The notes under the pieces were generated by a model that saw only the letters and a list, made by a program, of their open reading frames with translations, was not told the origin of the DNA and searched no databases. A program made the translations under genes and the position numbers. Shown one piece after another: positions 1 to 64,000 of a stretch of DNA of 64,000 bases. The DNA lies in contig OZ234493.1 of the NCBI GenBank assembly GCA_965153455.1, positions 31,424,213 through 31,488,212 of the forward strand, in the 5' to 3' direction. Numbering within the stretch: position 1 is the stretch's first letter; each line of letters starts with the position of its first letter. Origin of the DNA: Sphagnum compactum (lineage: Eukaryota).

Positions 1-3000
1 TTAATTAACCAATGAACGAACTTACAGAGGTAAAATGTGTAAGTTGGTCTTTTAAATTATTTTAAATTAATTATTTTTAATGCAAGTTAGTTTTCGGTTT
101 TCTGTTGTTGTCCGGAGGGTTTAGGGTGTGTGTGTGTGTGTCTAGGGTAAAGTCCAGCCCCCCTTTTTTTTTCCCTTTCCCCCCTCCCCGCCTCTCTCAA
201 AGGTCCCGATTATTTCACCAAGTGTGAAGTCCTCAATTACATTCCAAAAAGGAATATGCACTTTTTTTGGATATTTGTATGTACGGAATCTAGTCTGTAA
301 GTAGATTCTAAACAAAGGTGTCATGAACATGGTGGCCCTACCCTATACATGAATGAATTAGGGATCAATTTTGATGATTGTACTCATTATATCTGATTTT
401 GAGTCAATAACTTACATGAGTTTCCAGAAGTTATGAAGCCCTAATACACAAGAATTGTTGTGTTTGTTTGTTGGTATACAATCTTTGCTAAGTTATGGGT
501 TTTGCTGCTTCTTCATCTACAACCTCCAACCTCCTCCTATCTCTTCATTTGTTCTTCTTAAGTTATTGCTACCCAGAATCCAGCCTATGCACCTCAATCA
601 CCCCATGTGGTAGACGACTTGCAATAACCTCAAGGGTTGATACTTAGATTTTCAGATATCATATTTGAGATACTTGATTCATTAAGAACTGGGTTTTTTT
701 TTTTTTTTTAATTTAAAATTTTGATACCCAAGTTAGGTTAGATGAGTTACCCCCAGGTTCGGTTCTTAAGGGTTTAAGGAGCAAGGAGTGTAGGAGTAGA
801 GAGATTAGAGGAGTTGGGTGTCTAAGAATAGGGGTCTAGGAGTAAGGATTAGAGCTTCATAATGAACCTTGCTGATTTGTTTAGGGTGTCCTTCCTAAGT
901 GGAGGAAGGAACCTTGCGCTGATATTAAGGGCCATTGTTAGGATTGGGCCCGGCTTATTATATTCCTTCCCTCCACTTTTGGGGAATTTCCAAAAATGGA
1001 ATTATACCTGGCAGCAGGTCTTTACGTCAGGTAAAGCCGTTGGTCGGTGGAGGGCATTACCGAAATTGGGCCTGCACTTTAGCTATCACCTCGTGTGCCC
1101 TTATTTTGGTGATGGCCTCCACCTAGGGCTTTTACCCTACACATAAAAGACCCACAGCTTGGGGCTTTTACCTAGCCCCAAAGGACCCTAATATGCATCA
1201 TTTAAAAATAATAATAGACTTTGCACTTGAGCTCTTTGCTGATAGCAAAAAGTGGTCTATTTTTGGATTGTACTTTGAAAGTAGGGAGTATGGTACCAAT
1301 TTCAGTTTCAAAATAACATTGCCACTCTTAGAGAATACTTTTGGTGCACATCCAAAACCCAAATTGGCTGCCACTATTTTTGGCCTTGACTAATAGCCCT
1401 TTGTAAGAACACCCTACCCTACCTATTATTATTCGGTTTCAATTTTGTTGTGGGCTACAGAATGTACAATTTTATTTTTTTGGCCACCATTAGATATTCT
1501 CACAAGTTTTGAAAGCAAATAGAGTTTTGAGTGTAAGTATCCCCCAAACTGGGGGTGCTAGGTCCCAGTTATGCCCCAAAACTGGGCACCCAATCAAAAA
1601 TGTCAGGACCATAATAGGTAATAGTACACAGCAAGGAAACAAAAAGGGGGAACCAAACTGATTTTCTCACCTAAATTGGTCCTCACAAGAGTTTCACCCC
1701 CAGTTTTGGATTTGCATTATCCCACCCACCTAGCCACCCCTCATCTATTTATCTACCCACCAACATTTTAAACAGGTACCTACCAAACCCCACCTACATG
1801 GTTACACCTACCTACCTGGTCGGCATTCCAATAGACCCAGTCCAATAGAGCCTCAACAGTTGAAAACAATGAGGAAAGAATAAAATGAAGAGATTACATG
1901 GAACTTGGTCTTGTTCATTGAAGCAAAGTAATAAAAGCACGATTAACATATTTGTCACCCCTTATGTAAGGATATAACAAACAAACATTAGCTATAAACA
2001 TGATGTTTTAATATGTTTGAAAGGTATTGTAAAATATTTTGAAAATCCAAAATATGTGAAAAACCCCAATGAGGATATTGTTGATTGTGTTCTGATAGTG
2101 TTTTCCACAATGGGGGTATTGCAAACTCAACACATTTAATGCATGTTGTACACATGTTTATCAAAACAAATAAGCCTAGATTAAACAATTTGATTTGCTT
2201 ATATTAGTGGTGTACTTAAACAATGTGGATTAGATTTAGCAATATTATGTTTATACATTTATTTATATTATTTAGCACTAACGTTAAAATTTTTGAGTTA
2301 TGGAGACAATAAATATTTATGAATTTTTTCTCCTTTTAAATCTAATTGAAATCAGACTCAATATGAATTTTGGGGAAAATTTGACATTTGCAAATATATG
2401 TCACCATACATTTTTATTTTTATTTTAAAAAAGAGTGGAAAAAAGTTCACATTGATAGACCAAACTAAAAGATAAAAGACACACCATGGCTTTCATTGAT
2501 TTGTTTGTTTCATTTAGTTTCTCCAAATTAGAGTTTGATTAATGATTATAATGAGATTTGATTTAATTTATGTTTGAATATTTCATTTCAATAATGACTA
2601 TGTGTAAATTTTTTTAGAGTCAAATGCAGCTAGTTGTTTAAAATTATCACGATTCATGGCATCCACCATTGAAATTGCTCCATGCAAATCAAGCTCCACC
2701 CAAGGTCCAAGCTACCCCCCTTGTTTCTCGTCATTCGTGTCAAGCTATGCACCCTAAACCCTAAACTTTGGTCCCAATAAATCTCAAGCGCTGGCAATGG
2801 AGCGCAAGCACAAAAGAGGGGTCAGCAGAATGAGGGAGGTAGATGGGTTGGTAAGAAGAAGGGTGGTAGGTAGGTTGGAGGGGCAGGAGCCCCCCCCCCC
2901 CCCCCCCCCCCACAAAATTGGTGTCAAGGGTGGCGAGAAAAAAAATTAATCAAAAGGGAGCCCAGAAGAAAAAACCATGAGTACATGGTCAAACTAGGGC

Positions 3001-3559
3001 CCAAAGACAGGATGACTTTAAGGATAACTCTATTTAATGGCTAATTTCACACATATATTGCCATCATACACCCTTCATGCAATTATTAAATACCCACTTT
3101 ATTTCTCTCAAGATTGGATCATGGGCAACGTTTTTTTGATTAATGTCCAAAGTTTTCACAGGTTTTAATTATTGACCATTTTTGTTGATGAAGAAGCTCG
3201 CTCGGCTTCAATTACAATTTCTACCCACTAAAGGATTATGCTTCCATGGCACCTTTGTGTGTTTTAAGGTTCCCCAAAATGAACAACTTTACATGTAAGG
3301 TTCTTCTTCTCCTACCCCTACTTGATTTTTGTCTTTCCATGCCAAAGTTTTCTTTCCAAGGAATTTCAAAACATATGTTGCATATAGTGTAATCTTTGGG
3401 GGCACTCAAATGAATCTTAGCCATCCCATGTAAAAGAAATTTTTTTCCCCTTTCTTGACCCCATGTAACGACCTTGGACAGGAATTTGGGCCCAACTCTC
3501 AGCTTTGGCCTCACATGCCACTCTCATTCCCCAAAGAAGAGCCCCATTCTCAGTCCTTA

Positions 3560-3840
3560 TCAGCAGGTTTCTTTAGCCGGAATTCTTTTGCCAACCGGTG
3601 AATTTTCTCTAAAATGGTGAAAAATATTTTTTGGGGGGTTTTCTAGCCACTAAATGTCTAATTTAGAAAATAATAATCACAACATTTCTTTATGACCTTC
3701 CAGAAATCAGCAAACAACATGAAAGGATGCTTAAATTTTATTATGATTTTTCATATTTAATTTGTAATCAGATTTTGGCTAAATTGTCTTATGGAAGATT
3801 GCCACTTCAGCTACATCACAAAAAGGAATTTAAGAAAAAA
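3560..3840 (-). mobile_element. Degenerate copy of the window's MITE-like repeat family
   Basis: Contains TTGGCTAAATTGTCTTATGGAAGATTGCCACTTCAGCTAC, a diverged reverse complement of the family core GTAGCCAAAGTGGCGATCATCCACAGGAAGATTTAGCC seen at 16377 and 16738. Boundaries are approximate. Confidence 0.45.
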
Positions 3841-3889
3841 GAAAAAGAAGAATTGTACACCAAATTTGATTGGATACTACTAGTATTTG

Positions 3890-4040
3890 TGGACTTTCAT
3901 AATTCCATGTCAGCTTACACAGATGAACTTTTTCAGGATGAAAGTCATCATCCACCTCCTGATGGATAAAGGCCATACATATGTAGGGTTTGGGAAATTG
4001 CTCCAAGGAGGATACATGGGTCCCATACCCACTATGTGTT
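3890..4040 (+). pseudogene. Possible Ty3/gypsy integrase C-terminus/chromodomain relic
   Basis: Across frameshifts it reads FHVS(L)...HHPPPD...GFG...KEDTWVP, resembling the FHVSxL-PPP-WxGY-EDTWEP pattern of chromoviruses. Very decayed. Confidence 0.3.
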
Positions 4041-7000
4041 GATGCCATCCAGGTGATGAAGTCTGAGAGAGAGTACTAATTTATGGCATATTTGGGAAAA
4101 AGTGTTTTGTTGGCATATCAAACTAATGTTTTCAATTCATTGATTGGAAAGTGAGAATTTGGCAATATTGGTGGTGGTAGTGTGTATTTTGTGCATGGAT
4201 AGATGAAAGCCGGATTCATTTCTTCCAAAATTTTTGAGGAAGCTCTTGAATTTTTATTCAACTTTGTTGAGCAACTAGATGGAGAACTAGCTAAGCCTCA
4301 AGTGAGTTCTGAGGTTGTTTCTTTTAGTTATTGACGCACATGCAAGACTTTCCTTGCATATGTGTGTTCACCACATTTTATAAGAAAGTGGCCTTTTGAA
4401 AGCAACTTCATCACAACAATTGTTGGCTTTCCTTGTTAAGATGCTACAATGGAAAGAGTTCATTTGGTCTCATATTTCGAGGAATATCGTATGTTTGAGT
4501 TGGATTTGGCATTAAATAATCTTTTATTTTCTTTTTCTTTTTGAAATTGGGACATTGAGGTGTCAAAATGTTTAATAAATCCATTTGTGAAATGACAAAA
4601 TCTTTGGAGAAGATGCACAAAAACTTACAACGAGGTGTTTCTCTCCCACCTTTGCCACTCACCTCTTTGCATTTTTACTTTGCATCCTCATTTGGACAAG
4701 CACTATGGAAACATCTATAAACTAAAAACTTGTCTTGTTGGTGCAAAGCATGGGGAACATATTCTAACATTATTTTCTCCTAAACCTATTTCAACAACAT
4801 CATCACACCATATAGGTGTGTGTCTTGTGTCAACTAACAAACATGTCTAATAAACATGGGGGCAAAAATGCACTAGCATTAACAGCTATGAAACAAAGAT
4901 GCAACAATAGTAACTATGAAACTACTAGATGCTTTGACAAACATGGAGATGAAGATGATTTCATTGTGTGTTATGACATCATATTATGATGTTATATGCA
5001 TAATACAAATGCACGGGTCCTAAAGCAAATGAAAATCAACAAGTTGCATGGTTTCATGAATTCATTCATGCCCAAACAACTCCTTTTCTTTTCATTTTGT
5101 TGTTGACCACAACTTGTGGGTTGATGCACAAGGCTAAAACACACACACAAAGTTCTTCATTTCAATTCTCAACTCATCCCCAATTCTCGTAAGGTCTTAC
5201 TTAGATTTTATGTTCCCCATGTGGTTGGATATTGGGGTTGGGGGGCATGTTTGTCGTCATAATGTTTTGTGATATCTGGTGACTACCCATTGGGTATCAC
5301 AAGAAAAGATTTTTTATAAAAATCCTAAGAATTTTCACATATGGTGAAATCCTTGGTTGTAGGTTATATTGGAATTAGTTCCATCTTGAGCAACCGTTCA
5401 ACCTCATGCCTTTACCTACCACATAAGGGGCAAAACCATTATGTGATGACCCACTTGTTACAAACTTAAATATCTCCACCAATGTTTTTCAATTTAATTG
5501 GAGGGCACTTTATTTAGCATAATTTTTCCTTTGTTGTTTGTGAAGCATTTCTAAAAATGAAATGCCCAATCCAATAAGCATTCTATTATTCAAAATGCCC
5601 CTAATTTTTTCTATGATTTTTTTGTGATACCCCTCAAGTGTCATAGGAGAAAAACCAAAAAAATTAATGTCAATTTTTTCATTTGATATGAAAACCCTTG
5701 GCCATGGATTTTACCAAAATTGGGCTTGAAGTTAGCTTGAACTCACAGTGTAAGTCATTATTTGAATAAAACTTATAGCCTTAAGTTTTACCATACACTA
5801 ATACCACTACTTACATGCATAATGATAATTATTATGTTGGAAATGTCATGTCTTACACACATAATGTGAATATTATAGGCCTATGATGAAAATTTAAGGG
5901 ATGAAACCTTAATTTGATGGAACAATACCATCAACTGTTGAAAGCTGAATATGACAAAGCTTTTTGCAATTAGTGGTGATAGGAAAGGAAAATGTGGTAT
6001 GCATGGCTATCTTTTCTTCATTTGTTTTCTTGCAAGTTATGAACATTGCGGGTATTATTGTTCAATAGTGCTTGCATTGTTGATGGTTTTTCATTGGGAG
6101 AATGTTTGGTGGTGTTGGTTTTGCGTTTTCGTTTTGATGGACTTTAATCAAAGAGAAGGTGCAAGCACACAAGGTGAGCAAACCAAACATTCAATGATTT
6201 GAAAAAACAAAGTACTTGATATTCAATTGTTGTGTGGCTTTTTGATCTTTATTGATTGTGAATTTGAATTTTCGATATGTGCTTTTGGTGCTAGGATAAC
6301 TATTTCAATTAATGGGGAAAAATGCCCCTTGATTGAGAACTCTTATGACCTAGCCAAATTAATGAATCTTTGTTACGCCATAAGCTTTGATGGAGGGATT
6401 AGAAGTTTAGAAGTAGTTTATAAGGATCAAAATCATGGATGTGATGAAAAACCATAAAGGTTTTGGGATTGGTCAATGGCAATTTAGTTATATTTTGTTG
6501 ATTTTGAGGAGGTTGTGTTGTTGCCAAAAGGAAAGTGTCCATTAAAATGCATTAAAATGGCAATTCATAAATGAAGGTTTATTCTATCAATGTTTGGATT
6601 ATGGATTATGTTGACAAGTTGTTTGGAATTCTACTTCATTTTTTTCAAACCTCTAGGTATAGATTGTGAAAATTATTATATGTTCATTATGTGGGGAAAT
6701 TTTCAGTTGTGTTGGTGGGGTTGTTTTGTGAAAGAAGTTTGTAACCATGGGTGTTTCCATTTGTTCAAAGACTTCTTTGCACATATGTGAGGGATATGTT
6801 ATGTATTGTTTCAGTGGGAAATTATTTTGTATGTATTGGGATATAAATCATAAATGAAATTGCCATAAATGATCATTGAGCTCTATAATAGGAAATTGAA
6901 GGGATCTAATCCATGATGACCTTTAAATTAGATGGTTTTGGACATGTAGTCTGATGCCTAGTCAATTTGTTTTAATTTGAGGTACTTGAAAAGTTTATTC

Positions 7001-10000
7001 ATTTCAAATCAATAGAATATGGTTGATGATTGGCACATTCATGGGGGTGTGTGATATTGTGCTCCCTCTTATTTTGTTATAAGCCTTGACATTCTTCATG
7101 TTCAACCAAAGTTGCGTAATTGAAAAAAACCTACTATGAGTAACTTGCACCATTAAATTTCCAATTTCATCTTGTTTAAAATCTACATTAACCACCATAA
7201 TAGTTGCAAAGCTTGGTATCTTCAAAACCACATCACCTTGATGTGGTCCTTCATGATTCCTTCATCAAAAGTTCCAACACTTCATTCTCTAATGTGTTTT
7301 TTTTCTTGTTCTTTTTTTACAACAACTAATAATGTCTTCTCAAGCCTAAAGGAATTCATCTTTACCTACTTTTGCATCTCTTACCTATTCTCCACAAGTT
7401 AGATGTAAGCTACAATGGCTCACTTTTGTGACGAAACATTATTTTTTCCCTAAGTACCCTTTATTCAAATGCATATGGTGATTAATATATCCAATCTACT
7501 AATTGGGATTTGGATTTAGACTAAAATTTTTATTATGAAAATAATTATGTGGTTATTTATTGATAAAAATTTCATTTGTTAATAGTAATGGATTTTTTTA
7601 ATTGAAAATATAAACTAATCATCTGACTAAAACATCACAAAATGAAAAAAATTATATCAATTCACATTCCAAAAAATTTATTGGGACTCATTATATAATG
7701 TAATACAAGATGATAAATTTATATAAATAATCTTTTCTTTGAAAACCTTAACCGTTTAATAGTTAGGGACTTTTGAATGATTAAAATTTGACCATATTTT
7801 CATAAGTTCATATGAGTTGCAATTTTTGTTTGTTTTTCGAAAAATGGAAAAAAAAAATTCTATTTCTTTGTCCCAAAAGCATATTTTTTGAAAGTTTTAC
7901 ATGGGGCATCATTCATATGGACTTTGTGGGTTTTCCTTTTAGGTGTAGACAAGGGTGTTAAAAATAAAGTAAGGTTAGAGCACTTGATGTTCCCAAAATA
8001 AGTGCTAGAGCTAACAAAACAATTATTTTGGAACACTTCAATTTATGGGCATTGTCATGTAAAGAACAAGTTTTTTTCATTTTTTTCCCATGATACATGA
8101 CAAGTATGTTTAGAAAAAAATGGGAAAAAAAAGTTAGCCATTTTGAAAAATGAAACACTTCTTCCTTTTGCAAAGGAAAAATTCCATTTGATAATGTGTT
8201 GATAAATGGACAACCAATTTTAATTCTAAGAGGAATATATGTTCAACAAACAATAGTAAAAGCTTTTGAGCATTTTGAAAACAAAGGTTTTTCAAACAAC
8301 TAATGCATTCGTGTAGTTAATTATTACAGTATAAGAAACAACCAACACTGATTTGTTACTTTCTCAAATCTTTGTGACTCTAGCTTTTTTGTGTATATTT
8401 GAAGAAGTGATTTTTTTTTTCTTTAACAACAAAACAAATGTGGTGAAAATTGTACACGGAGTCGTAGCATGTTTTTTTCGTTAATCACAGAACCAAACAT
8501 AAGCAAATTATACAAGGAGGTGTAATAGCTTATGAAGAAGCTATTAAGATCTTAAGAAACCAAAGATGATGGAATGAAAATGTAAAATTTTATGCGCAAA
8601 GCCATGCAAATGGGTCCTTTCATAGTTTTTGGTACATCATAATTGTAGTAGAGCAGGAGTGCTTTAACATAGGATTGTGAGAAGTTTGCCACAAAAGTTT
8701 GTTTAAAATCCCAAGCCATCACGATAATGAAATTTTAGGGTTTATGAGTTTAGATTTAACTTTGCAATAGAACAAATTTGTTTTCCACCTTGCACAAAAA
8801 AGTCCAAAGCTCGTGTGCTTACGTGTTGTAACCAAAAATAGTTAATAAATAAATAAATAAATAAGGAAGGCCATAGAAGTGGACTAGGTTTTCATTTAAA
8901 ATCCATTATATTTGGGGTAACTAGTCCACTAAATGGTTAAATTAAGGGGTTTTATTTTCTCTGTGAATTTCTTCTTCTTTGTATCTAGTTTGTGACATAG
9001 GTAGATTGTGGGACTTAAGTAATAAGGGAAAATAATTGAAAGTAGTAACACTTGGTATTATAAGCTCCTTTCAACGCGAGTAAAAACCAATGCAACATAA
9101 AATACATATATCGTTGGGTCACCTAACCAATCAGTGAGCTAAAAGCGTTGTGGTGTGTCCTACGAGCATGTGAAGATTCAACAAGCTTTCCACCACAAAA
9201 TTAGGTATCATTTGAAACTTTGTTGTAATATATAGTTTCTAAAATGGATTAGGATTATTGAGAAGAGGCTAACTAGTCCATTACAATTGGTTTTTAGGAA
9301 ACTTTTGTGTGGCATTATTTGTTTCAAATCTTACAGGACTAGGAACAAGTGAAACATGTAATATTTTGGTATTAGGGTGTTTTGGTTGTGTTGAACCCAA
9401 TAGAATAATGATCATGACACCTAATCCTATAGCAAAGTTAGGGTTTGGCTTTGGCAGAATGCTTTAGCCATGGACCCCTAAGAGGTTTCCTATCCTTTTC
9501 CTTTTGAAATGTGTTTAGTCTTATGTGGTGGCTTTGTAAATTTATGATTGCCCTATAACAATAAATAGTATTTGGAAAGTGGGGCCTATTATCTTAATAG
9601 GCCTCTTTCCTCATGGGCATTAAACATCCCATGTCTCTTAATGCATCATGTTTCATTGAACCTTGTAGTCCCCATCGTTCATTTGTTCTATCGCCACCAC
9701 AAACCTATTTTCTACACCATCTCCCATGTAAACCACAAACCACCCACTAATTCCCCCTCCCTTTTTAACAAACCACACAATACTTATTAATTCCCCTTAC
9801 TAGCCCGTAACCCTTCATGCGAATGTTGGGCCCAACTTACATTTTCCCAAACCCCCTTGATCATGCACAAGTAGGACCTTTTCCCCCTTCCATTCCACCA
9901 ACCCCTATAGTTGCCCAAGATCAGACCCCCCAACCTACCCCCATTTCTTCAACACACTCGTAACTTCCACCTAAAGTCTCATGCCCCACATGTGGGCGCC

Positions 10001-10199
10001 AATTTACCAATTGAAGGTTAACTCATCATTAACATTTTTATCAAACATCCAATTCAATTAATCCAAACCCTTGTGACCATCCTAGCTCAATACCTTCCCT
10101 TGCTCCCACCCTACTTGCATACGCTTAAACTTAAGTTTCATCATTAGATGTCTTTAGGTCCTTTGATTTAGGTCTTTATCATTTTTGATTGTATAACTG

Positions 10200-13100
10200 C
10201 ATCCCTTTCATTCAATGGCATGATGTATAAGTAGTGTTTCGTTTTTCATTGGATAAATTAACACAAGAACCCTATGATGTGACATTTTGACACTTGCTCC
10301 TTTTGTTATCCCAATGGTGTTTTGTTTTGCCCTCTTGTGGTGGGGCAACATGCCATAAAGAATTGTGGGTTTAGCTCAAGCACTTTCTAGTAAACAATTC
10401 GAAAAACTTGTTAGAGGAATTTTTTTTATAGGCCCAAGTTTTGGTGGTAAGCTCAAATGCAACGTTTTTTCCCCAACATGACATTTTAGCTCATAAATGT
10501 TTTTTCTGTAGTTTAATTTTTGGATGTGCAAGTGATATTTTTGAGCAACTTGTAATTTGGCATCATTTCCCCTTGCACCCATGTCCTTTAGCACCACCTC
10601 AACTCTCATCGCATTACACCCTAAATCATATGGTTATTTCTTGTTTTTCTTAAAAGACTATAAGCTAAACCAGGACTTCAAGTTTTTTTTAATTCCTTTA
10701 AGCTAACATTCCAATGCATGTCACATTTATTAATAAGTGGTCATTTTGGTATGGTCTTTGAACACCTTCAAAACAATTTTCCCTTAAAAAATTCAGTGAA
10801 TGGTTTCCCTTAGTTGTTTCAATTTTATTCTGATATCACACAAGGTGACATTCCACCTTGAATTCCACTTATCCTTGGAGTGGCCCACCTCTTAACCATG
10901 ACCAAACCTTTAAGTGGAGTTCATCCCATGGTAATGGGGGAAACATTATATTAACGATTCACAAGTTGCGTTCTATGCTTTCAATTTCATAACACTTTTG
11001 CAACACATTTCTCTTCGCATTAATTCAAAGTTGTAATTAAAGGCGGTTGTGAAACAATAATCCATGCCATTATGTGCACCCTAGACCTTCACCTCGACTG
11101 GGTTGTTTTCCAACTAAACATGGCAAACACTTTCAATTTGGTGTTAAGAAAGGTCATATTTCAAAAATTTGGTGCAATAAGTGAGGACATTATACAACTC
11201 ATCCCTTTTTGTGCATTTTATGCACTTAAACCCCCCTTATTTTACAATCACCATAATCATGAAGGTGATGTCATAGTCATCCCATTTTCCATGGGAATTT
11301 GTTAAGGTGATTCCTTGGGAGGGACACTATTCACTTTAACCCACTTCAAGGCTTTACATTTTATAGTTAATCGTTTCCCTTTTTGTTTATTTCCATCAAT
11401 TGCATATGACCATATTTCACATATTTCACATTGTATATTTCACACCAAAGGTCCCCTTTTAATTGTATCATCTACATATGATGTCACATGACATATTAAT
11501 TGAATTTGTCCAAAATAAATTTAAATTAATATTTAAATATGTAGGTCGAACTAGGTACCTACCTACCTACCTACCTACCTATTTAGGCCAAATACCTATT
11601 TTGGTAGGTAGGTAGGAAAGTAGGTAGGTAAATTAGGGAGGTAGGTAGTTACGTGTAAATACATGAATGTTTATATTTTGTTTTGGGTTAAGTCTTTTTG
11701 ATTTGCTCATCCCATATACCCATGCTTTTTAATATGAAAATGTAAGACAAAACACCTCGCTTATATACTTTTCAAAATGAGAATGAAAGCTAAAACATAT
11801 GGGATAAACTTTTTAGTTATAAGTAGTTTGCAACTATACATTTTTAGTTGCATACTACTTAAAATTAAAAACTTTATACCAAAATTTTAACCACATTTCA
11901 ATTAAGCAGGAAAATGATTAAATAAATAGTTAATTAATGAATTAATTAATTCACTAATTCACTAATAAAAATTACTACTTAGTTAATTGAATATAGATTA
12001 ATTAATTAATAAACTTGAAAATAATAAATTTAAATTGAATTGAAAACAAACTAATTTTTTATAATAACAATCATTAGTAATTTTTAATTACATAAAATAT
12101 AATTAAATAAAATAATTATATTATTAGTTATAATAAAATATTACAAAATTTATTAATTAAATAAAGAGTAATAGTATATAATTTAAATCATATATCAACT
12201 ATAATGATATATCAACCAATTTAATTGATTAATAATTGGTTAATATTGAAATAATTAAATAATTATTAATAAATAATATTTTTCAACCAAATTAATTCAC
12301 ATAATAATTAGAATAATAAATAATAATTATTAAATAATTATAAATACTAAATATTAATTTAACGAACTTTAATAATATAATTAATACTTAAACTAGATTA
12401 CTATTTTATTATAATTAATCCCATTATTTTTTCATTTCTATAGTTATAACTAAAAATAAATAAGATATTTAACAATAAAAATACCATTAATTCAATTATT
12501 ATTGTTGGTAGCCAAAGTTAGCTATTTTATTTTTATCATTCATATTATTACTTCATTCATTATAACTATTTATGACCTATTACAATGAATATTTTATATT
12601 TTTATTAAACATATTTTCCTTGGAAAATGAATTCTGCATTTGTATAATAATTTATTAGATTTTTTTACTAACTATTATAATAATTTTTATAAAATAATAA
12701 AATGTATAATATATTTTAATAATTGATTACTTATAGTAATAATAATAATGTAATTTATAACTAACCCACAAGTGACATAATTATATTATAACTATTATGA
12801 TTTATTATAATTAATTTTTTGATAAATGTAAAATTAATTCTAAATAAGTACATTAGTATTTGAAAATAATTAATAAAAATATAAAATTATATTATATTAT
12901 TTTAGTAACTATTACAGTAATTATATTATTATTTTTCTTATCATATTAATATTATCATCATCATTATTATGGAATTAAAAATATTATTAAAAAATTTAAA
13001 TTAAATATAATATTAAATAAATATTATAATGTAATTAATATCAATATGTAATATAATATAATAATAAATGTCATTTGTAATAATTTTAGAAAATATAATA

Positions 13101-14850
13101 AGATAATTTGGATAAACTTGTAATATGGCCACAATATATTTAATAAATATCTGACATAAAATTCTAATATGCTCAAAATATATAACTAGTGTAACCATAA
13201 TATCGAGGTCATTTATGGTAATAATAATATTTGAATAAACATGTAATATAATCTTTCATGTACATTCAAAGTATACATTTGTAAATGTTAATATACCTAA
13301 TTATATTCCTTAGAATACAAAAAATAAGTAATATACTTAATTATATTCCTTTAGAATACAAAAAATAAGCCTTTGTATATTCATAGTGTTGTAATTAAAT
13401 AGGTCAGATTTGATGGGACATGAGTTGTTTTTCTTGAATGAAAACCAAATTAAATGTTGTTCACATGGAAGGATGAAAACCAAAATAATCACAAACTAGT
13501 TGTAGTGGAATCACAAATATAACCAAAATAAAAATAGTTGCAAAAATATTCAAAGGTAGTCACAAATGACTAATAATTGTATGTAGTTGCAAATAAAATG
13601 GTTACATTTTGGCCAATTTTACTAGTGCATCGCCCCAACAATCCATTTAGGGAATTGAACCCTTGTAACTTCAATCATAGTTGTTAGGTTTATGGTTGAT
13701 CAACGTTCATTAGTTTTTGAAGCCTTAGCACGAGTCGATAACAATACCTTCCCTTTCGAACAACACTTCAAAGCAACATGTGATTTTTTATTGCCCTTAA
13801 TTCACATGTGTCTTCTTTCATTTGAACAATTCATCGAACAACAAATGATTTAATTTCAAATTTTCATTTTGGAGCATTTGCATCATCATACCTTTTCCAA
13901 CATGCTTTTCGACAAGATAGCTGAAGCCCATTATGCTTGAATTTTATCATGTTTTGGCCTAGGGGCAAACACTTGGCTTACAATTGACCAATCTTTCTAG
14001 CCTTTCGATTATTTTCTTTAGTTTTTTCCACAATGCTTCGAACACAACTTGGATTACCCCATATTTCAATTGCAAATATCCCTTGATGTGTGTGCACACA
14101 TCCCATCAACCCTATGGGTATCCACCTTTTACATTGCGTTCATGGTGACAAACACATAAGAACCCATGATGTAGTTTGTGACGCCTTTGTTGACATTGGG
14201 TGAAATGCTGGCTTTCACATGGGACGGGAACAATTACATGTGATTCTTTCAACCATGTTCAACCTTTTGTCGACGACTTGACATAGATGGTATTCACACT
14301 CTAGTTGACATTGTCATTGCCAACCCAACATGAGTGGATCTATTTCCCTGATCTTGCGCAACCCAAAGATTTGTAACATTCAATGTGGCTCAAACCAAAG
14401 AAAGGAGCTATTATGATTAACACCCTACTGATCAATTCCTCCCTTTGGCAAATGAGGTATTTGGATGCCTACACAAATAGGTTGATGTGTTTTTACATGA
14501 TTGTGCCAATGTCATTTGAAGCTTGAAAATGTCAAAAGGTCGTCATCTTTTTGTTTTGGTTACTTTTTTTCATCAAAAATTTCAATCACATTGCAAAAGA
14601 TGTAATCATCTTTCATCTTAAATTAGGCAGTAGCCATAGGCCTAGTTATTTCCCAACTTCCACCCCTTCAAAACACACCTTCCATCACCATGGCCAACCT
14701 ATTATAGATGGTCAATTTTTGGCATGGAGACAATTTGGACACCTAGTTTGAGCTATATTGATGTCTTGTAAATTCTCCATTTTCCTTTTTCTTATTCCTT
14801 TGTATGCTTTCCAAATCTACAATGTTTTTATAAATAAAGTTTTGCAAGGT
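10200..14850 (+). mobile_element. Decayed CRE/R2-like non-LTR retrotransposon (RT + CCHC + restriction-like endonuclease), split by an insertion
   Basis: RT-like peptides LLTMTKPLSGVHPMVMGETLY (~10890), CTLDLHLDWVVFQLNMANTFN...GIC*GDSLGGTLF...FPSIAYD (11072-11410; decayed QGDPLG and xADD motifs). CVCTHPINPMGIHLLHCVHG...THDVV zinc knuckle at ~14087-14175. Many stops and frameshifts; ends near AATAAA at ~14833. Confidence 0.7.
11480..13627. mobile_element. Extremely AT-rich insertion with a CACTA-like right end
   Basis: Interrupts the CRE-like relic. Ends in CTAGTG (reverse complement CACTAG) after repeated TAGTTGCA motifs. The last ~250 bp resemble 46420-46636 (shared GGAAGGATGAAAA, AAATAAAATGRTTACA). 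Begins with (CCTA)n facing (TAGG)n. Confidence 0.4.
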
Positions 14851-16347
14851 TGCATCATCATTAATTTCAAAACAACAGAGGTTCTATGTACTATCCACTG
14901 GTGGGCGGTTATTTGATTTTTAAATAATTGATAATTCCCATTTTTTCAACATTTCAAAATCAAAGAACTTTCAATTCCAATTTTTGAGAAAAAATAGAAA
15001 CCTCAAGAAGCTTATGCATTCAATTATCAAGTTTCACATAGATCCACTAGTTCATAAACAACAGCCAAGTTCCTACTTCCTTACCACAGATTCTATCCTT
15101 ACACCTCCTCAATCCATTACAATTATTGAAGTACAACCATATGGCTTCTCTAAACGCCTTATACTTCTACCGAACTAACTTCTACATAGAAATATTGTTG
15201 TAGAGATTATTGGATCAACATTTTCTGGACTCTCTCATTAGGCCATTGTGGGTCTTACATAGAACTAGTTTTCACAACCCAAACCCAAAGAACCTTTCCC
15301 CACAGCTTACCTAGAAATGTAACATAAAAGAGATGGCATCCCCAACTACACCAATTCCTTGGAGTTCCCAAATTTAGGGTCTCAGCTTTCTGGTTAACTA
15401 CCCAATCGAAATTCTACTAAAGCTTTTCCCACCATCTCACTCACACAGTAAGAAAGTACATCCCAACATAACACAAAACCCTCCTTGTAAGATTTTGACA
15501 TTGATTTCTCCAGAGTTCCTTGGAGACGATTTCAACTTTTTGGAAAGTCCCTAAACAGAATCCACACAAACAGGTATCCTCTTAGACTAGCCAATATTGT
15601 CCCTTAGGGAGTTCCATCAATTCCAACATCTCTACATTTTGTATTCATCTTTCTAGCACTGTTATTCCAAATCCTTACTCCAAAACGCAGCGGAAGAAGA
15701 CCTGGAGTAAGATACACAACAACATTATGTTTCAGGGCATTCCTCCCATTCACCATATCTTAATCACAAACTTCACCACACAAAGAAAAAAGAAAGAAAG
15801 TGCTTAGCTTTCAGCAACCCGCTCTTTTTATTCACCGACGTCCCTTACACAGCCCACCATTTCCAAAAAACCATGAAAAGCTCCAAACAACCTTCATCAA
15901 TTCCGCCGCTCTAGCATTCTGCAAAGTAAGCACACACCACACCGTGGAACAATAATGCTTCAGAATTTGATGAGGTTCATATCCGTTTTGATATCCGTTG
16001 TTTTTGCTCTTTTGGATATGTCGAAACACAGCAGCTCCTCTCTCTTTCTCTCTCTCTCTCTCGCTCTCAGCCACACGCTGCTGCGTGCGTCGTCTGCTGA
16101 AAGCATGCACGCCAGGACACGCCATGCCGCGGCAACGCGTGTCCACGAGCCAGACCCCAGAGTACCACAACCCTGGTCCGCGGACCGTGGATCTTTCCAT
16201 TGGGTCGCACATCCAACGGATAGGGATGAGTAGATTTGATGAGCCAAGTAATCAGCCTTTCGTTTCACCTACCAGTCGGTTTTGATGACGCCAGCTGACG
16301 CCATTCCACAAGCCTCGGTTGGCGTCGAAGGGCCGGTCAGACCAAGT

Positions 16348-16635
16348 CACGGTTTTGGGGTCAATTTTGTGATGATGTAGCCAAAGTGGCGATCATCCAC
16401 AGGAAGATTTAGCCAGATTTTGGCTAAAAGATAAATACGAAAGTAAAAAACCTTAAACATTCTTCTATATTTTTTGGCTATCTACTTAAACATATAGAAA
16501 TACGGCGACTCTTATTAAAATTTGGTCAACTTACGGCTATTGAGAAACGCCAGAAAACACTTGATTTCAACACTTTTATTTTTTTTATTTTCTCTTTTGG
16601 GCTCTATATATAGCCAGCCCCCAAAAAAGAGGCTG
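16348..16635 (+). mobile_element. MITE-like repeat copy (hAT-type family)
   Basis: Aligns along its length with 16708-16991 (core GTAGCCAAAGTGGCGATCATCC..GGAAGATTTAGCC, CACTTGATTTCA, end AAAAAAGAGGCTG). No TSD is visible for this copy. Confidence 0.6.
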
Positions 16636-16639
16636 GCAC

Positions 16640-17285
16640 TGCTTTGCAAGAACATCCGGTTATGGATAAAATCTGAGCCTGCCCGGAGAAGTTCCGTGTG
16701 TGCTTTGCAATGTTTTTTTGGTGTCAATTTTGTGAAATAGCCAAAAGTGGCGATCATCCGTAGGAAGATTTAGCCATATTTGGCTACAAGTTAAATATGA
16801 AAGCTAAAAACTTTGAATATCCTTATACATTTTCGGCTACCTCCATGAGCCATATATAGAAATCTGGAAAATTTTCTTAAATTTTGGTCGAATTATGGCT
16901 ATCGAAAATCCCTAGAGATCACTTGATTTCAGCACTTTTAATTTTGAATTTCGATTTTGGCTATATATATAGCGTGCCAAAAAAAAGGCTGGTGCTTTGC
17001 AAGAACTTTTCCGTCACGGATCAAATCTGAGCCTGCCCGAAGAAATTCCGTGTCTGCGGCTTTGCGAGAACGTCTAGTCACGGATAAATTCCACACCTGC
17101 CCGAAGAAGTTCCGTGTGCTGTGCCTTGCAAGAACGTCCAGTCACGGATAAATTCTGCACCTGCCCGAAGAAGAAGTTCCGTGCGGGTGTGCTTTGCAAA
17201 AATGTCCAGTCACAGAGAAATTCTTCGCCTGCCCGAAGAAGCTCCGTGTGGGTGTGGTTTGCAGGAACGTCGAGGGACAGAGAAC
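16640..17285 (+). repeat. GC-rich ~63-bp tandem repeat array upstream of CGLD27
   Basis: About 5-6 imperfect units of CTTTGCAAGAACGTCCAGTCACGGATAAATTCTGCACCTGCCCGAAGAAGTTCCGTGTG. The first unit is separated from the rest by the MITE at 16708-16991. Confidence 0.85.
16708..16991 (+). mobile_element. hAT-type MITE with an 8-bp target-site duplication
   Basis: GTGCTTTG occurs at 16700-16707 and again at 16992-16999. Ends CAATGTTTTTTT...AAAAAAGGCTG form imperfect short TIRs (CAG-N2-Tn). 8-bp TSDs are characteristic of the hAT superfamily. Confidence 0.8.
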
Positions 17286-17561
17286 GCGAAAGGAGAGAAG
17301 TGGGGATTTGCGTGTGCGTCAATTCCCCACAACTTTTCAGGTTTTCGCAGACGCATTTTTGAGCGATGAAGTGTGCGCTAGTTGCGTGGTTGGTACTGTG
17401 AAGAAAATCCACAAAACGGAAGGGAAACCAAATTTTTTGGTGCCTTATACAGTTAGTTAGAGGTCGACGACTTGGAAGAAGAAGAAAGCGCTGGGTTTGC
17501 AGGATTCTTGCGGGTTTTGGTTGGCGGGGCGTCGTGGGGACGGGAGCTGGTGGAGGCCAAG

Positions 17562-17886
17562 ATGGAGGCTGTTATACTGCTGCAACCGGTGAAGAATCTC
17601 ATAGCTAGGGAGCATGGAAGGAGATCATGGCTTGCGAGAAAGTGTGGGACGAGTTTGAGAAATTCTCCACGGAACATGCAGCAGCAGATGTTCGGCGCCC
17701 TGGGTGGTGAGCAGTGTAGGTTTGCGCCTCTCATGGGTGGTTTACGGCGGCGATGGCAAGTAGTAGTAGTTGTGCGCGCATTTTCCAACAATTCTGACTC
17801 TAAAGGTAATAACAACGAGGATGCAGAGGCCGGATGGGAGTCTACTTTCGAGATTGAAGTGCCCTCGGACCAGCGTCCTGTAAGAA

Positions 17887-17936
<50 letters not shown>

Positions 17937-20068
17937 AATTTTTTGTTTTCTTGTTGTCCCTTGCTCTCAGTTTTGCTCAGTCTCGCCCACTTCTTCGGTG
18001 GTTTGATCCAGACTTCCAAAATATTTTCAGTAGATTTGGCCACACACCCAATGATGCACATGCCAGGAAGAAGAAAAAGAAGGAGGAGCAGTGAGTCTAG
18101 AGATTAGGTGGTGATGATGATGATGACTACGATGATGATGGCAGGTGAATGAGCTTGCGGCTTTGAAGGAGGGAGCTTTATACTCTTGGGCACAGTTGAG
18201 CCCTGTAGAATTTGCTGTGCGAATAGGAGGCTTGTGGTTGCTATTTTTCCTTCTTCTAGGTGGCCCAATTGCGGCAGGAAGCTTTGAACCAACTCGTGTA
18301 AGCTAAGCTTTTCTTTCCTTCCTCTGGACTTAGGCCAGCAGTTTTCAGTAGAAAACTGGAAACTGCTTTTTTGTTTGTGTCCAGCCCTGGAATCTCATCT
18401 TTTGTGCTATTACCTTACATGGGTTTTGTAAAATCTGCACAGAGCAATTCATAGTGAATTTTTTTTTGTTTAAGGCTTTTGATCTACACAGAGTAATTCA
18501 TAGTGAATTTTTTTTGTTTTAAGGCTTTTGATCTGCACAGAGCAATTCATAGTGAATTTTGTTTTGTTTTTGGGGGATGATGGGGAATTTTGGAATTGCA
18601 GGAGCCTCTGAAATTTGTCCTAGCAGGAGGTGCCGGTTCATTATTTGCAGTTGCAGTGCTGTTGTTGCGCATGTACTTGGTAGCCTCTCACTCTCCCCAG
18701 TGCTGCCAGCAGCCACAAGCATTTGCAGTGAACATCACCAAAAAGAACCGAAATATGCTGAGCACTGCTGGCTGAACATTTGGAGCTTCTGATTTTTTAT
18801 AACATATTGTGTTAACAGGATTCTATCTTCATTGCAGGGTTGGAGCTATGTGGGTGACAGGCTTTTATCAGCAGTAGTTCCATATGAGGAAACAGGGTGG
18901 TATGACGGTCAGCTTTATGTAAAACCTCCTGAGGTCTGTGTACTCACCCTTGCCATGGCATGTGCATCAGCTCCATTTCTGGAAGCCAATGCTCTTTGTC
19001 ACATCAGCTCTTTGGATGATGTGTGTGTCTGTCTCTACATAGATATAGGATTCTCGTTGTCAAGCTTGACTTTTTCTCAGTTCAGAACTTAGGAAATTTG
19101 TTTGGCATTTTCGTCATTTGTGGTGTTGTCTCCTGGATTGTGTGTGACCAGCAGATTTTGGCTCGTGATCGGTTGCTGGGTGCTTATCAGGTTCGATACA
19201 TACTGAGCCCACCTTTACCCCATTTACTGTTAAATATGATAAGAGACAGTAGTTTCCATGGGGGTGTTTTTCTAGTGTTCCCTGATGCTTCTAGGTATGG
19301 ATGAGTGCAAGAGCTTCAGTCTGTGATCAGACAATCTCTTCAAAGGGTTGACAATCATTCATCTTGGCTATCAATTCCTTGGAGATGATGATGATACTTG
19401 GGTGTGTAGTGACCCAGCCTTATTATGTAGGTGATAGGATTTCTTGCAGTGACCTGGGATTCTTGCAGGCCAGTTTCAAAATGGGAGCTTCAAATTTGAG
19501 ATCAAACTCTCGCACTGTTTGGCATGTTGTACAGGAAGGACATGGGGTATGGAGTTGAAAGGCTAGTCACCCACCTTATTGAAACAAAAAATTTAGCATG
19601 TTTGAGTGCAGGTGAAGCCAGTCATGAATCGGCTGAAACAAACTTTGATAGGTGCAGGAGCGTTACTAGCCACTGCAACTGCTGCATTGGTGGTCCTTTC
19701 ACCAGTCCAAGACTCATCTGACATGCTTATGTTTCCTTCACCAAGGCATACATCTGAGGCCCTGACTGCAGATAGCAATGCTAGTTTCCAGCTCAAACTT
19801 GCTGCACTGGGGTCTATTATTTTACTGGTTGTTGTTTGCTATGGCTAAAGGATCTTTGTGGCATTAAAATTGACCTAAATCAACACATGCTCTATGCATC
19901 TGCAGGAAATTGGATCTTCTGAATCCACCTGTTGCTGTTATGGACGATGATGAGTTGGCAGCAGCAGCTGCTGCTGCAGCAAAAGGGAGGCCTGTATACT
20001 GTGCAGACCGCTATTATCGAGCGCTTGCAGGAGGGCAGTACTGTAAGTGGGAGGATTTACGGAAGTAG
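17562..20068 (+). CDS. CGLD27: Chloroplast CGLD27 / DUF1230 (Ycf36-like) membrane protein, 7 exons
   Basis: Exons 17562-17879, 18145-18297, 18602-18679, 18838-18933, 19155-19190, 19612-19811 (or 19745 with a GC donor) and 19906-20068 splice in frame. The product has EVPSDQRPVNELAALKEGALYSW...GWSYVGDRLLSAVVPYEETGWYDGQLYVKPPEILARDRLLGAYQVKP...GRPVYCADRYYRALAGGQYCKWEDLRK*, with an Arg/Ser-rich transit-peptide-like N-terminus. Confidence 0.92.
17889..17934 (+). repeat. (TC)23 microsatellite in CGLD27 intron 1
   Basis: Read directly, 9 nt downstream of the GT donor at 17880. Confidence 0.95.
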
Positions 20069-23000
20069 GACAACTGAATGGCACGAAATATCCAAGTGCT
20101 GCATTGTTGGGATTATTTTCTTCCTATAAAAGACAGTGTTTAGGATTTCAGTGTGGTGCACTGTATGTCACTCATCAATGTGCTTGCAGTTTCACAAAAT
20201 TCATGTAACATTTCTAATAGCTTCCCAATTTTTTTAGCAACTGATTTAACAGGTGTTTTTTTGCATATTTCCATGTTCAGATCTGCTTGGACTTCCAAGC
20301 TTTCAGAAGATTTAGGCTGAGTTGATTATGATAGCAGAGAGAACCTGACGGTGACCATTTCAACACCTAGTGGCGAATTCCACAAGTCCTGGAGTTGTGC
20401 CTGAGCTTTTGACTACCTGAAATTTGGTCCGTTTCTCTACACAGGATTGTTTGGTACTTGTTTTGTTTGTACTATATGATGTTGAAAGTTGAAATCAACT
20501 GAATTTTTGTGGTGAGATGTGCTGTCTTTTCAACAGATGCTAACATGAAGCTTGCTGATGTGATGTTGTCTCTAGTGTTGGGAACTTGTGCAAGCAGAAC
20601 ACCAGTTTTCCTCAAAACCCTTTACACTAGCAAAGGGTTTGAACTTACAGAGTGTACAGTATAAGTTTCTATGAATAGATACAACAATTTTCTCAATATA
20701 TGGTGGTGGGTGTATCTGATGCTTGCAGCATGTTTCTTCTTGAAGAAACATGCTCTTAAAGGTCAGGTGACCAAGTTTTCACTAGGCAAAAGATTGCTTG
20801 TTTATTGAATATATTTGATGTTGTACTCTTTCTGTCTCTTTCCAAAATTTTCCCAGTGCATACATCATGTGTCATGATCTTTTGAGTTGACCTGCTACAG
20901 ATATAAAGAGAGATTGGTAGACTCTCTGTTGTAATCCAGTTTTCATCCCCCAAGGGGCATATGGAGAGGAGCTTGACAAGGTCAAAAATGACAAGGTCAA
21001 AAATGTTTTAAATTGTTTGTTTGATATCTTCAAGGATTTGCTCTCTAGAATCCTCTGTTACAACTGCATTGTTGTGAGCTGTGTGGATCAACAATTCAAG
21101 CTGGACTAGTCATGATTACTCAGCAGTTGAACGTCAGGCAATGTTGATTATTGTCACTTGTGTGACATTAGTCTATTTGGTTTCCAGTTGCTTACAATCT
21201 CCTTTGTGCCTATGCTGGTCTACAAGGATGAACTCAATTCAATTCTTGTTAGTGGGGTCAATCTGAAGGGAAGTTACTTCCATTTTTTTTCTCAAATGAT
21301 GTGAAAGAAATATAAGGTGCAACTTATTGAAAAAAAGGTAAGATTTACGATTTACTCACAAAACTGAAGGTGATTGGCCTTTGCAATGAGATACTCTAAC
21401 TTGCCATAATGCCTTCCTTGCTTGCATTATGTGTAGAGCCAAGTTATCAATTTGTTGTTTAGCACCCAAGTCTGTATATGAAACACCTAACTTGAACAGC
21501 ATTAGTGGGTTGTATTCAAAGTGACTGGCATATGAGACGGACCTATGGGTAGAAAGAAATTCAGAAATCTACATGCAGCTGTTAATGGCAGGCTCCTTAT
21601 AGACTCATGTCATCCTCTTCAAATTCATAACAGAGGTCACATTTGTAACACATTGTAAGTGCAGAGTTTAGCAGAACACCAATGCGGACAAGGTCTCTGC
21701 AGTGTTGATTCAAGCTCTGGTGGCTGAGTTTGTGGATGGATACAGAACTGGCAAAGAAGGTATCCAATATCCTAGACAGGCGGTGAGCTGTTTCAAAAGT
21801 GAATTAAATTTTCATTTGATGCATCTTCTGATGTGTTGTTGGCAGTTTACAATGGCATGCTCTTTTTGTTGTCATGAGGACTAATAGCAAAGACCCAATT
21901 TTTCCATTAGATGGGACTCATGAAGGGCTGGGTGCCCACAGGTGGTTAAAAGCCATAGTTCACTCGTGTTCATTGGCACAAAGCATACTTTCTGGCGTCA
22001 CAATTTCCCAAGGTACTAGAGTCCTTATCACATGCAGCAGGTAGACAATTCAACATATTGTTTGTGTATGCTCCATACTTTGGAATCAGTGTGGCAACAA
22101 ACTTTGAGCTCAAATGCACATAGGCTTCAATGTACCAATTCAACCAAAACTTAAGATACCAAAGATTGTTATAGGGTGCTGTGTAACCTTCGTCCCACAA
22201 TTGTTTGAGATGTGGTTCTTTGTAAGTGAGTGGGTGTTCATTACACTGCAGTGATAGAACATGCAGAGTTGGGTGTCATCTGGACAGCACTTCTGAATGC
22301 CCAGGGAATGAAATTTTCATGAAGATTTATCTTTACCCATTTTGAGTGTGCCTTTTAGTGGATGTTCATAGCCATCATTGGTTCCAAACAACACTTTCAA
22401 CTTGGTTGTCTGGACCATCATCTCTCTAGTTTGTGATGCATCATTGCCAGGGAATTCAACTCTACATGATGGGAGATGAAAGGCTATCTTTTGTTGATCT
22501 GACAGACAGCTAAATTGAGGAATGAAGTAGCAATTGGGAATTCAGCAGAGACAACAAAGTGGAGACAGTTCTTGTACCCACTATACCCTAACATTCTGTT
22601 TCCAATCACTGGAGGGTGGACTCCTGGGAGCAAGCTCCAAGGATGTGAAGTACTGCTACACTATGATAGGTAATATAGGTAGCTTACTCCCAGTCTGAGA
22701 TCACATCAATTTCATGCCAAACTATGACCTGCAAGTGTTGAATCCAAGCCCAAAGGAAACACCCTTGACAATCATGCCAGGGGATGCTCTTGTAGTCATC
22801 TCTGACATTTATGTTCTGTATGAGGCCATAACCAACACCACAGTATCATGTCATCTGTTAACATGTGACAACATGGGTTTTCTTCTGCAGGTTGCATATG
22901 GTCGGTCACCACTGCAATGTCCTCTCACAGTTTGAAAGCATAAGTTCAGAATTTTCTTCAGATGTTGCATCCCAACAAAAAAATCAACATCAATCTTGAC

Positions 23001-23915
23001 CACTGCAACATGATCTACAGAGAAAAGGAAAATATTGCAATAGAAAGCACAAGAGCCACACAAAATTGCATGTGTCAATCTGTACTTCAAGGCACAAAAT
23101 TACAAAGTGAAGCTATGCTTGCCAACAGCAATTCCTTGGTTATTGCTTAATAGCTTCTTCCAAAATCACAGAAAATTAATAACTTAAATATCGCAAGTTT
23201 GTATACAAGTAAATCTACACCACCCCCACCCTTCAAGTTCTTTTAAGGGTATCTTGTTGTAGTTCTGTATGTCAGCTTTACAAATGCACCACCATAACTG
23301 GCACAACCCCAAAAAAATCAACATGCACAATGTGTGCCCATTACTGCTCCATTTTCTAGCATATCAAAATATATCACTGTGTGGCTTCACTGAAAGAACC
23401 AGACCTCAGTAGACTCTTATAACCCTCCAAGTTTGTGTCAGATCCTTATGACTCTTGGAATGTGGGTTTCACAAGTTTTGCAACATTAACTATGCCACCA
23501 GTCTCTGAGCTGCCACAAAGTTTCTTTCTATAATTACAGAGACTTGAACAAAGCACCCTTCATAAATATTACTTACAAGCCATGATTTTCCAAAGCACAT
23601 TTCCTAGCACAATCCTCCTTTTTGTTAGGCAGCTCCAAGCACTTGGAGCTAATATGTGTAGGCAACCCTGGCAAAAAGCTGTGAAAAGCCTTGATTAGCC
23701 CAGGTAAGGTCTATGTGCGTGCACCTTGATGCAGTTTGTGAATACAGAAACTGCTTGAAACCCTTCGAACTGATTGTGGCAGACTCCCTTGAGCTTCTCA
23801 AATGGATACCAAGTGCTGAAAGAATATAGAGAGGGGACACCGTCACCACTGAGAAGGAAAACCCAAAACAAATTTGTGCTGTCACCAATAGCCCACAATA
23901 TATAGTAGCCCACTC

Positions 23916-24818
23916 TCAAGGTGTTGTTGAATCAGACATACTTATCTCTGGTTCTGGGAAACTGAAATTGGCATCCATAGTAAATGCCCCTGTTGGTGAG
24001 AAAGTGGAACTCATGCCAAACATACCAAAGCCGCCCAGTCCAGTGGGACTGGGCAAGCCAAAGGGAATGGCGAATTTCGGAGACAAAGGAGAAGGGAATC
24101 GTGTTGGTACTGGAACATGAACAAGTGGAGCAGCATCTGCTGCTGTAGCTGATGATGATTCGTGTCTCACATGATGATGATTTCCTCCCCCTGCACCTGC
24201 ATTTTCTGCTGGCTGCTGCTGCTGTAGCACCCCAGCAGCTTTGGGGGACTCCAAGGAGCTCAAGGAACTGGCCCATACATTGTCACTTGGACTCAAGACT
24301 GGCAGAGGAGAAAAGGAGAGAGGAGACACTGGAAACGGTGAAACTCTTTGGGAAGAAAGAGGGGAAAACCTCCCAAAAGGTAAAGGACTAAAACCTGGAG
24401 CAGATGTTGCCAAGGGTAAGGGGGCTGCTGCTGCTGCTCCAGTTTGGGGTTGTTGATGCAGAGTTGGGTATGCGAAAGTCGGCCGCAACGGCGGTGGGGC
24501 AATCTTCTGCAACCGTGAGACAGTAGGCTTAGTTGGCGGAGGGCCCGGTTCCCTTTCTCCTGAAGAAGATGATGATGATGATGGTGATGGTGATGAGGAG
24601 GAGGGGGAAGTACCCGTCAACTGTTGTACCAAAGACCTAAAATCACCGGGCTCAGTCTTGTAAATCTGGGCTGTTGCTCGAGGTTGCGCCACCGGCCGCC
24701 GTAACCCCTTGGCTATCTTGCTGGAAGCTCTGTTCACTGCCAGAGGTCCACCACTCCGGCCTCTTCCCCCAACATCCCCTGCTCCATCCGACATATCCAT
24801 GGCCATAGGATCTGACAT
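23916..24818 (-). CDS. VQ-motif-containing protein (300 aa, single exon)
   Basis: IYKTEPGDFRSLVQQLTG matches the FxxxVQxLTG VQ motif, followed by SRLQKIAPPPLRP and many SP/TP sites typical of MAPK-substrate VQ proteins. A GA-rich 5' leader lies upstream. Confidence 0.92.
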   Translation of the reverse strand: MSDPMAMDMSDGAGDVGGRGRSGGPLAVNRASSKIAKGLRRPVAQPRATAQIYKTEPGDFRSLVQQLTGTSPSSSSPSPSSSSSSSGEREPGPPPTKPTVSRLQKIAPPPLRPTFAYPTLHQQPQTGAAAAAPLPLATSAPGFSPLPFGRFSPLSSQRVSPFPVSPLSFSPLPVLSPSDNVWASSLSSLESPKAAGVLQQQQPAENAGAGGGNHHHVRHESSSATAADAAPLVHVPVPTRFPSPLSPKFAIPFGLPSPTGLGGFGMFGMSSTFSPTGAFTMDANFSFPEPEISMSDSTTP

Positions 24819-25569
24819 ACCCTACTACTTCCTGCCTTCTCCCAAATTCCCAACTCCTTCCAAAATTCACAACCCGGTGACCACCGCTTCTTCAAACACA
24901 GGAAAAAAAAAAAAATCTTCTTCTGCTGTTGCTGCTGCTGCTACTGCTACTTCTCCCCCCTGTTCTCCCCCTTGCCTGCCTTCCTTCCAAAAAAGGTTTC
25001 TAATGGAGTGTCTCCCCAACAGCACCAAATCCCAAACCCTTCCAAAAAACCTTTCAACACATGATAGATTCTTTCTTCTTCTTCTTCTTCTTTTTCTACT
25101 ACCTCCTCTGGCTCATCCTTCTCCTCCTGCTGCTCACCTTTCAACACCCAAGTTCCACAATTCCAAATCCTCCCAAAACTATCAAAATCCGGCTTCCTGT
25201 CCTCCACAACTCCGGTCACCTAAGACGACAGACACCAAGAGCTTGAAACCCACCCTCACTCCCGAACTCTGCACTAAACCACTACCCAAGAAGGAAACAT
25301 GAAAGCTCCGATGCCAATTCACTCAACCTCTTGCCACATCCCTCTCTCTCTCCCCTCGTCCGTCCCTCTCTTTCTCTGTCTCTGTCTTCTTCCCGAAGCC
25401 CCAACTCCTTTCCCACCTCGCAGTTAACAAATCAAAGAACGAGAAAGACGCTGAGAAAGGGAATTATTATGACTTACGTGTGCCCTTCCTCCTCCTCTCC
25501 TCCCTCCGTTCAGTGTTTTTATTTATTTATTTATTTATTATTACTTTTTTTTTAGGAATTTTTGTTGTA

Positions 25570-26560
25570 GCCTTATAAGTGGCGATTATGGGTAGAAAGA
25601 TGTTCTTTTTTTAAAGAAAGAGAAAGTGGCGATTATGAGTAAAAAGATGTTTTTTTTTTTTTTAAAGAAAGAAAAAGTGGCGATCATCCCTCGGAAGATT
25701 TATTAAGCCAAATCTGGGCTATAAACCTTTTTATATCAAGCACAGAATTTTAATCATTACATATAGTAAAGGAACAATGGTACCGACAATGAAGCCGCCC
25801 CTGAAGCCGGACGGACAGTGTGGACCACGACACTCGGCTGCCTCTGACCTGGAACTCGAGTGCGTGTGAATATCGCGGCCGTGGAATTTCGGCTGTGGAC
25901 GGATTGGATCGAGTTTTGGCAGGCAAAGGCCACAGCCCTACTTTTTTTTTGTTGGAAATTTTAATGAAGGGAGTGGGGGGGAAAAAAAAACTATGGACCT
26001 GTGGGCTACTTATTAGGAGTTTTTTTAATTAAAAAAATTGGGGGTGGGGAAGGGGGTGTATAACTTGGGGTTATTGATTTTATTTCTCATAGTTGCAATA
26101 ACCCGTGGTACCTATTCATTGAATTGAGGGGTGGGCCGGGGTCCTTTTGGGTGATTTTTTGGGGGTGTTTTTTTTTGTCCGGAGTCAGGCACCGCACAAG
26201 GCACGTAGGTGTAAGATCCCTCTCACTCTTAAGGCCTAGGCATAAGAATCCCTCCTCTTTTCCAAGTGGGAGAATATTCAAGGGGGGGGATCGACGGGTT
26301 AAAGACCCGGACTGGGAAATGCGAAGGATCGGGCGGGGGGGGGGCTCGACGGGTTAAAGACCCGGAGTGGGAAATGTGAAGGACCGGGCGGGGGGGGGGG
26401 TTCAACGGGGTTGAACCAAACATTGTTGAGATAACACACCTGTGCCTTAGGCACGGGGCACACACTAGTGCTTCTATATATAAATTCTGGCTATTTATTT
26501 ATTGGAACTAAATTTAGCAATCTTGGAAAAAAAATTTAAACCAAAAAAAAAAATCTGTAT
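25570..26560 (+). mobile_element. MITE-family copy hosting a Helitron insertion
   Basis: Core AAGTGGCGATCATCCCTCGGAAGATT...AGCCAAAT at 25676-25715, with AAGTGGCGAT repeated three times. Removing 25757-26468 restores ...TTTAATCA|TGCTTCTATAT...TGGCTA, like AAACATTCTTCTATATTTTTTGGCTA in the 16.4-kb copy. Confidence 0.55.
25757..26468 (+). mobile_element. Non-autonomous Helitron-like element
   Basis: Inserted between A (25756) and T (26469) without a TSD. The 3' end has the hairpin CCTGTGCC-TTA-GGCACGGG followed by CACACACTAG. The 5' end is TTACATATAGTAAAG (TT rather than the canonical TC). Internal G-rich repeats CGACGGGTTAAAGACCCGGA are shared with 27870-28546. Confidence 0.7.
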
Positions 26561-26899
26561 TCTTGCTATTGAAAGTAGTCTTTTCTTTTCAACAAGTTTT
26601 GCCATGTTTTTACCCAATTCAATTCAATTGGGGAGTATTTTTATTTTTCTTTGTTAGGGTGAAGTTTTAAAAATAAAATTGCTAAAATTTGTGGGAAAAA
26701 TAGTCAAATTCTCAAGAGCAAAAAATTGGAAAATAATAATAATAAGAATAATAATAATAATAAAATCTTGATTAAACCCACTCCCCTCCCCCCTCTCCCC
26801 CTCTCAGAAGAGTAACCATTTTAATTTTTTTGAATTTTTTGTTTCGCCAGAAATTTTGACAAACTTTCGCCAGGAGAAAAAAGAAAAAAAACGGCCTGC

Positions 26900-27530
26900 T
26901 CTCTTCACTCGCCTGGTTCCTTTATGTTCCCCTCAAGTGCCCAATGATTTTTTTTAAAATTTTGTTCTCAAAATGTTCCCCAAGTTCACACTGGGTTCGC
27001 CACAGCAACACACTTTTTTTGTCCCATATATGTAGGTAGCCAGCCCAAAGCAAAAGACTACATTTTGTCTATTTTAGGAGTTATGCCAAAGTGAGGGGTG
27101 TGTGTTTCTTTTTTGTTGTGGTGAACCAATCAAAGACGTCCACCACCAAACGAAAAAATAAACAAAGCTTGACTATCCCCCCAAATCATTAATGCTAATA
27201 AATAAATAAATAAATAAGTAAGTACCCCCAGTCTATAATGGGGGTATTAGCCCAGGCCAAAAATGGTGACGAACAGTTTTGGGAAATAAAAATTTCATGC
27301 AGCCAATGGGAAGGCTAAGCATGCACTCAAAGTGCCTTGATTTTTTTTCTTTTAGGTTTTGGGGAGGGGGAGGGGGAGGAGGAGGTGGGGAGGATTTTTT
27401 TTCATTTTTCCTTTGTTCCCAACATGTTCCCTTCAAGTTTCCATCAGGTTCGCAATGTGTTTTGCAAGGCTGTTCCCAATAGCACCTCAGATTTTATCCC
27501 ATGTCCTCATGTATATAAACTGAAAAGTAG
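26900..27530. repeat. Two related interspersed-repeat fragments (TGTTCCC-rich)
   Basis: Both 26920-27030 and 27410-27500 carry TGTTCCC(C/T)TCAAG...ATGTTCCC...AGCA(A/C)C...CCCAT. No coding signal; class unknown. Confidence 0.35.
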
Positions 27531-27869
27531 TATCTCATAGGCAATCTTCATATTAAAACTAAATAGTAGAGTGACATAAATTTTTTGCCTTAGAAATTCT
27601 TTTTTTAATGGCAAGGTAATATTTAATCATTTCAATCAAATTCACTATTTTGGATTCATTTGGGATTTTTTTTAATTGGTTCTAGTGTAAAGCAATAAAT
27701 GGTACATCAATTTTAAAATTATATTTAAAAAAGTTTATGGGTGAGAGCAAGATAATATATATTTTTTAATAAACTAATATAAAAGAGGAAATTTTGTCAC
27801 CTACTATGAAGATGTTCTTACTTACATTCCATGTAATTGTATTAATTATATCCTCATCCATATCATATA

Positions 27870-28993
27870 TCTATCTTATATATTAATTCAGTAAGTCTGT
27901 CTGTGCCTCTGTCTAACACGACAATTCTGCTGCAATTCTATGGCAGAACCGGCCTCTGCATTTTCTATGACAGAATCGGGCAATGCATTTTCTATGACAT
28001 GGCTTGGTAACGGGGCGAGGGGGGGGTCAGCACGGGCGCGAGGGGGTCAACACGAGGCGGGAAGTTAATTATATATAACAGGGGAACTGGGGGGGATCAA
28101 CGGGTTAAAGAATCGGAGTGGAAAATGCGAAAGAGGGGGGGGCTCGACGGGGTAAAGAACCGGAGTGGGCAATGGGAAGGACCGGGCGGGGGGGGGAGCT
28201 CGACGGGTGCATTATGCATCGGGTTCACACTAGTACTATTAATTCAATAAGTCTGTCTCTGACGGAGGTTTTAGGGGGTGGGGGAGGGAGAGGCCGCTGA
28301 AGCAGAAGGTGACAGGGCTTGGTAACGGAGCGGGGGGGGGGGGGGGAGGGGCCAGCACGGGGCGAGAAGTTAATTATATATAACAAGGGAACGGGGGGGG
28401 GGGGGGGGGGGATCAACGGGTTAAAGAATTGGAGTGGAAAATGCGAAGGACGGGGGGGTTGACAGGGTAAAGAACCGGAGTGGGCAATAGGAAAGACCGG
28501 GCGGGGGGGAGCTCGACGAGTGCATTATGCACCGGGTTCACACTAGTATTAATTCAGTAAGTCCGTTTGTCTGTGACGAGGGTTTTGGGGGGTGGGGGAG
28601 GGAGAGGCCGGTGAAGCAGCGGGCGATGCCCAACACTACGTCTGTCTGTGACAGGGCTTGGTCTGTCAGTCTGTCTTGGGCACGGGCGGGAACTAGGCAC
28701 GGACTGGGCACGGGCACGGGCACGGGCAGGACTGGGCACGGGCACGGGCAGGACTGGGCACGGGACTGGGCACAGACTGGGCACGGGCACGGGCGGACTG
28801 GGCCCGGGAGAGGGGCACGGCACAGACGGACTGGGCACGAGCGGACTCGGCACGGGCACGGGCACGAGCACGGGCACGGGACTGGGCACGAGCACAGACG
28901 GACTGGGCACGAGTTGAGCACGGGTGGACTGAGCATGGCACGGGCGGGCTGGGCACGAACGGATTGTGTCCGAACGTCACGGGTACCCACTAG
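27870..28993 (+). mobile_element. Head-to-tail trimer of non-autonomous Helitron-like units
   Basis: 5' end A|TCTATCTTATATATTAATTCAGTAAGTC. Three units each start TATTAATTCARTAAGTCYGT and end in CACTAG|T (CTAG at 28230-28233, 28543-28546, 28990-28993). Units 1-2 have a GTGCAT-T-ATGCAY hairpin before the end. Confidence 0.7.
28677..28957 (+). repeat. GGGCAC / GGACTGGGCAC minisatellite inside the third Helitron unit
   Basis: Dense GGGCAC hexamers interleaved with GGACT. This explains the low-complexity ORFs in several frames. Confidence 0.9.
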
Positions 28994-29194
28994 TTAATGT
29001 AAGTGTATAACAATATAAGACCATTTCATGCCATGTCAACATGTTGAAATGGAGTTGTACAAAAAAATATGATATTGAATAAAACAATGTAAATAATAAT
29101 AATTGAAGGAAAATAATGAATCTGAAACATGTGGATATGATGTCTATGTATATATGATTTTTTTCATGTGTCTCCCTAGTACACACACCCAAAT

Positions 29195-32100
29195 CAATGG
29201 TTCTTTTTTGGGTGAGATTTCACATTTTTTGACTTGAAAATTATGATTTCAACACATCTAAAAGATTTTTGTGAGAAGAAATATTTGCCAAAATTTTGAA
29301 AGACATAGATTTTTAAATCCCCAAATTCGTAGAACAAATTTTAGCAAATAGCCAAAATATAATTGATTGTTAAAATATACAGTTCACATATACAGAGATT
29401 GTTTGATGAATCAAATGTTGTTGCACTGACTGAAACACACTTGTTCCCTGATGAAACACCACTGCATATGCCTGGTTTTCAGTGTTTACACAATCCACGC
29501 CCTGTATTTGACATGAGCTCAGTCAGAGCAGCAATGAAGCATAGTGGTGGTGTTGTAGTATTTGTAAATGACTCTTGGTCACTGTGTATCCCTATGGAAA
29601 CAGAGCACAAATGGCACCAGATTGTGGCTACAGTTCCAACGCTCGGGGGCTGCACCGTTGTTTTTGGCTGTAGTGTATGCTCCACCCAAAGGGTCCCCAT
29701 ATGCTAATGAAGGCTTGTTTGATAACATTGCTGCAGAGGTCGGCATGATTCAGGACCTTGGGGGCAGTATTTTACTCACTGGTGATTTCAATGCAAGGAC
29801 CAGTGCAGCTGACGACTATGTTGATTGTCGTTACTTTGTAGAGCACATGCCTGACACGCTGCCATTGGGGAATGACTTCCCGGAGGTTTTGCCTAAGCGA
29901 CACAACTCGGACAAGGGGGGGTTGAAAGGTTGGCACAATGAGTTCTTAGACCTTTGCAGCTCCTCGGGATTGTTCATTCTCAATGGCAGGATCGCAAGCG
30001 ATGAATCAGGGGAATGCACTTGCCTTGCCAATGGCGGCTCCAGCCTTGTGGATTATATGGTCGCATCACCTGCTCTGTTTGATTGTGCCACATCACTTGT
30101 GGTACATAAATGCCCTCTATTCTGTGGAAAAGGGGGTGATTCCGACCACAGGCCACTTTCACTCAACTTGCAGTTACCTTGGCAACATGTGTCACCAACA
30201 ATTTCAGACTCTCGTGCAGACATCCGTCGTTTCAAATATGATGCTAGCAAGTGCACACAGTATTGTCAACACCTGCAGCAACAGATTGCCCAGTGCACAA
30301 CACAGATGAGTGACACAAACAATGTTGACATGGCCGTGCAGTTGTTGCATGATTGCATTTGTAACGCCGTTGCGGCTGTGCATGGTTGCCCTGTGGCACG
30401 CACCAGTACAACACAACATCGTCATCAACCATGGTTTGATACTGAATGTTGTAGCAAGCACAAGGAAGTATCTGCATATGCAAAGCTTCATCCTAACAGC
30501 CATTTAGCACGCGAATAGAAGAAGCAACTTAAACAGCTACTGTGTCGTAAGAAACGCACGTACAAGAAGCTGCAAGGGCGACAGTTGTGTGCACTAACAA
30601 AGACAGATCCAGCCAGCTTTTGGAGGCAATACTCCAAGACCAAGGAACGATCCGTTGCTATCAGCAAAACAGACTTGGTTGCTGGCTTCCAGAAGCTATT
30701 GGAAGGACAATGCCCCAGTAATACAGCTGGGGCACAAGGTAGCTCTACAGATCAGGTGGTCTTGAACTTGTCACACCCTTTTGCAAGTGATGCTTGCAGC
30801 ACACTAAACTGTGACATAACCTTAGATGAAATTGCGCAAGTGATGAGGAGACTCAAACGTAACAAGTTTGCTGGCTTAGATGGCATCAAAGCAGAGTTTC
30901 TGCTTGATGCTGGCGATATGTTGCATGTACCACTATAGATTGTATTCAACAAGTTGTTGCAACAAGGTTATTCAGCAAGCTTGTCTACTGGAGTCATTCA
31001 TGCATTGCACAAGGGTGGTGATGCCTTGCAATTTGAAAACTACAGGGGAATCACAGTGGGTCCTGTATTAGCTAAGGTGTTTGCCATGATTCTTGAGGCA
31101 CGGTTGAGCAACTGGGTAGAAAAGAGGGGCCTACGTGCCAGGGGACAGGCTGGTTTTAGGAAAGATTTCCGCACCACGGATAACTTGTACATTTTGCGAA
31201 CGCTCATTGAACAGAGCATTCATAAACGCAAAAAGGTGTACTGTTGTTTTGTGGACTTCCGCAAAGCTTTTGATACAGTGCCCCGTGATCTGCTATGGCA
31301 AGTGCTAGATGAGATGGGAATTGTGGGTCGCTGCATGCAGTGTCTACAGAGCATGTATAGCCAGGATAGCGTCAGAGTTATGCATCCAACAGAAGGGCTA
31401 TCAGCCCGGTTCCCATGTGGCATTGGGGTCAAACAAGGCTGTCCACTGAATCCACTGCTTTTTGGACTCTACCTTGATGGACTTGAGAAACATCTAGATG
31501 CACTTGAGGGCGACAGCCCGCCACAGCTGGCAGACATAATAGTCAAATTACTGTTGTATGTCGATGATCTGGCATTAATGTCAGAAAACCCACAAGGGTT
31601 GCAGAAACAAATAAATGATTTGTCTGAGTTTTGTGTTGACCGACAATTGGTCATCAATGTGAGCAAGACCAAGGTGGTGGTGTTTGAGAAACACCGCAGT
31701 GTAGTGCCAGAGTTCACATACAGAGGGACAACCATTGAGCGGGTTCAATCATTCAGATACTTGGGCTTAAAGTTACATAGTACAAAAGGCATGGCAGTAG
31801 CCATAGCCAAATTGACTGCTGCTGGGAAGAAGGCACTGTTTGCATTACGCCGCAGATGCAATGATCTGAGCATAATAGATCCGGAAGTAATGTGTCAGTT
31901 GTTCGACTCACTGGTATGCCCAGTACTGAGCTATGCATGCGAGGTGTGGACAGGTTGTACAGGGGCGAAAGGGTTGCAACAAGCAGAACAAGTACATAGA
32001 ATGTTCCTGAGAGGAATATTAGGGGTCAATAAAACAACAAACACTTTTGTTGTATTGGGGGAGTTTGGTAGGTATCCATTAGAATATTTCTGGTGGCAAC

Positions 32101-32945
32101 AAACTCTCAAGTATTATGATAGGCTACGGAAATCCACAGCAGATCGTCTGTTGTACTGTGCCTACCAGACCCAGATCCAAATGTTCAGCATGCTCAATGA
32201 TAACCAACAATGTTGGCTCCGGAACGTGCAGTTGTGGCTTAAAGACCAAGGTGTTGAGGTTCTCTATGCTAATATCAAGTGTGCTATAGCAAGTGCACAG
32301 GCTTCTTACCTAGAATCTACTTATGGTGAACAGGCCAGAACCAAAAGTAGCAGATTACGTACATACCAGCTGATGAACACAAGCTGTACAACAGAATCTG
32401 GATACTCATATGCACATCAGAGGTATTCGCAAGTGATCACAAATGTTCAGCTCAGGCAATCTTTGTCAAGGTTCAGATGTTCAAATCATCGTTTGGAGGT
32501 AGAGTGTGGCAGGCATGCAAAGCCTGAGAGTGTCCCGAGGAGAGATAGGATTTGTCGTCTATGTTCCCTAGGAGCTGTTGAGGATGAAGACCACTTGTTG
32601 TTAATGTGCCCAGCTCACCATGACATTCATTGCAAGTTTAGTCAACAGTTAGGGAAACAATTGACACTATGCAGCTTACTTCCTGAATTGATGCATTCGG
32701 CTAATCAGAAAGCGGTAGCTTTGTACTTAGTTTCTTGCCTAGACAACAGGAGTGTTTTGCTCAAGTCAACTATGTAATTGTCGTCAAATGGATCTCTTTG
32801 GTCCGGGTATTGACGTTAAATTAAAAGAAAGAAAAAAAGAAAGTTAAAAAAATTCCCTACTTTAATGAATGACCTATAACCAAATTTGACTAAATCTTCA
32901 TGTGGATGAATACCAATTTGGCTACATTAATATTTTTTAAAAAAA
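29195..32945 (-). mobile_element. MITE-family copy split by the LINE (29195-29375 and 32843-32945)
   Basis: The left part ends ATAGCCAAAATATA..TTGTTAAAA. The right part continues AAATTCCCTACTTT...CAAATTTGACTAAATCTTCATGTGGATGAATACCAATTTGGCTAC, the reverse family core, in the same order as the copy at 56990-57100. Confidence 0.55.
29376..32842 (+). mobile_element. RTE/RTEX-like LINE (AP endonuclease + RT + C-terminal Cys/His motif), 5'-truncated and inactivated
   Basis: Endonuclease motifs VALTETHL, SGGVVVFV, VYAPP, TGDFNAR, SLVDY, SDHRP. RT motifs NYRGI, QAGFR, FVDFRKAFDTV, GVKQGCPLNPLLF, LLYVDDL, FRYLG. C-terminal RFRCSNHRL...CRLC...EDEDHLLLMC. One frameshift near 29570 and in-frame TAG at 30516-30518 and 30936-30938. 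(GAAA)-type tail at 32823-32842; candidate TSD GTTAAAA at 29369-29375 and 32843-32849. Confidence 0.9.
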
Positions 32946-33299
32946 AAAAAAATTTTAAAAACAAAACCTTACCCCCATCACATCTCTACCAATGTATTCA
33001 TAGAAACCTCAATTTGTAATGGTCCAAAAAATTTATAAATATCCCATCCTTACACTAGATGAAGGTCTTTGGATGCAAATTTAACATTTCCAAGGTTCAA
33101 ATATAGCCACAAAAGGGCCTTTGCTCGAGAAACTGAAAGTATTGTTAAGATGTTGGTTCAGCCCTAGCCAATGGGGGTATGGGAAGTGAGGGACAATAAA
33201 TTGTTTCCATAGAAACTCCACTTGAAAAAGGGGGGAAAAAGAAGGAGATTAAGTAACACCAAAAATAATTGATTGTTTGAATTTTTGAATTGATGATTA

Positions 33300-33942
33300 G
33301 TCATTTGAATTTGATATATTTTCATGAATCAGTTTAAATTTAGAAAAATATTGAATTATTTATAATAATTTTTTGAATTAATTTTTTTGATTCATATTAA
33401 ATATTAATTAATATGTAATAGCAAATAAATTATTGAAAAGTAATTCATTATTAAATATTTAAAATTAAATATTTTTTAAGTTATTAAATTATTAATAGTT
33501 GAACAATAGTTACAAAATAGTGAAAAAGTAGTATTTTTTATAATGACAACATAGTTGCAAAACTGATTGTATCAATGGGAATTGTAGTTGACAACTAATT
33601 GCAAGTGTCGTCATATGTAATGGGTGATAAAAATGTGTACATGTGGCACGATAATATGTATTGAATTTTTACACTACTTGTAATGTAAATTGTTAATTGA
33701 GTGATACATTTGTACTGATTATAATGTAATTGGCACACACAACTAAAATGTAATTTGTCAAAAAGTCAAACATGATGAATTACATATGTAAATGTCTCAT
33801 TTGTAATTATAATATAACTTTTTGATTTTTTTACATGTCATTTTATTAATTAATTGACCATACTTTTATGTTTTAGTTGTAGTGTAGTTGTATATTAGTT
33901 GTTTTGAAACTACAGTTGTTGTAGGGCAATGTAATTCTAGTG
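33300..33942. mobile_element. AT-rich fragment with a CACTA-like terminus
   Basis: Repeated TAGTTG(C/T)A motifs; ends TTCTAGTG (reverse complement CACTAGAA) just before a hAT fragment. Left boundary is approximate. Confidence 0.35.
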
Positions 33943-33960
33943 GATATGATTTCTCATAAT

Positions 33961-34250
33961 GTTTTGTAGCTTGACAAATCTTGGGGATTAAGTAATCTCA
34001 TATTGAAGTAAAAAGAATGGTCAATATTGCAAGTATTTGCACAAATCTACGATGTTCTTGTTTGGGCATGGATAATTTTGAAAGCTTATAAACATTTGCA
34101 AGAACTGGCTTGACGATGCTCGTGTTGGTGACTCTCTATCATGCATAAAAAATTTTATGGAAATGAAACAAGTCCTAATAGATAAAAATGAAGATGTAAT
34201 TGCATCATTGGGTCTTTTGGATATGGATATGGATGATATATATTCTTTTC
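33961..34250 (+). pseudogene. hAT transposase C-terminal dimerisation-domain relic
   Basis: Reads FVA*QILGI..SHIEVKRMVNIASICTNLRCSCLGMDNFE...KNWLDDARVG across disablements, resembling the LARQILGIxGSQIETERIFSxAG...KNWP pattern of hAT C-termini. Confidence 0.6.
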
Positions 34251-35787
34251 AATGATGTTTCAAATTTTCGAAACCTAACCAAGAGTTAACTAAAACCTAT
34301 GTTAGAACTAGGAACTAACCTATTTTGAAATAGCCCTATAACTGGAATTAAAACTGGCCTTCACATTGAAAAATTGAAATTGAAACCAAATCCTACTTTT
34401 AAAAAAAAAAAAAAACCTATTAAAAATCAAAATCAACTACATAAATTTTATTGGAATCGAAATCAAAAGGTTCCTTCTAAAACTCAAGAATTGCACAACA
34501 CTAGTTAATAACTTAATTTTCATAAGTGAGATCTCTTAAAAATTTAAAGCCTACATCAACTTGGGAAATGTTAAAATTGAACTTTGATTTAATCTAATGA
34601 AAAAATAATTTTTAATGGGGCCGAAATATTTATAATGATTAGAAATAACTTAAATGTTTTTGGGGTTTTGGGGTATTACTAGTGTTGTGTGATTATTTGA
34701 ATTTTAAAAAATAGTTGCTCCAATTATTTGTTTTTTTAAAACCCAAGAAATGATTAATTATGGTTATTCTAAAATCAAATAATCGCATGTTTTAAATATT
34801 TCAAAAACGTGGAAGAAGCAAACAATTTTCATGAAAGAACCAATGAAGTACTAACGGTCCATTTTATTTAAAAAATTATTTGAAAATTTCAAAAAATGTA
34901 AAAACCATGGTCACATACTAAAATCAAATTTTTGTTTGGTTTGATAACTAGTTCTTAATAAGTTTGATGAAATTTTTTTTTAAAATTATTAGTTGTTAAA
35001 AATTTATTTTTTAAAAAAATTGTAAAAAGGTCAAATTTTTTTTGTTAATTTTTAATATTTTAGTTTCATATGCTTTGATATTTTATTTTATTTTTTAGGT
35101 GAAAGGTCAAAATTTTGTCAACCTGTGATGTGAAAAATTTGTTGATATTATTTGTCACATTAAAATGAAAAATGAAAAATTAAATTTTTTAAAAATTTAA
35201 ATTATATAAATTTTTTAAAGAAAAACTCTTGCGATAAAATATTCCCTTTTTCCAATTTTTTTTTTGCAACAAAATAAAACGCTTGGTGTCAGGTAGTACC
35301 AAAAGTTTAATTAATTAATTAATTAAAAAAAGAAAATAGGACACAGTACTGTGTATGTCCTAAAGAGGCAGGCACTATATTAATAAGACTATTGCACGAT
35401 ATTTTTTCTCTGTAATGAAATTAAGTAAAAGTAGCAGCAGTAAATATGAACACACGAGTGCGGCCCAGAGCGCCACCGCTTGCACCAAGCTCTCTCGAGG
35501 AGTCAGTCCCCCGATTGTGTTGTCGCCTTCATTCGCAAGAGTTGCCAGAGATTGTGCGCTTTTGCTTCGGATTTGTGTAGGTGAAGCGACTCAAATACCT
35601 AGTGTTGCGGGAAGACCGAAGAGAAGAGAAGAGAAGAGAATCTGAAGTTGTTGCATGCTCTGCCACTGAATTCTTGGAAGAAAAACACAGACTGAGGAGG
35701 AGGAGGAGGAGGACAAGGAGGAGGACAAGGAGGAGGAGCATTACTATTGTTGTTATTATTATTATTATTATTGTATCAGAACGGAAT

Positions 35788-38700
35788 ATGAGTAAAGTAG
35801 AGCCCGGGACTTCCTCCTTCTATGTCTATATCGTCGTCATCGTCGGCTTGGTGCTTTTCGCAGGTATGATGTCTGGGCTTACGCTGGGACTCATGTCGCT
35901 AGGACTTGTGGATCTGGAAGTGCTTGTCAAATCTGGCCAACCTTCGGATCGCAAATATGCAGGTAAGGAACTTTCCTTTCTCTCCCTCCTCTGTCCTGTT
36001 TCCGGCAGGGTTTTTCTTTAAAATCTTTTTGTTCTTTTTTTTTCGGTGACGAAAATTGTCGTGGTTTGTTGTTCTTCATCTGTAGCTTTCTTGAATGCTT
36101 ATTGACGGTTTACTCCCTTTGCGTGCCTTTTGTTGTGCGAGTGTTTCATTTTTATTCTTCGGAATGAATATTCGTAGATAGATAGTGTTATATATTGCAC
36201 GCCTCTTTGGAATGTGTTATCGCGAGACCTGTGTAATTGCTGCGTGATCTACTACCGGACGATGCGAGGAGGAGAGAAACGTCCTTGTATGTAATCCCTT
36301 AGCGGTTTTCTGGAGCCAGATTCCCTTCATCTTTCTGTTTTCTTTTGTTGCCGCTTCTAGGATTGAATTTTCCCGAGCTGGAAGCAATTAGTCTGTTCCA
36401 CATTCTGCGATAGGCGATCTTGTGTGTTGGATAATATGCAGATATGTGTTTGCATGTGTGAGGAGAGTCATTGGAAAAAGGAGTCACATGCTAGTGGTGG
36501 AGACTGTGTCCAGAAACGTTTGGTCAAGCTAACGAGGTGTCTTTAGATCTTAGCAATTGTTTTGCAACTCATTTGGATCATCATCATCAACTAACTGCCT
36601 GGATTTATTTGTGCAGCCAAGATCTTACCGGTGGTCAAGAACCAGCATCTGCTACTTTGCACCCTCTTGATAGGGAATGCACTTGCAATGGAGGTATGTT
36701 GCTTGTCTTTCTAAGTGTTGAAAGGATCATGGATATATGGTGTGTTCAACCATTGGACTGCAGTTTGTAGTAAGTTTGGCACTCCCAGGGAACTGGACCC
36801 ACCTCCTTCCAAGAATACTGGGGCATTTTTCAGCTTTGAGGGTGTTGTTGATAAGATCATGGTGGGGAAAAATCCCGTTTTTTTGCAATGTACAACTTGC
36901 CCTGAGGGAGCATGTGGTTTTTGGTGTGAGCTTTGACTGCAACAAGTTCACTGATATTCTGTTCATCCCATTGTTTTAATTTCAGGCACTACCTATATTT
37001 CTGGATGCAATTGTCAACACATGGGGTGCAATCCTTATTTCAGTCACCTCGATTCTCATGTTTGGGGAGGCAAGTTCAGTTTCTCCTCCTGCCAATAGGA
37101 ATTGATACATGTTATTAATACCTTTGGAGTTTGGATATAATGTTCTAAAATGTGCAGGAAAATTTCGATAAATGGAGAACTGTTGGGATTATTATAAATG
37201 AATCATGCAGTTCTGGGAGTTGTTCTGGACGGTAGAGCTTTGAAGAGATGACTAGCATGTGAAAATGCTAACTGGTCTGTGAAGCATGGCAGGTGCATTA
37301 GCTCCAACTGATTTTTCCAGCTGGAGCTAATGTAACTAAGAATGTCTCACCAACGGAGATTGTTCATAGTGTTTGCCCTTTGATTGATGGCCAGGGGGTC
37401 TCAGCCTGGATACTGCCCTCAAGCTGGGCTTTCTGGCAGGCATATTCAATATATTGGGACTTAAGTATACATTGTGTCCACGTGTCTACTTTTCAACTGT
37501 CTGTATCTTTCTGGCATACTTTATAACTCTCTAAGTGACCACTTGGTTGAAGGAATTGTCTTTGCTGTGTGGGGATGAGGTTAGATTGCACCCCAAGCAA
37601 TTTGCTCCAGATTTGGGTTAGCAGTCGGTGCAGCTATGGCACCAGTGGTCCATGTACTCCTTGTTATATTCTTCCCAGTTGCCTTTCCAATCAGCAAGGT
37701 AAGGATTTGCTCTGACTTTTGACCCAAAGTGACACATAGGAATTTGGAGAATCAGCAGGGGTTGCATGTAGACTGTTTTGGATGTTCTGCTTTTATGCAG
37801 TAGTGTCTGACTGTTATACCACCCTTTGCCCGTAGTTTCAAGCCAACAGTTTTGGTGATTTGGCATAAGTTCCTGCTGATGACTCTCAATGTTTCTGTAG
37901 TGACAAGTTGGATTGCCTGGTGAATTATCTGTGATCCACTTGATGTTTCTTGAGGATAGTACTTTTTACATATTCAGTTGATCTTTGAAAATAAACTCTG
38001 TTTAGACTCTCATTGGCAGAGAGGACTGATCAGCATTTTTCACACTTTTGCAGCTCTTGGATTTGATTCTTGGAAAAGGTCACGACCCTCTTTTCCGTCG
38101 GGCTGAGCTAAAGACTTTAGTGGACATGCATGGGAATGCGGTGCGAATGCCCTCATGCTCCCTTCAGTTCTTCATGCCATTGTGCATTCTGGAATTGCAG
38201 TGCTTGGTTGAACACTTGAATAGGCCACTCATTTTAAAAGAGAGGCCATTTTGCCTTTTGGTGGGCAAAAAATTGTTTTCTTTTCTTTGTGTTGCTTACA
38301 AAGACTCCATCAAAATCCCTACTTTTATAAGCACTGCTAATTTAATTTCTCTCACAGAGTTTCACAAAAATTTTACAAAGCTGTTTTTCCTGTGATCAAT
38401 AACATAAGTTACCAAGTTACATAAAGCAAATGTTCCATCACAAAGTAGCAGATTCTGAAAGCCTCCTCAGGAACCCTTGATGCCATCAAATTCTTGAATC
38501 CCTCAATTTTGAATTTAAAGAAAGTCAGATTCACCTACCAATTAAAGCTAGCATGAAAGTTCTAGCAACAAGCAACATTGAAGTGTTAACCCTTGTAGTT
38601 TCAAACCTGTTCAGGTTTTAAGGACATTACTCGACTTTAGGTTTGTTTAGGTAGAGGGCAAGGGGAAGCTAAGCTCAATTGATGCATATTCTCAGCCTAA

Positions 38701-41700
38701 ATATGCAGGTGTCAACATGATTCCCTTGAAGACTGGCTGTCAAACATCAAAGAAGTAGGGAGCCACAATTCTAAGTATGGAGCTTTTGAAGGAGGTCCAC
38801 TCTGTTCTAAAGTCATTTCATACAGTTTTTGTTTTCTCTCTTCCTCTTTTTTTGTCTTTTTCAATTTTCCCCTTTATTCTTTTGGTCCCTTCTCTTATTG
38901 GTTTCTTTTTGGCCTTTCATTGCTGTTATGTGTGTGTGCTAGCCATCATCACAGCTTAGACTTGTATCTTTATTTTAGGGTTTGACAAAACTCAGTTTGT
39001 AGATTGATGTATGACATTGGCCTATACCTACTGTTGGGAACTAACGAATTTGCTGGGGTAGTTAAAGTAGTTAGTCACTACCATACATGTTTCTCTTGAG
39101 GGAAGATGTGAAAGACCATTGCTAGTGTTCACTCTCAGTTTTTGTTCTTTTCTGTACTTTTGAGTTGGCTGTTTCTCTTCTCTTCATCCTATTGCTGTTA
39201 TGGTCTTTTTTGTTTAGTCTGTAATTTGTTACCCATCTCACAATTTTTATTCAGGCTGGCTCAGAGAGTAATTATACAAAGGGTTCTTGATAGGTAAATA
39301 ATCTTTGAAGTCAGACATCAGCGGTTCAAGTGTTTAGTATATGAAGGCGTATATTTTGACAGCAGGGGAGGAATTACACTCATTTTGGAAATTGTGTATG
39401 ATGATTTGCTGTATCATAATGCAGATCTTGAATTGAGCTTATTGCATCTAGGAAGATAATGTTAAGTGCAAGACAAGGCAATCAGTACATCAATTGATCA
39501 GTTTAATTGCAGGCTGGAAAAGGTGGAGAATTAACGAATGATGAGACTACAATTATTGCTGGAGCTTTGGAGTTGACGGAGAAGACAGCTTCTCAAGCAA
39601 TGACTCCAATTAAAGATGTATTTGCACTGGATGTGAATGCAAAACTAGACCTGTATGTAATCTTTCATGGCATGCCTCAAATTAATTTCTCAGAAACACA
39701 TGGAGACTTTTTGTTATGTGACACATTGCCCATTGTATGCCCACAGTTGCTAATGTTGCACACTATGTCCTTGGCATGTTCAGTTGTGGGTGAGGTCTTT
39801 ACCATTTACTTTCCACACCCTATTATGTTTACTGGTGTGAAACTGGCTGGCAGTGGTTTACATTAAATAACCACTTGTTCCAATCCAAAGTAAATCCATT
39901 GCATCATCCATCTGGTAGTAAGGTATGTTGAAGTAGGTCACAAGACTGGTCAACTTGGGTATGGAAACTAGCTTCTCAGGTGGTGGGTATGCAGTTTCAT
40001 TGTATTTCCTAGGTCATCAGGTTAGTAGAAAGTTGAGGATAAAACTACCATGCCACCAGGTGGGAAATGGGGCATGTCTTTCAATGCAGCCAAGAGAAGT
40101 CTCTTGCAGATAATCTTTACCTATGATGGAAACAGACACCTAGAAGAAGCTAATACACCAGCATGTTTGGCTCAATAATGTGTCTATATGGCACTTGGCT
40201 ATAGTGTGATGACTCAAGTCTTAGTCCTCCCTGGTCCTGTGAGGCATACATATTTTGCAGGGAAGGTTGTCTTTCTTTTCAACAAGAAGAAATTTATGAG
40301 GCATTCTGCAACATAAATTAAATGCAGGTTTCAAGTGCTTTTTGTATAAACTTGCTCTCTAATCCCAGCTTTTGGTATATTGCAGCGCAATGATGCAGAT
40401 GATAATGGAAAAGGGCCACAGTCGGATTCCAGTGTATGCAGGAAGTGTGACTAATATAGTTGGCCTTATTCTGGTAGGGTATTATCCTTTTCCATCTGCA
40501 ATGAGAAATTCTTAGTTGATTTATGACCAGTTATGCCTTGGTAAGGATACATGTGTTAAAATTGTACGTCATAACTTTACTAGATGTGTACAGCAATTAA
40601 GATGTACAAAGTGGGTGGCCACCATCCAACTCCTTGATGAAGAAGTAGAAGGAAGGTGCTTTATTGTTCGCTGATGAAGTCAGTGGGGAAGTTGTGATAG
40701 TTAAGTCACTATCTTACATACTACTGTTGATGGTCCCTGAACAGGTGTGAGACTGGCACTTTTGTTCATACCGGTGTGTGTTTTTCGTTTTTTGTTTTGT
40801 TTTTTGTCTCCCCTTGTTTCGTTCTTTCTGTGGCCTCCTGAGGAAGTGTTAGCCTTGCCGTTTCTTCTTCATCGTGAGAATGGAGATTTCTCTATTCTTA
40901 TGAAAGATATTTGTTGTTCACCCTTATGGGCTGTTAGCAATGTAGATCTGTATCAATCTAAGGGCCATCTGAGCTTCTGCCCTGCAAAGTTTGGGATATT
41001 TTGAGCTTGAAATGCAGGTATTTGCAGATGTTTTGTTTTGACTGGAAAAAGACTTTCTTGTGGTGCACTTCCAGGTCAAGAATTTGCTGACTTTTCATCC
41101 TCAAGAGGAGACGCCTGTAAGAAACTGCACAATTCGAAAGATTCCCAGGTAGCATCTCTAACCAATTTTTCACATCTTCTATAAGAGTCAATTGGACTCT
41201 AGTAAGAGCAATTCCTTGAGAGTTTTGAGTACATTGGATGAGGAATTGGAAACAGATGGTATCCCTATTGCCAGTTCCATGTAGGTCCTAGGCCCTGTCA
41301 GATTTTGGACATCTTTTGGGACCACCAAAGAAACAGTGTAGTGCACAGGCTTCTGCACATGACTGCTCTTTACTGCGGAAAGAATCTGAGGAGTTTGGGA
41401 CTCTGAATGATTTTGGGTGGGAATGAAGTGCTTGCAGAGTTCCCAAATGGGGCTGTTCTGTGAAGTACATGTCATGATTTAGCATAAAAATGTTCCCTTT
41501 ATGGATGATTCATCTGGAATGCTTACCAAATGTAATGTGGTTGATGCTTCTCAGCATCAACCTTACCCATGGCACACTGGTGTTAATAAAATTCCAGCTC
41601 TAGATGTGTGCATCCATTTATAGGTTTTTGTGTGAATTGATCAGGGTTCCTGAGGGGGCACCTCTGTATGACATCCTGAATGATTTTCAGAAAGGACACA

Positions 41701-43138
41701 GTCACATGGCTGTTGTTGTGAAATATAACAAAGAGAAGGCTGATTCTTTAAAACAAAATTGGGAGCAGTCAAAGCTGGATCGAAGACTTGGCAGCCAAAA
41801 ACACCCACCAAGGAACTTTGATTCCAACTCTTCTAAGGGTATCTGGTCATACCTATGAGCCACATTCTGTTATTTGTGGTGAAAACAAGTCACAGACTTT
41901 TGGATCTGTTGTTGAAAAGATTTTCCAAATTATCTTTTGGTTTCAGCTGGGCAAAGTAGTTGATGTCTGACTTTTGATGGCTCATGCTTCTCTCTAATGC
42001 TTGTTTTATGGTTGTGGAAAAGGTACAGTGCAAAGGATACAGGTAGAAAATCAAGGAGTAATCAGTGATCATGGTGGTCTTTTGCCTAAAGATGTTACGT
42101 CAGCAAATTCTACCACTCCCTTCAACACAGCTCCAGTCATTAAGTCAGAGGAAGGCAGTGCAGGTGGCCATTTTCTCAGCCAGCGCACCAAAAAGTGGGA
42201 GCAAACTGGAACTAGGAATGTGTTGGAGATAGGAGATGAAACACTGACAAACTTTCCAAATGATGAGGAAGTGATTGGAATTATAACTATGGAGGATCTC
42301 ATTGAGGAGCTCTTGCAGGTTAGTGAATCCTGCCTGCTAAACTGGATTCAAGATAGTGAAACTTGCTGAGATCTCATGACTATTCATTCTTGTGCATATA
42401 GGACAACTTGGTGTTGTTTAACTGCAAATGCTCTCATGTCTAATTTGTATCATTACTGCTGGTGAATTCAGCATTCTGGTATCTATGGTTATTCTGTGAT
42501 CTGAAGTTGTGAATTTTTTTGGGTGATTTGTTGCAGGAGGAAATCCTGGATGAAACAGATGAGTATGTTGACATTCACAACAAGTAAGATTTGTCACCAG
42601 AAAATTCTTGAAGTTATTTCTAGCCTGTTTGATTCTTTGGGTGACTTAGCTCCAAGAGAAGTGTTGTAGGGAATTTTTTGTGGACTGAAGGTGAAACTGC
42701 TTCCTATGAGATGAAAAAGGTACAAGTGCAAACTGGTTAGCTTTTCTTTTGTATTTTCCAGTAGGTATTTCATGCTATGTATTCTGACAATCTTGCAGGA
42801 TTAGGGTGAATCCGGTGGGAAAGCCATTACTGCCTGTATCACAACCAATGCCAACAGGTGTGCACATGCATATATACCAGGGCCATTGTGCACTCTTGTG
42901 CACATCATCTTATAGTGTCTACCAAATTTACTCAACCATTGTTGTCACTGAATCCTTCCCCTTTTTTGAAATTGAGTTATCCCTTGAACCTATAAGCTGG
43001 TAATATATATATATGATTGATTGATGGTTGTGCCATGGGTTATGGAAATCTGTAAGGTTTGATGTTGTGTTTTCTTGTGGTACAGTGCAGGGTATAGGCA
43101 GTGAACTGAAGAGTTTTCAGATGTCAATAGACAGCTAA
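35788..43138 (+). CDS. DUF21/CNNM-CBS domain membrane protein (plant MGR/ACDP-like putative Mg2+ transporter)
   Basis: Exons 35788-35962, 36617-36693, 36986-37069 (GC donor), 37585-37698, 38054-38140, 39513-39652, 40386-40473, 41075-41148, 41645-41838, 42023(or 42029)-42318, 42537-42583, 42799-42857 and a last exon from ~43086/43091 with uncertain end (~43104 or 43138). Motifs: [108 protein letters not shown]. Confidence 0.93.
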
Positions 43139-44790
43139 CATTCAAAACTAGGAGGAACCAGTATGCACTGAACCATACCAGTATGTGATTCAACCATACC
43201 AGTGTTACACTGGCTTTATTTCCTTCTCCAAGGAAAGCTGCAATCCTCTCTCTAAGCCCTTGCCATGAAAGCAAATGAGAGGCCCTCCAGGTTTGAAACC
43301 AAGACTTCAACCTTACCACTGGGCCTTCACCTGATGGGTTCAATTTTACAGGCATTTTGTTTTTCATAATCCATTGCAAAAATCTGACCTTTTTGCAGTT
43401 ACTAAATGGCTAGTCCTCAAGCTTCTTGAGTCCTGCTGGGTTATGTAAGTATTCTAAGTTGGTGCAAGTTGGGGGGGAATCGATAGTATTTTGAGTATTT
43501 TGATGCACAGCCTTTGAAGTTGCACTGTGTAGAGACTTTTGTTAGCAACACATTGCAAGCATGGAACAGTCAAACCATGAATATATATACCTATACATAT
43601 TTTGTTACAGTTTCATGGTTTTCTTTCTCTTTTTTTAAACCTGTCAATTGTTCTCTTCAGCTAAAGATATAAAGAGGCGGGTGTTAAACTATTCATATCT
43701 GCCCTTATAAATATGTGTATCTAGATCTAACTGATCTAATTCAATAATTATAATATTCCCACTAAGTTGACTAGCTAGATATTGTATTTTTCCTCTATAT
43801 ATTCCTCAAGCTTTTCCTTAGCTCCTGTTGCTATTTGGCACCAAGGATGTTTGTCCTTTGGCAGGCGTTGTGGTGTGAAGATATTTGCTAAATCTCTTCA
43901 GTCCAACAGTGCCATCACCACTTCTTTAGATGCTTACCTTTTCACTCCTTTCCCCAAATGTAGGGTAGCATGTGTTTGGTGTACACATGATACTCGGGAT
44001 TAATAGCAAGGGGAATTGCATTTTGTTTATCACATTTAGTAATTGTAGATTGTTCAAGTGCGTTCCTCTCACATTTGCAAGTAGTGTTCAAAGCCAAGTT
44101 GTTGACTCTTTCCTTGTATGTGTTGACACCATGTCCATAGCTTTTGTGCATGAGAAACCAATGGTGTTTTGCCTCTTGTTGCTCCAACTTATTGCTCATC
44201 TTGGCAACTTCAGAAATTATCCATTATTAGATCTTAAATCGGTCGCATCTCCAACACAAATAGAATATGTTAAGAGTCAACAAGCTTGATATGGTTTTCT
44301 TTAAATGGACTACCCTGATTACTTGTGCTAATGTTCTTTGTACGCATCTCATGATACATTTTAGAGTTGTTGAATGTTGTTCATCGGGTTTTGAAAGGTG
44401 GTAAGAAACAACTCCCATAACAAAATTGATGTTTGGCCTTTGTGCTTAGCATGGAATATGTGAGGCTATCAACAACCAACTAGTAATGCACATGGTTCTT
44501 GTCTTCTTTAGCTTGTGTTAGTTTCATTCCTACCTTAACAGGCGGTGTGTCACCCTATGGCCGTGCCATTTACATTAGAAGGTATCTTAAGGCAAAAGAA
44601 GAACTACGAAAACTCAAATATTTCACCATGAAAAAATTTCAATAGAATCTTCAAAAAATCCTCTAAAAGAAACCAAAATCCTTCAAGATATGATAACTCT
44701 ATAACTAATCTCAAGTTTGAACAAAAGCCAAAATATCATCTTTCAAAAATTGTCGTTTAAAAATAGACCTATTACCTAGGGGCCAAAATC

Positions 44791-44865
44791 CCTTAAGCTA
44801 TTATGCTCTATAATGAATATAAACACCATATCCTTGCCTTGGTAGGCACGGCCAACAAAGACTAC
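44791..44865 (+). mobile_element. Helitron-like 3' terminus fragment
   Basis: ATATCCTTGCC-TTGGTA-GGCACGGCCAACAAAGACTAC|T is nearly identical to 58822-58860: a hairpin followed by a CTAG-like end. Confidence 0.45.
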
Positions 44866-45899
44866 TAAAAAGCTTTTCATTTTTTCATGTGGTATTTTTT
44901 TACTAATTTAGTCAAATATTTGTTTGTTGTCATCCTAGTGACAACTAAGACAATATATCATAGGGATCCCATGTCGACTATCTTAATCTTTAGAGAATAA
45001 TTGTTTAACTTGTTTGCAATAATGATAAACCAATTTTAGTAGTGATTGTAAAATCAATATTTGAGGCTATAATCATAACATAGCCATATGCTCTCCTCCC
45101 TTTTCTAAAGGTATTTGTGTCAAGAGTGTTTTTTTGTGAATTTATCTTTCAATAAAATGGGACTCAATATGTTGGTACCATGTCCCTAGAGGAGAAAAAT
45201 TAATCTAAAGAAGTTTTCTAAAACTAACAAGCTTGTGAGAACCATGATATGGTTTTGTCCTCATGCCCAAGTATGAAACTAAATGCATGAATGTATATAT
45301 TGTACATTTGTGTGCTCAATTGAAAATAAAAATTTGTTGCTATTTATTGAACATGGGAAAACTATTAGGAAGTTTGAATGTTGTGATTCAATATCACATA
45401 AATTGGTCATCACATTATACATTTTGCCTACATGTCAAACATGACACTGAACATTAATTATTATTAGAATCCATAACATGAATGAATTAATTATGAAACT
45501 TATTTGACTTTGTAAACTAATTTGTCTCATTTTTAAAAGATGAATAATACTATTAATAACCACACACAAATTATTTGTTTTTATCCATAGTGAAATGCAA
45601 TTGATAGTATCATAATCATAATCATAATTTTTGACTTTCAAACCTAAATGTTATTGAACTATAATTAAATAATGTACATTAAGGTTAAATATAGGTATTA
45701 AATTCAATTACAATATAACTTTACACCTTTTTAATAATTTGAAAGAAACAAATCAAATTTGAAAGGTCAAAAAATTAAAAATTAAATTTTTGTTAACATA
45801 ACGTCCATTGCATTATTTTTACAAATTTTTCATTTTTTATAACCAAACACAATGTCCATAGCCTTAAACCCTAATACCTATGTTATATTGTTTAGGTAT

Positions 45900-46636
45900 A
45901 TTATTTTAGTTTATCTACCAATTATACTAACTATTATATGTCATAATAATTAACAGATAATAATATTAATTATTATAAGAATATCAGTAATAATATTCAT
46001 ATTTAAATTTATTATAATTTATAATCTTAATTTTATTATTATTATTATATGTTAGTTTTATTGTTTTTAATATTATTTCATTTGTTACAACTATTATTAA
46101 CTATAATAAGAAATACTGAATAATAATAAAATAATACTTTTAATAGGTATAATAAACATTTGATACATTACAATATGGCCTTAATATATTTCATTTATAT
46201 TTTAAATAAAATTTTAATATACTCAAAATGTACATATATACCTTTATTGTATGACTAATATATTTAATATATTTTAAATACAAGTTACAAATGATTTAAA
46301 TACACCCATTATACATACCCCCATTATGTATACACTTGTACATTTTAATATGCCTTAATATCATTATAACATTTTTTATAGAACCTAATATATTCATAGT
46401 GTAATATATTCATTTTGGTCACATTTGTAATTAATGAGCCATGCATGGTGTTTCGTGGATGAAGACCAAACAAAAAGTTGTCCTCTTGGAAGGATGAAAA
46501 AAAAATCATGAACTCATTGTGATGTAGTCTTAAACATAACAAATAATTGCAAAAATGATTAAACTAGTTGTAAATAACATTTAGTTGCATTTAGTCATGA
46601 ATAAAATGATTACAAAACCTCATATTTCTTCTAATG
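45900..46636. mobile_element. AT-rich fragment related to the 11.5-13.6 kb insertion (CACTA-like end)
   Basis: Similar to 13000-13627 (AAAATTYTAATATRCTCAAAAT, GGAAGGATGAAAA, AATAAAATGRTTACA); ends TTCTAATG, a degenerate TTCTAGTG. Confidence 0.4.
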
Positions 46637-49078
46637 CAAAAGCACCACCCTTCAGTCTTGCCAACACAAGTTGTGACCATTGTATTCTTAATCTATTTCA
46701 TGCTTAATTTGCATCAATACAAAATTCCTTGTTTGTCAAATCCATAAATTTTTGTCACATGTATCTTTTTTTTGCCCCTTGATAATAGGTTGAAAAATTT
46801 GTGTTAATAAGTAATGTACAAGGGTATTGATAATAATAAATGTTTTTTAGTGGTTAATTGTAATGATTTGCCAAGTGTTGAATCATTCGCATTTTTTCCT
46901 TTTTAATATTTTTATGCATACATTTTATCATGTTTATAGGTGGGGATGAAGAACAACTTCATGTTGGATGTGTGAAATATTTAATGATGTTTATATACAT
47001 GGTGTTAATAAAGTTATATTAACATCTCATATTAAAAAGAGAAAACATAAAAATATTTTTTTATTGTTTACATTATAATAAGTTCAAATTCAATTAGTTG
47101 AATAAACATCACAACATATTGCAAGTTGATAACATGTGTTATTGGAACTCCAATTGATTTTGCAACTAATGAAGAAAACAAGTAATTAAATGACCTACAA
47201 TGATTACAATGACCTAGAATCAAAAAGAAAAATCAAATAGAGAAAATTACATTTGCAATTTTTTAAATTAAAAAACGCATAATTTATACATTGTTGTATC
47301 ATAGAAAAAAAAATGTTTCACAAAAGGTAACAATAACAAGTTTTAGTTCAAATTAATGAGAACAAAATCGAGCTTGACTTTTGAAATCAAAACCAAGTTT
47401 AAGTTTTGGATTCAAAATTCTATCTTATTTATTTATGAATCCATACCCAAAATCAAACCCTAATTCTAATTAAATGTGGAATCAAAACCAAAAGTTTTGG
47501 GGGAAAATTTTTAAACCGGTGATTAATCGAAGGTTACTTAATGACATTGTCATGATTCATAACCATTCTCCCACTTTTAACAAGTCATTTAACCAATACT
47601 AGAAATAGAATTTCCATTGCATGCTTCAAATAATGTTATTTTCTTAACATGTTTTCAAGTGTGATGCAATCAATTATGATGAATATTTTACTACCATATC
47701 CTTTTGTGTGTAACAAAATAATTACTAACAATGGCAATAAACAAAAATGAAAGCAAAAAAAAATCAACAATTCATGGAATTTTTTTCAAGCTTTTATCTT
47801 TTTGCAATGAAATGAATGTTGAAGAATGCATTTATTGGCTACAAATCCTTCAATCATAACTTCTTTTAGGTTTTGTATCAAATTTCTTCAAATGTGTTTA
47901 TTGTCAACAAAAAAAATAGCAAAGTCTATCTATGTCAAGACTAGATTGGTGAAGGTTGTGTGATCCATTCATTTTAAATATGGCATTATATCATTTGCAC
48001 AAGTATTTCAATTATCATTTTCAATTTAGAAACTTCATTATGGATTAATCTCAAGCATTCTAAATACAATATAACAATGTATCCATTCTTTGAAGGTGTG
48101 AGAGATTTTAAATTATCAAATTTGTGTGTGAAATTTGAAAGAAATAATCTTTTCATGTCAATTTTTATGTTAATAAACATTGTTGATTTTGGATTACACA
48201 CTAATTGAATCAAAGATTAAAATTATTGTCCTACATTTTTTTTATAAAATATTACATTTCACAATATAATTTTATTTTTTTACAAAATTGAAAATAAATT
48301 TGGAATAGAAGAGGGTGGCAATTAAAATCAAACATTTTTTAAATAAAAAAACTGTAGTTCGCAACTTTGAGGAAATTATTACAAAATTGAAAGTAACTTG
48401 GCAACAAAAGGTGGTTGTCAGTGATTTTTAAATTTGACAAGTTGAACTTTGTTACACTTACTCAATTTCTTTATAGGTTGAGTGTTGACAAATTGATAGC
48501 TTCCTTGGCAAATGTGAAAAAAGATAATTAATTGAAAAGATAAAAAAATGAATTAACAAATGCCCAAATAGTTGTAGCCATGACCTAAAATCTACATGAT
48601 AAATACCATCAAGTTTTTGAAATGAAAAGAATATTCAAAAGTTTGGAACTTGATCCCCCTTTCAAAGATTTCAAATAACTTTGTTGCAAATATGAAAAAG
48701 AAAAAATACCAATGATGCCTAAATTTGGCCCAAATCTTAGAAAATTATTACAAGATTTGGTTGGTATCTCATAACTTTTTATATTCTCTTTACTGCATTT
48801 GATTTAAGGAGCTCATATATCCTCCTTTTTTGCTTACAAAATGTTGGTGCAATTTTTTTAAGAGATAATATGATCAATCAAGAATCTCAATTAATTTACA
48901 ATCAAACCAATTTAAGCTTTTATAACACTTTGATAAAAATAAAATAAAATAATAATTAATAATAATTTCGAACGAAGACAAAAAAACAAATCGATTAATA
49001 AAAAGATTGGAAAAAGATAAAAAATTTAAATGCAAAAGAAAAATAAAATGTGAAGAACCTAATAACAATGTTCAAGCT

Positions 49079-51780
49079 TGTTAACCATACCTTTGTAAGT
49101 GTTAATATATAATTACAATATGTAAATATTAATTAATTAATTTTTTATTATTGTTATTTGACCTTTGTAAAGATTAATTTTATAAATGTTAATTAACTAG
49201 TTAATAATTATTACGTTACTTTCTACATAGTTAGGTATAATTACTTTAGTTGCTAATTAGTGCTCCATATTTGAACTAGTGTTAAGTAATTATTATAATT
49301 ACTAGTAAAAACCACCTAGCCTTTATAAGGAGGTGAGTTTGAATCTTTTGTATTCTTTGTTCATTTGTAATAATGCATGAAAGTTTACATTGTTATCTTT
49401 TGAATTTGAATCTATACATTGTCTCTAGTTTGAAAATGCATGCATAGGAATAATGAGGTTCTCGTATATATGTCTTTCAAAAATGTATACATTGTTTATG
49501 AACCTTTGGTGACCATCTTTTGGGCTAGGATTCAAAGTTTTGTTTATCTCCATGAGAGGGGTGATCAAAATTAAAGAACTATAGGAAACCCTATACATTG
49601 GTAATTTTTTACACCATTTTTTGGACTTGAAGTTTTTCCATTTATATTTATTTTATAAAGAGGGAATTTTCTATGTAATTCTCGAAGTTCTGATCATGGA
49701 AACAAAGAGTTTAAAAAAAAAAATTGATCTAAGGATTGTACATCCAAGTTTAAAGAGGGAAAATTTGGTTAATATTTTTTAATTGATGTAAAGATGGTGT
49801 CTCAAGATTAGAAAAATTATTGTTTAATATCAATTTTTTGTTTTAAATTGGATTTAATATGTTTTGATTCTAGTTACAAGATTTTAAAAACTTGATGAGG
49901 AGTGCCTAGTTACAACATTACTATAACAAAATGTGACAAAAACAACTTGCCAAAAAAAAAAACAACAACAGGTGTATTTCAAACCAAGATCGAACTCCGT
50001 AATAATTACAAATGCCATTGTTGACGATCATAGAAAAACATGGCTTAAGGGAATTGACACCTTTATCATTCCTAAATTTTTCCTTATGTGCATTAAAGGG
50101 AAGGGCTATAATTATAGTACCATAACTAAAGGAGGCATATACCACTTGTGTCAAATCTCAAAATTGATAGAAAGTGATCCAAATCCATAGAAGACATGTT
50201 GATCTACTAACTAAAGACAATTCGACATTTTTCTATGTTTCCAAATGTCTTTACAAGATGTTGCATCTTAAAAATTGCTCATATAAGTACTTTTTGAACA
50301 TTCCACATCATTGGCTTATAGGGTTTTGAAAATATTATGCAATAATGATCATCATCTTGCAATGACACAATGTTGTGTCAACAGAAAGGATGACCATGTA
50401 ATTAACGATATGTTCATTACTATTTGAACATACATTGATGTAGGTGAACCAATGCCAATTAAATTACCACAAGAACATGGTCATTGTAAGGCACATATGG
50501 GGTCATTGTCTTTACCAATTGCCTTTCTCAAGAAACAAATATGTAAACAACACACACTAATGACACAAAATATCTACACCTTTCAAAATTGGTGTTGACA
50601 AACATGAATATGAGGTTCCTCTTGATTCAATCTCGAAGCATGTTAAACCACATTAAGATGAATACATAACTAAAGTGTAAAATTGATCATGTTCATAGAT
50701 TGTATTAATCAATGGTTATGTGGATGTGCATGGTGAAAAACTGGGTGAATTATGTGGTGGTTCCAAGGATGTGCACATTAACACACCAAAAAGTTCAAAC
50801 AATGATTTTGTGAATATGCAACTCAATCAAGTATTGAATGTACATAAGTACTTGCCTGAAGCATAAAATTACCCATGCAAATAGTTTCACCATGGCCAGA
50901 TGTTCATAGGGGTCCATAGTTTTAATGTAGCTTGGTAGGAATTGTAAACTACAAGTAAAGATTGTTGTAGCAAATCCATCGCAATAGATGCTTGTTGTAG
51001 TTAATGCATATCCATTCTCCCCTATGTTACATGATCTTTATTGCACATGGTACATTCTTGCTAAGGCACCAATGCATGATCCAACACATGAGATATGTTT
51101 TTTTAGTATATACCTAAAATCCCAATTTCAAACCATACAACAACCATAGTGACATCATAATTGACAAGAAATCCATAGGAGATTAGAGGAAATTCACAAG
51201 AAATCCATAGAAGAATCAGAAGGATAGATCATATCCATAGTCAAGTTTTTTTTTCCTACATTCATTTGGATGGAATTCAAAGCCTAGAACTGGTATTAGA
51301 TGAAAATTTTTAGACTAACGTATTGTTAGTTTTTAGAAATTTGTTTTTCCCATGGACTTATGAGAACATACTCTTGATTACAAAAGGGGTATTGTTAATT
51401 ATACTTTTGTAAGTGTTAATATAGAACTTCTATAAATATTAAGTAACTAATATTTAATTATTATAATAATTATAAATATGAACTTTTTAATTGTTAAGTC
51501 AAAACTTGTATAAATATTAATTAACTAGTTATTAATTAATATTTAGTTCTTGCTTAGTTAAGTAATTATTTTAATTATTAATAAGAATTATGTAGCATAT
51601 ACAAAGAAGTGAGTTTGAGTCTTTTGTATTTTTATTCATTTGTAATAACATGCAGGAGAGTTTGTCTTGTTATTTTTTGAATTTGAATCTATACATTGTG
51701 TTTAATTTGAATATGCATGCATAAAAATAATGAGACTTTTGTGTACATGTCTTTTAGAAATGTATATTTAGTTTATAGCA
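49079..51780 (+). mobile_element. Pair of ~400-bp diverged direct repeats (49079-~49503 and 51393-51780), LTR-like
   Basis: Both start TGTTAA..TTTGTAAGTGTTAATATA and share GTGAGTTTGA.TCTTTTGTATT, TTTGAATTTGAATCTATACATTGT and ATGCATGCATA. The second copy ends CA and is preceded by purine-rich AAAAGGGGTAT; TGG follows the first copy. No TSD or internal gag/pol was recognised. Confidence 0.45.
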
Positions 51781-52330
51781 ATGTGTACCCACACTTTCAC
51801 ATCATGCATTGAACTAGCCTATTTGATGTCAAAACCTTCAAAAATAAATTTGTTCATAACAATGTTGTGTAAAAAGGACAAAATGAAAGCCCTTCCTATT
51901 GTAATAGCTACAACATGGAATTTTGGTGCAATAATTGGTATGTGTGATTCATCTATTACACCCACAACATATGGTATGTCATGAAGTGATTCAAATTCAT
52001 TTGCAAATTCTTTTCACGATATAAATGAATTGTTTTATTTGGTGATTAGTTGACACTCCAACTCCATACAAGTTAACAATCATTTGCATATGATGTTTAG
52101 TTCATAATCTATTTTTAATAGGAATTGCACCACACATGTTTGAATCATGGTTTTGTAATAGTGTAGCAAAACTAAATTCAAATGGTACTTAGCTCAATTG
52201 CATTTGTAATATGAATTCTCACTCATTGAATGACCCCAAAAGATTATGATTGAAAAATCCTTATTACATGACATGAACCCACAAGCTTCATGGTCAACTT
52301 TTGCAAAATTTTTGGAGTCCTTGGATTGTA
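51781..52330 (-). pseudogene. PIF/Harbinger (HARBI1-like, DDE_Tnp_4) transposase relic
   Basis: The minus strand reads EFESLHDIPYVVGVIDESHIPIIAPK...YYNRKGFH...FDIK*ASSMHD, matching the GAIDGSHIPI, YNRKG and GSxHD motifs. Frameshifted and cut at 51780. Confidence 0.75.
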
Positions 52331-52899
52331 AGAATCTTATAAGAGACAATGTAACAAAACACTTGCTTCTCGCATTATGGATAGTGTATCAATGTGACAA
52401 ATAAAGATAATTGAAACAATAAAGCAATCACAAATTTCCGCACTTGAAGATCGGTCTTTTAAGTTTTGTAGTAGACCAAGGAGCAATGATCAACAAAAAA
52501 ATTCTTTTTTTGTCAAAGTTTGCTTATTTGTCTTGTGGTAATGTTTGTTGATGTCTTCTTAGAGACCCTAACGTAACATACTTTTGGCACTTGGCCACTA
52601 CTTATTGTGTGGGAGTCAAATTTGGCTTTCGATCTACTTGCTACCTTGAAGAGGCAAAACCTAGGTACTAACTCTAGTGAGGAACCTCCAAGTGATAGCG
52701 AATCATGTGGCATCACCCTTACACCAAAGCAAAGTTTCTTCCCTCAAGATGAAGCCAAAAACCAAATTGACAAGTGGGGGGTGAGTGAATTACTCCAATC
52801 CATGCAAAACTATATCCCAAATCCTACACATATGCAAATTGTCTTCACTCATAATGAAGTCAATAAATTTAACATGCAAGGTAAATGAATTGGAATGAA

Positions 52900-55430
52900 T
52901 TGCCTCTAAACCTTGCAAGACGAAGCACATGCAGGGCAGATGAGAAAAACTGGCAAACCTTATATCACACATTGTGTAGCTACACTGGTAAGATCCTTGC
53001 AGCCTTGGTTCCAGCTCATGGGGAAATGGGTATGTTATATATGTCTGCTCCCTTTCAAATCCTTCTTGGGTTGCTTCTCTCAAATTCCAATGACCAACGA
53101 GTTGAAAGGTCGTGTGTGAAGTTGATGTGGTTTTGTGGCAGCTTCTACAATGGCATAGGAGAATTGCAGCACAAGGGATGATAAATGGCCTCAGTCCTGC
53201 AGAGGTTAGTCTGTTTGTGCATGCTGTGTCATGGATAATGCATCACCTGCTGTGGAGATGGTGATCCAGCAGTTTGTAGTATTCGAGTCATTCATATGAT
53301 CCATGTTACCAGGTCCTTGCTGAATGTGGACTTGAGATCTGTCACCATTCTGCTGTTTAGGGTTTAGGGTTTAGGGTCTGTGTTTGGGCCTCCTAAAATG
53401 TTAGTGTAGCCAATGGACCAAGAAAAGTATAACCTCAAAAGCTCAAATCTGCATTAACACTGCTGAAAAGCAGAGACAGAAACATGAATGTGCAGAGGTT
53501 ATTCAAGCACAGAAGCAACAAACAGAGTGCAGTTGTCAGTGGATGGATAATCAAATTGTCTCATGTTTCTACAACTGCTGGCTTCTGATCTCTGTTCTTT
53601 TCGCTGTACAATGTAATATACAGCTATGCTTTTGCTAGCATCCAAGGCTTGTGCTGTGGCACAAGAGACTCTTGCCATTTCATTCGCATCATGGTTGAGA
53701 GTTTGTGCTGTGAAAGCTTTGTGAACCCTAAACCCTTTGTTTTGCTGTTTTTACATGTGAGTCTTTTCTCTGGCAAGTCCCATAGGGGTACAAGCCAGCT
53801 CACATTGTGAAAAAAGTAGATGGAGTCTCAGGGATAGCATGCAGGAGTTCCTTGAAATGGTCAATCTTTCTGAAGAAAAGTACTTGAGCTGAGAGGAACC
53901 TTGTGTGTGCACTTTTGCAGCCACAAACTTTCCATCAGTTGAGGGCTGAGCTGGCAGCCACCTGGAGCCCACACAAGGACTGGAGGCACTTGTGGAGAAT
54001 CACCAAGTGGGCCAAGTGACATGCTCTTTTGTATGGGGAGCAGCTGGAGCAAGAGCTGGAGTGAAAACATGGCCCAGAAGATGATGAAGAGCAAGGCGAA
54101 CACGCATTGTAAGGTGAACATCATGCTTTTTTCCATTCTCCAAATGTGTATTGTATGTGGAAGTGAACACTTTTTCTTGTCTGCCACATTTTCCTAGCAC
54201 ATATGCCATGTCAATTACAGAGATGTTTTTCACACCTGATGTTCTGAAATCATATGATGCAGCATGAGGCCAGCATCCTTTCATCTGCTTTTCTTGCTCA
54301 CTTTCAAATTGGGTATCTTGTGGGTAATTTGTTTATGACTTTCATTGCATAACAGAGTCTGTTCTTGCTCTTGGTCATGTATTAAGAAGCCTAGAGGGTG
54401 CAGATGTGAAGGAAAGGGCTAGGAGTGGATCAAGTGTTATGATACATGGGCATTGTGTTTGGTGGTGGGAGATGGTGGGGGTAAGTAAGCTGCATGTGGT
54501 TGCTACAATCTTCTGAGAATTGTTGACAGGTACTGATCAAACCTGTTTGGTATTGTGCCCAATTACATGCAAAGTGGTTATCAGGTCTCTCCTTTGTATT
54601 CTTTCTACTAGCTGCTATTTCTTGTTGTGGAAGCCTTCCTAAATCATAATTCAGCAACTGTGGAATGCAACTATAGGAAGAACCATATCACTACTTTGTG
54701 AGTCGGACTGGCATAACTGATTGAAATTTTTGGTATCACTTGCAGTCACTCCATACAGCTGTAAGGGGTCCTGATGGTGGACCTCTTGAAGTACACATTC
54801 GAACACAGGTCTGATCCTTTCCCTGTCAGCTTTGGATATGATATAGCAGTAAATGCACATTGGAAAGAAAGCTGTAGCTGCTTGTCACTTGGGTAATGAA
54901 AGAAAACACTCAAAAACTTATGCCCATCTACACAAGAAGGTACAATGTTGCTGCAGATTGCACACTTCATGCCAAACACATTGCTGGATAGTATATGTAT
55001 CTGTGGATTTCATTTCATCAGTGGATAAAATAAGAGGATGTTGTCTCCTGGTGAATTTTTGTTGTCCAGGTTTCAGACCCATAGTGGCTTGCTCCTGGAC
55101 ATGGGGACTGGAGCACTTGCTTGGAGAAGTAAGTGCACATTGTGCAGGGATGGATTGTTACACAAGGTCTGTATCTTTGCTTTCAGTACACAGTAATTTG
55201 CATGTGGGTAGCTCAACAGTTATTGTTTATATGGTTTCCTAGGATCACCTGAATTCAGCAGCATTAACTGAAGTCCTCAGTATCTGCTGACCATCATGTA
55301 CATGCTGGCAGGCAGCAATGCAGCAGACATTGCCTGTTGCATGGGCATGGATGGGCAGATCATGTTCATCAATTGCTAAGTTGCATTTCCACTCTGGGAC
55401 GGGGATCTTGTGGAAACACAGTTACAATGA
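52900..55430 (+). pseudogene. Unprocessed RelA/SpoT homologue (RSH, (p)ppGpp synthetase/hydrolase) pseudogene
   Basis: Collinear exon remnants, mostly with AG/GT borders: AHAGQMRKTGKPYITHC/TGKILAALVP (~52925-53029), LLQWHRR...LSPAE (53142-53204), YALLASKACAVAQETLAI...LCFAVLH (53624-53756), PQTFHQLRAELAATWSP (53921-54113), M*RKGLGVDQV/YDTWALCLVVGDG...CYNLLRIVDR (54404-54529), SLHTAVRGPDGGPLEVHIRTQ (54746-54808), TYAHLHKK (to 54939), VSDP*WLAPGHGDWSTCLEK/CTLCRDGLLHK (55070-55166) and TGS-like GSNAADIA...DGDLVETQLQ* (to 55430). Many stops, frameshifts and missing exons. Confidence 0.85.
53356..53376 (+). repeat. Interstitial plant telomeric repeat (TTTAGGG)3
   Basis: Read directly. A second tract, AACCCTAAACCCT, lies at 53724-53736. 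Confidence 0.9.
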
Positions 55431-56225
55431 GCCCTGTCAGTTGGACCAACCATATAGAGAGAGAAAGAACCCACTCCCTGATTTATTCTTTGGTCTGTGG
55501 AAATGAAAGAAATGTACAAAAGAGAAAGAGCAAAGCATTATCTTTATCAACAGCTTGACATGGATTCCTTTGTTACCAATACATGATCATAAGCAAAAAA
55601 AATAGGAAGCTGTCTATTCATTATTCCACCTCTTCTGAGCGTTTCCATTACACATTAGAGGCTTCCCCCCATACTCTCTCAATAACCACCCCAGTTCCAG
55701 TATCCATAGCTGCAATTCTACATCACATGCCAAGTACGGAGAAGAAACCTTCCAAATCTAAACAAGCCTATAGAATTGTACACTGACACCTTCTCCCAAC
55801 AAATGGAGTCCCCATCTTCTATTCATTTGAACTGTCTTTATTATATTCATTGTGTGCAAAATGTTGACCTTTTGGAACTCAAATCCAGTTCTTATTTTGC
55901 TCTGAGAAGCATCCTTGCTGAACTTAAAACTATGTACGCTGTGATGGGAGATGCAAGACAGACAATTGAAACTCATCGGGTCTACAATCCTTCACCTGAT
56001 ATTCTCTGTGGTGTGGAGATGCAATGCAACTTTGTAATCTGATATCTGTAATCCTTTGGACATTGGGGGAGGATCTGGCGGAGCCGTGGGCTGGCCATGA
56101 ACTGGATCTGACTAATGGTCATTATCGGATGTAATTGGCACTTGGGGAAAGATTCTGCCACATAATTAGGGACTTTGTCAGTGCCAGAATCATATGCAAT
56201 TGAAAAAGAGCAGGTGAAGGGTGGA

Positions 56226-56478
56226 ATCTCTCCTGAGTGACAATTATGCTGACCCTATGAAACCGAGGGAGAAGGGCAGAAGCTCTCCTGAGTGACAATT
56301 CTGTTGACCCTAAGAAACCGAGGGGGGCGAATTGCAGCATCTCTCTTATGTTGACCCTATGAAGCTGAGGGAAAAGCACAGAATCTCTCCTGAGTGACAA
56401 CAATGCTGACCCTATGAAACTGAGGGGGGTGAAGGGCATGGTCTCTCTCATGTTCACCCTAAGAAACCGAGGGTGAAG
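56226..56478 (+). repeat. Imperfect tandem repeat, five cores
   Basis: Five copies of TG(C/T)T(G/C)ACCCTA(T/A)GAA(A/G)C(C/T)GAGGG; three are preceded by CTCTCCTGAGTGACAA. Confidence 0.8.
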
Positions 56479-56829
56479 CGCATTTCATGTTATATGGTTT
56501 TTTTCAGGACTGCCCCCATGATGGGTCAGAATTGGTTCTTTGTTTTTTTTTTCCCTTAACTACCCGTCAAAAGGTCCATATACCCTGAAACTTACCCGCC
56601 GGTTCTTTTCTGGAAAAGGAGAGGATTGCCCATCACTGGTTGAATGTTGAAGTCCTTCATAATTGAATGGAAGCTGATTAGTTAAATAAATAATTAATTA
56701 ATTAATTAATTCAATTTTGTGCTTTCCCCAAAAAAGCTTTGTAAAAGGGCAAATGGAAATTCAACCTCCTTTGATTGCCTTTTTATAGGATTTTTTTATA
56801 ATGATTTAACAATAAATGAGATCACTCCT

Positions 56830-57115
56830 TCTTTCTTTTTTCCTGGCCATATATTAACCAAAAAAGCTATATTAAAAAATTAAAAGTGGTAAAAAAATAA
56901 AATCATGTGTTTTTTAAAAAAGATTTTTAATAGCCAGACTTTGACTAAGATTTAAGAAACAAATGGCCAGATTTTCTATTCATGGTTTGCATAGATAGCC
57001 AAAAAAATAGAGAAGGATATTTAAACTTTTTTGCAGTTTTCATATTTATCTTATAGCCAGCTAAATCTTCAAGTGGATGGATCATCACCACTTTGGCTAC
57101 AACACAAAATTAACA
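56830..57115 (-). mobile_element. MITE-family copy
   Basis: CTAAATCTTCAAGTGGATGGATCATCACCACTTTGGCTACAACACAAAATT is the reverse family core. A further partial forward copy lies at ~58455-58630. Confidence 0.55.
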
Positions 57116-58758
57116 AAAATCATTAATAAATAATTTAATAATAATAATAATAATAGTAGTAGTAGTAGTATTGCTCATCTAGACTCTACATGCATTTGCT
57201 TCCCTAGTAGGGAGTTTTTGTCCTACATACCTACCTACCTACCTGCCTACCCACCTACCTACCTACCTGCCTACTTGCCTATAGGACCTATCCTTTTGGA
57301 CAGATTTCCACATGGCTTTGCTTACCTGTAGCCACTTATTGTCCTACCTACCTCTAAGACCTTATCCTATAAAGGATGGGTTTCCAAGGTGGAACTCATT
57401 TGGGGTTCATCCACAAACTTGTCAGTCATTCATTCATTAAAGGCTTCCAATGGATGGATGATTTCGGGTTTTTTTTTTTTTTTTTTTTTTAAATTTTCCC
57501 TCCAGTTTCATGATATAAAAAATATGGCAAGTTTTTTTTTTCCCACAAACTTTGACCCCAAAAATAATAAAAATTATTATTATTATTATTTTGGTTGAAA
57601 AACAGAAAATTCCCTGAAGGTGGGATCTTGCAAACCATCAATTGGTGGTTGGGCTATTTTAGTGTTGATTTTCTTGATAATGTGGTTCATCCATTCATCC
57701 ATTCATTCATCCTTTCATTCATACATTCATTCATGCTTTGGTGGTGACCATATGCCTTATGTTCAAAATTGCTTGTCCGACTATCCCCGGAGGAGCCCAC
57801 AATCGGCCCCGAACCAGACAAACAAGCCACCCACCAACCCAATTATACAATTGGGTAATCGGTTTTGGTTAAGGTTCAGAAAGTACGATTGGCGGGCGGA
57901 AGGAAGGAAATATGAGCATCATAGCCACCCACTCTACCACCTTATAAGTGCAACCGCCGGCCGTGCATGATTTATTTTGCATGTAAGGGGGGGGAGTTAG
58001 TAGTAGTAGTAGGCCCTAGATTCATTCACATTGATATATATATATTAGAAAAAAAAGCATGATTGATCGGGTTTCCGATTCACCCGATACGTAGTATATA
58101 TAATGTTACCCTACAATACTCAACTACAACTCATATATCAAATTGGGGACCATCGGGGTAGTACGTACTTACTCGAAAGTCACCAATAAGAAAGAGGCGG
58201 GCGGGTGGCCGGCCAACCAACGGAGAAGAAGGTCATCGGATGAAGATTGGATGACACTCATGTCACCCCTCCTGAATTTTTATTTTGTCTTTATGTTTTT
58301 ATCCTTCATGGGCTTGATGATATAATAAGGAAAACAAGTATTATTCCAAAATTGAGTCTTTCTCAATCACATATTGATCAACTTTCTTTTTCTTTCCTTT
58401 AAAATTTAAAAAAAAACCTTCTCCCTTTAAATTTGTGACATACTAGTTAGTAGTAGTGGGTTGGTGATCGTGTACAAGAGGATTTAGCCAAATTTGGCTA
58501 GAGGGAAAATAGAAAAAAAATTAGGATTCCTCATATAACTTGGCAACTTGTTGAAAGTTGAGACCTATTTTCTAAATATGGCGACTTTAATATTCTTTAT
58601 CTTCATAATGTGGCGACTTGGACCCATTTTTTCCAAAAATAAAAATAATAACATTTTTATTTATGTTAAAAATAAATAACATAATATTTTCATTCAAATG
58701 GTGAATGCAACATCTCACCTTACACTTGGTAGAAGATTGAACGATGAGATTATAAACA

Positions 58759-58860
58759 TCCTACTATATAGTAAGTGAAGTACCTTGAAGCTACTATATT
58801 CGATGATGGTTTTCAACAACAATATCCTTGCCTTGGTAGGCAAGGCCAACAAAGACCAAG
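58759..58860 (+). mobile_element. ~100-bp mini-Helitron candidate
   Basis: A|TCCTACTATATAGTAA at the 5' end, perfect hairpin CCTTGCC-TTGGTA-GGCAAGG, and end GACCAAG|T (degenerate CTAG). Confidence 0.45.
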
Positions 58861-59608
58861 TCTTTTAACACAACCAGCTAGTGACAAATTTGGATTCTAA
58901 GTTGTAACATGAATGACTCATTGTTGGGGGAATTGAACCCCAATTTCAATGAGACTATGCCCAATGCACAACAATTTTCCTACAGCCCACAAATTGGAAC
59001 CCAATTTGACCCCCCAATTACATCACAACTTACAAGTACAAGACTCAAGCCTTCAAGCACCAAATTGTAGGTAAGAACAATGGTAAAACACAAACACAAA
59101 CCTCAAACCCTTCCTCGATCCACTCATTGTAGTCCTTTGTTGACCGACACACTTGCATACCACATGGAGTTCAAAAGGAATTTGTGAAAATGGAATACCA
59201 ATGAGTCAATACACGTAGTTTCAGCAAAGAAAATAGGACCCAAATTATCCCTACATTATATGTTAACAAACTCAAAAGTGCCCCAACAAAAAGAGGACTT
59301 AACAATTTGCAAGTAAGTACCTAGTTCCAATAGAAAGGGCACTTAGCAACTTGTAAGTAGAAACCTAGATGCCTCCACTAGTAAGGCATTTGTCTTCAGG
59401 AATCAACACAATATCATGTTTTTGTGCTTGTCCATTGGTTGATGGCCTCTTCAAAGGGAAGTTTTGAAATGTGTAGAAGCATTGCGCATAGAATTGAATG
59501 CACAAATCCAAATGGGTGGTCTCAACTTGTTTTTCATGAACGTTCTTTTTGAAAAACATTGCTTGTCTTCTATAGACCCAAAGACTTGAACACAAGCTAT
59601 TTTAGCTA

Positions 59609-61914
59609 CACCGGTTTCCGTAATTAATGTTACTCACATTATTTGTGAACAGTGTTTTTACACATCGCTTTCCGTTATTAATGTTAATAACCTTAATAGC
59701 GCGTTAACATTAATACAGGCGTAATCTAAATAATGTTAATAACATTATTTAAATCGATACCTAATTAATGTTAATAAGAGAAAACTGTATTTTGGCGGTT
59801 ACGAAACTGCTACAGTTTTACATTAATATTTATTGTTGTGATGTTACGGAGGATGAAGCGCTTGATCACGCGAAACGCGACGGAGGCAGTCTGCTGAGGT
59901 TTAATCGCGCAACGGGGCGTCGTCATCATGCGGATCCAGATCCGGTACAGCAAGACCTTCGAAATGTTGACGATGTTTTTCAATGATGATTTGAAGATTG
60001 CGATTGAGTTGTTTTTCATGCCATTCTCCTGTGATGTCGAGGGACAGCCCGCAGCGAATCATCGCCTTACGGGCGTAAGTCAGGCCGGTTTGATCGCGTT
60101 GCTCGTTTACCCGACGAACTGCTTTGGCAGCCATGCGCAAAAAAAACGATTTTTCGGGATTTTGAAGCGCGCCAGATCCTTCACGCCAGAGGCCATCCTT
60201 GATGGCTTTGAACTTATAGTCGTCCCAAATCTCCATCCAGGCATCCTTGATCTTCGAGATCACGAACGAATCGCACGGCTGAATCTTGTCGGTCGCGGCA
60301 ACCACCAAGTAGCGAAGAGTGGCATTGCTCAACTCCAACGTTGCGTGCATGTTCCCATTACCGTCATCGTGATGGCCGTTGAAGTTGTCCACAAATATCA
60401 CTCTCTGCTTGGACCGATCGGCTGCATGTCCGCGGTAGTGAGCACGTGGTTCTTGGAGGTATTGCGCCCACAGCTTCTGCGTGATGAAACCCTTCTTGGT
60501 CGTCCTGTAGCAGACTCCAGGGACGTCATCAGGTACTCCGCGAATAGGATAGCTTTCGCTGGCGTTCTGGAAAATGACACATGGATTACAGATTCTTGCA
60601 TGTGGCCCGCCCGTTAGCCGAATCATCAGCGTCATTCCCATGCCGCCAGATACTACATCAGCGTACTTGACATCATTGTCACCGCGAAATCCCAGTGTCT
60701 TGCCGTTGTCCAAGTTGACCTTGCAATGCGTTTCATCGATGTTCTCAACCAGGTTCTCATCGAACGTACCAGCGCGAAATTCTCTCGCAAGCTGTCCGAG
60801 ATGGAATGCGATTTGCTTGTCGATATGTTGCTGACGAGTAGGGCTCAGCATCAACTTGCCAGTTTGAGCTCGACCGACGATATTGTTGACCGTCTGAAAA
60901 CGCTGAATCCATCTTATATCGATGCGATCAATGATAGTGGTGCCCTTGTGCTGTAGGTTGGGAGGGAAATCAGGATGATTCATCTCTACCAGGATGTCCT
61001 TCGCGAGGCAAACCAGTAGCTTCGGACTGAACTTCACGCCCATTTTGCGATAGCGGTCAAATTCGTCGACAATGAGAGGATACAGCCAGTCGACCCATGG
61101 AGCCCGCTTTGGTCCTCGACCAGGGGCAGCTTTTGTGAGCACCTTCTTGGCTTTCCCCGGCTGCGCAGAGTTGCAGGATACCATGTTGTCATGATCGTCA
61201 CGGATCTGTAGAATAGTAGCGCGTTTTTCCCACCAGCGTGACGACTTCATGATCGTCGCAGATGTCGTCCCTCGAAAATGCTCGGGGAACGCCTTGACGG
61301 TTCGTGCGTGCAGTCCTTTTTCCCCGTTCGCTTCGTTGTCATTGATCATCCACTCAACAACTCTAATGCGAGTTTGCTGAGTTGTGACTGCGGTAGGACG
61401 CTTTTTCTTTCCCAGAGCACGAGGATTGTCGGCGAGCTGTTCGCCAACGATGACGCGGTCATTGTTCGCAACAATTATCACGTCATTGGCTGCGCCATTC
61501 GGGTCCAATGGTTCGGGTGGCTCCTTTTCGTCATCGGCAGCCTGACGTTGACGAGCAAATGCACGAACAATGGGAGACGGGGAAAACACCGACAAACGTA
61601 CTGCTCCACGTTGTATATCCCGTGAGGATTGAGAGTTCGACGGTGCAGACATGGCGAAGAGAACGCTTTCGGAGCGAGAAGGAGCTGGGGAAGCAACAAA
61701 GGTATGGGACTATCGTTGAAGAAGAAGTGTTCGAAAATATTTGAACATACGTCAGTGCCAGCTGGCGCCACTTTGCAGTCTGCAACCCTTACAACGAGCT
61801 GTAGCAGTGCAGCTGCCTTCTCGTCCCAAGATCCCCCATTCCTCCATTAATGTTAATAACATTAAATGGGAACTAACATTAATTTGGTATTAACATTAAT
61901 TACGGAAACCGGTG
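59609..61914 (-). mobile_element. Full-length Tc1/mariner-superfamily, pogo-type DNA transposon (2306 bp)
   Basis: Perfect 24-bp TIRs CACCGGTTTCCGTAATTAATGTTA (59609-59632; reverse complement at 61891-61914), TA on both sides (59607-59608, 61915-61916), subterminal TAATGTTA repeats and a single intact transposase ORF. Confidence 0.95.
59901..61652 (-). CDS. pogo-type DDE_1 transposase (583 aa) with a CENP-B-like HTH region
   Basis: Intronless ATG-to-stop ORF. Catalytic motifs ENIDETH, VIFVDNFNGH and KIQPCDSF, with 38 residues between the second and third Asp. HTH-like GRGPKR...WIQRF; basic KKKRP is a candidate NLS. Confidence 0.9.
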   Translation of the reverse strand: MSAPSNSQSSRDIQRGAVRLSVFSPSPIVRAFARQRQAADDEKEPPEPLDPNGAANDVIIVANNDRVIVGEQLADNPRALGKKKRPTAVTTQQTRIRVVEWMINDNEANGEKGLHARTVKAFPEHFRGTTSATIMKSSRWWEKRATILQIRDDHDNMVSCNSAQPGKAKKVLTKAAPGRGPKRAPWVDWLYPLIVDEFDRYRKMGVKFSPKLLVCLAKDILVEMNHPDFPPNLQHKGTTIIDRIDIRWIQRFQTVNNIVGRAQTGKLMLSPTRQQHIDKQIAFHLGQLAREFRAGTFDENLVENIDETHCKVNLDNGKTLGFRGDNDVKYADVVSGGMGMTLMIRLTGGPHARICNPCVIFQNASESYPIRGVPDDVPGVCYRTTKKGFITQKLWAQYLQEPRAHYRGHAADRSKQRVIFVDNFNGHHDDGNGNMHATLELSNATLRYLVVAATDKIQPCDSFVISKIKDAWMEIWDDYKFKAIKDGLWREGSGALQNPEKSFFLRMAAKAVRRVNEQRDQTGLTYARKAMIRCGLSLDITGEWHEKQLNRNLQIIIEKHRQHFEGLAVPDLDPHDDDAPLRD

Positions 61915-64000
61915 TAGCTTCATAAATTCCAAGAGTTTATGCTTGAGGATGGAGGAAAATCTAATCTTGGTCCATGACCAAATGACAAGGTTAACATCAA
62001 ATTTCTCCTTCATGATCAACTTATTGTTTGTAATCATAGTCATCTTACAAAATGAACATTGCAAATCCAAAACATAGCCATCAAGCATAGCTTTCATCCA
62101 CATCCCATCATTTCCCATTGTGCAAAAGATGCAATAGGTATATTTGATGATAGTCATGTGTTGATGAAAATTATCCTTAGCATTAATGGGATGATTAGCC
62201 CAAAAATTAGGGTAGATTACACCCAATGTTAACATAAACTCATGATTTGGAATTTTTCCTTGTTGCTCTTGGACTAGAATTTTTGTAGATTCTTTGCACT
62301 CCATTTTCACATAATCCATCACCAATGGGAAATATGGCCTCAAAATTGAGTTCCTCACCATTTAAATATGTGCACTATCCCATTAGCAAATTGTTACTAG
62401 TGAGTGTTTCAAGAGCCTTTAACTCACTTAAAATTCGGTCATCAAATTTAATATATGGATCAAAACAAAGTTGATAAAGTCAAAGTTAACACATCTTCAC
62501 CATATCAATGAAGTCACATATAAACACATCACAAGACTATGCCAACTTGATGATTGTATGCACACAATCCAAAAGTGACATAATCGCATGTAACCCCCAA
62601 ATGATTTCCAAATTGTAAGGGAGGCTCAAATTGTCATTACTAGTGTTATTCCTTGGTGCCAAATGTGCATCTTTGCAATCAAATGTTAATATTGTTCCAT
62701 GACACACGTCATAGGAAATAACACACAAACCCATTGCATCTTCACATTTTTTAGCAATTTGTTTATTTTTTTGGTGAGCACATCATAAAACTTTTGATAT
62801 TCAAGAAACCTATTGGGTGAAAGAGAAAAATTCATACAAAGCTTCCAAACATGGTAGTAGAAATTCCAAGCAAACCACCAAACTTAGTTTCAATAGGACC
62901 AACACAACTAAGTTGGTTTGATGAATAAAGTAATGCATTTTGATCATGAATGGAACCACAATCTCTGTCATTTGAGTGCTCACACCAACTTGTGAACCCT
63001 TTAACACATTACTACTATGGTAGCCCATTGAGATCAACTTGCTTCCTAATTCTTTAAAGCGCTCACTCCACCAAATGTTGCCAAAGCTTTGAACATGAAA
63101 TTAAACATGTTATTAATTATACCCTACACATCAACCTTCTCCACACAAATATTTAGAAGTGGGATCCTTTTTCTAACTATGAACAACATACATATGAATG
63201 GAGATCCAAGAGGTGTTGTCTGTCATAATGACCTTATCCACACTCATGAATACAAAATTTCCAACAAGGATTACAGTTTGAATGGATTGTACAACAAATC
63301 ATTCATGGATTGAACAATATGTTAACCCATCAAATCACTCCAATGTTTTTTATTGTGTGCCTAAACTTGAATAAAAAGAACAAAATTTTCAAACCCTTGA
63401 AATATGTCACCAATTGACCTATAAACATCATGATAGATGGTAGCAAACTAGGCATATTTTTGCATCTTCTTTTAGGGAACTTTTGTTACAACAAGGTCCA
63501 CAATGGAAGGGTGTTCATTAGTAATAAAAATCTTCTCATTGTGTGCATGCATGCTATTTTTATTAAAGTAAAAAATCAATTTCAACCCCTAGACTTGCAA
63601 CCTTAGCCTTACACCTACCTACATGCTTAAATAAGCTATCAAGTTAAATAACTTTTTTTTTTCTTTGCCTTCAACCTTTGAACAAATTGCACAACAAACT
63701 TGATGAACATTACCTCTAGTGTTTATTAAAAAATTTGCCCCAAAGAAGGCACATTACTTAACAATCTTAGAAATGTTTAACACCTTCATGATCTTGTTTT
63801 TTTCACTACAAGGCTTGAACCTAAAAAATCATTTGATGACATCATTACAATTTTGAAAGCTTATAGAACTTCAAAAGCTTGCAAATTAGGATTGATTTGG
63901 TGAGATATAAAAAGGAAAATTGGCCTAAACCTAAAGTTTTTAAGAATGAACAAAGGAGGCATAATGGATCATTTGAATGAAAAAGAAAACAAAAGATATA

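Follow-up and report, generated by a model that had tools for sequence, protein, structure and literature searches.

A pogo-type DNA transposon probably in or near the Mover family: a young insertion of an old moss family at a polymorphic site in Sphagnum compactum

A stretch of 64,000 nucleotides from contig OZ234493.1 of Sphagnum compactum (hereafter, the window) contains, at positions 59609-61914, a DNA transposon of 2,306 bp, which is bounded by terminal inverted repeats (TIRs) of 24 bp without a mismatch and by a TA duplication, and which has an unbroken transposase open reading frame (ORF). Our account of it, which as a whole we consider very probable, is that this is a Sphagnum copy of a pogo transposon lying in or near the Mover family, that it is a young and already decaying insertion of an old moss family, and that this family probably goes back to an old transfer.

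The inverted-repeat arms of the element (59604-59632 and 61891-61919) are 29 nt long and 100% complementary, and they consist of the 24-bp TIRs, the TA on each side, and a target that is palindromic (AGC-TA...TA-GCT). By chance, an inverted pair of 24 nt without mismatches would be expected only about 1.5e-8 times in 2.9 kb. In the 64-kb window, the TIR matches the two ends of the element and one internal copy with three mismatches at 59663, and all eight occurrences of the 9-nt motif TTAATGTTA fall inside the element, four near each end, where they are putative transposase-binding sites (Table 1). The first-pass annotation had described the structure as intact, with perfect 24-bp TIRs, a TA duplication, an uninterrupted 583-aa ORF, and three catalytic aspartates, and this description holds in every part.

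Judged from the window copy alone, the duplication could also have been AGCT or TAGCT, and both were ruled out by other insertions. Because TA/TA was present in 13 of 13 distinct two-ended family insertions (the window's included), the flanks of which are otherwise different, and because a contig from an empty site carries a single TA, the duplication is TA. The preference extends beyond these two bases: of 49 distinct half-sites, 44 have A at −5 and 40 have C at −3. In addition, the window copy has a short 5′ form: the 5′ subterminal region is separated from the ATG in other family members by a segment that is missing here. A reading of this segment as a spliced intron was rejected, since precise splicing would remove GTATGTTC, which the short form retains at its junction.

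Table 1. Positions of the features of the transposon in the window
Feature	Position	Strand	Basis
TA target-site duplication, left	59607..59608	.	sequence; family TA/TA; empty-site join 59606-61915
TIR, 24 bp, perfect; 3′ element end relative to the transposase gene	59609..59632	+	
Subterminal region with four 9-nt motifs TTAATGTTA or complement (59624, 59678, 59705, 59765)	59609..59790	.	
Transposase ORF, 583 aa, uninterrupted	59901..61652	-	Pfam DDE_1; structure model
Catalytic RNase H-like DDD core, residues ~300-470	60243..60755	-	
Catalytic Asp codon D461	60270-60272	-	
Catalytic Asp codon D422	60387-60389	-	
Catalytic Asp codon D306	60735-60737	-	
Two predicted helical bundles upstream of the catalytic core, residues ~85-260	60873..61400	-	structure model
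Short-form junction; ~310 or ~575-590 bp of other members absent	61741..61742	.	
Subterminal region, 5′ end, with four TTAATGTTA motifs (61847, 61857, 61874, 61891)	61840..61914	.	
TIR, 24 bp, perfect; 5′ element end relative to the transposase gene	61891..61914	-	
TA target-site duplication, right	61915..61916	.	sequence; empty site; other insertions

The transposase matches Pfam DDE_1 with an E-value of 2.4e-8 and 34.2 bits, above the cut-off of 22. Among 45 aligned sequences, D306 never varies and at least 90% retain D422 and D461, and the 38 residues between the last two aspartates give the spacing DD38D. The DDE_1 domain, the DDD triad, and the TA duplication support the assignment to the pogo type, within the IS630-Tc1-mariner group, and the DD38D designation is correct. 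No Pfam DNA-binding family was found in the transposase at E-values up to 1, and a sequence search of the PDB with the transposase gave no matches at E-values up to 1. The predicted model of the protein has a mean pLDDT of 78 and contains helices at residues 92-154 and 185-255, so the modeled bundles between residues ~85 and 260 may form a bipartite helix-turn-helix DNA-binding region. When the model was compared with solved structures using Foldseek, the best matches were the Mos1 mariner transposase (E-value 2.5e-7) and the transposase domain of SETMAR (target-normalised TM-score 0.67), with alignments to full-length Mos1 spanning 442-459 columns. A language model placed the protein near clusters with DDE_1 plus HTH_Tnp_Tc5, including one named "Pogo transposable element with KRAB domain-like", which we take as a lead only.

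The element had also been described as compositionally alien, and this proved correct for CpG and not for GC. The CpG o/e is 1.23 in the element against 0.33 in the rest of the window, and 1.20 in the transposase ORF against 0.37-0.48 in three other measured ORFs. The GC content is 0.49 in the element and 0.37 in the rest of the window, but the value of 0.52 for the transposase ORF is equaled by a host VQ-motif ORF in the window (0.526). Because broken family copies that are 3-5% diverged keep a CpG o/e of 1.1-1.2, high CpG is a trait of the family and no mark of a very recent arrival. Elsewhere in the window, an ORF of 563 aa matches RVT_1, and another one, of 316 aa, matches an endonuclease weakly; a Pfam search of seven flanking ORFs and of a 153-aa ORF overlapping the right end of the element gave no match.

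The window's insertion is young and its site is polymorphic. In run X8 (same organism label, other study), a contig of 2,950 nt shows the empty site, with 59606 joined to 61915 and a single TA, and a contig from run X9 (organism B) is also empty at this site; the flanks in these contigs differ from the window by about 1.6-1.8%. It is because the site is empty in these two runs that we regard the insertion as young, and the presence/absence check in other samples therefore agrees with the recent insertion that had been proposed. Contigs from run X1 span both junctions with no differences, but since X1 may be the sample behind the assembly, they are not independent support.

In contrast to its insertion in the window, the transposon family is an older, established multi-copy resident of mosses, most copies of which are now broken. 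We found 64 related loci in moss-type metagenome contigs, with blastn segment identities of 88-98% (92-96% for long segments), and runs of both coded organisms, A and B, contain the family. Close protein clusters include members named Sphagnum magellanicum and S. tenellum; these names and the VQ-motif ORF in the window fit a peat-moss host. The tree of the copies is star-like, with an end branch of 0.0115 for the window copy versus 0.024-0.049 for independent copies; family copies have decayed by 2.4-4.9% along their own branches, and none of the 24 full-length coding regions among these loci is intact.

The window copy, too, has begun decaying by C-to-T type changes: compared with the family majority, it has 22 differences, of which 20 are C>T or G>A. 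Ten of the 22 are synonymous and 12 are non-synonymous, a ratio like that of broken copies (binomial p 0.51). Moreover, at the rate at which substitutions create stops in broken copies (71 of 1,509), 22 changes leave the frame open 36% of the time by chance, and for this reason, the open frame is no evidence of selection. These figures would suit a copy that was dead on arrival or recently inactivated, in which the ORF is open by chance, the transposase is non-functional, and the element is no more than a passive substrate; the causes proposed for such a state are G500E, other changes, or the loss of a 5′ promoter/UTR segment. The same reading is favored by the position of G500E, at a glycine retained in 41 of 42 outside homologues, by the bias of the changes, which is the pattern of methylated, silenced DNA, and by the short 5′ form. 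Metatranscriptome contigs, which can be assigned to the family and not to the window copy in particular and may include DNA carry-over, cover 59795-61741 at 95-99% identity and none of the flanks, and the sole RNA contig seen at the 5′ junction (run X15) continues from 61741 into the segment that is absent here. However, the copy retains the three catalytic aspartates and, G500 excepted, the other listed invariant residues, and its site is polymorphic. Furthermore, elements with E500 or with the short 5′ form have moved, given that E500 also occurs in 4 of 24 other family copies and that the short form is present at at least five different sites. The transposase for this past movement was possibly supplied in trans. 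On balance, we see a dead or recently inactivated copy as a serious possibility that falls a little short of probable. Judging from its sequence, the window copy may or may not make a working transposase, and another copy's transposase should still be able to move its ends.

As for the origin of the family, on the first-pass reading of a recent transfer, the element, or its whole family, would have arrived very recently from an oomycete-, red-alga-, or similar donor, and its composition would look foreign because of this recent arrival. The CpG contrast with the rest of the window and the star-like tree, as after an invasion, are in line with this idea. So are the named relatives, which comprise plasmodiophorids, oomycetes, a diatom, and the liverwort Riccia, and are thus mostly stramenopiles and rhizarians; Sphagnum and Riccia are the sole land-plant names among the 120 listed matches and the clusters looked up. 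In both the named matches and the tree, the relatives are mainly stramenopiles and rhizarians rather than land plants, which supports this part of the first-pass interpretation; no red alga was seen among the named relatives in the 120 listed matches. Nevertheless, a recent transfer is contradicted by the distance of the family from every outsider: among the matches listed, the nearest named relative, from Plasmodiophora, has 56% protein identity and those without a species name reach at most 55-58%, and the stem leading to the Sphagnum clade amounts to 0.66 changes per site. It is also contradicted by the decay of the copies and the lack of an intact one among the 24, by the two Sphagnum species names and the presence of this multi-copy family in organisms A and B, by a GC content equal to that of a host ORF, and by the high CpG of broken, diverged copies. 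We consider such a transfer very improbable, and a recent invasion of the moss genome by the family is not supported. Even less credible, to the point that we can practically dismiss it, is an assembly artefact or a contaminant joined to plant DNA. The high CpG of the element relative to its flanks would fit, and none of the listed contigs spans the whole stretch, but the X1 contigs cross both junctions without differences, the X8 and X9 contigs correspond to an exact deletion of the element plus one TA, as for a real insertion site, and many other family copies sit in AT-rich flanks with TA duplications.

A purely vertical history is a different matter. Transposon lineages can be old, differentially lost, and patchily persistent, and a pogo lineage from the common ancestor of land plants, or from an even earlier one, could have survived in peat mosses and Riccia while disappearing nearly everywhere else. 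In fact, Sphagnum and Riccia share a starred clade of 11 rows in our tree, and other plant hosts may be hidden among the matches without a species name. Within that clade, however, which also contains Phytophthora megakarya, the Sphagnum sequences are sister to Plasmodiophora brassicae (SH-aLRT 94), so that an oomycete and a rhizarian are placed between the two plant groups, and the Sphagnum proteins are closer to Plasmodiophora than to those of Riccia (45-50% identity). A single clade of Sphagnum and Riccia, a group that was chosen after the tree was seen, was rejected by the AU test (p 0.001, log-likelihood 27.5 lower). In addition, neither of two large surveys, both of which describe pogo elements as rare in land plants, includes such elements in bryophytes in its accessible parts: one has a single clade in 23 eudicots (PMC7386202), and the other gives dicots and Selaginella as hosts (PMC7325037). 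We regard vertical descent alone as unlikely, and an old horizontal transfer into the moss lineage as plausible from the sequence comparisons. Besides the possibility of differential loss and the after-the-fact choice of the group in the AU test, two observations weigh against a horizontal origin: no donor-like sequence above 56% is found among the matches listed, and the host range is poorly sampled, with most relatives being contigs without a species name. With regard to transfer by a virus, 32 pattern stretches were matched when viral contigs were scanned with a profile, and none of them encodes a relative; the literature on Plasmodiophora contained nothing relevant among the matches listed.

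By analogy with the known biology of the family, we propose that the 583-aa transposase would bind the 24-bp TIRs and the subterminal TTAATGTTA motifs through a putative N-terminal helix-turn-helix pair and would cut both ends with a DDD RNase H-like site (D306, D422, and D461). Reinsertion would then take place at a TA, which is duplicated, and sites with the palindrome A-N-C-TA-G-N-T would be strongly preferred. The family was probably amplified in a burst, with most copies broken since then, and the window copy would be a later insertion that has retained an open frame and perfect ends. The least certain step is the earliest one, in which the moss lineage of the element was probably derived from a stramenopile- or rhizarian-type lineage by ancient horizontal transfer.

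The presence of a Mover-like element in Sphagnum extends the known host range of this type. Our literature search (Sphagnum, moss, or liverwort with pogo; Sphagnum transposable elements and horizontal transfer; DD36D) found no description of a family resembling Mover in either peat mosses or liverworts. Given that Plasmodiophora, the host of the nearest named relative, is an intracellular plant parasite, the family also offers a concrete case for testing transposon exchange between parasites and plants. Because its site is polymorphic, its frame open, and its ends perfect, the window copy is a reasonable entry point to the question of whether any DNA transposon is mobile in Sphagnum; such a transposon, if there is one, could serve insertional genetics of peat mosses. 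A further reading combines a cross-kingdom transfer between a phytomyxid-like, plant-associated stramenopile or rhizarian parasite and an ancestor of Sphagnum with transposition that is still ongoing, a combination that we find rather doubtful. If it were true, no Mover-type pogo element would have been known from land plants before this one, and an ecologically important moss would have a cut-and-paste element of its own, whose 8-bp palindromic target (A-N-C-TA-G-N-T) is unusually strict.

Several known systems resemble the element to different degrees. It has in common with the mariner transposases Mos1 and Hsmar1 (SETMAR; 4U7B, 3HOT, and 3F2K) the TA target and, according to the structure model, the fold and a plan of two putative N-terminal helix-turn-helix domains followed by an RNase H-like DDD core. 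The sequence identity of these proteins to its transposase is, however, only 10-15%. Mariner transposases are also shorter (~340 aa) and form a separate superfamily within the IS630-Tc1-mariner group. Among plant elements, Lemi (Lemi1 of Arabidopsis) is alike in belonging to the pogo superfamily and in its TA duplication, DDD triad, and plant host; in the accessible text of the survey that describes it, its transposases have HTH_Tnp_Tc5, either alone or together with HTH_ABP1_N, and its hosts are 23 eudicots (PMC7386202). In contrast, neither of these domains was detected in the Sphagnum element, and no angiosperm appears among the named matches listed. Closer in sequence are the DDE-1 proteins of Plasmodiophora brassicae, Spongospora subterranea, Phytophthora, Fragilaria crotonensis, and Riccia sorocarpa, with 42-56% identity over 74-96% of the length and with the same conserved blocks and catalytic residues, but all of them are DD36D and too distant to represent a recent donor or recipient.

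The best comparison is with Mover, and it is here that the earlier suggestion of an undescribed DD38D family is not supported. Of 90 aligned homologues, 79 are DD36D, as is every named non-Sphagnum row with all three aspartates, and DD38D is found only in Sphagnum-type rows; hmmscan detected DDE_1 in 45 of 45 relatives and a Pfam DNA-binding domain in none of the 45 (E-values up to 0.001). This combination matches the family that was published as Mover (Gao et al. 2020, Mob DNA 11:25, PMC7386202), which the accessible text of that paper presents as a clade with 100% bootstrap, with DD36D transposases and an undetectable DNA-binding domain, in stramenopiles, Rhizaria, and red algae. The TA duplication, the short TIRs (up to 40 bp), the DDE_1 catalytic domain, the DNA-binding domain that escapes hmmscan, and the DD36D relatives in stramenopiles and Rhizaria are all shared. 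The Sphagnum lineage differs in having 38 rather than 36 residues between the last two aspartates, and its hosts, like Riccia as host of a sister lineage, belong to the land plants (here, peat moss), which that text does not list for Mover. On the published description, the element fits as a member or a neighbor of the Mover family of pogo; its DD38D spacing is, as judged from the alignment, a two-residue variant of the DD36D Mover type, and the element is no new kind of element.

The element at 59609-61914, a pogo-type DNA transposon, has the structure that the first-pass annotation had described, with perfect 24-bp terminal inverted repeats, flanking TA dinucleotides, an unbroken 583-aa transposase reading frame, and a DD38D catalytic triad formed by D306, D422, and D461. 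The reading frame matches Pfam DDE_1 (E 2.4e-8, 34.2 bits, cut-off 22), and the chance expectation for a perfect 24-nt inverted pair within 2.9 kb is about 1.5e-8. Outside the TAs, three extra flank bases are also palindromic (AGC-TA on one side of the element and TA-GCT on the other). The eight occurrences in the 64 kb of the 9-nt motif TTAATGTTA or its complement all fall within the element, four close to each end, and we read them, by analogy, as putative transposase-binding sites. A degenerate second copy of the terminal repeat lies in direct orientation at 59663-59686, 54 bp inside the 59609 end (3 mismatches in 24), and no further copies or fragments of the element were found elsewhere in the 64-kb window.

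Features of the window and of the 5′ forms found in the transposon family (L001-L064, family loci in metagenome contigs)
Feature	Position	Strand	Description
Inverted repeat pair	59604-59632 and 61891-61919		29 nt, 100% complementary (repeat search)
Terminal inverted repeats	59609-59632 and 61891-61914		24 bp, TA flanking each
Transposase ORF	59901-61652	minus	583 aa, no interruption
VQ-motif ORF	23916-24818	minus	300 aa; VQ match E 1.4e-7
LINE-like retroelement	29568-32777		563-aa RVT_1 ORF (E 7e-26) downstream of a separate 316-aa ORF
Short 5′ form			262 nt from element end to ATG; window, L007, L011, L022, L038
Medium 5′ form			~310 nt extra; L018, L035
Long 5′ form			~575-590 nt extra; L001, L008, L061

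The stretch is present in runs labelled "moss metagenome", and a scan of metagenome contigs gave 64 related loci, which are 92-96% identical to the element across long segments (blastn). The best protein matches to the transposase are partial proteins, 87-92% identical, whose 90% clusters include members named Sphagnum magellanicum and Sphagnum tenellum. These names, together with the moss runs and the VQ-motif ORF, make a Sphagnum peat moss the probable host. No intact frame is left in any of the 24 loci spanning the whole coding region: in-frame stops (1-23), a frameshift, or both interrupt every one. Together with the window's copy, these loci form a star-like tree, with an end branch of 0.0115 for the window's copy and of 0.024-0.049 for independent copies; four very-short-branch pairs correspond to the same or nearly the same locus from different data sets. 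Some copies (L005, L006, L015, L016, L023-L025, L027) carry a tandem duplication of element positions ~21-150, which is the 5′ subterminal region in the orientation of the reading frame, and others (L004, L014, L030, L064) a ~1.1-kb insertion after position ~82.

Taken alone, the window's copy has a target duplication that could be read as TA, AGCT, or TAGCT. TA is found on both sides of all 13 distinct two-ended insertions of the family, the window's included, with flanks that are otherwise unrelated, and the two longer readings are ruled out because only TA is common to the 13. Of 49 distinct half-sites, 44 have A at -5, 40 have C at -3, 48 have T at -2, and all 49 have A at -1; thus, the preferred target is the palindrome A-N-C-TA-G-N-T. 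Plain TA is the target usually quoted for this transposon group, and the preference seen here is stricter.

The window's copy is a young, polymorphic insertion with an open frame and perfect ends. We placed contigs of four public runs on 58900-62600. In run X1 (organism A), which may be the assembly's own source, two contigs cover both junctions and match the window at every letter. In X8, from another sample and study of organism A, a 2,950-nt contig covers 58900 to 59606 and resumes at once at 61915, omitting 2,308 nt with 2 ambiguous letters; the site is thus empty and has one TA. A 3,959-nt contig from X9 (organism B) has the empty site too. Their flanks differ from the window at 22 of ~1,393 and 23 of ~1,254 letters, respectively (about 1.6-1.8%), and since each is the sole contig over the flanks in its run, the empty site is the orthologous one and not a paralogue. 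As for loss by excision, Tc1/mariner-type excision usually leaves a footprint, so the clean single TA argues that the X8 and X9 lineages never had the insertion and that the insertion is younger than the split from them.

The same copy shows early decay, a doubtful replacement of a conserved glycine, and a 5′ region of reduced length. It differs from the column majority of the 24 other copies at 22 of 1,752 sites, 20 of the changes being C>T or G>A and 8 lying at CpG. The high-depth interior contig of X1 departs from the window at 20 of 1,799 letters. With the window as reference, nearly all of these differences are A>G or T>C, and the majority are found again in X8, X9, and the RNA run. The synonymous share of the 22 changes (10 synonymous, 12 non-synonymous) is no different from the 572 of 1,509 counted in broken copies (binomial p 0.51). 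Given that 71 of those 1,509 substitutions create stops, the probability that a frame survives 22 changes without a stop is 0.36; thus, the open frame is no evidence of selection. The doubtful change, G500E, replaces a glycine kept in 41 of 42 non-Sphagnum homologues and is common to 4 of the 24 other copies.

Three forms of the family, short, medium, and long, exist between the 5′ subterminal region and the ATG. All short copies have the junction found at 61741/61742 in the window, each at a different site, and therefore the short form has been mobile. The extra 5′ segment of the medium and long forms, which is GC-rich and contains a GA-repeat, may hold a promoter or 5′ UTR. In X15, a metatranscriptome, contigs cover 59795-61741 at 95-99% identity, leaving the flanks uncovered, and one runs past 61741 into sequence matching this extra segment. 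The family is probably transcribed, X15 being a set of RNA-library contigs in which DNA carry-over is possible; the X15 transcript comes from a copy other than the short form.

The description of the element as compositionally alien held for CpG and failed for GC. GC content is 0.49 in the element, 0.52 in the transposase ORF, and 0.37 in the remainder of the window, and it is not foreign by itself because that of the host VQ-motif ORF is 0.526. The CpG observed/expected ratio is 1.23 in the element versus 0.33 in the remainder, and by reading frame it is 1.20 for the transposase versus 0.37 for the VQ ORF, 0.42 for the LINE reverse transcriptase, and 0.48 for the endonuclease (0.42-0.48 for the LINE-like retroelement). 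The last assignment refers to the 316-aa ORF, whose endonuclease/exonuclease/phosphatase matches are weak and under Pfam cut-offs. The VQ motif is plant-specific and marks a land plant; the low ratio of its ORF indicates that host coding sequence is strongly CpG-depleted at that place. Broken family members, 3-5% diverged, still have coding-region ratios of 1.0-1.2; thus, high CpG is a family trait and offers no clock for the window's copy. Right of the element, the ratio over 2 kb (61915-63914) is just 0.07, and ORFs there gave no Pfam match. Several contigs of the compared runs stop or join right of the element (joints 61953-62188 and 62081-62544), which suggests that it lies inside or adjoining another old repeat.

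The first-pass annotation had also proposed a recent horizontal transfer, which our results do not support: the nearest outside sequences reach at most 56-58% protein identity among the matches listed, no relative of the transposase was found in viral contigs, and the window's insertion came after the spread and decay of the family. As for simple vertical descent, we built a maximum-likelihood tree of 51 proteins (quick search, SH-aLRT support), leaving out three truncated Riccia rows and rows without an organism name beyond homologue P0045. The four Sphagnum-type rows (support 100), on a stem of 0.66 changes per site, are sister to Plasmodiophora (94) and then to two contig rows (96), and the enclosing 11-row clade (97) also has three Riccia rows and one Phytophthora megakarya row. 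Forcing a Sphagnum and Riccia clade, a group named after the tree was seen, was 27.5 log-likelihood units worse (AU p 0.001). Thus, the two lineages are not mutual closest relatives, and the non-plant sequences between the bryophytes, together with the SAR-dominated range, speak for one or more old horizontal transfers rather than for simple vertical descent. Such an old transfer is plausible on this tree, which does not specify its donor, direction, or date.

In a structure model from a 45-sequence alignment (mean pLDDT 78, pTM 0.61), residues 92-154 and 185-255 form helical bundles, and a mixed alpha/beta core follows from ~300. The solved structures that Foldseek ranks highest for the model are complexes of the Mos1 mariner transposase (E 2.5e-7 to 1e-4, 442-459 columns), followed by SETMAR and Mos1 catalytic domains (target-normalised TM-scores 0.54-0.67) and then retroviral integrases. 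These matches make a standard IS630-Tc1-mariner mechanism most likely, with the chemistry drawn from the family: the transposase would bind the element ends via paired helix-turn-helix domains, cleave by DDD-dependent catalysis, and integrate at TA. An N-terminal Znf_SCAND3 zinc finger is present in homologues P0010, P0012, and P0060 (E 7e-8 in P0010) and absent from the window's transposase and most relatives.

Of 90 aligned homologues, 79 carry D, D, D with a spacing of 36 residues from the second Asp to the third, and the 38-residue spacing occurs only in Sphagnum-type rows (three retain all three Asp, and in one the third is N), the remaining rows being truncated or mutated. All 45 members of a homologue alignment (A1) match DDE_1, and none matched CENP-B_N, HTH_Tnp_Tc5, HTH_psq, BrkDBD, or HTH_ABP1_N at E up to 0.001. 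Named relatives among the matches listed are Plasmodiophora brassicae (56%), Spongospora subterranea (47%), Fragilaria crotonensis (46%), Phytophthora and Nothophytophthora species (42-52%), and Riccia sorocarpa (39-50%). Gao et al. (2020; PMC7386202) describe Mover as a small pogo family in which all members are DD36D and the DNA-binding motif is undetectable by hmmscan, and which occurs only in one red alga, five stramenopiles, and a single rhizarian. That paper gives the Lemi clade, in 23 eudicots, as the only pogo of land plants, and another report (PMC7325037) lists dicots and Selaginella as pogo hosts and records none among bryophytes for its PlantMar family. The moss family is undescribed in the literature we searched on Sphagnum pogo and transposable elements, DD36D, and moss or liverwort pogo, the coverage of which was limited. 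Mover, as so described, and the relatives found here are alike in their DD36D triad, their lack of a detectable DNA-binding domain, and their occurrence in stramenopiles and Rhizaria, whereas the Sphagnum lineage differs in being DD38D. From the DD36D relatives, the undetected DNA-binding domain, and the named relatives, we infer that the element is Mover-like and belongs to a Sphagnum lineage with a two-residue insertion, set beside Mover by its published description. The transposon is of an ordinary kind, its host group is unusual, and it is probably a new land-plant DD38D member of a known SAR-centred pogo family.
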